Origin: Heterodontus francisci
Taxonomy: Eukaryota
Assembly (NCBI RefSeq): GCF_036365525.1
Contig: NC_090378.1
Location: forward strand, 112,892,351 to 112,956,350
Direction: 5' to 3'
DNA: 64,000 nt
The stretch's first letter is position 1. The number at the start of each line of letters is the position of its first letter. Made by a program: the position numbers and the translations under genes. This document shows, one piece after another, positions 1-64,000 of this stretch. The notes under the pieces were generated by a model, which was not told where the DNA came from, made no database searches, and worked only from the letters and a program-made list of their open reading frames with translations.

Positions 1-250
1 AGAGGATGTAAAAGGTCCCATGGCAGTATTTGAAGGAGAGCAGTTCTCTCCGGTGTCCTGGCCAATATTGATCTCTCAACTAACATCACCAAAAACTAAT
101 CATCTGCTCACTTACCTTGTAACTGTGGGATCTTGCTGTGTGCAAATTGGCTGCTGTGTTTCCTACTTTACAACAGTGACTACACTTCAAAAGCACTCCA
201 CTCACTTTGAAGAGATTTGGGATGCCTGAGGTGTATCAATGCAATTTCTT
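1..250 (+). mobile_element. SacSINE1-like DeuSINE, 3' part
   Basis: Deu-domain-like gtaaaag.tcccatggca..ggtgtcctggccaatatt and tgtgcaaattggctgc..caacagtgactacacttcaaaag; many copies in the window. Confidence 0.78.
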
Positions 251-544
251 TCTTTACCCAATAAAAGGCTCACTATAACTTTTAACTGCCTTGTTTTAAT
301 CAGGATGTCCTGACATTAAACAGCACTAATGAGGCACACAATGAGCAGCACGCTAGACTCCCAAACATGTAAAAGCAGCAGAACGTCTGGTTTTTCAGAA
401 ATCTCTGCCACCACCGCAAGCATCAACCCAATCCCATTCTTTTTAACACACTCCTGGTTGAGGGGGAGGCACAAGCCCCTAGGGGTGGGAGGAAGAACAG
501 AACCAAATTATCGGCCTTGTGCCAAGACTCCTGCTGAAATGGGA

Positions 545-975
545 CTTTAGTTATGTGGAGAGACTGGAGAAGCTGGGATTGTTCTCCTTAGAACAGAAGT
601 TAGTGGAGATTTAAGAGATGTGTTCAAAATCATGAGGGGTTTTAATAGAGTAAAAGAAACTCCAGTGGCAGGAGGGTCAGTAACCAGAGGACAGAGGTTT
701 AAGGAAATTGACAAAAGAACCAGCAGGGTGATGAGGATAATTCTTTTTCGTGCAGAAAGTTGTACTGATCTGGAATTCACTGACTGAAATAGAGGTGGAA
801 ACAGATCCAATGATAACATTCAAAGGGAATTGGATATATACTTGAAAAGGGAAAAAATTGCAGGGCCGTGGGGAAAAAGCAGGGAAGTGGGACTAATTGG
901 ATAGCTTTTTCAAAGAGCCAGCACAGACACGATGGGCCAAATGGCCTCCTTCTGTAGTATATGATTCTATGAAAA
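545..975 (+). mobile_element. CR1 3' fragment
   Basis: Codes for RLEKLGLFSLE-type sequence followed by a CR1 3'UTR ending gggccaaatggcctccttctg..atgattctatga. Confidence 0.8.
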
Positions 976-2219
976 GGGATCTAGATGCAGAAGTCCCTCC
1001 TTGTAAGGAGTAGCAATAGTGCCACAATCTCTCGATGGCGAAATCCCTCCCCCAGCCCCACTTTAAACCCTTCAGTCAGCTCTAGTTTCTGCTTGAACCG
1101 TACTCTACTGGAGCCTGTGCTGGACTGGCTCCTGAACCTGAGATCTGAGCATTTAACTTGCGCTTAATGTAATAAGATCTCTCAAACCTTTTTATAGTTT
1201 AAGCTACTTTAGCATATGTTATCCAGTGGGCGAGGAAGGGGGAGGAAGGATGGGTGAGAGGACGCAGAGTATGGAATGAAAATGTTGTGCGGAGGCTGTT
1301 AAAACCCAAGGCTGTTTATGTACACAGCACACATGTGTACAGTTTAATAATTGACCACAGTAGAGATAGGGAGCTTAACGTTCCAAGTGTGGGCTTTGAT
1401 TTGTGGCAGTGGAGCTAATTAATGGATTTGTGAAGAATGCTGAGGGACTGGAATTAGAGACACAGTGCCAGCCCGCATTTTTTTTTCTCAAGGATCATCC
1501 GATCTTCCCGAGGAAGGTTGGAAGAGGCCAGAGAGAGGCCGCTCGATATGGATTTTCTCTGCAAATGCCCATGACCTTTGATCGGTTGTACCCGTCTCTT
1601 CTGCTTGTGGTGTGCTGTTGTTTTTTAGATATATACATATATCTATATGACACTTGTTTTCCAATCCTGTGGCTGGCCTTCGGTGCTTTCCTTTCTCGTG
1701 AAGGGGTCGAACACATCCTTTCCTGGCTTGTTTCTTCCTGAGTGGAGCTGACAGCTTGCATCTGACGACTGGTGTTCCCGGTGACTCCCTGACAGTTTCA
1801 TAGCCGAACCATCTGGTGTCTAGTCAGAAAGCCCATGAGTGATAATGGAGGACTTTTGGACCCTTCGCCCTACCTATGGTAAGCGCCACTCAATCAGAAT
1901 AGCCTTGAGCTCAACAGGGAGTTACATGAGTTACATGCTCGTGCTCCCGCGTCTCACTTCTTCCCTGTCCTTTCTGCGAAGGATGAGTTGATTCTTGGTG
2001 AGCGGTTTCTGTGCCGTTGATGTCATTTTAAAACGTAGACCTACTCAGGCAGCATTGAGTTAATTGGTACATGATTTGGGGGATCCCATTTCCTCCAGGT
2101 CTCTGGGTTCTTTGGCTGGCACTTGGTGTTCCGCAACCCGCAAACCGTGAATGTACTAAGGATGCGCAAAGGTACCAGCTTCACCAGGCTGAATGCATCT
2201 AGGCATGTAATGAAGTAAC

Positions 2220-2600
2220 AGAGAACGTTGTCGGGAGATTTAATAGAGGTGTTCAAAACCATGAAGGGTTTTGACAGAGTAAATAGGGAGAAACTGTTTT
2301 CACTGGCTGGAAGGTCGATAACCAAAGGACAGAGGATTAAGGTCACTGGCAAAAGAAGCAGAGGAGAGATGAAGAGAATTTTTTTACACAGCGAGTAGTT
2401 ATGATCTGGAATACGTTGCTTGAAAGGGGTAGTGCAAGCAGATTCAAGAGTAACTTTCAAAAGGGAATTGGATAAATACTTGAAAAGGAAAAATTTGCAG
2501 AGCTCTGGGGAAAGAGCAGGGGAGTGGGATTAATTGGAGAGGACTTTCAAAGAGCCAGCACAGGAAGGGTGGGCTGAATTTTGTGCTGGATGATTCTATG
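2220..2600 (+). mobile_element. CR1 3' fragment
   Basis: Homologous to 545-975 (GDLIEVFK-coding segment and 3'UTR). Confidence 0.78.
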
Positions 2601-3254
2601 CACAAAACTCAGGGTTTCTATTCAGTAGGTGAATGGCTAGGCAGAGGTCAACTCTGTTTTGATGTGAGACAGTGGTGAATGTGAGCTGCCTTTGGAGACT
2701 GAGACACATACAACAGGTTACTTGAGATGGCAGCCTCCGATCTGAGATCAACTGGCCCCATTCAAAGAAAAACTGAATCACCATCGTTTGGGGTTAATCC
2801 CATTGGAAAATGGAACACCACGCTCCCAGGCCTGTGCCGAGGGGAGGATGGTGCTCAGATGGACCGCACATTCTCCATGCTTCACCCAACTTGGGACCAA
2901 TGGGATCACAAGATTAGATCTTTACAAACTTCCCTCCCACGCCAACTGTGCTTTATGAAATGCTAAACAAATCAGTGCACAGCTCATTTGGGTTGGGGCA
3001 AGTTTAATATGTTAAATTGTTAAATTGCCTTTTCTCTCCTTGACTTCAGGCATTCTTAAAGGTTTTGGTTTGTTTAGCCCTCTAATCCTCATTAGTTTCC
3101 ATTCAGAGAAACTTGCATGGGAGACTGTGTCCATGTGTGTTTGTCCATGCATGCACGCGTGTTCACTCTTTATTTGTCATGTGTTTGTCACAACAAATCA
3201 GTGATAAAATCGACTACTGCAATGATAGCAGACCCAAGCACCAAGGAAGCGGAA

Positions 3255-3705
3255 GAATGAAGGGATTGTCCCATGAGAAGAGATTGAGTAGACTAGGCCT
3301 AAATTCCCTGGGGTTTAGAAGAATGAGCGATGATCTCATTGAAACATATAAATTTCTTAAGGGATTTGACAGGGTAGATGCAGATAAGGTGTTTTCCCTG
3401 GCTGGGGAATTTAGAACTAGGGGTCAGAATAAGAGGTCAGCCATTTAGGATGGAGATGAGGAAAAATTTCTTCACTCAAAGGGTTGGGAATATTTGGAAT
3501 TCTCTACCCCAGAGAGCTGTGGATGTTCAATCATTGAAATAGCGATTGATAGATTTTTGGGTGCTAAGGGAATTAAGGAATATGGGGATAATGTGGGAAG
3601 GTGGAGGCAAGATAGCAGATCAGCCATGACCTTACTGAATGGCGGAGCAGCTTTGAAGGGATGAATGACCTAACGGTGCTCCTATTTCTTATATATTCTT
3701 ATGAT
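3255..3705 (+). mobile_element. CR1 3' fragment
   Basis: MKGLSHEKRLSRLGLNSLGFRRMSDDLIETYK plus CR1 3'UTR. Confidence 0.82.
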
Positions 3706-3718
3706 TCGGCGTTCTAGG

Positions 3719-4510
3719 GTGCAGGGTTCTACGTGCTGGAGTGCAATGTTCTACTTCATGGAGTGCAGGGTTCTACGTGCTAGAGTGCAGGGTTCTACGT
3801 GCTAGAGTGCAGGGTTCTACATGCTGGGGTGCAGGTTTCTATGTGCTAGAGTGCAGGGTTCTACATGCTGGGGTGCAGGGTTCTACATGCTGGGGTGCAG
3901 GTTTCTATGTGCTAGAGTGCAGGGCTCTACATGCTGGGGTGCAGGTTTCTATGTGCTAGAGTGCAGGGTTCTACATGCTGGGGTGCAGGGTTCTACATGC
4001 TGGGGTGCAGGTTTCTATGTGCTAGAGTGCAGGGCTCTACATGCTGGGGTGCAGGTTTCTATGTGCTAGAGTGCAGGGTTCTACATGCTGGGGTGCAGGG
4101 TTCTACATGCTGGGGTGCAGGTTTCTATGTGCTAGAGTACAGGGCTCTACATGCTGGGGTGCAAGTTTCTATGTGCTAGAGTGCAGGGTTCTACATGCTG
4201 GGGTGCAGGGTTCTACATGCTGGGGTGCAGGGTTCTACATGCTGGGGTGCAGGTTTCTATGTGCTAGAGTGCAGGGTTCTACATGCTGGGGTGCAGGTTT
4301 CTATGTGCTAGAGTGCAGGGTTCTACATGCTGGGGTGCAGGGTTCTACATGCTGGGGTGCAGGGTTCTACATGCTGGGGTGCAGGGTTCTACATGCTGGG
4401 GTGCAGGTTTCTATGTGCTAGAGTGCAGGGTTCTACATGCTGGGGTGCAGGGTTCTACATGCTGGGGTGCAGGGTTCCACATGCTGTGGTGCAGGGTTTC
4501 TTGTGCTGGG
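3719..4510. repeat. 22-bp minisatellite (~36 units)
   Basis: Units GTGCAGGGTTCTACATGCTGGG and GTGCAGGTTTCTATGTGCTAGA plus variants in tandem. Confidence 0.97.
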
Positions 4511-5137
4511 AAATTTGACTAATTATACGCAGCTTGAGATCTGTTGACGGTTAATTGTCTAGGGGCCGTTCTGTAGACTGGCAGCTGCTGGTAAATTCTT
4601 GTCTCCTATCCTCAGGTTCAAATAAAAACCCAGCAATACTTTGACACCCATTGGGATAGAATTGTGCTTGTCCATTTGGATTGCTAATTTGAATTTGTAT
4701 CTTGAATGGGTGGATATGGCAATGGAGGAAAGCATTGCATATTTATATAAAATGGTGTCTGGAAGAGAACAGAGATACACTGAGGTTTCTTTGTGAGGTG
4801 GTGTTGCACTGCAAGTGATGTGGGCCTAAGGGCTGAGAGATTTTGGTTCTTCAGTGCTCAGAACTGTAGAAATGAAATTTCTGCCAATTTCTATCAAGGA
4901 CAATATTTCAACGGTACAATTGTTTCGTATGTTTTGTCAGCATTTCTGTACGGATCAGGCTGATTTAGGGAGCGGCTGCATCGAAAGTTGGAGGAATGAA
5001 AGCCAGACAGCAAATGTCCAGTTTTCGACTACTGCTTTGCCTTCATACTTACACAAACCTGGCCCTTTTTGTTTTGCTTTCAACTGGGTCCTGTTTACGT
5101 TGGCGTGTCTTGTCGATTTATCAACAAATCTCAAAGT

Positions 5138-5560
5138 CTCGCTCTTGCCTCAGAGTCAGATGGTCATGAGTTTGAGTTCCCCTCCCCCACCCTCGCCGCC
5201 CCACTGGAGACGTGAGCACGTAATCTGGATTGGCTGTCCCAGTGCAGTTGAGGGTGTGCTGCACTGTCAGCGGTGCCATCTTTCAGATGAGATCTTAAAC
5301 TGAGGCCCTGTCTGCCCTCTCAGGTGAATGTAGAAGATCTCCGGCTTTTATCTGGAGAAAAGCAGCTCAGTTCTCCTCTGGCTAATATTTATCCCTCACC
5401 CAACATCACTAAAAACAGATTGCCTGCTGATAAATCTCCTTTGCTATTTGTGGGGTCTTGCTGTGCACAAGCTGACTGCCACAATTCCTACATTACAACA
5501 TAAAGAGCACCTCCAGGTGAGTCATTGCCTGTGAAGTTCTTTAGGATGCTTCTGAGACAT
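5138..5560 (+). mobile_element. SacSINE1-like DeuSINE
   Basis: tRNA-like head remnant, Deu domain and tail, collinear with other copies. Confidence 0.78.
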
Positions 5561-5839
5561 GTGATAAAGATCATGGGGGTAATTTCCTCCCCATTTTCTC
5601 AGTGTAAACAGTGCAAGTCATTTTTCTCCCCCAGGAATATCGGTTGAAGCCATTTCCTCACAATTTGCCTTGTTCTTTCTCATTCCTTCAAGCCAACTGC
5701 TCAAGGTTGACGCCATTAACATATATTGTAATGAGGGCAGCTCTGAGTTTGCTGTATTTACACTTGCAATACACTGGGAGTAACTTAGTCTGAGAATGTT
5801 GCCAGGATCAATGAGACAAATAGAAGCCAGGCGTTTATG

Positions 5840-7000
5840 AACCATAGAACCATAGAAGGAGGCCATTCAGCCCATTGTGTCCGTGCCAGCCGAAGAAACT
5901 AACCTCCCAATCTAATCCCACTTTCCAGCACCTGGTCCGTAGCCTTGCCGGTTACAGCACTTCAGGTGCATGTCCTTTTCAAAGAATTGAGGGTTTCTGC
6001 CTCCACCACCATTCCTGGCAGTGAATTCCAGACACCCACCATCCTCTGGGTGAAAAAGTGTTTCCTCATGTCCCCTCTAATCCTTCTAACAATCACCTTA
6101 TTCTGTGCCCCCTGGTAAATGACCTCTCCGCTAAGGGAAACAGGCCCTTCCTGTCTACTCTATCTAGGCCCCTCATAATTTTGTACACATCAATTAAGTC
6201 ACCCTTCAGCCTCCTCTGTTCTAAGAAAAAAAACACTAGCCTATCTAACCTTTCCTCATAGCTTCAACTTTCAAGCCCTGGCAACATTCTTATAAATCTC
6301 CTCTGTACTCTCTCCAGAGCAATTATGTCCTTTCTGTAATGTGGTGACCAAAACTGTACGCAATACTCCAACTGTGGTCTAACCAGCATTTTATACAGTT
6401 TCAGTATTATATCCCTGCTTTTGTATTCTATACCTCGGCCAATAAAGGAAAGCATTCCATATGCCTTCTTCACCACTCTATCTACCTGTCCTGCCACCTT
6501 CAGGGACCTGTGGACATGCACTCCAAGGTCTCTCACTTCTTCTACCCCATTCAATATCCTCCTGTTTATTGTGTATTCCCTTGCTTTATTTGCCCTCCCC
6601 AAATGAATTACCTCACACTTATCTGGATTGAATTCCATTTGCCACTTTTTCGCCCACTCAACCAAACCATTGATATCATTCTGGAGTCTCCAGCTATCCT
6701 CTTCACTATCAACTACACGGCCAATTTTTGTGTCATGAGAACATTTCCCAATCATGGCTCCCACATTTAAGTCCAAATCATTAATATATACCACAAACAG
6801 CAAGGGACCCAACACTGAGCTCTGTGGAACGCCACTGGAAACAGCTTTCCATTTACAAAAACATCCGTCGAATATTGCCCTTTGTTTCCTGTCCCTGAGC
6901 CAATTCTGGATCCAACTTGCCACATTCCCCTGCATCCCATGGGCTTTCATTTTACTGACCAGTCTGCCATGTGGGACCTTGTCAAATGCCTTACTAAAAA
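5840..7000 (-). mobile_element. CR1 3' 1.15 kb (RT C-terminal half)
   Basis: ORF 6264..6950 has SGVPQSSVLGP and LEYCVQFWSP; (TTCTATGG)-type tail at 5840-5857. Confidence 0.9.
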
Positions 7001-7349
7001 CATCCGTTGGTGGTCACAACATTGACCATACTTCAGGAATGAAGTACTTCATTGGCTGCAAAGCTGTCCTGAAGTCATGAAAAGTGCTAAATAAATGCAA
7101 GTGCTTTCTTTGACTCCGGCTTCAGCCGGTTTAAGTTAGATTGTCCCAGATCATGAGAGCTGTTCACTACTTCAGACTGTTATATAATTTTATTCATTGG
7201 GTTGGTGTGGAGTTTGGCGCATTGGCCTGTTACACTTGGGTTGCGTGACATTTTGCCCTGACGGGTTGCAGGCGAATCAGGCGGGTGTTGTGAACTGGCT
7301 CATCACTGCCTCACTGCTGTGGTTGTACTGCGGCCATCAATATAAAATA

Positions 7350-7615
7350 ATCACTAATAAATCCAATAAGGAATTGAAGAGAAACTTCTGTACCCAGTGA
7401 GTGGTTAGAATGTGGAACTCGTTACCACATGGAGTGGTTGACGTAAATAGCATAGATGCATTTAAGGGGAAGCTCGATGAACACATGAGGAAGAAAGGAA
7501 TGGATGGGTATGCAGATAGAGTGAGATGAAAGAGGATGGGAAGAGGCTTGTGTGGAGCATAAACACCAACATGGAGCAGTTGGGCTGAATGGCCTGTTCT
7601 GTGCTGTATATTTGA
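7350..7615 (+). mobile_element. CR1 3' fragment
   Basis: RNFxTQRVV-coding remnant plus 3'UTR ending gggctgaatggcctgttctgtgctgta. Confidence 0.72.
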
Positions 7616-7656
7616 TGGAACCCACTCACCATGAAATGCGCTCATTACTTTAGCCC

Positions 7657-8034
7657 TTTATTTATTTATTTATTTTTAATTTATTTATTTATTTTATTTA
7701 TTTAGAGATACAGTACTGAAACAGGCCCTTCGGCCCACCGAGTCTGTGCCGACCAACAACCACCCATTTACACTAATCCTACATTAATCCCATATTCTCT
7801 ACCACATCCCCACCATTCTCCTACCACTTACCTGCACTAGGGGCAATTTACAATGGCCAATTTACCTATCAACCTGCAAGTCTTTTGGAGGTGGGAGGAA
7901 ACCGGAGCACCCGGCGGAAACCCACGCGGTCACAGGGAGAACTTGCAAACTCCGCACAGGCAGTACCCAGAATTGAACCCGGGTCGCTGGAGCTGTGAGG
8001 CTGCGGTGCTAACCACCGCGCCACTGTGCCGCCC
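7657..8034 (-). mobile_element. HE1-like (V-SINE) tRNA-derived SINE, full length
   Basis: Minus strand begins GGGCGGCACAGTGGCGCGGTGGTTAGC (A box) with GGTTCAATTC (B box), then the V-domain-like GCGTGGGTTTCC..GGGTGCTCCGGTTTCCTCCCAC, a CR1-type tail and (TAAA)n. Confidence 0.9.
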
Positions 8035-8534
8035 ATAAAAAAATCAGTTTATCTAACTTTTTTTATGAAAGGGGGGTACCCATTGACTCAAAGCTTCCTT
8101 AAAGAGGCAAATGTGCACCTGTCTTGCCTCCCTCTCAGTTCACATGCAACCTGCTCCCCACAGGGTCACACTCGGCCATTCCCTCCCTTCCAGGATCAGC
8201 AGGCCCAGATGATCAGTCCTGCCAATAGAATGAAAATAGGTGTCAAACATTGAAACAGTTTGACCCAGACTTAAGGAGAACACACTGAGAGGGAAAGAGA
8301 GATTCCCCAGGTCCCTGACCAAAAAGGTATTCTGAAGAAGTTCTTGGTGAAGATAGTTGGTCTTGCTTACAGCGCACACCTACATGACCATTATACATAA
8401 AATGTACAACCAACAAAGAGGCAAACACTGGGGATGTGAGAAAGTCATGTTGTTCTAAAAACCCCCTTCCAAAATTCCTTTGGCATGGTGAATGTCTCAC
8501 TCTCTCCCTTGCTCCAAATCCCAGTCTTGCCTTC

Positions 8535-8634
8535 TGTGTTCTGATGAAGGGTCACTGACCTGAACCGTTAACTCTGCTTCTCTCTCCACAGATGCTGCCA
8601 GACCTGCTGAGTATTTCCAGCAATCTTTGTTTTT
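8535..8634 (+). mobile_element. 100-bp Penelope-type terminal fragment with 17-bp TSD
   Basis: ATCCCAGTCTTGCCTTC at 8518-8534 and 8635-8651; body nearly identical to 29091-29190. Confidence 0.72.
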
Positions 8635-9964
8635 ATCCCAGTCTTGCCTTCACTCTTTCTCATTCCCAATTTTGTATATGGAGGGAGCGGGGTTAGACTC
8701 TGCACAAAGATGGCAGAGAGCTTCATGTAACAGCCATCAGATAGCCCAGGTGACAGGTGCGCACGCTGGTCTTTACTATGTTGGCCGTCTGCCTTATACA
8801 CTGGCATTTCAATGGTGACATGCTCTGGGATGTTTCTAGTGTGCAAGTACAAGTTCATGTTGCGAAAAAGAGCTTTGTAAATACAAGTCTTATCTTCCTG
8901 GTTTCATTGCAGTAACACTGTGAACTTCCATAGGCAGGTGGCTTGGCACATGTCCTGCTCACATGCCTCCTGGGCTATATAGAGGACCTTGCCCTCTTAA
9001 TAGAACTTACTCTCAGTTTAGAACCTTTAGGGCTGTGCTTTCCTCAGTTTAACTTGTACAGAAATTGTGGACTCTAGTCGGAAGGTGCTGAAAGATTTGT
9101 TTGTGCATTGTTACTGCTATTTGAAATGGGCACAATTAAAGTGAGATTAAAGAGTGAAAATGAACCTTCACTTGTTAAGCGTTGTGAAGCTCTGGGTAAA
9201 GAACTCTCCTTACATAAATCATGGAGAATTTGCAGCAAAATATTATCAAGGTATTTACCAGAATTTCAAAACTGAAAGCTTACTTTCATTCAGAACGGAA
9301 GTTACTCATTCGAAGGGAGGGGAAGATTTGAACTTATCAGTACATGGTTGTTCAAAGTTTTCTTTCATTTATTTTCAGGATGTGGCAAGGCTGGCATTTA
9401 TTACCCATTCCCAGCTGACTTTGAAAAGGTGGTGGTGAGCAGTTTGAAATTTGGACACAGTTCACAGCCAGTTAGAAATAGCCCTTTAAATTCATAATTC
9501 ATATACGCCCATCATTGCCATATTAGAGCAGGCTATATTGGCACTTCATCTCAATCAGTGAAAACGAGCCTGTTAAATTTATAATGTACTTACGTATTTA
9601 CTCATTTATAAGGTGCGTCACATATAAGCAACCCCCAGCCACAAATTTGGCCATACAAATTTATGAGCCATCTAAAAGACAAGGGCAAACAGTTGGATGC
9701 TTCCTCCTGCCAAAACTCTCACCTTGCTCCCAGACAACTCTATCAGTACATCTTCTCTATGCTCTTTCCCATTTTAATCAGCACATTCCTGTCTGCTGTT
9801 TCTCTGACCCTCCAACATGGATATATAAGTGACATGCCTCTTCCCTCCACCTCCAATTCCTGTCTGGGCTCCCCCCACTTTCTGGTTTGAAATCTCCTTT
9901 TCACCCTGTTCCACTGCCACCCCTCCAACGTCCCGAAGGTCATCCCCATAGCTCTGTGTGTTGC

Positions 9965-10345
9965 AGTCTCATCTCTGAGTCAGAGGAGATCGCGGGTGAG
10001 CATAAAAACCAGGTTGACAATCCAGTGCAGTACCAAGCGAGTGCTGCATGGTTGGAGGTGCCGTCTTTCGGATGAGATGAGGCCCTGTCAGCCCTCTCAG
10101 GTAGATGTAAAATATCCTGTGACACGAAGTGAAAAAAGAGCAGGGGAGTTCTTCTTGGTATCCTAACCAACATTCACTGAAACAGATGATCTAGTCACTA
10201 ACACACTGCTGTTTGTGTGTGATTTCTCTGTGCAAATTTGCTGCCACGTTTCATACATTATAACAGTGATGACACTTCAAAAAGTACTTCATTGGCCGTA
10301 AAGTGTTTTGGAATGTCATGAAAGGCATAATATAATCAAAGTATA
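9965..10345 (+). mobile_element. SacSINE1-like DeuSINE
   Basis: ggaggtgccgtctttcggatgaga..gccctctcaggt Deu domain plus tail. Confidence 0.8.
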
Positions 10346-10934
10346 TGTTCTTTTTCACCTCGATTGATTAACATGTCTACATCTGCCTGAAGTCGCTTAC
10401 AGTCCTCTTCACAGTTAAACAATCCTTGTCCTTTATGTCACTCGCTATACCCGATTTATATGTCATTGAAATACATTGAGAAGAGTGACGGGGTTAGCAC
10501 TGACTCCACTGTTTACAGTCATCGTAGTTGTTTATCAGGCTGAAGAGTTTGTAAAGATGCAATAAACAGTTTGGCACTTTATTTTCTTGAAGACACTTCC
10601 CCTTTAATTTACCCCTGTGCAGATTGAAATGTTTCAGTTTAATTTTGATTCCATGGGATTCAGTTACATTTAGACGTTGGGGCATCCCATTATAAATTAG
10701 AGCTTGATTCAAAGTGAATGTGAATGGGAAAGGGCTGTGTAAATGAGACACAATGGGAGAATTCAATATTGCTTAATTCACTAAGGTAATGAAAGCACTG
10801 TCTCATGTTCACTGTGCTTTGTGTAACCCCAACCACTGGAGGAGACTCAAAATTGGCATTTGTTAAATGAATGGATGGGAAGCAGGTGGGATTCAGACCA
10901 TGAGAAGGTGGAGAGAGTGGGAGATTGGTCATTG

Positions 10935-12170
10935 AATCATAGAATGGTTACAGCAAAGAAAGAGGCCATTCAGTCCATTGTGTCCGTGCCAGCTCTGTGC
11001 AAGAGCAACTCAGTTAGTTCCACAGCACTGCCTTTTCCCGCGGCCCACCATTTTTTTTTCTCTTCAGGTGCTTATCCAATTCCCTTTTGAAAACCATGAT
11101 TGAATCTGCCTCCAGCACACTCTCAGGCAGTGCATTCCAGATCCTAACCATTCACTGTGTAAAAAGGTTTTTCCTCATATCTCCTTTGGTTCTTTCACCA
11201 ATCACGTTGAATCAGTGTCCTCTGGTTTTCAATATTTCCACCAATGGGAACAGTTTCTCTCAATCTACTCTGTCCAGACCTCTCATGATTTTGAGCACCT
11301 CAATCAAATCTCCTCTCAATCTTCTCTTCTTGAAGGAGAACAATCCCAGCTTGTCTAATCTATCCACAAAGCTGAAGTCCCTCATGCCTGGAACAATTCT
11401 CGTAAATCTTTTCTGCACCCTCCCTGAAGCCTTTGCATCCTTCCAAAGGCATGGTGCCCAGAATTGGGCACCATACTTCAGTTGAGGCCAAACCAGTGTT
11501 TTATAAAGGTTCACCATAAATTCCTTGCTTTTGTACTCTATGCCTCTATTTATAAAGCCCAGGATCCCGTATGCCTTTTAAGCACTTTCTCAACCTGCCC
11601 TGCCATGTGCACAAGATAGAAGATGGCTACATCCCCAAGGATATAGTATACTGCGAGGTAGCCCGTGCCAAGGGATCAGCAGGGCACCCAAAGCTCCGAT
11701 TCAAGGATGCTGTCAAAAGAGGCATGAAAGCCCTCGACATCAATCACAACAAATGGGGAACTCTAGCTGACGATTAATGCAAATAGTGGCACCCGGTGTG
11801 GGCAGGAATTTACCACCACCACATGTGGTTTCAGAAGCTCCAAAGCAGACACCAGCCCTGCAAACAATACATCAGCAGAGGTCATCCTGCAAACTGGCAA
11901 GGGACAACTTCATGTGTGGCACTTGTGGCAGACTTTGCCTTTCCAGATTCGCTTGTTCAGCCACCAAAAGAAGTGCAGCAAATGATCTGACTTCACCAAA
12001 GTTTTGAGACTGCATTCCCATCATCACTTTCAGATGGAAAGATGCCAATCGCAACCTGCCCTGCCACCTTCAATGATCTGTGTACATATACCCCCAGGTC
12101 TCTCTGTTCCTGCACGTCCTTTAGAATTGTACCATTTATTTTACATTGCCTCTCCTTGTTCTTCCTATCA
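10935..12170 (-). mobile_element. CR1 3' fragment hosting the older RTE insertion
   Basis: ORF 11260..11517 (QLKYGAQFWAP..LGLFSFKKRRLRGDLIEV). The CR1 sequence continues after 12052. Confidence 0.85.
11606..12051 (+). mobile_element. Older RTE 3' fragment inserted in a CR1
   Basis: Translates to HVHKIEDGYIPKDIVYCEVA...PKLRFKDAVKR and FMCGTCGRLCLSR, homologous to the C-terminus of the 38582 RTE. Flanked by the 15-bp direct repeat CAACCTGCCCTGCCA (11591-11605, 12052-12066). Confidence 0.88.
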
Positions 12171-12174
12171 AATC

Positions 12175-12810
12175 AGAACATAGGAGCAGGAGTAGGCCAT
12201 TCAGCCCATCGAGCCTGCCCCGCCATTCAATATGATCATGGCTGATAATCCATTTCAACGCCTTTTTCCCACACTACCCTTGTGACATTTGTATTTAGAA
12301 ATCTGTCAATCTCTGCTTTAAACATACTCAATGACTGAGCTTCCACAGCCCTTTGGGGTAGAGAATTCCAAAGATTCACAACCCTCTGAGTAAAGAAATT
12401 TCTCCTCATCTCTGTCCTAAGTGGCTTCCCCCTTATTTTGAACTTGTGTCCTCTGGTTCTAGACTTCCTAACCAGGGGAAACGTCTTAGCTGCATCTACC
12501 CTGTCTATCCCTTTAAGTATTTTGTAAGTTTCAATGAGATCACCTCTCATTCTCCGAAACTCTAGAGAATACAGGCCCAGTTTCCCCAATCTCTCTTCAT
12601 AGGACAGTCCCGCCATCCTGGGAACAAGTTTGGTGAACCTTCGTTGCCCTCCTGCTATGGTAATAATATCCTTCCTAAGATAAGGGGACCAAAACTGCAC
12701 ACAGTACTCCAGGTGTGGTCTAACCAAGGTTCTATACAATTGAAGTAAGACTGCACTACTCCTGTACTCAAATCCTCGTGAGATAAAGGCTGACATACCA
12801 TTAGCCTTCC
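12175..12810 (-). mobile_element. CR1 3' fragment
   Basis: ORF 12236..12970 contains LVRPHLEYCVQFWSP..LGLYSLEFRRMRGDLIETYK; tail near 12175. Confidence 0.87.
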
Positions 12811-13404
12811 TCTGTATCCCTTCACACTTTTCTGTATTAAAGTTCACAATATTTCCAAGTTTCCTTTTAGTGGTTGACTGAACAGAGTCTGACTTGCCTT
12901 TCTGGAGAGACATGGAGTCATAATGTGTTGTTATTCCTCTCCTCCGTCCCTTACTCAAAGCGCACATCACTTTTCCACTCTCTCCCCCCCCCCCATTTCA
13001 GTGGCTCAGGTCCAGACTTAATGGAGGTGGAAAGGTGCCGAGTCCCAACTTTTCAGCTTCTGATCCCATGACTTCAGGTGAGGCAGCAGCTGAAGTACGA
13101 AACCCCTGCATCCTGCTGCGCATCATAGTCCAGTGATTCCTGCTGGGATGTTAGGAGTCAGCTGTGTTGTGATGACCACCATGGTTAAATAGTCTCCCGA
13201 CAGAGCCTTGCCTCACAGACAAAGAACGGCCACATAAAGAGTAAGTACTTCACCCCAGTTTGAGTTAGAAGCTTTAGGAGAGATGGGGAGAAACTAGGAG
13301 AGAAAAAAGGCTGCGCATCATTACGCTAAGTGTCCACACAGGTACCCACAACTGCACTCAAACTGATTTAATAAAACCACTCCCAGAATTAAACTTTTGT
13401 AAAT

Positions 13405-13940
13405 TACTGGTTAGGCTTCAGCTGGAGTATGGTGTCCAATTCTGGGCACCCCCCTTCAGGATGGATGTCAAGGCATTGGAGAAGAGATTTACCAAAATAA
13501 TACCAAGGATGAGGGACTTCAGTTACATGTTGAGACTTAGAGAAGCTGGGATTGTTCTCCTTAAAGCAGAGAAGGTTAAGGGGAGATTTAATAGAGATGT
13601 TCAACATTATACGATGTTTTGATAGCGTTAGTAGGGATAAGCTGTTCCTACTGGGAGAAGGATCGGTAACCTAAGGACACAGATTTAAGATCACTGGTGA
13701 GAGAACCAAAGGGGAAATGAGGAGATGTTTTTTAAAGCAACAAGTTTTGTCATGGAATGCACTGCCTGAAAGGGCAGTGGAGCAGATTCAATAATAACTC
13801 TCAAAGGGAATTGGAGAAATACTTGAAGGGGAAAATGTACAGGGCTATAGGGAAAGAGCTGGGGAGTGGAACAAATTGGAAAGCTTTTTAAAGACACGAT
13901 TCCTGACTGGCCCACTTCTGTGCTATATCATCATAGGACT
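13405..13940 (+). mobile_element. CR1 3' fragment
   Basis: Homologous to other CR1 3' ends (QLEY..QFW remnant, GLFSL, 3'UTR). Confidence 0.8.
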
Positions 13941-14267
13941 GTATGAACTGTATATAATCCCTATTTATAAAACTAGGACCCCTAGTTTCCTTTTACAGCT
14001 TTATCCACTTGTGCTTTTAGATTTAAAGGTTAGAACCTCTCAGTCTCTCTGTTCTGTTATTCTTTGGTTTTTTTTTCATTTGATGCATATTTTCTCTCAT
14101 CATTCTCCCTCACAAAACAGGAGGTTAAGAGTAGACTTGAAGGAGCTAAATTGGGGGAAGCTACCTCCACTCACTCTCGAGTATCCGTAACTTTTGGAGC
14201 ATGTTCTCAATCATGCCGGAATGTTCTTGGTTATGTCACAAGCTTGCACAGGCATATTGGGTATGTT

Positions 14268-14935
14268 GTCAGCCATGGCTCAGTGGATAGCACTCCCAGC
14301 TTTGAGTTAGGAAGTCATGGATTCATTCTCCACTCCAGAGAGTTGAGCCCATAACGCAGGCTGACATTCCCAGTGCCAGTACTGAGGAAGCACTGTAGTC
14401 TTTTCAGTTAAACTGAGGTTCCATCTGCCTCCTCAGGTGAATGTAAAGGATCATATGGCACTGTCTTGCAGAAGAGTTCTCCTTGGTGTCCTGGCCAATA
14501 TTTATTCCTCAACTAATAATACTGAAGTCAGATTATCTAGTCATTATCACATTATGTAGAGTTACATTGAATTTACAGCATGGGCACAAGCCATCTGATC
14601 CATGCCGATGTTTATGCTCCATGTGAGCCTCCTCCCACCATACTTCATCCAATCTTATCAGCATAACTTTCTAATCCTTTCTCCGTGTGTCTATCTAACT
14701 TCTCCTTAAATGCATCTCGACTATTCACCTCAATCATTTCTTGCAGTAGCGAATTTCACATTCTCACTACTCTCTAGGTAAGAAATTCAGGACAAACCCC
14801 CTTGTTTGTGGGAGCTTGCTGCGCACAAATTGGCTGCCACATTTCCTGCACTACAACAGTGACTACACTTCACTGGCTGTAAAGCGTGTCCTGAGGTCAT
14901 GAACAGCACTACAGAAATGCAAATTTTTTCTTTCT
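14268..14935 (+). mobile_element. SacSINE1-like DeuSINE split by an antisense CR1 3' piece (~14556-14790)
   Basis: Head gtcagccatggctcagtgg. The body breaks after gtcattatcacatt and resumes at tgtttgtgggagcttgct. Confidence 0.78.
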
Positions 14936-14939
14936 TACT

Positions 14940-15680
14940 TTTGGTAACTAGAGGCTACAGCTTTGAATCATCAGCAAAAGAAATAAGGGAGACATTAGGA
15001 GAAATAGTTTTACACAGAGGGTTGCGAGGACATGGAATGTCCGACCAGAATCTGTGAAAACTGAATCCACAATGGATTTTAAAAGGCAAAAGGATAAATA
15101 TTGAACGAAGAGGAATTGAAAGGGTAAAGACCAGGAGAGTGGAGCTATTGGAATGATGGACTGAATGGCCTCCTTTTCTGTAAGACTTTTTGAGAAGCCA
15201 TCAAACTGGGCTAAAAGGGTTAAATTATGAGTACAGCTGGCACAGACTAGGCTTGTATTCCCCTGAGTATAGAAGATTAAGCGGGTGATCTAATTGAAGT
15301 GTTTAAGATTGTTAAAAGGATAAGGTCAGCTAGATGTGGAGAAACTATTTCCTCTGTTGGGAGAGTCCAAATCAAGGAGGCATAACCTTAAAATTAGAGC
15401 TAGGCCATTCAGCAGTGATGTCAAGAAGCACTTCTTCACACAAAGGGTGGTGAAAATCTGGAACTCTCTCCCACAACAGCTGTTGAGGCTGGGGGATGGG
15501 TGGGAAATTCAACTGAAAATTTCAAAACAGAGATTGATAGATTTTTCGTTAGGTAAAGGTATTAAGGTTACAAAACCAAGGTGGGTAGATGGAATTAAAA
15601 TACAGATCAGCCGTGATCTAATTGAATGGCAGAACAGGCTCGTGCAGCCCAGTGGTCTTTTCCTGCTCCTTTGTTCCATG
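14940..15680 (+). mobile_element. Two adjacent CR1 3' fragments (~14940-15185 and ~15210-15680)
   Basis: Two successive CR1 C-terminal/3'UTR remnants; ORF 15336 has KHFFTQRVVKIWNSLP. Confidence 0.72.
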
Positions 15681-15701
15681 CCCATCGATTAACTTACTCC
15701 C

Positions 15702-16639
15702 GGGATGGAATTTTATGCTGGCGGTAGGGGTCTCGACGTCGGGGAAACTGACGCCAAGATCCTCGCATCGCCTCTTGTATGCCAAATTTAGTACCAATCA
15801 GGCACTTAACTTGACAGCGGCGGGCCTTCCTTCGGATTTAGGACCCCATCGCCCCTTGCAGAGCTGCCAGCCAATCAGAGATCAGCAACTGCAGCGCCAC
15901 CAAGGAGCGGCATGGGAACACCACCACCTGCAAGTTCCCCTCCAGACCACACACCATCCTGACTTGGAACTGTATCGCTGTTCTTTCACTGTCGCTGGGT
16001 CAAAATCCTGAAACCCCCTTTCTAACACCCCAAAGGACTGCAGCAGTTCAAGAAGGCAGCTCACCACCACCTTCTCAAGGGCAATTAGGGATGGACAATA
16101 AATGCTGGCCTGGCCAGTGACGCCCATATCCTGTGAAAGAATTTTTTTAAAATAGGCTTAAGGAGGTCAGGGTGGGAGGCGTCTCGTGGGGTGGGTTGGG
16201 GGGGGGCGGTGTGGTTGCAGGGGGAGGGCATCGGCAGCGAGGGCAGGGGGCTGGCCCTCAGCGGGACCCCCTTCCCGATGCCGGGTCCCTTGTTCAGGCA
16301 CTAAGTGTCTTTGAATGAAGGACACCCCTCCCCCACTCCACACAGCCAGGAAGCAGCCCACATGGTTTTGCGTGCTGTGCTTCCTGTGCAGTGATGGGGC
16401 CTCCCGCCGCACGGGTAATTGCGGCTGTGCCAGGAAGAGGACCTTAATTAGGGATTAATTGCCCAGTTAAGGGCCTCAATTGGCAGCAGGGTGGGAAGGC
16501 GTGTGAACAGCCTCCCCGCCCCAGACTAAATTTCGAAAGAGGTGGCATGGTGGCGAGGACCCCCTGCCACCATCCCATCTGATTTTATGCTCTCCCTGCC
16601 TCCAAAACCACCATGGGGGAGAGCATAAAATTCCACCCC
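15702..16639. mobile_element. MITE-like non-autonomous DNA transposon with a nested LINE 3' end (~15905-16150)
   Basis: TIRs GGGATGGAATTTTATGCT (15702-15719) and AGCATAAAATTCCACCCC (16622-16639), one mismatch; GC-rich interior; no clear TSD. Confidence 0.72.
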
Positions 16640-17014
16640 CAGTTTCCCACGATTACCGGTAATGGTGAGAAGTAAGGGAGGACTCGAGACAGAGAAATAG
16701 ATGAGAGACTGACAGTGATGGACACCCAGAGGTGCGGAGCGAGGGAGGGAGGGGTGCAGACAGGGTGTAGATTAGTACTCAGTCCACCCTGCAGGGTGGG
16801 GGTGGGGCAGTGAGTCACTGAATGGCGACTCCATTGAGCAGCTCTGATGATGTAATGAATACTGAGAGGGAACTGCGAGCATCAGCAGACATTCATTCTG
16901 CTTTGAGTGCACATTATTTTTTTAAATGAATGAAGGCCAGAAATTTCTTCAGAGATTTCTTCCCACTTCGCTAGCTTAACATTGGCAGGCAGTGGGGAGG
17001 GAAATTCTGTAGAC

Positions 17015-17370
17015 AGCAACAACAGTCTGCACTTATATAGCACCTTTAATGTCGTAAAACATCCCAAGGTGCTTCTCAGGAGCATTATGAAACAAAATTG
17101 ACACCCAGCCATGTAAGTACAAGTGGCCAAACACTTGGTCAAACAGATAGGTTTTAAGGCACTTCTCAAAGGAGGCAAGAGAGGTGGAGAGGTTTAGGGA
17201 AGGAATTCTAGCACTTCGAGCCGAGGCAACTGGTGGATTGATGTAAATTGAGGATGGACAAGAGTTCAGATTTGGAGGAATACAGCGTTCCCGAGCATTA
17301 TAGGCTGAAGGAGGTTACAGAGATAGAGAGGGGTGATGCCATGGAGGGATTTGAACACAAGGTTGAGAAT
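17015..17370 (-). mobile_element. L2-like LINE 3' end
   Basis: Reverse-complement homolog of 52125-52520. Confidence 0.62.
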
Positions 17371-17629
17371 TATGCTCAGAAACACATTCTAGCAGTAGAG
17401 ACAGGAGGAGTGTTTAAGGAAGTCAGCAGTGGGAATGTTCTCAATTACATCATTGTCGTGCATGAACATGCTGCCCACAATAATGCATGTATGCAGATGA
17501 AACTCCTGTGTCACATGACTAGTGCGATGGTTTATACCCCCCTGCCACACCAGAGCACCATGTTAAAAATAGTCACATGATAGAAGGTATTATTCAGAAT
17601 GGATTCCTGAATGTAGTGGCGGGTGCATT

Positions 17630-18520
17630 GAGCAGTGTTGTTGTGCTTACGTTACGGGACTAGTAATCCGGAGGAGGTGAGTTTGAATCCCACACTGTAG
17701 CAGTTCAAGAATTTGACATTTTTTTTTAAAACCAAATGCAAAGAATTTTGCAGCACAGAAACAGGCCATTCAGCCCCACAGGTCTATGCCAATGTTTATG
17801 TTCCACATGAGCCTCCTCCCAACTTCATCTAACTCTGTTGGCATATTCTTGCATTCCTTTCTCCCTCATGTACTTATCTAGTTTCCCCTTAAGTGCATGT
17901 ATCCAATTCACCTCAATCACACTGTAACTGGGTAATTCTGAATTCCCAATTGGATTTATTGGGGGCATCTTATATTTATGCCCCCCCCCACCGCTAGTTT
18001 TATGCCCCCATAATTGGAAACATCTCTGCGTCTACCCAAGCGAACCCCTTCATAATTTTAAAAACCTCTATCAGGTTACCCTCAGCCTTTTCTTTTCGAG
18101 AGAGTAAAGCCCCAGCCTGTTCCACCTTTCCTGACAGCCGTACCCTCTCCATTCTGTTGTCATCCTTGGAAATCCTTCATGCACTTTCTCCAATGCCTCT
18201 ACACTCTTTTTATATTGTTGAGTCCAAAACTGCTCACAGTACACCAGGTCTACAAATAAATCAGTAAAAGTGACCATGAATCAGTCAGATTGTTGTAAAA
18301 ACTCAAATGATTCATTAATGCCCTTTAGGGAAGGAAACTAGCTGTGTTTGCGCAGTCTGGGCTATACATGACTACAGTCCTACACCAACACGGATTACCC
18401 TTAACTGTCCTCTGAAGATACTCGGCTGTATCACTACCATCACCAGGGCAACTAGGGATGGGCAATAAATGCCGGTCTTTCCACTGACGCCCATATCTTG
18501 AGAATGAATTAAAAGAAAAA
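17630..18520 (+). mobile_element. tRNA-derived SINE with a CR1-family-2 tail, split by a CR1
   Basis: B-box-like gtttgaatccc near 17681 and tail gggcaataaatgccgg..gacgcccatat shared with the LINE tail at 16080-16140. Related decayed copies at ~23640-23840 (+) and ~43960-44270 (-). Confidence 0.6.
17740..18250 (-). mobile_element. CR1 3' fragment inserted into a SINE
   Basis: ORF 18071..18277 has RLGLYSLEKKRLR. Flanked by the two halves of a tRNA-headed SINE. Confidence 0.78.
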
Positions 18521-18939
18521 ACGAGACTCCGGGGGTCAGACACCAAGGCCAGTGCCCTCAATTATAGGAAGGTTTGATATTCCGGGTGCCTTGCAAAGCT
18601 CAACCTAAGGTACAGTCAGGCACACCATAATAATATAACATACATTTTATGGTTTATTCATGAGAATGCACTTGTTTACATTGTATTGTATTACTGTCAA
18701 ATCCACGCAGAGTGAGCATGTGGATATATACTCAGAGCTGTTTATCCAAACCAGTAAGAGCTTAAGTTCGGGTTGGTTTTACATTGCGGTGATCTGTTTG
18801 GTTCTGGTTTTACTGTGATAGCCTGCTGTGCTGGGACCCTTTAAAACAGCTGAATGGCCAACTGCTTTCCCTCTCCTCTCAGCCCCTCACACACAGAGTA
18901 GCACCTTGTCTTGTGTCTGGGTGGTAGACAACCAAATGG

Positions 18940-19310
18940 CGTCAGGAAAGTTGTGGGTTCAAGTCTCACTCCAGAGATTTGAGCACACGCATCGAGGCTG
19001 ACACTCCAGTGCAGTACTAAGGAAGTGCTGCACTGTCAGAGGTGCTGTCTTTCAGTGAGATGTTAAATTGAGGCCCTGTCTGCTCATTCAGATGGATTAA
19101 AAGATCCCATGGGACTACTTTGAAGAAGAGCAGGGACGTTCTCACAGTGTCCTGGATAATATTTATCCCTCAACCAACATCATTAAAAACAGATGATCTG
19201 CTCATTATCAAGTTGCTGTTTGTCCCGTTTCCTACATTACAACAGTAACCACACTTCAAAACAAGTGCTCCATTGGCTGTAAACCAGGTTGGAAGATGCT
19301 GAGGTTGTGC
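18940..19310 (+). mobile_element. SacSINE1-like DeuSINE
   Basis: B box gggttcaagtc, Deu domain and tail. Confidence 0.82.
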
Positions 19311-19499
19311 ACTGTTTTGAAATTGTTTGGTGCGCAGTTTATTCTGTTCAACAGTCATCTCTTTTACCGGTTTGTATAATGCGTTCTGTTGCACTAATTG
19401 GTGTTTGTGATCTGATTGGGGGTCATTTTTTTGTAGGTGTATAGTGGCCGAGTGTGTTGTCACCTGTAACCAACTGCTTTAAAGTCCAGTTCTTTATCC

Positions 19500-19700
19500 A
19501 GAGTAGTGAGAATGTGGAACTTGCTACCAGAAGTAGTCGTTGGGGCGAATAGAATCGATGCATTTAAGGAAGCGAGATAAACACATGAGGGAGAAAGGAA
19601 TAGGTTATGCTGACAGGGTGAGATGAAGCAGAATGACAGGATGCTCATATGCAGCATAAACACCAGTATAGACCAGATACGCCGAAAGGCCTGTTTCTAA
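19500..19700 (+). mobile_element. CR1 3' fragment
   Basis: Homologous to 7350-7615. Confidence 0.68.
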
Positions 19701-20159
19701 CTTGATCTAATGCCTATCACATAACGCAAAGGTATTGCCACAGTTTGCAACTCTCCCCTCCCAAATTCCAGAATCTTTTAACCTTCAGTCGCCTGTTCTC
19801 TTTTGGAAACTTTCGAATGTTCAGTACAGATAAAGTGCAATTCATGGCAATCTGAAGCAAAGACAGAAAAACTTTACAAGTGCTGATGTTTGTGCTTCCA
19901 GCATTTTCTGTTCCTGTTTTTAGAAGGTTACGCCTGTCGGGTTTTTGTACATCCTTTCCCCACCCTAGATCTCTCCACCCTCCCACATACACACATCCCT
20001 CCCGAACAATTCGACAAAAGAGATGTTTCTAAACATTCTGCTGCACCTTGGGTGATTTTTATGCTCCACACCCTCCCTCTGATCTCAGCAAGAATTCACT
20101 GTTCATATCTTAAAATCAAGGTCATTGTCCTCCTGTAATTTTGTGTATGATCTCCATTG

Positions 20160-20510
20160 GAGGAGTGGAGTGGGGAGGAAGTAAGAGAAAGAGGGAGAGA
20201 GAGAGAGAGAGCAAGGGGGGACGGGGGGGAAGAGAAGAACGGGAAGAGGGAGGGAGAGTGATTGAGAGAGAACAAGGGGGTAGGAAGAAAGAGAGAGGGT
20301 GAGAAAGGGAGATAGAAAGGGAGACAGAGGGAAAGAGAGAGGGGGAAGAAAGTGAGAATGACAGAGTGTGTATGAGAGAGATCGAGTGAGAGACAGTGAG
20401 GCAATGAAAGGGGGGGGAGCGAAAGAGACAGAGAGATAAAGACAGGGAGAGAGACATGGAGAGGGAGAAATAGATAGATAGAGGGAGAGAGAGGCAGTGA
20501 GAGAGACCAT
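20160..20510. repeat. Purine-rich (GA) low-complexity tract
   Basis: About 350 bp composed largely of G/A on the + strand. Confidence 0.9.
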
Positions 20511-21019
20511 CAGTGCATGGAAAGCTGTGTGCTTACCCAAGCGCTCACAGAGTCTGAATTGACAGGTCCTGGAGGACAGCTTGTTCCATTTCAGGACATG
20601 CAGTGTATTGAGCAAAACAAATCTATTTTTGGAAATACTCTTTCATATTCACTTTTGAGCCCAAATGCACTTTTCTAATTAATATTTTTATGCTATTGGC
20701 TTTCACTGTTTCTGGCCTTTATAAAGCCTGTTCGAGGGATACGGCACCCACTGCACGTATGTTTTATGTGCTGTGTGTGTCTTTGAGCATCATGTGCTCC
20801 GTGTGAAAAATGGTCACCTCCCAGTGTGGTGCTGAGTGGTAAAGGACAGGAAGGTTTCAGGTTATAGCCCTGGCTTGTGTTGAGGTTAAGCAGGCCCCAC
20901 ACTAGAGGGCTGGGGGTGGGGGGTGGTGGGGGGGTGGGGGGGGAATGACAGGGGAACAGATGTCAGGGTTACTGATCATGACCACTGTGTGGATGGCAGG
21001 TGAAGACAGTATCAAGCTT

Positions 21020-22700
21020 ACATAGGAAATAAGAGCAGGAGTAGATCATAAGGCCCATCAAGCCTGCTCCGCCATTCAATACGATCATGGCTGATCTTCT
21101 GCCTCAACTCTACTTCAATTCCAAAGATTCACAACCCTCTGAGTGAAGAAATTTCTTCTCAGCTCAGTCCTAAATGATCGACCCCTTATCCTGAGGCTGT
21201 GCCCCCATGTTTTATATTCCCCAGCCAGGGGAAACAACCTCTCGGTGTCCACCATGTCAATCCCCTTTAGAATCCTGTGTGTTTTAATGTGATCACCTCT
21301 CATTCTTCTAAACTCCAGAGAGTATAGGCACAATTTACTCAGGCTTTCATCATAGGACATCCCTCTCATCCCAGGAACCAATCTGGTGAAATTTTGCTGT
21401 ACCACCTCCAAGGTAAGTATATCCTTCCTTAGAAATGGAGACCAAAACTGTGCACTGTACTCTAGGTGTGGTCTCACCAATGTCCCCTAAGCAAGACGTC
21501 CTTATTCTTATACTCCAATTCCCTTGCAATGAAGGCCAACATACCATTTCCTTATTCTTATACTCTAATCCCCTTGAAATAAAGGCCAACCTGCCGTATG
21601 CCTTCCTAACCATTTGCTGTATCTGCATGTTAACTTTCTGTGTTCGTTGTAAGAGCACACCCCAAAGTCTCTCTGAACATTTAGAGGTTTCATGCCTTTT
21701 AAAAATATTCTGCTTTTCAATTCATATTACCAAAGTGAATAACCTCACACTTCCCCACATACTACTCCATCTGCCACCTTGTTGCCCACTTACTTAACCT
21801 GTCTATATCTCTTCTCCTCCTCGCAGCTTACATTCCCACCTACCTTTGCATCGTCAGCATACCCAGGTGCATTGCTCTCGTTCTCTTCGTCTAGATTGTA
21901 AATAGTTGAGGCCCCAGCACTGATTCTTGCGGCACCCTCCTCGTTACAGCCTGCCAACTTGAAAATGCCCCATTTATCCCTACTTTCTGCTTTCTGTCCA
22001 TTAACCAATCCTCCATCCATGCTAATATATTTCCGCCAACTCCATGTGCCATTATCTTGCATATTAACCTTTTGTGTGGTACCTTGTTAAATGCCTTTTG
22101 AAAATCCAAGTATACTACATCTACTGGTTCTCCTTTATCTACCCTACTAGTTACATTCTCAAAAAACTCTCATAAATTTGTCCAGCAAGATTTCCTTTTC
22201 ATAAAACCATGTTGACTCTATCAGAAAATCATAGTATGATCAAAGTGCATTGTAAAGACTTCCTTAATAATAGATACCAGCATTTTCCTGCTAACTGATA
22301 TCAGGCTAACTGGCCTGCAGTTCCCTGTTTTCTCTCTCCCTCCTTTCTTAAATAGTGGTGTCAAATTTACTAACTTCCAATCTGATGGAACCGTTCCAGA
22401 ATCGAGGGAATTTTGAAAAATCATCACCAATGCATCCACTATCTCTGGAGCTATCTCTTTTAGAACCCTACGATGTAGGCCATCAGGTCCTGGGGATTTG
22501 TCAGCTTTTAGTTCGTAAATATCAGCAGAGAAAAAAGTATTGGGGAAACTTAATTACCTTAAGTTCATCACTCTTATTAAGCCCCTTGGTTACCCTCTAT
22601 TTCTGGTATGTAATTTGTATCTTCTACTGTGAAGACAGACAGAAAATATTTGTTCAATGTCTCTGCCATTTCTTCATTCCCATGATAATTTCTCCTGTCA
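21020..22700 (-). mobile_element. CR1 3' 1.7 kb, decayed
   Basis: Minus-strand ORF pieces MDFQKAFNKVPH, NCRPVSL and HLEYSAQFWSP; 3' tail near 21020. Confidence 0.88.
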
Positions 22701-22829
22701 TATCACAGTAAACTCCCACAGACAGCAATGTGATAATGAATACCTCATCGACACTCACTCTCCAAGCTTGCCTGTGAAGAATGACCAGTCAGGTCGGGTG
22801 CTGGTAGCAATTGTACAAGCCAAATAGAA

Positions 22830-23610
22830 GAAAGACTTGCCTTTCTACAGTACCATTCACAACCTCAGAATGTCCCAAAGCACTTGAGAACCAATGAGGT
22901 TTTTAGTTTTAGTTTTCGAGATACAGCACTGAAACAGGCCGTTCGACCCACCGAGTCTGTGCTGACCATCAACCACCCATTTATACTAATCCTACACTAA
23001 TTCCACATTCCTACCACATCCCCACATGTCCCTATATATTTCCCTACCACCTACCTATACTAGGGGCAATTTATAATGTCCAATTAACCTGTCAACCAGC
23101 AAGTCTTTGGCATGTGGGAGGAAACCGGAGCACCCGGAGGAAACCCACGCAGACACAGGGAGAACTTGCAAACTCCACACAGGCAGTACCCAGAATTGAA
23201 CCCGGGTCGCTGGAGTTGTGAGGCTGCGGTGCTAACCACTGCGCCACTGTGCCGCCCTTTTTGAAGTGCAGTAACTGTTCTAGTATAGGAACTGCGGCAG
23301 CCAGGGTGTGCACAGCAAGCAGCAATGACCAGCTAATCTGTTTTAGTGATCTCAATTAAGAGATAAATATTGGCCAGGACACCTGAAAAATCCCCTGCAC
23401 TTCAAAATAGCCATGGGATCTTTTACATCTGCTTGAGAGGGCAGGCAGTGTCTCATCTGAAAGACAGCACCTCTGATAGTGAAGCACTCCCTCAGGGCTG
23501 CACTGGGAGTGTCAGCCTGGATCATATGCTCAAGTCTCTGGAGTATGATTTGAAGCCACAACTATCTGACTGAGAGGTGAGAGTGCTACTCACTGAACCA
23601 CAGCTGACAC
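22830..23610 (-). mobile_element. SacSINE1-like DeuSINE split by an HE1-like SINE
   Basis: Tail at 22830-22899 and body/head at 23258-23610 are collinear across the insertion. Confidence 0.8.
22900..23257 (-). mobile_element. HE1-like SINE nested in a SacSINE1-like element
   Basis: Near-identical to 7657-8034, with a (TAAAAC)n-type tail. Confidence 0.9.
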
Positions 23611-24519
23611 ACATGCCTTTTAATTCATGGCCTGCAACCTAAAGATGAGCATGAGAAGCTTCCGGATTGTGGTGAGAACTCAACCAACCCTTCAAGGACA
23701 GAGGTATCCCACGCCTACCCAGTCTGGCTTACACATGACTCCAGTCCCACACTACATGGTTGCTTCCTGAGCCATTCGGTTGTCAGGGTAACTGGGGTTG
23801 GGCAGTAAATGCTGGCCTTGCCACATTCCGAGAACAAATTATGATGATGATAAAAAGAGTTTCCTCTAAAACAACAGCGAAGTTCATTCTGACAAAAGGC
23901 AAAGCATTGCTGGCAGACCCAGGCTTTGAGATGTTTCTGCATAAATGATAGGGGTGGCCCAAATCTGGCGGAGGGGATCATTGCAGTTCACTGGTCAGGT
24001 CTGGCATTGTGACAGGTTGGGGCCTCCAGTTAGTGTTGTCAATTCTGTTAGGACTAGTTTTATAACGCAACCTCCTGCCTTTAACCAGCCTGCCTCCACT
24101 CTCCTGCCTCAATGTCCAACCTCGCAATGCCCCCAATTGGAAAGTGAACAGACTCTCCGCTATCCAATGGGATGAATCCTGACCGTCAGTCAAACGGACC
24201 TCTTTCCCATCTCTGGCATTTTAATAACTAATAAATCAAAGCGTGCAAAAGCAATGGGAATAAACACAATTTATTTTACTGCCCCTATGCCGGAATTTGG
24301 CTTGGACCAATTTTCCGGGAGATCAATCTTTAATTCCTGGAGACTCCAGGTTAGTCCGGGAGGGTTGACAACCCTGAGCTCCAGATCACGATTGAGCGAA
24401 AGCAGGCCACCCTGGTGAAATCCTAGCTGCTTCAATGCTGTGCTTTACTAGCGCAGTCAACACTCAACCCCAGCCACCTGGCCAATTATAAGACAGGCTT
24501 TTCTGCTCGGCGAGATACG

Positions 24520-25065
24520 TCGCTGGTTAGGTCTGAGCTGGAATATTGTGTCCAATTTTGGGCAGCACACTTCAGGAAGGATGTCAAGTCCTTGGAGAGA
24601 GTGCACAGGAGATTTACTAGGATGGTACCAGGGATGAGGGACTCCAGTTTTATGGAGAGACTGAAGAAGTTGGTTCTCTTTGGAGCAGAGAAGGTTAAGG
24701 GAAGATTTGAAGTTCAAAATTATGAGGGGTTTTGACAGAGTAATTAAGGAGAAATTGTTTCCAGAGGCAGAAGGATAGGTAACCAGAGGACACAGATTTA
24801 AGTTAATTGACAAAAGACCCAGAGGAGAACTTTTTTATTTACGCAGCCAGGTTGTTCTGATCCGCAATGCACTGCCTGAAAGGGTGGTGGAAGCAGATTC
24901 AGTTGTAACTTTCAAACGGGAGTTGAATAAATACTTGAAAAGGAGAAAATTGTAGCGCTACAGGGAAAGTGCAGGGAATTGAGACTAATTGGATCGTTCT
25001 TTCAAAGAGCTGGCAAAGGCACGATGGGCTGAATGGCCTCCTTCTGAGTTGTATCATTCTATGAT
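24520..25065 (+). mobile_element. CR1 3' fragment
   Basis: ELEYCVQFW remnant through to the 3'UTR ending atcattctatgat. Confidence 0.8.
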
Positions 25066-25500
25066 GTGTTACATTCAGCTTGGGCTGATGTTAAGCAAGC
25101 ATTTGCTGAAGGAAATCGAGGACCAGTGGCCCTGTGGAGGCCTTCAGTTTGCCATTCAGAGGGCCGTCTCTGAACTGAAATTAGAGTAGGTCCGATTAAA
25201 AATGGAACAGTGACATTCAGTACTGGTGTTACCATGATAGTACCTTAGTGACTGAGTCTTCTCTGCAAGGCAGTCGTAACAGCAATTCACTGCAGAGAAA
25301 GTCAAGATCGTCAGGTCAAGCTGCAAATGGCCATTTACCAATGACTGCTGTGCTATCATCTGGGAATCAGGGTGCTGCTCATTAACTGAGGCTCATGAGG
25401 CCCAGGTTTGTAAATCCCAATGGCGGGCAAGGATGGGATCCAGGGAAGAGGTTCCAACCCCCTGCCACAGGGAGCAAGAAGAACTATGTCCCACCCATGT

Positions 25501-26035
25501 TACTCAGTGACATACTGAGGGAGCTGGATTCACATCAGTAGAGATACAGCCACTAAAACAGGGCACTGGAGGAGGGGATACTGAGTGACAGCGTGAGGGA
25601 GCTGGATTAGCATCAGTGGAGATACAGTAAATAACACAGGGTGCTGGGGGAGGGGATACTGAGTGACAGTGTGAGGGAGCTGGATTAACATCAGTGGAGA
25701 TACAGTCAGTAACACAGGGCGCTGGGGGAGGGGATACTGAGTGACAGTGTGAGAGAGTTGGACTAACATCAGTGGAGATACAGTCACTAACACAAGGCGC
25801 TAAGGGAGGGGTTACACAGTGACACAGTGAGGGAGCTTGATTAACATCAGTATAGATACAGTCACTAACACAGAGTGCTGGGGGAAGGGTTACTCAGTGA
25901 CAGTATGAGGGAGCTGGATTAACTTCAACCGAGATACAGTCAGTAAAACAGGGCCCTGGGGGAGGGAATACTGAGTGACAGACAGTGTGAGGGAACTGGA
26001 CTAACAACAGTGGAGACACAGTCACTAAACAAGAT
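25501..26035. repeat. ~78-bp tandem repeat (~7 units)
   Basis: TACTGAGTGACAG..GAGCTGGATTAACATCAGTGGAGATACAGTC recurs at 25579, 25657, 25735 and onward. Confidence 0.93.
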
Positions 26036-26288
26036 GCTGAATGGAATGGTGGTACAAATTGCATTGAAAAGCACTTATCATGTCTGATGATCAAAATGAT
26101 ACTGAGCTTCTTAGATTTTCCCTTTTCACATCATACAAAAGTTTTTGGCCAAATGTTTAGATGTGGACAGTGTCCCTTTAAGAGGGCCTTGATGGTGCTC
26201 TGTCTCAAGGCTGGCTCCAGTTACTTCCAATGAAGTTGCATGAGTGTTGTAAATAATTGTAAACTGAAACTCCAGCCCACAACTCAGA

Positions 26289-26404
26289 GGGGGTGAAATT
26301 GGTCTTGAGGAGGTAACGTAAAACAGGCGATAGCAAATCGACAGACCACTCTACTCCCTGTTCCCTATGGATATTCCATAGACTCGAAGACCAATTTGAC
26401 CCCC
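26289..26404. mobile_element. 116-bp MITE-like element
   Basis: TIRs GGGGGTGAAATTGGTCTT and AAGACCAATTTGACCCCC, one mismatch in 18 bp. Confidence 0.62.
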
Positions 26405-26749
26405 TTGAGTGTTCCCTTCCCACAGACACACACGCCTGGAGCTGGGTTGTGTTACATCACATGCCTTCATGTTTTGCTGTTCTGAATATATCAGTAGTGC
26501 AGCCGGCAGCGTTACACGGGCTTTACTGCCCGGAGTCCAAATCCGACTAAATATCGATGTCAAAGAGTGCAGGGAGGTTGCTCGATTCACCAATCTTAGG
26601 CGGTGGGAAGATTAATGAGGTGGTTGACACATTCATTTATTTTTAACAGTGAGCAGAAAAATCACGGTACCTGGATATTTCGGAAAAACGAAAAAAAAAA
26701 GTTAAAAATACAATTTACTTCTTATTCCAATTATAGAATAATTCAATAA

Positions 26750-27110
26750 TAAGTATAGGAGCAGGAGGAGGCCATTCAACCCTTCGAGACTTTTCTACCA
26801 TTCAATTAGATCATGGCTGGTCTGCATCTCAATTTCATTTATACGTCTTTGCCCCAAATTCCTCGATACCATTACCCAACAAGTATCTATCAATCTCAGT
26901 CTTGAAATTTTAAATCGACCCCCAGTCTTGACAGTTCTTTTTGGGGGAGAGAGTTCCAGATTTCCACTCCCCTTTGTATGAAGAAGTGTTTCTTGACAAC
27001 ACTCCCACAACAGTCGAGGTCTAATTGTTCTGGACTCCTTCGCCAGAGGAATTAGTTTCTCTCTAATTACCCAATCAAATCCTTTAATCATTTTAAACCC
27101 CTCAATTAGG
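26750..27110 (-). mobile_element. CR1 3' fragment
   Basis: MIKGFD.VIREKLIPL remnant plus 3'UTR. Confidence 0.72.
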
Positions 27111-27499
27111 ACTTTGAATTTTCAGAAGTAGGCTGTTCACGGCTCAGCCCAGACAGCAGTTCAAAATGTTTGGAGTGCAGACATTTCTACTGGAATAATT
27201 ATTTTGCTTTAGTTGCAAACGCACAAGGTGATAATGGTAGTGGGAAAAACTGTAATGAGCATCTTGATGGCCTCACAATGACAATGAGAAAGAGCAACCC
27301 TCAGGTCACTGGGTCCGGGCTCAGTGTTGGCCTTAAAGATGGAGTCGTGGGAAGTGCTGCTGCTCCTCCCGGCTCCACGTTCAGCAAAGTTACTCTGCCT
27401 TCTTTGTTGCAAGCAAACCGTAGACTGGTTTCTGTTGGTGCTGCCTGCAATGGTGCTGGCTGCCCCAAGGCAAACCAATGTTTCAGAGGGTGCTCCTAC

Positions 27500-28550
27500 A
27501 AGTTCAGAGGCAGGAAGCAAATGGTAATAGTCAACAGGTGCTTCTGTGACTGGAAGGCTGTTTCCAGTAGAGTGCTGCAGTGCTCGGTACTGGGTACCTT
27601 GCTTTTCATGGTATATACCAATGATTTAGACTCAAATGTAGGGACAATGATTTAGACTCAAATGTAGGGAGCATGATTAAGAAGTTTGCAGATGATATAA
27701 AAATTGGCTGTGAGGTTGTAGTGAAGAAGAAATATGTGGACTGCAGGAAGATATCAATGGACTGGTCAGGTGGGCAGAAAAGTGGCAAATGGAATTCAAT
27801 CCAGAGAAGTGTGAGGTAATGCATTTGGGGAGGGCAAACAAGGTAGGGGAATACACAATAAATGGTAGGATTCTGAGAAGTATAGAGGAACAGAGAGACC
27901 ATGGAGTGCATGTCCACGGATCCTGAAGATAGTAGGACAGGTAGATAAGGTGATTAAGAAGGTTTATGGGATACTTTACTGTCTGGCATAGAATACAACA
28001 GCAAGGAGGTTATGCTAGAACTATATAAAACACTAATTAGTCCACAGCTAGAGTACTGTGTACAGTTGTGGTCACCACATTACAGGAAGGATGTGATCAC
28101 GCTAGAGAGGGTACAGAGGGGATTTACGAGGATCCTGCCAGGAAAGGAGAATTTTACTTATGAGGAGCGATTGGATATGCTGGAGTTGTTATCTCTAGAA
28201 CAGAGGAGGCTGAGGGGAGATTTAATTGAGGTGTATAAAATTATGAGGGGCCAAGATAGAGTGGATAGGAAGGATCTATTTCCCTCAGCAGAGAGGTCAA
28301 TAACCAGGGAGCATTGATTTAAAGTAATTGGTGGAAGGATTAGAGGGTGGAACTCACTGCCTGAATGGGTGGTAGAGGCCTTATCACAATAAAAAAAATA
28401 CTTGGATAAGTACTTGTAGTGTTGTAAACTACAGGGCTACGGAACAAGAGCTGGAAAGTGGTATTAGGCTGGATAGCTCGTTTTCAACTGGCATAAACAT
28501 GATGGGTTGAATGGCCTCATTCTGTGCCATACATTTTCTGTTTCGATGTT
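27500..28550 (+). mobile_element. CR1 3' 1 kb fragment
   Basis: FADD-coding tttgcagatgat near 27686 and ORF 28012..28317 with QLEYCVQLWSP. Contains a perfect 26-bp tandem duplication at 27619-27670. Confidence 0.87.
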
Positions 28551-28752
28551 AGGTTTCTTAATTGCATATACAAAGAGCCTCACACCAGCTTCGTGGGTAA
28601 AGGACACCTCGTTGTTCTTACCCAGTACAATGGCACACGTCCAGGCTGTTTTGGGGCCATAGTGGTCTGAATAGCAGCCAAGAAACTGGGACTGTGTGGA
28701 CCAGTTTCTAGGTCATTATCTCATCGCTGTTTGAAGGAGCTTGCTGTTCTCA

Positions 28753-29229
28753 GAGCATGACGGCCCCTTTCTCATTTTCAATTTTTTTTTTCTCTTTATT
28801 TTATTTTAGTTTGTTTCATCTTTCATTTTTCTTACCATGTGCCTGCCCACTTTTTTTTTTCATGTTTGTACTTTGGGCCAGGGCTGTTCATTTTTCTGTC
28901 CATTAACACCCTCTCTGCACTAACACTTTGTCTTTCAACTCACCATTAACGTACCGTTTGCCTTTGTTCCATGACCTTCTGGTCAGTTATTCTCTGTGAC
29001 GCTGCCCTATCAACACCTTTACTTTTGTTATCTCTTGCCCCACCCCCGCTTTATTTGCTTAAAACCTCTTACATTTCTAGCCTTTGTCAGTTCTGAGGAA
29101 GGGTCACTGACCTGAAACGTTGACTCTGCTTCTCTCTCCACAGATGCTGCCAGACCTGCTGAGTATTTCCAGCATTTCTTGTTTTTATTTCAGATTTCCA
29201 GCATCTGCAGTATTTTGCTTTTATTATAC
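28753..29229 (+). mobile_element. Penelope-like element terminal fragment with 11-bp TSD
   Basis: TGCTGTTCTCA at 28742-28752 and 29230-29240. Contains the CTGANGA..GAAACGTT motif typical of PLE terminal repeats. No coding sequence is present, so the class is inferred. Confidence 0.7.
29089..29125 (+). ncRNA. Minimal type I hammerhead ribozyme motif
   Basis: AGTT-CTGAGGA-AGGGTCACTGACCT-GAAA-CGT-T-GACT: CUGANGA and GAAA cores, a helix II hairpin, palindromic ACGU helix III, a GUU cleavage triplet and a 4-bp helix I (AGUU/GACU). Confidence 0.62.
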
Positions 29230-29539
29230 TGCTGTTCTCAAATTTGGTTGCTGCGTTTCTCCACATTGCAGTAGTCCAAAATAATTCATTGGCTGTTTAA
29301 TTCTCTGGGACGGTGAAAGGTGCTATATAAATGCAAAGTTCTCTCTTTTTTCATGAAGACACAGCAGCTTTAAGAATAGCTCGCTGTGGCACTGAGCTTG
29401 GGTTGTGCACGCCGAGGGGCTGAATAGCCTACTCCTGGCCCGATGTTCCTTATACACTGCCCCTTTAAGAGTGCTCAGTGTAGGCTGTGCACTCTAAAGG
29501 GGTTGAATAGTCTACTCCGATGTTCCTGTGGTCACTCAG

Positions 29540-29880
29540 ACGCTGCCGCTTTAAGAGTGCTGGGCTGTGCATGGAGTTGTCTTCACTGCGGATTGTGAGT
29601 GCCGAGGGGTTCTGACGTGTGTCAGTGAAAGGCTCGGGTCAGCTCTGGGCTGGACAGGACATTCAGAGCGGGCTCTATCACATGTGGGGAGCCAGGCTGG
29701 TACCCAGCTCCCGCCGCACTGACATACACAGCAAGCGGGGGAAGGCGGGCGGAGACTCGGCACCGTGTAGGCAGCAGTAAACACACATCCTCGAGAGCAG
29801 AGGCTGGCGCTTCCCTCCCAGTAACAACAAAGTATGAAGACAGTAGTTAGTGGCTGAGAGGCAGCACTAGCAGCAGCAAC
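29540..29880 (+). promoter_or_regulatory. Candidate promoter/5'UTR of the RXR gene
   Basis: Non-repetitive and CpG-enriched relative to the window. Contains TGACGT (29613-29618), palindromic CACATGTG (29679-29686), GC box GGGCGG (29747-29752) and forkhead-type GTAAACA (29777-29783) directly upstream of the exon. The TSS cannot be determined. Confidence 0.55.
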
Positions 29881-29929
29881 ATGTACGGTCACTACCATCA
29901 CTTCATGAAGCTCCCTGTCACCTACAACC
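29881..29929 (+). CDS. RXRG: First coding exon of a retinoid X receptor, RXR-gamma type (MYGHYHHFMKLPVTYN + phase-1 intron)
   Basis: ATG at 29881 in context gcagcaacATG (A at -3). 16 codons + 1 nt precede a consensus GTGAGT donor (29930-29935). The peptide aligns without gaps to the recalled human RXRG N-terminus MYGNYSHFMKFPAGYG, with the same recalled exon length and phase. Paralog assignment rests on 16 aa only. Confidence 0.78.
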
Positions 29930-30659
29930 GTGAGTACACTGCCGGCTTCTCCCTCAAGTAACTATCTCCCTCTTCCTTTCTCTCTCTCACTACTTTCGCA
30001 TTCTGTGCTGTGAAGTTTTTTTAAAAATCATTACTTAGACTTTTTTTTTATTTAAAAAGGGAATTGTTACTCTTTCGCGCCCTCAACTCGCTCTCTTTTT
30101 TTTTTCTTATTTTGTTTAAAACAAACCGCAAATGGGTTCTAGGACCGGAGCAATTTGCTAAAAAGACAATAAAAAGCTCATTTTCCGGGCAAATGTCGCT
30201 TGCTTTGAGGTGCTCGGATTTTCTGCCGCGCCGCTCTGAACTTGGGGCGATTGTGTTGTAGCGGCTTCCCCGCCTCCCCTAACATCCCGCCCGGGAGGCC
30301 TGGCAGTGAAAATCGGGCGGACATGCGAGCACCCAAAATGAAAATTTTCCTACTTCCCTTCTCCACCCTCCCCCCCAACCAAAAAAAAATTAAGTCCAAT
30401 TTTAACTCACTGAAAACCCATTCACAGAGTTAAAATCGAGCCCCATTGAGCCTCTGCACAGGGCACTGGGTGGAGGGGAAATGTGGCATTTTGCATTTTG
30501 TAGAAACATTTCAGATTCCCAGGGCTGAGACTGTCCCTTCCCAATAAAGACTTAAGCTGAACTCATTCATGTTCCGTTCACAGGTTACTTCTTAACCCTA
30601 GACCCCTCTGAACCGCTGTACACAGCTAATGATACTGCCAGTCCCAAGAACTGACTGCA

Positions 30660-31050
30660 AAAATCTCAGTGTACAAATGTGTAGCAATACAGTATAGTGT
30701 GTATGAAATATAAACATACAGCACTCTTGTCAAAAAGTATCTTCTGTATAAATGTACAGCACTTACTCTGTCAGTGTATTCTCTGAGTACATATCACTCA
30801 CTGCAATAGTATAAATGTACTACACTTGGTGTTTATTTTGTAAAAACACAGCACTCATTGTCATGCATTTTATCCTATATGCTCTCAGCATACATTGTAT
30901 CTCATCTAAATATACAGCATTTAACATCATTACAGTATACAATCTATATAAATCTGTGTGCTCAGTGTTTTTCTTACACAATGCAGTGTATGATGGTGAA
31001 TGCTATACATTTAAATGGAATGAACTATGAGTGTACAGCAACTACTGATA
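30660..31050. repeat. AT-rich degenerate tandem/low-complexity region
   Basis: Recurring TACAGCA(C/T)T and TATAAATGTAC motifs at irregular spacing. Confidence 0.5.
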
Positions 31051-32369
31051 TATTTTGATGGCCTTCCAATGTTAAGTATTTCCAGGGCAGGTACAGTATA
31101 GGGTAAAGCCCCTTCTCAACTCTCCCATCAAATATTCACAAGAGTGAGTTACAGGCTGCATTCTCATCGAGGGGTTCGGGTGGTGTATATCTAGAATAGC
31201 ACATAGCTGGGAGTGAGTTACAGGCTGCAATCTTATCGAGGGGTTTGGGTGAAAGTAAATAATTTAAGAAAGAGAAAGCAGTATCTTTGTCTTTTGAGGT
31301 CAGACTGCAGCTGTTAGGAACTGACTGTATGACTCAGATGTTTATTGCTCCCAAGATGCAGAAGGATAGATCTGAAGATGTCCGTTCCCTCCCCTGCACC
31401 CCCCACCTCCTTCCCACTGCAGACCAGCTCCATTGCTGAGTCAGCTAATCTTGGGCAAGGTGGCAGTAGAGGGTGCTACAGGTGGCCTCACTGCCCATTG
31501 CATCGGGAGTTGCAGGGGAATGGCAGAGTGCATCAAACTGTCTGGATGGAATAATTGCAAAGGTCCTGCCATGGTTCACCGATGCGTATTCCTGACACGG
31601 ATCGTTTCATGGAGCGGGGGAATACATTTTTATTAAGATTTACCCTTGTACACCGCCGTGCATTGCAAATTCTTTCTTGACATTTGTTGTAAAGGTGCCA
31701 TTTGGGCTTCGGGAGAATGACCCATATGCATGGGATCTTTCTTTGCATTGTGCTGCCAGTCGGGTCTTCTGCAGGCCCCATTCAGATATAGGCCCTTGCT
31801 TTAGTGCGACCCCTATCGGTATCGCCTCTGTGCCCTTGGAGATTGGTTTTCAGCTTGGTTGGCATCTGCCAAGAGCACGTGGCAAAGTGAAACCATCCAG
31901 GGGTAGAGCTTCAAGCCTTCCTGCACCTGCATTGGCAGCACAGCCCAGTCAAGCCAGAGTGGTTTTATTTTAATTTAAAAAAGTCAACAGATGAAACCCT
32001 CCAGCCACTGGGGGTGGAATTGGATTGCAGTTGGAGCGTGAATCAGGTGATAGCCAATTCATTTAATGCCCCATCTGATTTCCTTTGACTTCAGTGGTAA
32101 AATGGAAACCAGGCTGGGTGTGAAATGGGGCCCTCAATTGGTTATCATTCATCCTGTGAGGTTGCCAAAGACCAGGCTCCCCTCCTTCGTCACCTCCACT
32201 GAGCGATCCTTGCTCCAAACCAGTCCCGTTATAACTGAAGGTGCTCTTTGGCCATCACAACCCGTGGAAGCCTCTTCATGAAAGACGGATAGTACACAAG
32301 TGTCGGCATTCTCCTCATTCGACCACCATAACTTCAATAGAAACCCTATTGGCTTTGAAGCATAAAACT

Positions 32370-33270
32370 CGCCAGCACAGAAAGGGGCCATTCAGCCCAT
32401 CATGTCTGTGTTGGCTCTTTGAAAGATCTGTGCAGTTAGTTCCTCACCCCAGCTTTTTCCCCATAACCCTGCAAAGTAGTCCTCTTCAAGTACATTTCCA
32501 GTTGTCTTTTGAAAGTTCCTATGGGATCTGATTCCACCCCCCCCCCCCTTTTCAGGTGGTGAATTCCAGGTCTTAACAACCCTCTGTGTGAAGAAATTTC
32601 TCCTTATTGCCCCTCTAGTTATTTTGTCAATTATTTTAAATCAATGACCTCTGGTTACCAACCCTCTTTCCTGAGGAAATCATTTCTCCCTACTTGTTCT
32701 ATCAAAACCCCTCATAATTGTGAATACCTCGATTTAATCTCCCCTTAACCTTCTCTGCTGGAAGGAGAACAATCCCAGCTTCTTCAATCTCTCCACATAA
32801 CTGAACTCCCTCATCCCTGGTATCATATTTGTAAATCTCCTCTACCCCCTCCAAGGACGACCTCCTTCCTAAAGTGTGAAGACCAGAATTGTACACAACA
32901 CTCCAGCTGATGCCTAACCAGCGATTTATAAAGGTTTAGCATGACTTCCTTGTTTTTGATTTCAATGCCCCTATTTACAAAGCTTATATTTCCCACGTGC
33001 TTTCTTAACCACCTGATCAACTTGCTCTGCCACTCTCAAAGATTTGTGAATATGATCAGATGCCTCTGCTTTTAAACTGCCCTCAGAATAGTACCATTTA
33101 GATTATACTGGCTTTGCATGTTGCTTCTCCCAAACTGTAGCACTTCATACTTTTCCACGTTAAACTGTATCTGCCATGTGTCTGCCCCTTTCAGCAGTCT
33201 ATGTCTCCTGAAGTCTGCTACTACCATGCTCACGATTTACTATGCTGTCAAGTTTTGTATCATCTGCAAA
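32370..33270 (-). mobile_element. CR1 3' fragment, head-to-head with the young CR1
   Basis: ORF 32823..33020 has LVRHQLECCVQFWS; 3'UTR toward 32370. Confidence 0.83.
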
Positions 33271-33288
33271 TACATTGTTCATCCTAAA

Positions 33289-35540
33289 GGCCCACTCAAG
33301 GACAGAGATGCGAATCTTTGCGTGGAGCCAGAGGAAATGGGCGAGGTGCTAAATTGGGGGAAGGCTAATTATAACAATATTAGGCAGGAACTGAAGAATT
33401 TAGATTGGGGATGGCTGTTTGAGGGTAAATCAACATCCGACATGTGGGAGTCTTTCAAACGTCAGCTGATTAGAATCCAGGACCAGCATGTTCCTGTGAG
33501 GAAGAAAGACAAGTTTGGCAAGTTTCGGGAAGCTTGGATAACACGGGATATTGTGAGCCTAGTCAAAAAGAAAAAGGAAGCAGTTGTAAGGGCTGGAAAG
33601 CTAGGAACAGATGAAGCACTTGAGGAATATAAAGACAGTAGGAAGGAACTTAAGCAAGGAGTTAGGAGGGCTAAAAGGGGTCATGAAAAGTCATTGGCAA
33701 ACAGGATTAAGGAAAATCCCAAGGCTTTTTATACATGTATAAAGAGTAAGAGGGTAACCAGGGAAAGGGTTGGCCCACTCAAGGACAGAGATGGGAATCT
33801 ATGCGTGGAGCCAGAGGAAATGGGTGAGGTGCTAAATGAGTACTTTGCATCAGTATTCACCAAGGAGAAGGACTTGGTGGATGATGAGCCTAGGGAAGGG
33901 AGTGCAGATAGTCTCAGTCATCTCATTATCAAAAAGGAGGAGGTGTTGGGAGTCTTGCAAAGCACTAAGGTAGATAAGTCCCCAGGGCCTGATGGGATCT
34001 ACCCTAGAATACTGAGGGAGGCAAGGGAAGAAATTGCTGGGGCCTTGACAGAAATCTTTGCATCCTCATTGGCTACAGGTGAGGTCCCAGAGGACTGGAG
34101 AATAGCCAATGTTGTTCCTTTGTTTAAGAAGGGTGGTAAGGATAATCCAGGAAATTATAGGCCGGTGAGCCTTACGTCAGTGGTAGGGAAACTATTAGAG
34201 AGGATTCTTTGGGACAGGATTTACTCCCATTTGGAAACAAACAAACTTATTAGTGAGAGACAGCATGGTTTTGTGAAGGGGAGGTCGTGTCTCACTAATT
34301 TGATTGAGTTTTTTGAGGAAGTGACGAAGATGATTGATGAGGGAAGGGCGGTGGATGTTGTCTATATGGACTTTACTAAAGCCTTTGACAAGGTCCCTCA
34401 TGGCAGACTGGTGCAAAAGGTGAAGTCACACGGGATCAGAGGTGAGCTGGCAAGATGGATACAGAACTGGCTCAGTCACAGAAGACAGAGGGTAACAGTG
34501 GATGGGTGTTTTTCTGAATGGAGGGATGTGACTAGTGGTGTTCCGCAGGGATCAGTGCTGGGACCTTTGCTGTTTGTAGTATATATAAATGATTTGGAGG
34601 AAAATGTAGCTGGTCCGATTAGTAAGTTTGTGGACGACAGAGGTTGGTGGAGTTACGGATAATGATGAGGATTGTCAGAGGATACAGCAGGATATAGATC
34701 GGTTGGAGACTTGGGCGGAGAAATGACAGATGGAGTTTAATCCAAACAAATGTGAGGTAATGCATTTTGGAAGGTCTAATGCAGGTGGGAGGTATACAGT
34801 AAATGGCAGAAACCTTAGGAGTATTGACAGGCAGAGAGATCTGGGCGTACAGGTCCACAGGTCACTGACAGTAGCAACGCAGGTGGATAAGGTAGTCAAG
34901 AAGGCATACGGCATGCTTGCCTTCATCGGTCGGGGCATAGAGTATAAAAATTGGCAAGTCATGTTGCAGCTGTACAGAACCTTAGTTAGGCCACACTTAG
35001 AATATTGCGTGCAATTCTGGTCGCCACACTACCAGAAGGACGTGGAGGCTTTGGAGAGGGTACAGAAGAGGTTTACCAGGATGTTGCCTGGTCTGGAGGG
35101 CATTAGCTATGAGGAGAGGTTGGAAAAACTCGGATTGTTTTCATTGGAACGACGGAGGTGGAGGGGCAACATGATCAAGGTTTACAAAGTTATGAGCGGC
35201 ATGGACAGAGTGGATAGTCAGAAGCTTTTTCCCAGGGTGGAAGAGTCAGTTACTAGGGGGCATAGGTTTAAGGTGAGAGGGGCAAAGTTTAGAGGGGATG
35301 GGCGAGGCAAGTTTTTTTACACAGAGGGTGGTGAGTGCCTGGAACTTGCTGCCAGGGGAGGTGGTGGAAGCAGGTACGATAGCGACATTTAAGAGACATC
35401 TTGACAAATATATGAATAGGAAGGGAATAGAGGGATATGGGCCCCGGAAGTGCAGAAGGTGTTAGTTTCGGCAGGCATCAAGATTGGCGCAGGCTTGGAG
35501 GGCCGAATGGCCTGTTCCTGTGCTGTACTGTTCTTTGTTC
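33289..35540 (+). mobile_element. Young CR1-clade LINE, 5'-truncated ORF2 (RT) plus 3'UTR
   Basis: ORFs 33118..34662 and 34730..35392 carry KSPGPDGIYP, NYRPVSLTS, YMDFTKAFDKVPH, GVPQGSVLGP and LEYCVQFWSP. Frameshift near 34637, a stop near 34725 and a frameshift near 35315. (TGTTCT)-type tail; CTAAA at 33284-33288 and 35540-35544 is a possible TSD. Confidence 0.93.
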
Positions 35541-35974
35541 TAAACCACTGGACCATGAACATGGTATAACAGTTCTGTCCCTGTAAAACAATATATTATT
35601 CTGCTACCAAATTGTAGCTGTGCAATTCAGTGTCTCCCTTTAAAACCACGGGATGTAAATATATTATCTTCCTACAGTCAATCAGAGCCCAATTGATCCT
35701 CCAGTGCATTGGAGATAAATTGCCTTTCTTTAATTGACAGAAATTTGTATGTTTGACTGTGTGACATTAAAATATCTCAAAACTTAAATATATACTCCGA
35801 GATCTCCTGTAATGTTCCTTGCTGGTGATATCAAAGTGTGATGGGGAAAGTGTTACAAGAAATAAGTGCAACATTGACAGGAAGTGCATGTTCTACGCAA
35901 GACTTTTAATAGTTATAAATGGATGTATATATTGCCTTCATTCCTCTTCCGGCCATTGCGCATATTTTTTATTC

Positions 35975-36215
35975 CAAAGAGCAGGTGAGTTCTCTCCAGT
36001 GTCCTGGCCAATAATTAACCCTGAATCAACATCAATAAAACAGATTATCTGGTCATTATCGCATTGCTGTTTGTGGAATCTTGTTGTGTGCAAATTGGCT
36101 GCCATGTTTCCTACATTCCAACAGTGAGCGCACTTCAAAAATACTTCATCTGTAAAGCACTTTGGGATGACCTGGGGTCATGAAAGGTGCTATAGAAATG
36201 TAAGCTCCTGTTTTC
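35975..36215 (+). mobile_element. SacSINE1-like 3' half
   Basis: Collinear with the other copies through the tail. Confidence 0.8.
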
Positions 36216-37239
36216 TTTTTGACTGGCAGTCCAACTAAATAGCAAATGACAGCATCTGAAATAGTGCTGGATATAGGAGATCGAACATCAGCAGTCTTTG
36301 TCACAGAGGACACACAGTTCCAGTGCATTGAAATGTTAACAGGGACAGATTTGACTTGTGATTTGAATTTGCAGTCATCGGGTCTGACCTACCCCAAGGG
36401 ACTCCTAGATAGCCAGACACCAATTGGTTGGAGTAAAGAGTTTTGAGATAAATCTTAAAGCTTTCAAAGAGAGGGGGATGGGGCAGAGAGGGTTAGGGAG
36501 CAAGTTCGAGAGTAGGATTTCGGTAACCCAAAGAATTGATCAATAATGATGGGGCTATGGGGAAGGTGATCAGTAGAAGGACAGAGTCAGAATGAGCAAA
36601 ATATTTGGTAGGGGTTGTAGGCTGGAGGTATTAAATATACAGTCTGTTCTTAAGCACTGATCATCTGCATCGCTCTTATAACCTGTACCCACCCCTCCCC
36701 GCCTCGAATTTGACAGCCCCATGCGCTGCATTAGATGAAGTGCACTTTCTTTCTCTGAATAAAATGACCTATCTTTGAAGACCTCTGCCCATTTCGCTTC
36801 AATGACTGCTCACACGTCACCTCCGTCTCCCCTCTCTCATTCAGTTGTGCCCCCACCGAGCAGAACAATCGTGTGTAGAGGCAAGTCTTCCCCCAGTGAC
36901 TTGTTTCTCTGTGCTGCTCTGCATTATGGTGGGTTTTTTTGACAGTGGTCCTCAACCCCGATGAGGGAAGGCATTAGATTGTTTGTTTTAAGGATTGCAG
37001 TCCAAGTAGTTTTCTTTATTTCTCTTTCAAACCAAAGAAAGAACATGGACTTTGGAGCACAATAGAACAAACGCTTCATTCGACTGTACCTTCAGCTGCA
37101 AACTACCCCAGCAGATTTATTAACCAATAAATGGATAAGCGAAAAGTCGGCACGACCACTCCGAAGATTTACAGCAGTTGCAGATGGAACAATTTCCACC
37201 TCAGAAGATTGAAAGTAACAGTCGCATCTGCTGCGTTTG

Positions 37240-40200
37240 CAAGATCCTCCTCACTAACATCTGGGAATTTGTACCAAAATTGGGAGAGCTGTCCCACAGA
37301 TTAGTCAAACAACAGCCTGACAGAGTGATACACGCCAAATCATGCCTTACAGCCAATGTTCCAGACTCTTCCATCACCATCCCTGGGTATGTCCTGTCCC
37401 ACCAGCAGGACAGACCCACCAGAGGTGGCAGCACACTGGTATGCAGTCGGGAGGGAGCTGCCCTGGGAGTCCTCAATGTTGGCGCTGGACCCCATGAAGC
37501 TTCATGGCAACATGGGCATGGAAACGTCCTGCTGATGACCACCTACTGCTCTCCCTCAGCTGATGAATCAGTACTCCTCCATGTTGAACAGCACTTGGAA
37601 GAAGCACTGAGGGTAGCAAGGGCACAGAATGTACTCTGGGTGGGGGACTTCAATGCCCATCACCAAAGAGTGGCTCAGTAGCACCACGACTGACCAAGCT
37701 GGCTGAGTCCTAAAGGACATAGCTGCTAGACTGGGCCTGCAGCAGGTGGTGAGAGAACCAACAAGAGAGAAAAATCTATTTTACCTTACTCTCAACAATC
37801 TACCTGTTTCAGATAGATCTGTCCATGACAGTATTGGTAGGAGTTACCACCACACTCTCCTTGTGGAGATGAAGTCCCACTTTCACACTGAGAACACCCT
37901 CATTAGTGTTGTGTGGCACTACCATCAAGCCAGGGAACCAACCCTGGTTCTATGAGGAGTGTAGGAGAGCATACCAGGAGTAGCACCGAGCATACCTAAA
38001 AATGAGGTGCTAACCTGGTGAAGCTCCAAGACAGGGCCTGGATGCATGCTAAACAGCTATAGACGAGAGCTAAGCGATCCCACAACTAATGGATCAGATC
38101 AAAGCTCTGCAGTCCTACCACATCCAGTTGTGAATGGTGGTGGACAATTAACAGGAGGAGGAGGCTCTACAAATATCCCCATCAATGGTGGGGGTGCCCA
38201 GCACATCAGTGCAAAAGTCAAGGCTGAGACAGTCGCAACCATCTTCAGTCAGAAGTGCTGAGTGGATAATCCGTTTTGGTCTCCTGAAGCCTCCAGCATC
38301 ACAGATGCCAGTCTTCGGACAATTTGATTCACTCCACGTGATATCAAGAAAAGGTTGAAGGCACTTGATATTGCAAAGGCTATGGGCCCTGACAACATTC
38401 CAACTGTAGTACTGAAGATTTGTGCTACAGAGCTTGCCGTGCCCCTAGCCAAGCTGTTCCAGTACAGCTACAACACTGGCATCTACCTGAGAAAGTGGAA
38501 AATTGCCCAGGTGTATCCTGTTCACAAAAAGCAGGACACATCCTATCCGGCCAATTATTGCAATTATAATCAGTCTACTCCTAGAACTGTACTCCAGGGA
38601 GAATGCTGTCACTGAGACTGCCCTCAATGCAGCCCAGTCTCTACCAGTCATGGATGAGCTGGACATACAGCCAACCAAATCGGAACTCAGTGATGCCATT
38701 GATTCCCTAGCCAGCGGAAAAGCCCCTGGGAAGGACAGCATTACCCCTGAAATAATCAAGAGTGCCAAGCCTGCTATACTCTCAGCACTACATGAACTGC
38801 TATGCCTGTGCTGGGACGAGGGAGCAGTACCCCAGGACATGCGCGATGCCAACATCACCCTCTATAAAAACAAAGGTGACCGCGGTGACTGCAACAACTA
38901 CCGTGGAATCTCCCTGCTCAGCATAGTGGGGAAAGTCTTTGCTCGAGTCGCTCTGAACAGGCTCCAGAAGCTGGCCGAGCGCGTCTACCCTGAGGCACAG
39001 TGTGGCTTTCGTGCAGAGAGATCGACTATTGACATGCTGTTCTCCCTTCGTCAGATACAGGAGAAATGCCGTGAACAACAGATGCCCCTCTACATTGCTT
39101 TCATTGATCTCACCAAAGCCTTTGACCTCGTCAGCAGACGTGGTCTCTTCAGACTACTAGAAAAGATCGGATGTCCACCAAAGCTACTAAGTATCATCAC
39201 CTCATTCCATGACAATATGAAAGGCACAATTCAACATGGTGGCTCCTCATCAGAGCCCTTTCCTATCCTGAGTGGTGTGAAACAGGGCTGTGTTCTCGCA
39301 CCCACACTTCTTGGGATTTTCTTCTCCCTGCTGCTTTCACATGCGTTCAAATCCTCTGAAGAAGGAATTTTCCTCCACACAAGATCAGGGGGCAGGTTGT
39401 TCAACCTTGCCCGTCTAAGAGCGAAGTCCAAAGTACGGAAAGTCCTCATCAGAGAACTCCTCTTTGCTGACGATGCTGCTTTAACATCTCACACTGAAGA
39501 ATGCCTGCAGAGTCTCATCGACAGGTTTGCGTCTGCCTGCAATGAATTTGGCCTAACCATCAGCCTCAAGAAAACGAACATCATGGGGCAGGATGTCAGA
39601 AATGCTCCATCCATCAATATTGGCGACCACGCTCTGGAAGTGGTTCAAGAGTTCACCTACCTAGTCTCAACTATCACCAGTAACCTGTCTCTAGATGCAG
39701 AAATCAACAAGCGCATGGGTAAGGCTTCCACTGCTATGTCCAGACTGGCCAAGAGAGTGTGGGAAAATGGCGCACTGACACGGAACACAAAAGTCCGAGT
39801 GTATCAGGCCTGTGTCCTCAGTACCTTGCTCTACGGCAGCGAGGCCTGGACAACGTATGCCAGCCAAGAGCGACGTCTCAATTCATTCCATCTTCGCTGC
39901 CTTCGGAGAATACTTGGCATCAGGTGGCAGGACTATATCTCCAACACAGAAGTCCTTGAAGCGGCCAACACCCCCAGCTTATACACACTACTGAGTCAGC
40001 GGCGCTTGAGATGGCTTGGCCATGTGAGCCGCATGGAAGATGGCAGGATCCCCAAAGACACATTGTACAGCGAGCTCGCCACTGGTATCAGACCCACCGG
40101 CCGTCCATGTCTCCGTTATAAAGACGTCTGCAAACGTGACATGAAATCGTGTGACATTGATCACAAGTCGTGGGAGTCAGTTGCCAGCATTCGCCAGAGC

Positions 40201-41320
40201 TGGCGGGCAGCCATAAAGACAGGGCTAAATTGTGGCGAGTCGAAGAGACTTAGTAGTTGGCAGGAAAAAAGACAGAGGCGCAAGGGGAGAGCCAACTGTG
40301 CAACAGCCCCAACAAACAAATTTCTCTGCAGCACCTGTGGAAGAGCCTGTCACTCCAGAATTGGCCTTTATAGCCACTCCAGGCGCTGCTTCACAAACCA
40401 CTGACCACCTCCAGGCGCGTATCCATTGTCTCTCGAGATAAGGAGGCCCAAAAGAAAGAAAGAAAGAAACTCCCGATCATCAGCAAAATAATGGAAGGTG
40501 TTGTCGACAATGCTATCAAGTGGCACTTATTCAGCAAGGACCTGGTCATGACTAGTCAGTTTGAGTTCTGCCAGGGCCACTCAGCTTCTGACTTCATTAC
40601 AGCCTTTGTCCAAACATGGACAATGAGCTGAAATTTCAGAGGTGAGGTAAGAGTGATTGCCCTTGATATCAAGGCAGCATTTGATCAAGTGTGGCATCAA
40701 GGAGCCCTAGCAAAATTGAAGTCAATGGGAATCGGGGAAAACTAGCGCAGAGGACAATGGTTGGAGTTGTTGGAGGCCAATCATTTCAACCCCAGGACAT
40801 CACTGCAGGAGTTCCTCATGTCCTGTCCTAGGCCCAACCATCGTCAGCTGCTTCATCAATCACCTTCCCTCCAACATAAGGTCAGTATTGGGGATGTTTG
40901 CTGATGATTGCACAGTGTTCAGTTCCATTCACAAGTCCTCGGATAGTGAAGCAGTCCGTGTCCTGATGCAGCAAGACCTGGACAATATCCAGGCTTGGGC
41001 TGATAAGTGGCAAGTAACATTTGCGCCGTATAAGTGCCAGTCAATGACCATCTTCAACAAGAGAGAATCTAACCATCTCCCCTAGACATCCAATGACATT
41101 ACCATTGCTGAATCCCCCACTATCAACATCCTGGGGGTGACCATTGACCAGAAACTGAACTGGACAAGCCACATATAGCATAGCTACAAGAGAAGGTCTG
41201 AGGCTGGAAATTCTGTGGTGAGTAACTCAACTTCTGACTCCCCAAAGCCTGTCCACCATCTACAAGGCACAAGTCAGGAGCATGATGGAATACTCTCCAC
41301 TTGCCTGGAGGAGTACAGCT
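37240..41320 (+). mobile_element. Decayed CR1-group LINE ORF2 (second family; endonuclease + RT), interrupted by the RTE
   Basis: APE endonuclease remnants (VLWVGDFNAHH) and RT remnants (AMGPDNIP..VLK.CA.ELAVPL, GMFADDCTVF). The host sequence resumes directly after the RTE tail at 40469. Confidence 0.85.
38582..40468 (+). mobile_element. RTE-clade non-LTR retrotransposon, 5'-truncated, uninterrupted RT frame
   Basis: ORF to 40404 with RT motifs (FIDLTKAFD, GVKQGCVLAP, LFADD) and an RTE-type C-terminus (LRWLGHVSRMEDGRIPK, CSTCGRACHSRIGLYSH). Short 3'UTR, (AAAG)n tail, and ACTCC duplicated at 38577-38581 and 40469-40473. Confidence 0.93.
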
Positions 41321-42240
41321 CATAGAAACATAGAAAATAGGAGCAGGAGTTGGCAATTCGGCCCCTTGAGCCTGCTCCGCCATTCATTATGATCATGGCT
41401 GATCATCCAACTCAGTAGCCTGTTCCCACTTTTGCCCCATACCCTTTGATCCCTTTAGACCCAAGAGCTATATCTAACTCCTTCTTGAAAACATACAATG
41501 TTTTGGCCTCAACTGCTTTCTATGGTAGCGAATTCCACAGGCTCACCACTCTCTGGGTGAAGAAATTTCTCCTCATCTCAGTCCTGAAAGGTTTACCCCG
41601 TATCCTTAGACTCAGACCCCTGGTTCTGGACTCCCCCACCATCGGGAACATCCTTCCTGCATCTACCCTGTAAAGTCCTTTTCGAATTTCATAGGGATCC
41701 CCCCCTCACTCTTCTGAACTCCAGCGAATATAATCCTAACCGACTCAATCTGTCCTCATACATCAGTCCCGCCATCCCAGGAATCAGTCTGGTAAACATT
41801 TGCTGCACTCCCTCTATAGCAAGAACATCTTCCTCAGATAAGGAGACCAAAGGGCGGCGCAGTGGTTAGCACCGCAGCCTCACAGCTCCAGCGACCCGGG
41901 TTCCGTTCTGGGTACTGCCTGTGTGGAGTTTGCAAGGTCTCCCTGTGTCTGCGTGGGTTTCCGCTGGGTGCTTCGGTTTCCTCCCACAGCCAAAGACTCG
42001 CAGGTTGATGGGTAAATTGGCCATTGTAAATTTCCCCTAGTGTAGGTAGGTGGTAGGAGAATGGTGGGAATATGGTAGGGAATATGGGGTTAATGTAGGA
42101 TTAGTATAAAATGGGTGGTTGTTGGTCGGCACAGACTCGGTGGGCCGAAGGGCCTGTTTCAGTGCTGTATCTCTAAATAAATAAATAAAACTGCACACAA
42201 TATTCCAGGTGTGACCTCACCAAGACCCTGTATAATTGCG
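41321..42240 (-). mobile_element. CR1 3' fragment hosting an HE1-type SINE
   Basis: Repeat tail at 41321-41340. The CR1 sequence aggagaccaaa/actgcacacaatattcc is split by the SINE at 41852-42190. Confidence 0.85.
41852..42190 (+). mobile_element. HE1-like SINE nested in a CR1
   Basis: gggcggcgcagtggttagcacc head, same body, (TAAA)n tail. Confidence 0.9.
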
Positions 42241-42369
42241 GTTTTTTGGGTCAAGGTTGCTGGATATTGACTATATTCCGTAGTTAACTGCTGCCACCTC
42301 TGGCCCATCTATATCTCTCTTGGCTTCAAATGGACCATTCAACTGGAATGGACTTAAATGTAATGTTTT

Positions 42370-43445
42370 GCATTTTTTGAAGTGCCAATCAGTATCTTAC
42401 TGCTCTGTGCACATTGCCTTCTGCATTTGCATACATTACAACAGTAGCTACAATTCAAAAAGAGCTTCTTTGACTGCAGTGTGCTTTGGAATATCTTGAG
42501 GTCACGAAAGGACCTGTATAGATATTAGTTTTTTATTGTTTAACCTTAATCAAACACATACTGAAACAAAGTCAGGGTGCATGTATTTAAGTTGAATGTG
42601 TTGGCCCCTGTCACTTGAATATCATCAAAGTTATTCAGTGGGAAGAAAGACTTGTATTTCTATAGCACCTTGTTGCATCCCTCTGAGACATCCCAAAAAA
42701 AAACACTTCATGTACAATGAATTATTGAGAGGTGGAATTCCTGTTGCAATGTAGGCCATTCCAGCAGCCTTTTATACACAGCAAGCTCCCACAAACCGAC
42801 GAGTAGCCGGCTAATTTGTTTTCTGGTGGAGTTGAAGGAAGGAATGTTGGCTGGGACCCTGGCAGAGCTGCCTGCTTTTCTTCAACTGATGTCTTTTATC
42901 CAAAAGAAGAATTTGCAGTAAAGAGTGTCATAGGCTACTAATCTAGAACTGAATTTGGGCTGCAACACCACTGATAGACCTATAATCATGAGCCATGACT
43001 GTTCAAAATGCCTTGTCAAGATGCTAGGAGAAAGAACTTGCACTTATAAATTGCGCCTTTCACAATTTCAGTACGTCGCAAAGTGCTTCGCAGTCACTCA
43101 AGTACTTTTAAATGGGGCAGCCAATTTGTGCACAGCAAGCTCCCACAAACAGCAATGTGATAATGACCAGATAATCTGTTAGTGATTTTGGTCGAGGGAT
43201 ATATATTGGCCAGGACACCAGGGAGAACTCTCCTGTTCTTCAGATAGTGCTTCAGGATATTTTACATCCGGGTCTTGGTTTAATGACGCTTCTAAAAGAC
43301 AGCATCTCGGACTGTGCAGTGCCTCCTTCAGACTGCATAGGGAGTGTCAAGCAGGTTTATGGGTTCAGGTCTCTGAAGTGGGACTTGATTGCACAGCTTT
43401 CTGACTCAGAGAGGCGAGAGTGCTTCCCACTGAGCTGCAGCTGAC
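42370..43445. mobile_element. Cluster of SacSINE1-like pieces (~42370-42535 +, ~42645-42890 -, ~43030-43445 -)
   Basis: Repeated Deu-domain/tail motifs in both orientations. Confidence 0.7.
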
Positions 43446-44429
43446 AACGTGACAATAGACCTATAACCTATACTTACTGATCAAATGCATTATCGAGATG
43501 CCGGGTCGGAAGAATAGAATCTAGAATTAGATGGCTGGGTGGTTTTCACCATTCAGTATGAAACTTTCACCCGCCCACCATTTTAAATTACTGAGGTCCC
43601 AGTCACTCGTATCCGGGGTGGTGTAGATGAGAGTGTGTTCCAGTTAGAGACATTTTGGTGTATACAACTTGACACTGACTAGCTATTGCACAATAAGTGT
43701 TCACTAGGCTGTGGATTGTAGGTTAATTAAGGGAAGACTCTCACTGGCAGTGTTCAACACTTATCTCCCAGACCTGAGTCATGTTTTTGCATAATTATCT
43801 CTCTCTGTGCCGGCAAGAGTTCTAATGCTAAATTTAGATTGGCATTACATGCGAGATCCTGATTGCGTCCTGTGTGGAAGGAGTTTTGCCTGGCGGGAGA
43901 CCATGTTGGGAAACTCTGCATGCAAGGTCAGAGGACATTGTGAAAGTGCCGCTCCTGCCCTTTGAATTTACTGCAGTTACTGCCCATCCCTAGTGGCCCC
44001 TGTGAAAGTGGTTCTTTGTGATTGCTGAGCTTGGTGGCTTCCTGGGCATTAAGAGTTAACCACCTAATATGGGTCAGAGACACATAGGCCAGACTGGGCA
44101 TGAGTAGCGGGTTTCTTTCCTTGAAGGACATTAGCGAACCACTTGGGATTTTACACAATGTAGGCCACAAAGCTACATTGGATTCACTTGCTCACCCTGT
44201 GCTGGTGGATGCAAATCCGTGACCCCTTAGGTTTCCTGTTCACGATTACAACCACTAGCCTTTTCATACCCTACCCTCTTCTGGTGACCTTGCACCAATA
44301 AAGTTCGTCTAGGAAATATCCTTTTTAGATCCTCGATTGCTGCTCATATATTTGGATCATCTTTTTCTTGAGCTTGGCTGGTGCTGATTTCAAACATCTC
44401 TGCCTACTTACTTTTGAGGAATGTAGGGA

Positions 44430-45045
44430 ACGAAAGCATTTGTATTGATATAGCACCTTTATCACATCCTTGGCTGTGCCAAAGCACTTTCCAACTATTG
44501 GATTATTGTTATAATGACAAGTACACAAAGCGAGATTGCATAAAGAGCAAATGAGATGAATGAGCAGTGAATCTGTTTTTGGTGGCATTGGTTGAGGAAG
44601 GAATGTTGGGTAGGACACCAGGGCAAACTCCCTGCTCCTCTTTGAGAAAAAGAAAGACTTGTATTAATACAGTGCTTTTGTCAACCTCGGAACATTCCAA
44701 AATGCTTCACAGCCAATGAAGTACTTTTGAAGCATAGTCAGTCTGTTAATGTAGGAAATGTGGCAGTCAATTTGTGCATGGTAAGCTCCTGTGAACTACA
44801 ATGAGTTAAATATCCAGGTAATCTATTTTTGGTGTTGGTTGAGGGCTAACTATTCTTCCCCAGGACACTGGGAAGAACTTCCCTGCTCTCCTTCAAAATC
44901 GTGCCATGGGATCTTTTACATCCACTTGAGAGGGCAGACGGGGGCCCTGGTTTAATATCTCATCTGAAAGACGGTACCTGTGACTGTGCAGCACACCCTC
45001 CATATTGCACTGAAGGGTCAGCTTGGATAATGTGCTCAAGTCTTT
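44430..45045 (-). mobile_element. Two tandem SacSINE1-like copies (~44430-44645, ~44650-45045)
   Basis: Two successive tail-plus-body segments on the minus strand. Confidence 0.75.
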
Positions 45046-45439
45046 AGAGTTGTGTTGACGGTTCATGCAGTATTCAGTAGCCCAGAATTCAACTCCGTAA
45101 CATGGCCCAATGTGGGAAGAGGATCTGCTCTGGGGCCTGGGCATTAACTACATCATAAACATGACGGGAAGGTTTTCTATGTTTGCTGTTTACAGAACAA
45201 CACATTTACAATTCTACTGGAAATGAGGCCCAGAGGCGAATGTTCCTTAACTAATACGTGAAGACCAGAGATAACTTTCAATCTCAAAGTTGGAATACCT
45301 TTGAGAAAATGCCAGATTGGTAAATATTCACCACAATGACATGACATGGCATGAATTGATACAGCATTAGTGTGTCCCTTGTACTAGAATATTACTGTGA
45401 AGGGTGATTCATGTTATACAATGTCTCCCACAGGCCTCC

Positions 45440-45740
45440 CATCGAGTCTCGCCTCCAGACTAGCATGACCAAGCAATTCAAACCGCTTCGCTCACTTCAG
45501 CAAGCTACTGCCATCTGTTGCTGACCCCAGGGGTTTCCCCAGGAGGCGACAATCCTGCTGCCCTGCTTCAAGCAACTCTTTAGCGTGTTGTTGTAGCACT
45601 TTTTATTGCTTTCTGCTGCCATCCTCCAGTTCTTCATGAAGCACCTGCTTCAATAACTGTACATCGTCCAATCTAACAACCCATCCTGCCCAACATTGTC
45701 GATCGATACAGCATTAGCTTGCTCCACTATTTATCTCACC
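45440..45740 (-). mobile_element. Highly decayed RTE C-terminal fragment
   Basis: Minus-strand translation QCWAGWVVRLDDVQLLKQVLHEELEDGSRK...YNNTLK matches the RTE pattern RW.GHV.RM...PK..LY.EL..G.R....RYKD.LK. Confidence 0.6.
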
Positions 45741-45892
45741 TCACTGTACCTTTCCACACCACTTAATAGGGATTTTCTCAACCACTTTGTCACAGCACCC
45801 CTGTTGCATTTTGAGATTTCTGACTGTTTCACCTACTAGGGATTTTTGGGTTCAAGATAATCTGGTTTTGACAACCAGTCCAATTCAGGATA

Positions 45893-46017
45893 GAAGGGTC
45901 ACTGACCTGAAACGTGAACTCTGCTTCTGTCTCCACAGATGCTGCCAGACCTACTGCGTTTTTCCAGCGCTTTCTGTTTTTATTTGATTTCCAGCATCCG
46001 CAGTATTTTGCTTTGAT
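45893..46017 (+). mobile_element. Penelope-type terminal fragment with 9-bp TSD
   Basis: TTCAGGATA at 45884-45892 and 46018-46026; body homologous to 29098-29225. Confidence 0.7.
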
Positions 46018-46129
46018 TTCAGGATATTGGGTTTTAATTTAAAAACATCCATCGCTTTTTAAGAAAATAAAAAATCTTTCATTTACAGAGTTTTACAGCA
46101 TAAAAACATTATTAAATTAATGTTTGTTT

Positions 46130-47850
46130 ATTTATTCATGGTAAGGCCAGCATTTGTTGCCCATCCCAAATTGTCACTGAGAACATGTTGGTGAGCCACT
46201 GCCTTGAACCACTGCAGTCTCTGTGGTGAAAGTACTACTCCTACAGCGTTATCAGGTCACGAGTTCCAGCATTTGGCACAGCAATAATAAAGGAACAATG
46301 ATATCTTTCCAAGTCAGGGTAGTGTAGGCAGTCATGTTCCCATGTGCCTGCTGCCCTTGTTCTAGGTGGTAGAGGTCCCAGGCTTGGGAGGTGCTGTCGA
46401 AGGAGCCTTGGGAAGTTGCTTCGGTGCATTTGTAAATGCAGCCACGGTGTGCCTGTGGTGGAGGGAGTGAATGTTTAAGGTGATGGATGGAATACCAATT
46501 AAGTTGGCTGCTTTGTCCTGGATGGTGTTGAGCTTCTTGAGTGTTGTTGGAGCTGCACCCATCCAGACAAGTGGAGAGTATTCCATCACACTCCTGACTT
46601 GTGCTTTGTAGATGGAGGACAGGATTTGGGGAGTCAGGAGGTGAGTTACTCGCTGCAGAATTCCCAGCCTCTGACCACAGTAGCCACAGTATTAATCAGG
46701 CTGGTCCAGTTCAGTTTCTGGTCAATGGTGACTGTGACCCCCACCCCCCCCAAGATGTTGATGTTGGAAGATTAAGCGATGGTAATGCTGTTGAATGTCG
46801 AGGAGAAATGGTTAGATTCTCTCTTTTTGGAGATGATCTTTGCCTTACACTTGTGGTGCGAATGTTACTTGTGGCTCCTTGATGCCACACTCTGTCCAAT
46901 GCTGCCTTGATGTCAAGGGGAGTCATTTTGCCTCACCTGCTGGAATGCAGCTCTTTTGTCCATGTTTGGACCAAGGCTCTAATGAGGTCTGGAGCTGAGT
47001 GCCCCTGGTGGAATCCAACTTGAGCATTGGTGAGCAGGCTATTGCTGAGTAAGTGCCGCTTGATAGTACTGTTAACAACATCTTCCATCACTTTGCTGCC
47101 AATTTGAGAGTAGATTGATGGGGTGGTAATTGGCCGGATTGGATTTGTCCTGCTTTTTGTGGACAGGCCATAGCTGGGCAACTTTGCACTTTTTGGGGTA
47201 GGTGCAAGTGTTGTAGCTTTGCTGGAGGAACAGCTAGTTCTGGAGCACAAGCCTTCACTACAGTGTGGATGTTGTCAGACCCCCCCCCCCATAGTCTTTG
47301 TTGTATCCAGTGCGCTCAGCTGTTTGTTGATATCATGTGGGATGAATCAAATTGACTGAAGACTGGCATCTGTGATGAGGGGCGACCTCAGGAGGAGGCC
47401 GAGATGGATCATCCACTCAGCACTGCTGCTCACTGCTCAGCCATGTCTTTTGCACTGATGTGCTGGGCTCCACCATCACCAAGGTTGAGGATGTTCATGA
47501 AGCCTTCTCCTCCTGTTTGTTGTTTAAATGTTCACCACCATTCATGACTGCCTGTGGCAGGACTGCAAAGCTCTGATCTGATCCATCGGTTGTTGGATCG
47601 CTTTGCTCCGTGCATAACATGTTCCACTGTTTAACATGCACGTAGTTCTGTGCTGTAACTTCACCAGGTTGGCACTTCATTTTCAGAATGCCTGCTACTG
47701 CTCTTGGCATGCTCTCCTACACTCCTCACTGTTCAGGGTTGGCCCCCGGCTTGATGGTAATGGTAGAGTGCCAGGCCATGAGGTTACAGATTATGGTTGA
47801 GTAGAATTCTGCTGCTGATGGCTCACAGCACCTCTTGGATGCCCAGTTTA
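46130..47850 (-). mobile_element. Decayed copy of the second CR1-group family
   Basis: Minus-strand ORF pieces (LDIKAALDRVWHQGA, MMEYSPLVWMGAAPTTLKKLNTIQ) and a 3' tail homologous to 15905-16150; collinear with the 37240-41320 element. Confidence 0.82.
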
Positions 47851-48187
47851 GAACTGGTGTTTATGCTCCATGCGAACATCTTCTCTCCTCGGTATCAACA
47901 TATCCTTCAATTCCGTTCTCCCTCACATACTTATCTAGCTTCCCGTTAAATGCATCTATATCGACAGAGGAAAATACTGGAGCCCTGAGAATGATTAGAT
48001 GTTTGAGTTTCCTCATGAGCGATCCTGAATGGTAATCAGCAAGCCAATAAAACTATTAATCTTATCAGTTTAGACTGACAGGTTGTCAACACATACCATC
48101 ACTTCTCCTCACATATTATGTTGGAAGGGGCTGAACTCTTGTGGGCACAGCATGGGGTTGATTGGCTTCAATCCACTTTAAAATGTC

Positions 48188-48600
48188 AGCCGTGACTCAG
48201 TGGGTACTACTCTTTGAGTCAGGAGGTCGTGAGTTCAAATCCTGCACCAGAGACTCGAGCACAAAATCCAGGCTGACAATCCAGTGCTGCACCATCGGAG
48301 GGCCTGTCTTTCAGGTGAGACATTAGGCCGAGGCCCCGTCCACCCTCTCGGGTGCACACAAATGATCCTGTGGCACTATTTTTGAGAAGAACAGGAGAGT
48401 TCATGCCTGGCCAATATTAATCCCTCCACCAGCATCACTCAAACAGATTATTCAGTCATCATCACATTGCTGTCTCTGGGTCCTTGCTGTGTGCAAATTG
48501 GCTGCCACACTACATTACAACAAGTGGCTGCACTTCATTGGCTGTAAAACACTTTGGGACATCCTGGAGTTGTGAAATGAGCTATAGATATGCCAGTCTT
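48188..48600 (+). mobile_element. SacSINE1-like DeuSINE, near full length
   Basis: agccgtgactcagtggg A box, gagttcaaatcc B box, Deu domain and tail. Confidence 0.82.
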
Positions 48601-48840
48601 CCACTTTGAACTCTCTGGATGTGGATTAATGGAATGTAAAGGACACGGAGTGTGCTCTGCATATTGGGTGTGCTAATTTTGAAGACTACGGTAGCGGGTT
48701 TGTGTCTCAGACACCTGGAAAGACACAGTCAGGTCATCGAGATGCCTCAGTGGGGGTTTGCTGGGATCACCTGGTCCTTCAGGCGTGTTCACATTTTAAC
48801 CCCATCTGCAGTGTGAAACGTAACCTCTGTATGAACCTCT

Positions 48841-49480
48841 GGGGCCAGATTTTCAAAGTGGGTCGACACGCTGATGAATTACGGGTCCTGACCATGCTCT
48901 CTCTATGCAATCTTTGACTGCTAATGTCCTTATTTGGCAGGAGACGAGCTCGGCACCCAATTAGAGACACTGAGCCCCTCCAGGAGGTGGGAGCTGGCTG
49001 CCTGGCACCAGTGGCAAAGGCAGGCGGCAGCCAGGGAGAGCAGGCGGCTCATGTAAGGGCCAGGTCGGTAAAGATGGCAGATGATGGCCATGGATGCCAA
49101 GTGGAGGTACAGCGCTCGACATGGCATGAGTTGGCCCCTCAAATTTAATCCCAACATACATAGGAACAAACTTGTTTTTGCCCCGCAGCAGCTCCGACAG
49201 TTGTGCGCTAAAGTGCACCAGACTGATCAGGATCGCAGAAATCTGATGTTAAAAATTGTCTTCCTGAATGCCCCGACCCCTTAACAAGCTCCTGAAGGAG
49301 CTTAATGGGCTGTTAATTGGCAGCCTGCGTGTTCCCTCTTCCCCCCCGCCCCCCCCACCCCCCCCCCCCCAACACTTTGAAAATTCAAAACTTTCTCAGA
49401 GGCAATGGGGTCCCTCCCGGACCATGATTTTCAAATGGCGCCTGCACTGGGTCCTGACCCCCGGCCCTTTGAAATTCTGG
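48841..49480. mobile_element. MITE-like element
   Basis: CCAGATTTTCAAAG (48845-48858) and CTTTGAAATTCTGG (49467-49480) are inverted with one mismatch; GC-rich interior. Confidence 0.55.
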
Positions 49481-52124
49481 TTGCTGGATTCTGCCCCCCT
49501 CCTCCATCCCCCTTCCCCCACCCCTTCCTGGGCCCGCACATTATTGCTAGAGATCAGCAGGAGCTGCCAAAGCATAAGAATCATTAATATAAAGGCACTC
49601 TTTAAAAGATTTGAGGTTATCCCCAGTGGAATTAATGTTATTTTTTGGAAGGGAGCTTGCAATTTATGAGCAGTTTGGGAGGATTGCCATCCTTGTGGTG
49701 AAAATGTAATGCTGTCCTTTGTTTTGCATTTGTTCTGACTTCAGTAGAACTTTGTGTCGTGTTTGATCCCTGGATGTTGCTAAGAGGGAACTTTCCTGTT
49801 GTTCAGCTCTCCTAAGTGCTTCACAAGGCTTCCTTATATTGCAGTAAGGAACCCGGCAACACTGTTGCTCATTCCTCTCGACCCACACACAGTTTTCTCA
49901 GACTGTTCACAAGTGGCCTGTTATCTGCATTAACATCCAATCATTCTAATACCAGCTCAGGCAATCCTCCAAATCCACTCCAGATGATACTAAGGCCACC
50001 AGCTGCCAGGTGTTTTCCCTCCAATTTCACCTCCGCAATTCCATTGGCCGCTGATCCCCATCAATTGGCTAGGCCGCAGGTGCTGGAACTCCTGCCACAG
50101 GGAGATGCGGCACTGCTGATTCCGGCCGTTTATCCATCCAGTCCCCTCATTTTTTTTTTTCCATCATAGTCCACCCCAACATGATCTCACCCATACATTA
50201 TCAGCAGGTCAGATTGTGAGGCCCACATCCAGATGCATGCATCCTGCTTCATCTAGTTCCACAGATATACACACTGAGGAATGGAGGGCTCGCCATACAC
50301 TCCACCTGGAATTGGCAACCTCCCCCTAGATACACTAGTTGAACATTACTGAGGGAAACCAAAACAATTTGGGTTGTAGTAGAGGCTGTCTTTTATATCT
50401 GAGAGCATTTCCTTGACAGGCACTCTGAGGCCTGTACGGAATGTGCCCTTCAGTTGATCCGCTCGGAGTTTGGCGTTCTGCCAACTGTTTGGAGGCTCTT
50501 TGGTCAGTATTTCAAGTTGCTCCACGTTCCTGAATGTCAGGCAGAATCGGTCTCTGGAGAGCCTCTCTAAAGAGGATCTGTGTTAAATTTTAACTCGGCG
50601 ATCTACAAAAGACAGTATTTCCTGCCCCCTCCCTGCACCATCCCTGCGCAAATAAGGGAGTTCAAAGAGATGCTTCATAATCAGATAGCGGCCCTCCAAT
50701 GAGAGCTTCAGGTTAAGCAAGGTCCAACAGTCAAGGGTTTTCAGGAGCTGATGAAATATGTTTACATCGAAATGTTCCCGCTCGTTGGCTCAGTACAGCA
50801 GCTGCAGCCGGTCACTCTGACTCACTACGGCTGTCCAACATTGCAACTCTTTCAACTTGTGTATTGTTGGTCAATAAAAGGGTAAGCATTCCTCGAACTG
50901 CAGTGTTGAGCACTGATTCTCCATCTCGAAACATCGCACTGCAGCATGAGGCAGGTTTGACATTGAAAACATGTCGCATTGTGGGCTCTACATTAAGACC
51001 CTTGCCACTGATCTTGCACCGTGGGACCTCTCCCTCATCTCCCCTCATGCCCTGAACTGTTCTGCCAGACCTCCCACCCCGTGCATTGCCCTGGCCACCT
51101 GGATATTGCGTGTCAGCTCAGCTTTCAGTGAGGGCTAAGTAGTGGAGCCTAGCCTGACCCTGCCCTCTCCCCATGAGCGTGCTTTCCGCTGGAGAGCAGC
51201 CAAGGCTGATATCCGCTCCTTAGCTCAACGGGAGCCAAGGCCACCAGCACCATCCCCACTACAGCCTTGGCTTAATTCAGCTAAAAGAACCACCACCACC
51301 AGCAATAATATGTCTCTTGCATTGTACAACATCCTAAAGGACTTCATTGGAGCATCATCAAGACCAAATTTAACACCGAGCCGCATGAGATAGTAGGGCA
51401 GGTGACCAAAAGCTTGTCCAAGGGTAGGGTTTAAGGAAAATCATACAGGAGGAGTGAGAGGCAGAGGTTTAGGGCAGGAATTCCGGAACTTGGGGCCTTG
51501 GCAACTGAAGGCGCGGCCGCAATGGAGTGAAGAAAATCTGGGATGCTCAAGAGGCCAGAATGACCTGGGATTGAACCTGACTCCTGTGGTCAGTAAGGCT
51601 AATTGCACTGTGAACTGTAGAGTTAATCGTGAGATGCAGCCCATTAGGAAAGAATGTCAGTTAAATCTCCTGCTTTGTGTGACCACAGTCCCCAAGAGGC
51701 AGCGGAAACCAGCCAGGGGAGGTGTTCCTTACCACAATCCATTGACCCCACTGGATAATGCACATATTGTAGTTAGCAGGTGAGGACAGGACCAGGCTGT
51801 ATTGTGACACCCTCTGCATCGAATAGCCCACTCATTGTCTGGGCCCATTTATGAAACCATCGACCACCTGTGCAAACTAGACATGTAACTCTTTGCAAAG
51901 AGTTGGACGGGGAGGTCAGGCAATTCTGGCTATTTGGAGCAGAGGAAGAGAGGGATGTAACCAAGTGACTTGGGGGAGTGGACATTTGCTCACCCCCAAT
52001 TCATGATTGAGGAGACCAGAATGTGGCCCAAGAACAGAATTGTGCCCCTGTGCCTTTGTCATTCAAAACTCTGCTGCCCATATCCGAACTCTTACCAAAT
52101 CCCGTTCATCCATCATCCCTGTGC

Positions 52125-52520
52125 TCGCCAGCCTACATTAGCTCCCAGTCCAGCATTTTAAAATTTGCATCCTTGTGTTCAAATCCCTTTGTGGCCTCGT
52201 TCCTCCCTATCTCTGTAATCTCCTCCAGTGCTACAACCCTCCAAGATTCTCCAGTTCTGATTTCTTTTGCATCCCTGATTTTAATCATTCCACAATTGGC
52301 AGCCATGCCTTCAGCTGCCACGGCCCAAAGCTCTGAAGTTCCCTCCCGAAATCTCTCTGCCTCTCTTAAAACCTACCTCTCTGACCAAGCTTTTAGTCAG
52401 ACTTCCTCCTAATACCTCTTTATATGGCTCAGTGTCAAATTTTGTTTCATAATGCTGCTCTGTGAATTACCTTGGGATGCTTTACTATGTTAAAGGCACT
52501 ATATAAATGCAAGTTGTCGT
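52125..52520 (+). mobile_element. L2-like LINE 3' end
   Basis: FKI...FK.L-type remnant, ggc.gccatgccttcagctgcc segment and tail cttgggatg...aaaggcactatataaatgcaagttg. Related pieces at ~17015-17370 (-), ~51295-51560 (-) and ~61640-61770 (-). Confidence 0.65.
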
Positions 52521-54231
52521 TAACTTGTTGTGAAGGACAAAAGGTCAACCAGAGGTCCGACTGCAGTGCTAGACTGCCTCTGTGTTATGATAATTCATTA
52601 ATAACCTGACACCTTAAAAGCAGACACCAATCATTATTTCAGTGTGCCTGCAGCCAAGTAACAGGCAGATCAACTCTAATTTGTTGGCATCATTGTGATT
52701 GGTGCAGAGTTTAATGGGAGGATTAGGAGTGAGCAGGTGCCTGACTTGTCTTGTAATCCAATCACTGCTCTCTTAATACCTGATAATATTTTTGGCCCTT
52801 GTATGTTTTGTTCCTGAGTTGAGCTGTTTGTTGGCTACAATGAAAGATACAGAAACAAATACGTCCTTTGTCATAGAACCTTAGCAACCAGCAAAGCGGT
52901 CGCATTAAACACCAGTGTTATGTTAGATGGGAAAGGTGTTTACAGGCGAAATAACATCCTGTCGTTTAGTGAGTTTACAGCAGCCAAGTGCGGTGCATTG
53001 GGGTAACTATTCAAGGTCTATATCTAATACACATGCCCCAACATACACAAACATACTCGGGCCCAGATCCGCATGTGTGTGCGCGTTTTGTGAACACACA
53101 CATTTGCGTGTGCTCGCACATTCACATGTACGCACGTACACACACCTAGTCCAGCTGGTATTACAAATATGTGGGTTTGCTCATTTCACTTTTACTTAAA
53201 TAGCAAATTGTGTAATTTGGCAAATCAGTCAAATGGGTTTGTATTCTGCGTGAAACACCAAAGAGATTTTGATGTTTAGGAAATGGTTAATTCTTTAAGT
53301 AGGTTTCTTTGCCATGGTATTCACATGAATATGTATGTAACTGTATATTAATTCACCTATTGTCAGCATGCAAAAATATATTTGAGTTACATCTGGAAAC
53401 GTGCATTATCTGGATCTCTGCAAACAAAGATGTACTTTACTTCTGAAGAAGCAGATATTCTCTGGCTTTGCACAACAAGCAGTCATGACCATGTTTAGTG
53501 TTCGGAGGAAGTGGAATGCAAGGGCAGTGGCTAGCTGGACCAGAGCATGAAAGCATAATTCAGTCCCTGTTTTAAAGTTATACATTCTGCCATTTAGTTC
53601 ATACTTTGATTTTTACATTATTGTCTGCATGTAATATCATCAAGTTACTTCACTTTTGGAAGCAGAGAAGTGGAGTTGGCTGGAGTGGTACAGGTTGAGG
53701 AGATGGGAGAGACCACACTACAGTGCCACCACTGATTGGAGGCTGTAGTTACAGCGTGACACGTTGACGTAGGCAGTTCCCATTTGAAATGTGGACACAC
53801 GTATTGAAAAGTTGAAATAAAAGCGTGACAAATGTGACAGCAGGCGGTACAGTCTTGTAGACAGGACGTGCATGCAGAAATGAGGTTTTTTTAAATATAT
53901 TATAGATGCCTGTTCACCGAGAGAGTAAATTCTTGTTGCTTTCAGTGAATTAGTTGCCGCCATTTCCTTAGCAACATGATTAGCCGAATTCAGCATGGAT
54001 TGACTATTCAAGGTTGTTTTTAAGATTGTGTTTAATTTATATTCTGCAGGTGGAGGAGGTCAGGTCATACTCAAAAAAACAAAAGTACTTCTATGAAAAA
54101 GCAGAAATATAAAACCTCTAAAGAAAGTAACTATGCTACCAGCTGATTTAAAATCTGTAATTGAGATACTATTAGGTGCCAATTGAATGATCTCTTCAGC
54201 AGGTCAGGAACAGTTTTTTTGTGGGTATAAG

Positions 54232-54660
54232 ATTTATATCTCTCCTCTCGACCTCAGGATGTACCCCTAGCAAAGTACTTTTTTGAAGTGTAGTCACTGT
54301 TTGTAATGTAGGAGTTACGGCAGCCAATTTGCACACGTCAAGATTTCAGCAAACGACCGTGATAAATAACTAGATCATCTGCTGTTGGCTGAGGGATAAA
54401 TATTGGCCAGGACACCAGGAAGAAATCTCCTGCACTTCTTTGAAATAGTGCCATGGCTTTTACATCCACTTGAGAGGGCAGACGGGGCCTCGGTTTAACG
54501 GCTCATCCGAAAGATGGCATCTCCGACAGTGCAGTACTGCCCTTAGTACTGCACTAGAGTGTCAGCATGGATTCTGTGATCAAATCCCTGGAGTGAGACT
54601 TGAACCCACAACCTTCTGACTCAAAGGCAAGAATGCTATCAACTGAGCTATGGTTAACAT
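54232..54660 (-). mobile_element. SacSINE1-like DeuSINE, near full length
   Basis: Reverse complement matches the other copies from head to tail. Confidence 0.82.
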
Positions 54661-55386
54661 TCCAGCCCTAGAGTAGCAGCCTACTTCCCCATGAGGGTAC
54701 AGGGAGCCACAAACCTCTGATATTTCATTCATGTTTTACAGTCTGGAGACTATTTGTAAGCACAGGGAGGATCGAGTGAAATGGAGTAGATAGCAGTGCA
54801 GCATCAGTAAACATCTTCCCAGGAAATGACGGGGGATTTTCTGTTTGACTTTGTGTTTGTATCTCACTCTTGCAGCACTGACATCCCTCACCATTGACCA
54901 ACAGAAATCTTATTTTTAAAAAAAAATTAACTTCTTTCCTCCATTCACAAGCAAATTGCTCCATTTTTTAATTTATGAATTGCAGTCCCTGTTCTCAGAC
55001 AGCTAATAACAGGCAGGCAGTATTAAAACCAACTCCAGGCTGGTCACTGCAGCCCCCTTTCCTTCCCTTGGGTCTGAGTAACGTGGTTGGATTATACTCG
55101 GGGCTGAGCTTCCCCATCTGTTTGTTGTGCTTCATGAATGACTGGAATTCTCGAATGGATGTTGGTGTTGTTCTGACCAAGCGGGAAGCCCACTGAAACA
55201 GAAATATCACATGATGAGATCAAGAATTTGGTGAACTCTCTGTCCCGTGGAACCGTCTGGATTATTAATTACCTTGTACGTAGAGTGCTTTTCATTTTTA
55301 AATATTTTTAAAGAAACAATTTTTGGGGGGGGTCATTTAGGGGTAATGCTGGGAACACCTGCCATGTATCGAGCTTGCAGTACCGG

Positions 55387-55592
55387 CATCGAACACTCCC
55401 AGAGCAGGTACAGCACAGGGTTAGATACAGAGTAAAGCTCCTTCTACATTGTTCCATCGAACACTCCCAGTGCAGGTACAGCACAGGTTAGATACAAAGT
55501 AAAGCTCCTTATACATTGTTCCATCGAACACTCCCAGTGGAGGTACAGCACAGGGTTAGATACAGAGTAAAGCTCCCTCTACACAGTCCTAT
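55387..55592. repeat. ~68-bp tandem repeat (3 units)
   Basis: CATCGAACACTCCCAG..GGTACAGCACAGG..TTAGATACA.AGTAAAGCTCC at 55387, 55455 and 55522. A degenerate single unit lies near 31075-31135. Confidence 0.92.
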
Positions 55593-55849
55593 TGGGTCAC
55601 CTAAGTGAAATTCCAATACACTGCCTAAAAGAGTGAAATATATGTAAAATAATGCCGTCAAGTTTTAGGGTTTCTGACTGTGCCAGCTGGGATCATCGAT
55701 TGAAAATTCTGCTGTTTGAGCTAAACCTGGCCATCGGTATAGGGGGAGCAGGGGGTAAATTCACAGGACAGCAGCGCTGGGAGATGTAGATTACGAATCA
55801 GATGGGATGTCCGAACTAACATATTGCTGATAATGAAAGACAGTCTGGT

Positions 55850-56310
55850 GATTTACAAGAATGTTGCCAGGGCTTGAAAGTTGCAGCTGTGAGGAAAGAT
55901 TTGTTGTTTTCCTTAGAACAGAGCAGGCTGAGGGGTGACTTAATTGAGGTGTACAAAATTCCGAGGGGCCTAGATAGAGTAGACGGGAAGGACCTGTTTC
56001 CCCCAGTGGAGAGGTCATTTACCAGGGGGCACAGATTTAAGGTAGAAGGATTAGAGGGAACATGAGGAAAGCCTTTTTCACCCAGAGGGTGGTGGGTGTC
56101 TGGAATTCACTGCCAGGGACGATGGTGGAGGCAGAAACCTTCAATTCTTTTAAAAGGTACCTGGACATGCACCTGAGGTGCTGTAACTGGCAAGGCTATG
56201 GACAAGGTGCTGGAAGGTGGAATTAGATTGGGCGGTTAGTTTTTTTGATCACTGACACGACGGGCTGAATGGCCTCCTTTTGTGCCAAAATTTTTCTATG
56301 GTTCTATGAT
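55850..56310 (+). mobile_element. CR1 3' fragment
   Basis: LFSLEQSRLRGDLIEVYK plus 3'UTR with ttctatggttctatg tail. Confidence 0.82.
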
Positions 56311-56489
56311 CGACCACTCTGCTGCTGCAACAACTCTGTTCATTCAAATTCAGCATTGGTGGAATCCACTGAAAGCTGGAGAGTTCAATCAAAGATTGAT
56401 GTGGGAGAAATGGGTTTCAATTCATGGGGCACTGGCACCAGTACTGGGGAAAGAGGGAGCTGTACCGTTGGGACAGCCTTAATCTGAAT

Positions 56490-59400
56490 CGCTCTGGGAC
56501 CAGTGTCCTGATGAATCATATAACTAGGACGGTCGAGAGGGCTTTAAACTAAATAGCTGGGGAGAGGGTTCACTTGAGGCAAGATTTGGAAAGTTAAAGA
56601 GAAAAGACAAGGCAACAGTACAGAGTACCGAAACGGGTACTGATAACCAGCGTGTGACAGGAAGGGACAGAGCGTATAAACATAAGAGTTTACCAGCAAA
56701 TAGGGTCAGAGTAGGGAAAAATGGTAAAAAGACAGAATTAAAGGTTCTTTATCTGAATTCGTGCAGAATTTGTAACAAGATGGATGAATTGATAGCACAA
56801 ATAGAAATAACTGAGTATGATATGACCATTACAGAGACATGGTTGCAAGGTGACCAAGGCTGGGAACTGAATATCCAAGAATATTTGACATTTGGAAAGT
56901 TAGAAAGAAAGGAAAGGGAGGTGGGGTAGCTCGGTTAATAAAACATGAGATCAGTACAGTAGTGAGAAATGATCTTGGCTTGGAAAATCAAGATGTAGAA
57001 TCACTTTGGATGGAGATGACATAAATAGCAAAGGAAAGAAGTTACTGGTGGGAGTAGTTTAATAAATAATGGGGGCTTGTAAGAAAGGTACTGCAATAGT
57101 CGTGGGCGAATTTAATCTTATCGATTTGGACAAATCAAATTGGCAAAAATAGCATTGAGGATGAGTTCATATTGCATTTGGGACAGTTTCTTAGAATAAT
57201 ATGTTCAGGAACTAACCAAGGAGCAGGCTATTTTAGACCTGTTAATGTGTAATGAGGCAAGACTAATTAAGGATCTCGTGGTAAGGGATCCTCTAGGCAA
57301 GACTGACCATAAACATGATAGAATTTCACATGCAGTTTGAAGGTGAGAAATTTGGGTTTCAAACCACTGTTTTAAACATAAATAAAGGCAATTCACAGAA
57401 TCACAGAATTGTTACAGCATAGGAGGAGGAGGCCATTCGGCCTATTTTGTCTGCACTTGCTCTCCAAAAGAGCAATTTATTTAGTGTCACTGCCCGCCTG
57501 CTCCCTATAGCTCTGCATGTTTTTCCTTTTCAGATAACAATCCAATTCCCTCTTGAATACCTCGATTGAATCTGCCTCCACCACGCTGTTAGATGGTGCA
57601 TTCCAGATCCTAACCACTCAATGTGTGAAAAAGTTTTTCCCCATGTCGCCATTGCTTCTTTTGCTAGTTACCTTTAAAACTGTGCCCTCTTGTTCTCGAT
57701 CCTTCTACTAATGGGAACAGTTTTTCCCTATCTACTCTGTCCAGACCCCTCATGATTTTGAATACCTCTATCAAATCTCCTCTTAACCTTCTCTTCTCCA
57801 AGGAAAACAGTCCCAACTTCTTCAGTCTGTCCATGTAACTGAAGTCCCTCATCCTGGAACCATTCTCGTGAATCGTTTTTGCACTCTGTCTAATGCCTTC
57901 ACATCTTTCCTAAAGTGTGGTTCCCAGAACTGGACACAGTACTCCAGTTGAGGCTGATCCAGTGTTCTATACAAGTTTAACAGAACTTCTTTGCTCTTTT
58001 ACTCTACGCTCCTATTAATGAATCCCAGGTGTTGTATGCTCTATTAACTGCTCTCTCAACCTGTCCTGCCACCTTCAATGGCTTATGCATATATACACCT
58101 AGGCCCCTCTGCTCCAGCACCCCCTTTAGAATTACACCTTTTATTTTATATTGTCGGTCCGCATTCTTCCTACCAAAATGAATCACTTCACACTTCTCTG
58201 CGTTAAATTTCATCTGCCACTTGTCTGCCCATTCCACCAGCCTGTCAATGTCCTTTTGAAATTCTACACTTTTTCCTCCACACAGTTCACAATGTTTCAA
58301 AGTTTTGAAAGTGTGCCCTGCGCACCAAGGTCTAGGTTATTAATATATATCAGAAAGAATCCAAACACTGACCCCGGAGAACTCCATTACAAACTTTCCT
58401 CTAGTCTGAAAAACGTCAATTAACCACTACTTTCTGTTTCCTGTCACTCAGCCAATTTTGTATCCATGTTGCTACTGTCTCTTTTATTCCATGAGCTATG
58501 ACTTTGCTCACAAGTCTGTTGTGCAGCACTTTATCAAATGCCTTTTGGAACTCCATGTACACCACGTCAACAGCATTACCCTGATCAACCTTCTCTGTTA
58601 CCTCATCAAAGTTAGTTGAATACGATTTACCCTTCACAAATCCATGCTGGCTTTCCCTAATTAACCAATATTTGTCCAAGTGACTGTTAATTTTGTTCCG
58701 AATTATTGTTTCTACCACCGAGGTTAAACTGACTGGCCTGTAGTTGCTGGGCTTTTCTTTACACCCATTTTTGAACAAGGGTGTAACATTTGCAATTCTC
58801 CAGTCCTCTGGCACCACCCCTGAATCTAAGGAAGTCTGGAAAAGTATGGCCAGTGCCTCTCCAATTTCCACTCTCTCTGCCCTCAGTATCCTTGGATGCA
58901 TCTCATCCAGTCCTGATGCTTTATCAACTTTGTGTGGCTAGCCTATCCGATATCATCTCCTTATCAACTTTAAACCCTTCAAGTGTCTGAATTACCTCCT
59001 CTTTGGCATGTGCAGCATTTTCTTCCTTGGTAAAGACAAATGCAGAAGTGTAACTGAACTAAAGAGGAGATAGTTTGGGTACAGTCAAGGTATGTTCCCT
59101 GCCTCCGTCTGTAAATCCCCTTTTTTGGTCCCCAATTGGCCCCATTATTCCTTTTACCACCTTTTTACTATTAATATGCCTATAGGAAGACTTTTGGATT
59201 CCCTTTTTATATTAGCTGTCAGTCGCTTTTCATACTCTCTTGCTTCTGTTATTTGCTTTTCCGCTTTTCCACTTTCCCTCTGAACCTTCTATATTCAGCC
59301 TGGTTCTCCATTGTATTATCCACCTGACATCTGTCATAAGCACACTTTTTCTTCTTCATCTCTATCTCTTTCGTCATCCAAGGATCTCTGGATTTGTTTG

Positions 59401-61630
59401 CCCTACCTTTCCTCTTCATGGGAACATACCTTGACTGTACCCGAACTATCTCCTCTTTAGTTCAGTTACACTTCTGCCTGCCAACCTTTGATTCCAATTT
59501 ACCTGGGTATTACAAAGGTATGAAGACATTGTTGGCTAAAGTGGAGTGGGAAATTAAGTTAAAAGGTAAGGTAGTAGAGAAGCAGTGGCAAACACCTAAG
59601 GAGATATTTCATAACTCTCAACAAAGATATATTCCATTGAGAAAGAAAGACTCTGAGAAGGATGAACCATCCCTGATTAACTAAGGAAGTTAAGGATGGT
59701 ATCAAATTGAAAAAGGCATATAATGTGGTGAAGGTTAGTGGTAGGCCAGAAGATTGGGAACATTTTAGAAACCAGCAAAGGATGACTAAAACAATGAGGG
59801 AGAAATAAGAATGAGAGTAAATTAGCAAGCAATATAAAAACAGACAGTAAAAGCTTCTCCGAGTATCTGGAAAGGAAGAGAGTAGCTAAAGTAAGTGTTG
59901 GTCCCTCAGAGGATAAGCCTGGGGAATTAGTAATGGGAAACAAAGAAATGGAAGAGACTTTGAACAAGTATTTTGTGTTTGTCTTCACAGTATAAAACAC
60001 AAAAAGCCTCTCAAGAATAGCAGAAAATCAAGAGAGAGCGAGGATCTTAAAACAATCAGTATCACTAGAGAAAAAATACTACGAAAACTAATGGGACTAA
60101 AGATTGACAAGTCCCCTCCACCTGATGGCCTGTATCCAAGGGTCTTAAAAGATATGACTGCAGAGCTAGTGGATGCATTGGTTATAATCTTCCAAAATTT
60201 CCTAGATTCTGGAAAGGTCCCAGCAGATTGGAAAACCACAGATGTAACATCTCTATTCAAGAAAGGAGGGAGATAGAAAGTAGGAAACTATAGGCCAATT
60301 AGTCTAACATCTATCATTGGGAAAATGGTGGAATCCATTATTAAGGAAGTAGTAGCAGAACATTTAGAAAATCATGAATGCAATAAAGGGAAATTGTGTT
60401 TGACAAATTTATTAGAGTTCTTTGAGGATGTTGCAAGCAGGGGTAGATGAATGGGAACCAGTAGATGGTAGTGTATTGGATTTCCAAACAGTATTTGGTA
60501 AGGTGCCACATAAAAGGTTACTACACAAGATAAGAGGTCATGGTGTTGGGGTGATATATTAGCATGGATAGAGAATTGACTAACAGTAAACAGAGAGTTG
60601 AGATAAATGGGGCATTTTCAGGTTGGCAAATTGTAACTGGGGGATGCCACAGGGATCAGTGCCGGGGCCTCAACTATTTGCGATCTATATTAATGACTTG
60701 GATGAAGGGACTGCGTGTATTGTAGCCAAATTTGCTACAATCGATAGGTAGGAAAGTAAGTTGTGAGGAAGACAAAGAGTCTGCAAAGGGTTATAGAAAG
60801 GTTAAGTGAGTGGGCAAAAATTTGGCAGATGGAGTATAATGTGGGAAAATGTGAGATTGTCCACTTTGGTAGAAGAATAGTAAAGCAGGATATTATTTAA
60901 ATGGAGAGACTGCAGAATGCTGCGATACAGAGAGACTTGAGTATTCTTGCTTATGCATCAGAAAAAGTTAGCATGCAGGTACAGCAAGTAATTAGGAAGG
61001 CAAATGGAATGTTGGCATTTATTGCGAGGGGCGTGGAGTATAAAACTAGGGAAGTTTTGCTACAACTATACAGGACATTGGTAAGACCACACCTGGAGTA
61101 CTGTGTATTGTTTTGGTCTTATTTAAGAAGGGATATACTTGCATTGGAAGCAGTTCAGAGAAGATCCACCTAGGTTGATTCCTGGGATGAAGGGGTTGTC
61201 TTATGTGCAAAGATTGAGCAGGTTGGGCCTATACTCATTGGAGTTAAAAGAATGAGATGTGATCTTAGGGAAACATATAAGATTCTGAAGGGCTTGACAG
61301 GGTAGATGCTGGGAGGGTGTTTCCTCTCATGGGGGAATCTAGAACTCGGGGGCACAGTTTCAAAATAAGGGGTCTCCCTTTTAAGATGGAGATGAGGAGG
61401 AATTTCTTTGAGGATTGTTAATCTTTGGAATTCTCTTCCCCAGTGAGCATTGGAGGCTGCGTCATTGAATATATTCAAGGCTGAGTTAGACTGATTTTTG
61501 ATCTACAAGGGAGTCAAGGGTTATGGGGGAAAGGCAGGAAAGTGGAGTTGAGGCCACAATCAGATCAGCCATGATCTTATTGAATGGCGGAGCAGGCTCG
61601 AGGGGCTAAATGACCTACTCCTCTTTCTTA
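56490..61630 (+). mobile_element. Long decayed CR1 (endonuclease + RT + 3'UTR) split by an antisense CR1
   Basis: LKVLYLN..ITETWL endonuclease start (ORF 56654), then KSPPPDGLYPRVLK and LEYCVLFWS, ending in a CR1 3' tail near 61630. Interrupted at 57394-59508. Confidence 0.85.
57394..59508 (-). mobile_element. CR1 3' 2.1 kb nested antisense in another CR1
   Basis: ORFs 58416..58901, 58004..58300 and 57664..57852 are CR1 RT/C-terminal pieces. The repeat tail lies at 57394-57410, and host sequence is collinear on both sides. Confidence 0.87.
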
Positions 61631-62251
61631 TGTAATGAAGTAACGATTAAAATCAGCGATGCTCAAAAAGTCAGAATTAGAGGGGTGCAGAGATCTCAGA
61701 GGGTTGTAGGGCTGGAGCAGGTTACAGAGATGGTGAAGGTGTGAGGCTGTGGAGGGAGAAATCTGAGAGGGGCACAACTGTGTAGTTTGCCGATTTGCAC
61801 TTGCACGATTGTGTGGCTGGTGCAAGGCCTCGGAAAACTCACTCCAATAATGGTTGCAAAGTAGAAACTGTTATTACGAGGTTTGGATTCATAGTAAAGC
61901 TGTTTTAATCATAGTTACAACAGTCTGCACAGTGAGAAACAAGAGGTGGCATCCTTTCGATGTGTATGCACATGAAATAATTCATCGCCATCCTGTCTTG
62001 ACACCTGTCATGGCACGTTAGTTGCTAGGATATAATGTCTGGGTCTCCCACTGATGAGTCTTTGTACTCTGTCGGTGCTTCTGTGTTACTGCAGTGCAGC
62101 TCACTGGAGGTCTAGTTTTTCCGGCCTACTGTCCAGGGTACAAACACCCCTTGCTTTTGGAACCAACACCATTTCTAGATCCCTGAACATGTGAGCATAA
62201 GAATGTACTGTGATTAGATTGTAGGGGGCGAAAATGAGATCTTCCATCCCT

Positions 62252-62465
62252 CTCCTGCTCTTTGAATAATGTCCTAGGATTTTTTTCAGCCAGCTGAGAG
62301 GGCAGATGGTGCCTTGGTTTAACGTCTCACCTGGAAGGCAGGGCTCCCTCAGTACTGTACTGCAATGTTGGCCTAGATTATGGGCTCAAGTCTGTGGAGT
62401 GGCACTTGAACCCACGATCCTCTGACTCTGAGGCAAGAGTGCTACCCAGTGAGCCATGGCTGATA
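62252..62465 (-). mobile_element. SacSINE1-like 5' half
   Basis: Head and Deu domain are present. The 3' half is missing and the break abuts the 44-bp inverted-repeat arm. Confidence 0.75.
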
Positions 62466-62869
62466 CCAAGAGGGGATTGAGGGGTAGTAAGAGCTGAACT
62501 GGACAGCTCTGGTGGGCCCAATGGCCTCTACCGGTCCCAAATAGATATCTACAGCTTCTAGGAGGCCGCTGAAGACAAACTGACCAATGGGCGCTGAATG
62601 CCATCTAATCCGGCTGTAGTTTTCACGTTCACCGTTTCCTCCGACCCACAGTGTCGAGAGTCAGTCTGCAGCTGGAAGCTTTCAAAGCCATGACGACAGG
62701 TGATGTGTTCAGGGCTGTGCAGCGGTCACGCTAAGAACCGCTATCCCACGTGACACATGAGGTGACCTCAAGGCAGCAAAAGGGTGAGGAGAAGGAGCCT
62801 CGCCATCTATTATCACATCTGGGGCTGGGAGGTAGTGGGGAGGTGCTGAGGCACTGTTCGAACCAACTG

Positions 62870-63210
62870 TTTTAGTTTTTAGTTTTAGAGATACAGCACT
62901 GAAACAGGCCCTTCGGCCCACCGAGTCTGTGCCGACCATCAACCACCCATCCATACTAATCCTACACTAATTCCATATTCCTACCAGATCCCTATATTTC
63001 CCTACCACCTACCTATACTAGGGACAATTTATAACAGCCGATTAACCTATCAATCTGCAAGTCTTTTTGGCATGTGGGAGGAAACCGGAGCACCCGGAGG
63101 AAACCCACGCAGACACAGGGAGAACTTGCAAACTCCACACAGGCAGTACCCAGAATTGAACCCGGGTCGCTGGAGCTGTGAGGCTGCGGTGCTAACCACT
63201 GTGCCACTGT
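62870..63210 (-). mobile_element. HE1-like SINE
   Basis: Same family with (TAAAAC)n-type tail. ACTGTTT at 62866-62872 and 63206-63212 is a likely TSD/microhomology. Confidence 0.9.
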
Positions 63211-63766
63211 TTCTATCTCCCCTTCGAGGAACGAGCAGCTGATTGCCCTGAGGGTGGGGCGTGGTGGGTGGGCAGCTAAATTAACAGCCCCTTGTTAAAG
63301 GCCATGCTTCTCTGGTTTGCCTTACTCTCGACATTGATTAAGTGTTTGCTGAGAGGTTCTCTACAGCTCCAGTTCAGAGTAGCTTTTGATAAATGGCTGT
63401 CTGGCAAGGCAGGGATGGAAGATCTCATTTTCGCCCCCTACAATCTAATCACAGCGTGAATAATTTATGTTGCCTCTGCTCACAATATTAAACACATTTG
63501 CAGTAATGTCCATACTTTTTGCCATATATCATTGGTGATTTATTTGACTAGAAGCTAGCGAGAAGGTTTGTGAGCCCAGCTGATTAGCATATGTTAAATA
63601 CAGAAATCTTGTCACAATTCTCTCTCACTCCTGACCCCAGGATAAATATCTCACAAGAACGTGGTTTGTTTAAAGATTTTTAGTTGATGTCCTTAGGGCT
63701 TTCATATCTGTGCATCTAATTCATTCATAGATGTGAGATTCACAAACCTTTGCACCATAGGAGCTC

Positions 63767-64000
63767 CTGTGAATGCTGGCATGCTCCCGGGGGCCCCCCA
63801 CTGTGAATGCTGGCACGCTCCCGGGGGCCCCCCACTGTGAATGCTGGCACGCTCCGTGGGGCCCCCCCCCTGTGAATGCTGGCACGCTCCCGGGGGCCCC
63901 CCCCCCCCACTGTGAATGCTGGCACGTTCCCGGGGGGCTCCCCACTGTGAATGCTGGCACGTTCCCGGGGGGCTCCCCATGTGAATGCTGGCACGTTCCC
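63767..64000. repeat. ~35-bp GC-rich minisatellite running off the window end
   Basis: CTGTGAATGCTGGCACGCTCCC(G)n(C)nA units with variable homopolymer lengths. Confidence 0.95.

Follow-up and report, generated by a model that had tools for sequence, protein, structure and literature searches.

Introduction

Minimal type I hammerhead ribozymes have been described in the pLTRs of metazoan Penelope-like elements (PLEs), where monomers are reported to show no cleavage and dimers and trimers low cleavage (PMC4209133). In the same report the G10.1-C11.1 pair is called highly conserved, although it lies outside the search descriptor. For the lizard element PAc, cleavage is described only in the presence of the element's protein, the report speaks of no RNA-seq ends at the cut site, and uncut RNA is presented as the main template (PMC11167929). 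Among the triplets described as cleavable by hammerheads is GUU (PMC3138052). With regard to the elements themselves, Neptune and Nematis are described as sharing a CX2-5CxxC linker before the endonuclease (PMC8557442), Penelope pLTRs are reported to hold promoters (PMC2377424; PMC6765202), and the Penelope of D. virilis is described as TATA-less (PMC2377424). Non-LTR retrozymes have been reported from one chondrichthyan (bioRxiv 10.64898/2026.07.22.740005). Our search by title and start of abstract returned no paper on shark PLE ribozymes; the supplements of PMC4209133 and of the retrozyme preprint may list shark motifs.

Here we analyse a stretch of 64,000 nucleotides of the Heterodontus francisci genome (contig NC_090378.1, positions 112,892,351 to 112,956,350), hereafter the window. 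An earlier note on this DNA had proposed that an intact minimal hammerhead core, carried by a PLE insertion upstream of an RXR start codon, could form a cleavage site in RXR RNA.

Results

The hammerhead letters, AGTT CTGAGGA AGGGTCACTGACCT GAAA CG TT GACT, are read directly from the + strand of the window at 29089-29125, exactly as the earlier note had written them. Hereby, the 5' strand of helix I (29089..29092) faces its 3' strand (29122..29125) in 4 bp, one of which is a U.G pair. The catalytic box C3-A9, followed by an extra A between positions 9 and 10.1 (29100), occupies 29093..29100, and helix II (29101..29113) comprises 5 bp with a 3-nt loop and is closed by a G.U pair at 10.1-11.1. 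The GAAA box, a loopless palindromic ACGU helix III (29117-29120) and the GUU triplet fill 29114..29121, which places the predicted cut at 29121/29122. In fold predictions both the 4 bp of helix I and the 5 bp of helix II form in the isolated 37-mer, with no gain in stability over shuffled sequences (z = +0.45). The covariance-model check that had been suggested for the motif came out negative, as an Rfam search of 27000-31000 with E values up to 10 gave seven matches, none of which is a hammerhead family. For a minimal motif, neither the missing Rfam match nor the shuffle-level fold is surprising. When a loose generic core pattern was used, the window gave one unrelated match, at 50748, which is absent elsewhere in 726 kb of sampled loci and was treated as chance rather than as a related motif. 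It lies in a degraded coding-like repeat (50300-51500) that has, by impression only, the look of a DNA-transposon remnant.

The motif is part of a 477-bp insertion at 28753..29229 (+), which we assign to the 5'-truncated 3' end of a Neptune-type PLE and which contains the last ORF codons, the 3' region/pLTR, the hammerhead and a tail. A scan for flanking repeats identified TGCTGTTCTCA as the sole 11-bp direct repeat between the flanks searched, enclosing exactly 477 bp, so that both the insertion and its 11-bp target-site duplication proposed earlier are borne out. The left copy of the duplication lies at 28742..28752 (+), its last 3 nt also matching the element (microhomology), and the right copy at 29230..29240 (+). 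We regard the target duplication as genuine because both flanks continue one older SINE-like repeat (28711..29337, +; repeat family D20), which was split by the insertion and has other copies in the window. This interrupted repeat is presumably DeuSINE/SacSINE1-like.

Within the insertion, the first 8 bp (28753..28760, +) represent the end of the RT/GIY-YIG ORF with its TGA stop at 28758-28760. A TATA-like TTAAAA with a putative promoter role is found at 29059..29064 (+), at -30 from 29089, and the TCAGTT at 29087..29092 (+), which resembles an initiator and coincides with a hotspot of short-copy 5' ends (see below), probably marks the start of the element RNA. The pLTR tail past the cut site spans 29126..29229 (+) and contains an upstream ATG at 29144 which opens a 46-codon frame. 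The insertion ends 0.65 kb upstream of an RXR-gamma-type first-exon ATG (29881). This ATG lies on the same strand, 760 nt past 29121, in agreement with the orientation and the distance of about 0.76 kb given before.

To place the insertion in its family, exact genomic matches were counted in the 6.01-Gb genome. The 29-nt core has 11,187 exact matches compared to 0 for a reversed control, which shows that the motif is not due to chance; a 36-nt stretch of the tail has 25,035 (reversed control 0). For the full 477-bp insertion we obtained 7,679 candidate genomic matches, the best 40 of which, itself included, are 90-100% identical. Longer siblings extend upstream into the end of an ORF, namely that of the two near full-length, frameshifted parents of about 3.2 kb, L032 (C1:16564000-16571500) and L035. 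Hereby, L032 carries two motifs 3,235 bp apart around the remains of a reverse transcriptase and an endonuclease, and L035 shows a Cx4Cx2C linker ahead of GIY-YIG motifs. The RT and GIY-YIG motifs in both were read frame by frame, and a Pfam scan of seven frameshifted parent pieces returned 0 families. In both parents a short upstream frame of about 30 codons lies between the hammerhead and what looks like the main ATG, and each of these two frames is preceded by a splice-acceptor-like tract. Partial-tandem or inverted pLTRs, together with a tail, are present in L032, L035 and L036. Separately, L036, L047/L048, L098 and L125 show short copies paired as fold-backs, with a head-to-head junction inside the hammerhead. 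Judged by motifs in decayed relatives, and not by a tree, the parent element is of the Neptune/Nematis type.

Conservation of the motif was evaluated in a sample of 92 tail-anchored copies, which was drawn from the first 100 matches listed on contig C1 (10 were not fetched) and from neighbours in the same loci. For 77 of these copies a gap-free alignment was obtained, in which the subfamilies vary at N7 (U in 48, A in 26), in loop II and at the 10.1-11.1 pair. The latter is paired in 73 copies, as G.U in 40, A-U in 23 and G-C in 10, and unpaired in four. Compensatory changes were not seen in the remaining four pairs of helix II. The extra A after A9 (equivalent to 29100) is found in 71/77, and only 28/77 copies have a fully intact core. 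The family-consensus check proposed in the earlier note thus turned out favourably, with core and helix pairing kept across family copies, and its assignment to the PLE minimal type I hammerheads, with a palindromic ACGU helix III that would need a partner, is confirmed by the family comparison. The window copy, with its G.U pair, departs from the published G10.1-C11.1; we keep the PLE-hammerhead membership because this pair is a frequent rather than a defining trait. Going by its sequence features, the motif is therefore a new copy of an already described kind, i.e. a PLE minimal type I hammerhead in a pLTR. It stands as a single copy and not as the tandem array of at least two units with complete hammerhead by which non-LTR retrozymes are recognised.

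The core was claimed to be intact. This holds for the catalytic letters, which are unchanged, but the copy differs at 20 sites in about 470 bp from the majority of 29 close siblings, and two of these differences lie inside the 37-nt motif. They are U>G at 29097 (N7) and A>G at 29122 (position 1.1), the latter creating the U.G pair of helix I beside the cut site; position 1.1 is A in 77/77 sampled copies. At least two changes in 37 nt are expected with a chance probability of P = 0.47, so that the decay of the motif corresponds to neutral expectation. Together, the two private substitutions allow the core and helix II to pair with a downstream pyrimidine tract, giving a rival hairpin. In line with this, the predicted probability of helix II is 0.006 in the window copy as compared to at least 0.75 in 22 of the 26 siblings (out of 29) which passed the alignment filter. 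When four longer stretches around the motif (52-141 nt) were folded, the open-core hammerhead fold had a predicted probability of 1e-5 to 7e-8, compared to 0.003-0.025 for the sibling L002. Fold models, which omit tertiary contacts and protein, thus predict misfolding of the window copy in its native surroundings. For the bare 37-mer, the minimum-energy fold does show the hammerhead helices (P = 0.14 vs 0.034 for the sibling), and given this result co-transcriptional folding could differ from the equilibrium prediction. In window and sibling 37-mers alike, the double-hammerhead form is predicted to be less stable than the best dimer fold by about 12-15 kcal/mol. Cleavage of dimers was reportedly observed by Lunse et al. 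in 2017.

Two further family copies were found in the window. The nearest upstream copy (8541..8569, +; 20.5 kb away) has its core broken by A15.1>C, and the downstream copy (45888..45916, +; 16.8 kb away) has lost the 5' catalytic box and carries G at H17. As both cores are broken, the window offers no intact partner in cis; the 200 kb beyond it contain two further near matches, each with changes in the core or in helix III. The upstream copy belongs to a short stub (8515-8650) that starts at the 5' hotspot and has a 15-bp target duplication. Among the other repeats of the window are tandem arrays at 3573-4600 and 25423-26046, with spacings of 22 bp and 78 bp, respectively.

The ends of the 92 sampled copies were mapped onto window coordinates. 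Hereby, 37 of the 5' ends fall at 29085-29093, the 5' edge of the motif, 32 lie further upstream, 16 at 29094-29117, 3 at 29118-29125 and 4 further downstream. The hotspot is preceded at a distance of 30 bases by TTAAAA, which is replaced by TTATAA in a sister subfamily. Copy 3' ends cluster at two sites in the tail, at 29185-29194 (38/92) and at 29222-29229 (40/92). For a footprint of cleavage we compared genomic matches with a non-T before the cut site (987) with those having a non-T before a control site 4 nt on (1,169). True starts amount to 8/30 at the cut site vs 5/30 at the control site (p = 0.53), and thus show no excess in a test of low power, in which only starts preceded by a non-T are visible; by eye, 3 of the 8 cut-site starts and about 2 of the 5 control starts are deletions or inversions. 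With these counts, and with 3/92 starts around the cut site, we rejected, for this family, the short copies as a record of cutting in vivo.

Since copies begin at the 5' edge of the motif, run past the cut site and show no excess there, their templates were likely uncut. Stalling at the structure is disfavoured as a cause of the hotspot, as copies traverse the motif completely and end only on its far side, and a spliced upstream exon was discarded because the copies have no shared sequence before their starts. The 5' hotspot likely represents the element's transcription start; a 3' splice site (CAG, 29088-29090) also fits its position. The idea of a cutting record had been prompted by four head-to-tail contig joints, from three runs of two studies, which return to 29122/29123, the first base past the predicted cut. 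These joints could be rare cut-derived or circular forms, for which the genomic start counts give no support.

The RXR start codon named in the earlier note belongs to an RXR-gamma-type first exon, whose coding part (29881..29929, +) comprises 16 codons and 1 nt, is followed by a GT donor at 29930 and is single-copy in the genome. As the 16-residue peptide is too short for a database search, it was compared directly with RXRG protein sequences: 12 of 36 RXRG-type proteins share 8-10 of the 16 residues from position 1, compared to 5/16 for the best of 120 RXRA-query matches. Contigs of four runs guessed to be RNA, from two samples, reach 29929 and stop there, and three of them carry 30 letters unlike the intron, which fits a spliced first exon. 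Among the contigs listed none bridges insertion and exon, and single-locus contigs begin at 29445-29625; since contigs break at repeats and do not indicate starts, we give this no weight as evidence. None of the records holding the sequence is labelled as RNA.

The start-codon claim thus stands for this 16-codon exon, but not for a complete gene, as the remainder of the RXR gene was not found in the assembly. Searches of the contig near the window and of the window plus 200 kb did not find exons for AF1, the DNA-binding or the ligand-binding domain of RXR, the other RXR loci being recovered as positive controls. In the assembly, only two RXR DNA-binding exons were found, on C32 and C29, and two RXR loci are seen elsewhere; an RXR exon in it matches the protein labelled Heterodontus francisci RXR-alpha-A by NCBI with 100% identity. 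For comparison, three RXR genes are reported in catshark (PMC10492535). A stretch of 200 N lies 39 kb after the exon (C8, about 112,961,350), and a PBX gene is found on the same contig at 0.9 Mb from the exon, pointing away from it. PBX1 and RXRG are known to be linked, and this neighbour agrees with an RXRG identity of the exon; its orientation is unlike the human arrangement. A search for MAPEG genes added no information on synteny. An RXRG first exon that lacks its gene body would reflect either an assembly gap, a misjoin or a truncated gene. The presumed first intron also holds a CR1-like remnant (33076-35392, +) and a 637-codon open LINE reverse-transcriptase frame (38491-40404, +), which we assume to be RTE-like.

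Discussion

We consider it highly probable that the window copy is a neutrally decaying passenger beside the RXRG exon which is predicted to misfold and likely cuts no RXRG RNA. With so many family copies, a position near a gene is no more than chance predicts: if 20,000 genes are assumed, about 19 should carry an exact core in sense orientation at most 1 kb upstream. That the potential cleavage site which the earlier note saw in RXR RNA is live is not supported, in view of the private changes, the predicted misfolding, the broken neighbouring cores, the lack of excess starts at the cut site and the published cleavage data (PMC4209133; PMC11167929), and regulation of RXRG by the motif is unlikely. 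Some observations run against a mere passenger, the fold of the bare 37-mer among them. The catalytic letters are all intact, N7 being a free position; the TATA-like and initiator-like signals are kept on the strand of the gene; and thousands of family RNAs could pair with the motif in trans.

It is improbable, though the best placed of the alternatives, that the insertion affects RXRG as DNA, with the pLTR providing a minor upstream start or altering a nearby promoter and the hammerhead being incidental. The TATA-like box at -30 from an initiator-like start on the strand of the gene, the clustering of family 5' ends at that site and the promoters reported in Penelope pLTRs (PMC2377424; PMC6765202) would all suit such an effect. 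However, the subfamily of the window copy has TTAAAA and not TTATAA, transcripts begun in the pLTR would have a leader of about 790 nt with 8 upstream ATGs, the proximity is explained by chance, and the copy diverges like its siblings.

We give distinctly less credence to a scenario in which RXRG RNA that began upstream or arose by read-through undergoes cleavage after 29121 by means of a second family RNA, perhaps with the help of a protein, thereby lowering or reshaping RXRG output. The intact core letters with a cleavable GUU, the 10.1-11.1 pairing kept in 73/77 copies, the abundance of family sequence in contigs from presumed RNA runs and the protein-assisted cleavage of the lizard element (PMC11167929) are compatible with it. 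Against these stand the predicted misfolding, the energetic cost of the double hammerhead, the missing cis partner, the absence of excess genomic starts at the cut site, and the position of the cut 760 nt before the ATG, where it would touch only transcripts starting upstream of it.

Even more doubtful is a combination of the two, in which the insertion was co-opted as an alternative RXRG promoter, its pLTR start giving a transcript with the hammerhead as its first 37 nt, and this leader is clipped in trans in the presence of family RNA and protein, so that retrotransposon activity would switch off an RXRG isoform; if true, this would represent a vertebrate transposon ribozyme regulating a nuclear-receptor gene. 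Finally, that the hammerhead resemblance is pure chance within a repeat is hardly credible and already largely refuted by the family evidence, since the shuffle-level fold, the missing Rfam match and the unrelated hit of the loose pattern are outweighed by the pLTR position in a PLE, by the extra base after A9 and the palindromic 15.2-16.2 that match the published motifs (PMC4209133), and by subfamily variation at N7, in loop II and at 10.1-11.1, where pairing is preserved.

Returning to the decaying passenger, its origin may be pictured as follows. Transcription from the pLTR promoter of the parent would begin with the opening bases of the hammerhead. The resulting RNA, still uncut, would be primed by the element's protein for reverse transcription at an internal tail site, about 65-105 nt beyond the cut site. 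Copying of the front end of the RNA would yield the abundant stubs of 100-140 bp, and the 477-bp window copy may have arisen from the 3' pLTR by copying which ended early and involved a microhomology of 3 nt. Any activity of the motif in the parent would require a dimer or protein help. In the most likely case the window copy itself is of little importance, since the motif is already described, occurs more than 11,000 times and has decayed in this copy. The starts at the 5' edge, behind TATA- and initiator-like signals and not at the cut site, yield a testable prediction on the role of PLE hammerheads, and the RXRG exon without a body flags an assembly gap or a truncated gene.

Compared to known systems, the family shares with the non-LTR retrozymes a type I hammerhead described as related to that of PLE pLTRs (bioRxiv 10.64898/2026.07.22.740005); retrozymes are described there as tandem arrays, whereas the window insertion is a single duplication-flanked copy which includes a PLE ORF end. 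The endonuclease-bearing (EN+) Neptune and Nematis PLEs, as described by Craig et al. (2021, PMC8557442), resemble the family in their reverse transcriptase, Cys linker and C-terminal GIY-YIG, as well as in partial-tandem pLTRs, inverted truncated copies, a tail and a hammerhead near the 3' end; unlike full elements of this type, the window holds the last 477 bp only. PAc of Anolis carolinensis, a Poseidon element described by Frangieh et al. (2024, PMC11167929), shows two tail end-sites downstream of the hammerhead, as found here, and is likewise reported to use uncut RNA as template with no pile-up of RNA or copy ends at the cut site. It belongs to another clade, and its ORF is described as starting inside the hammerhead, whereas here the first ATG lies 23 nt past the cut and opens a short frame.

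The closest relatives are the minimal hammerheads of metazoan PLE pLTRs reported by Cervera and De la Pena (2014, PMC4209133). Differences concern the shark host, which is apparently not among the hosts named there, the 5-bp helix II, and the 10.1-11.1 pair, which in this family is mostly G.U or A-U and not G-C; unlike the published motifs, the window copy also has a predicted rival hairpin, and a private wobble pair flanks its cut site. In all other respects compared, the window motif agrees with that description: it is of type I with CUGANGA, GAAA and NUH, has a 4-bp helix I, an extra base between 9 and 10.1, a palindromic 15.2-16.2 and no loop 3, and its family, like those described, is scattered through the genome as thousands of single copies left by truncated elements.
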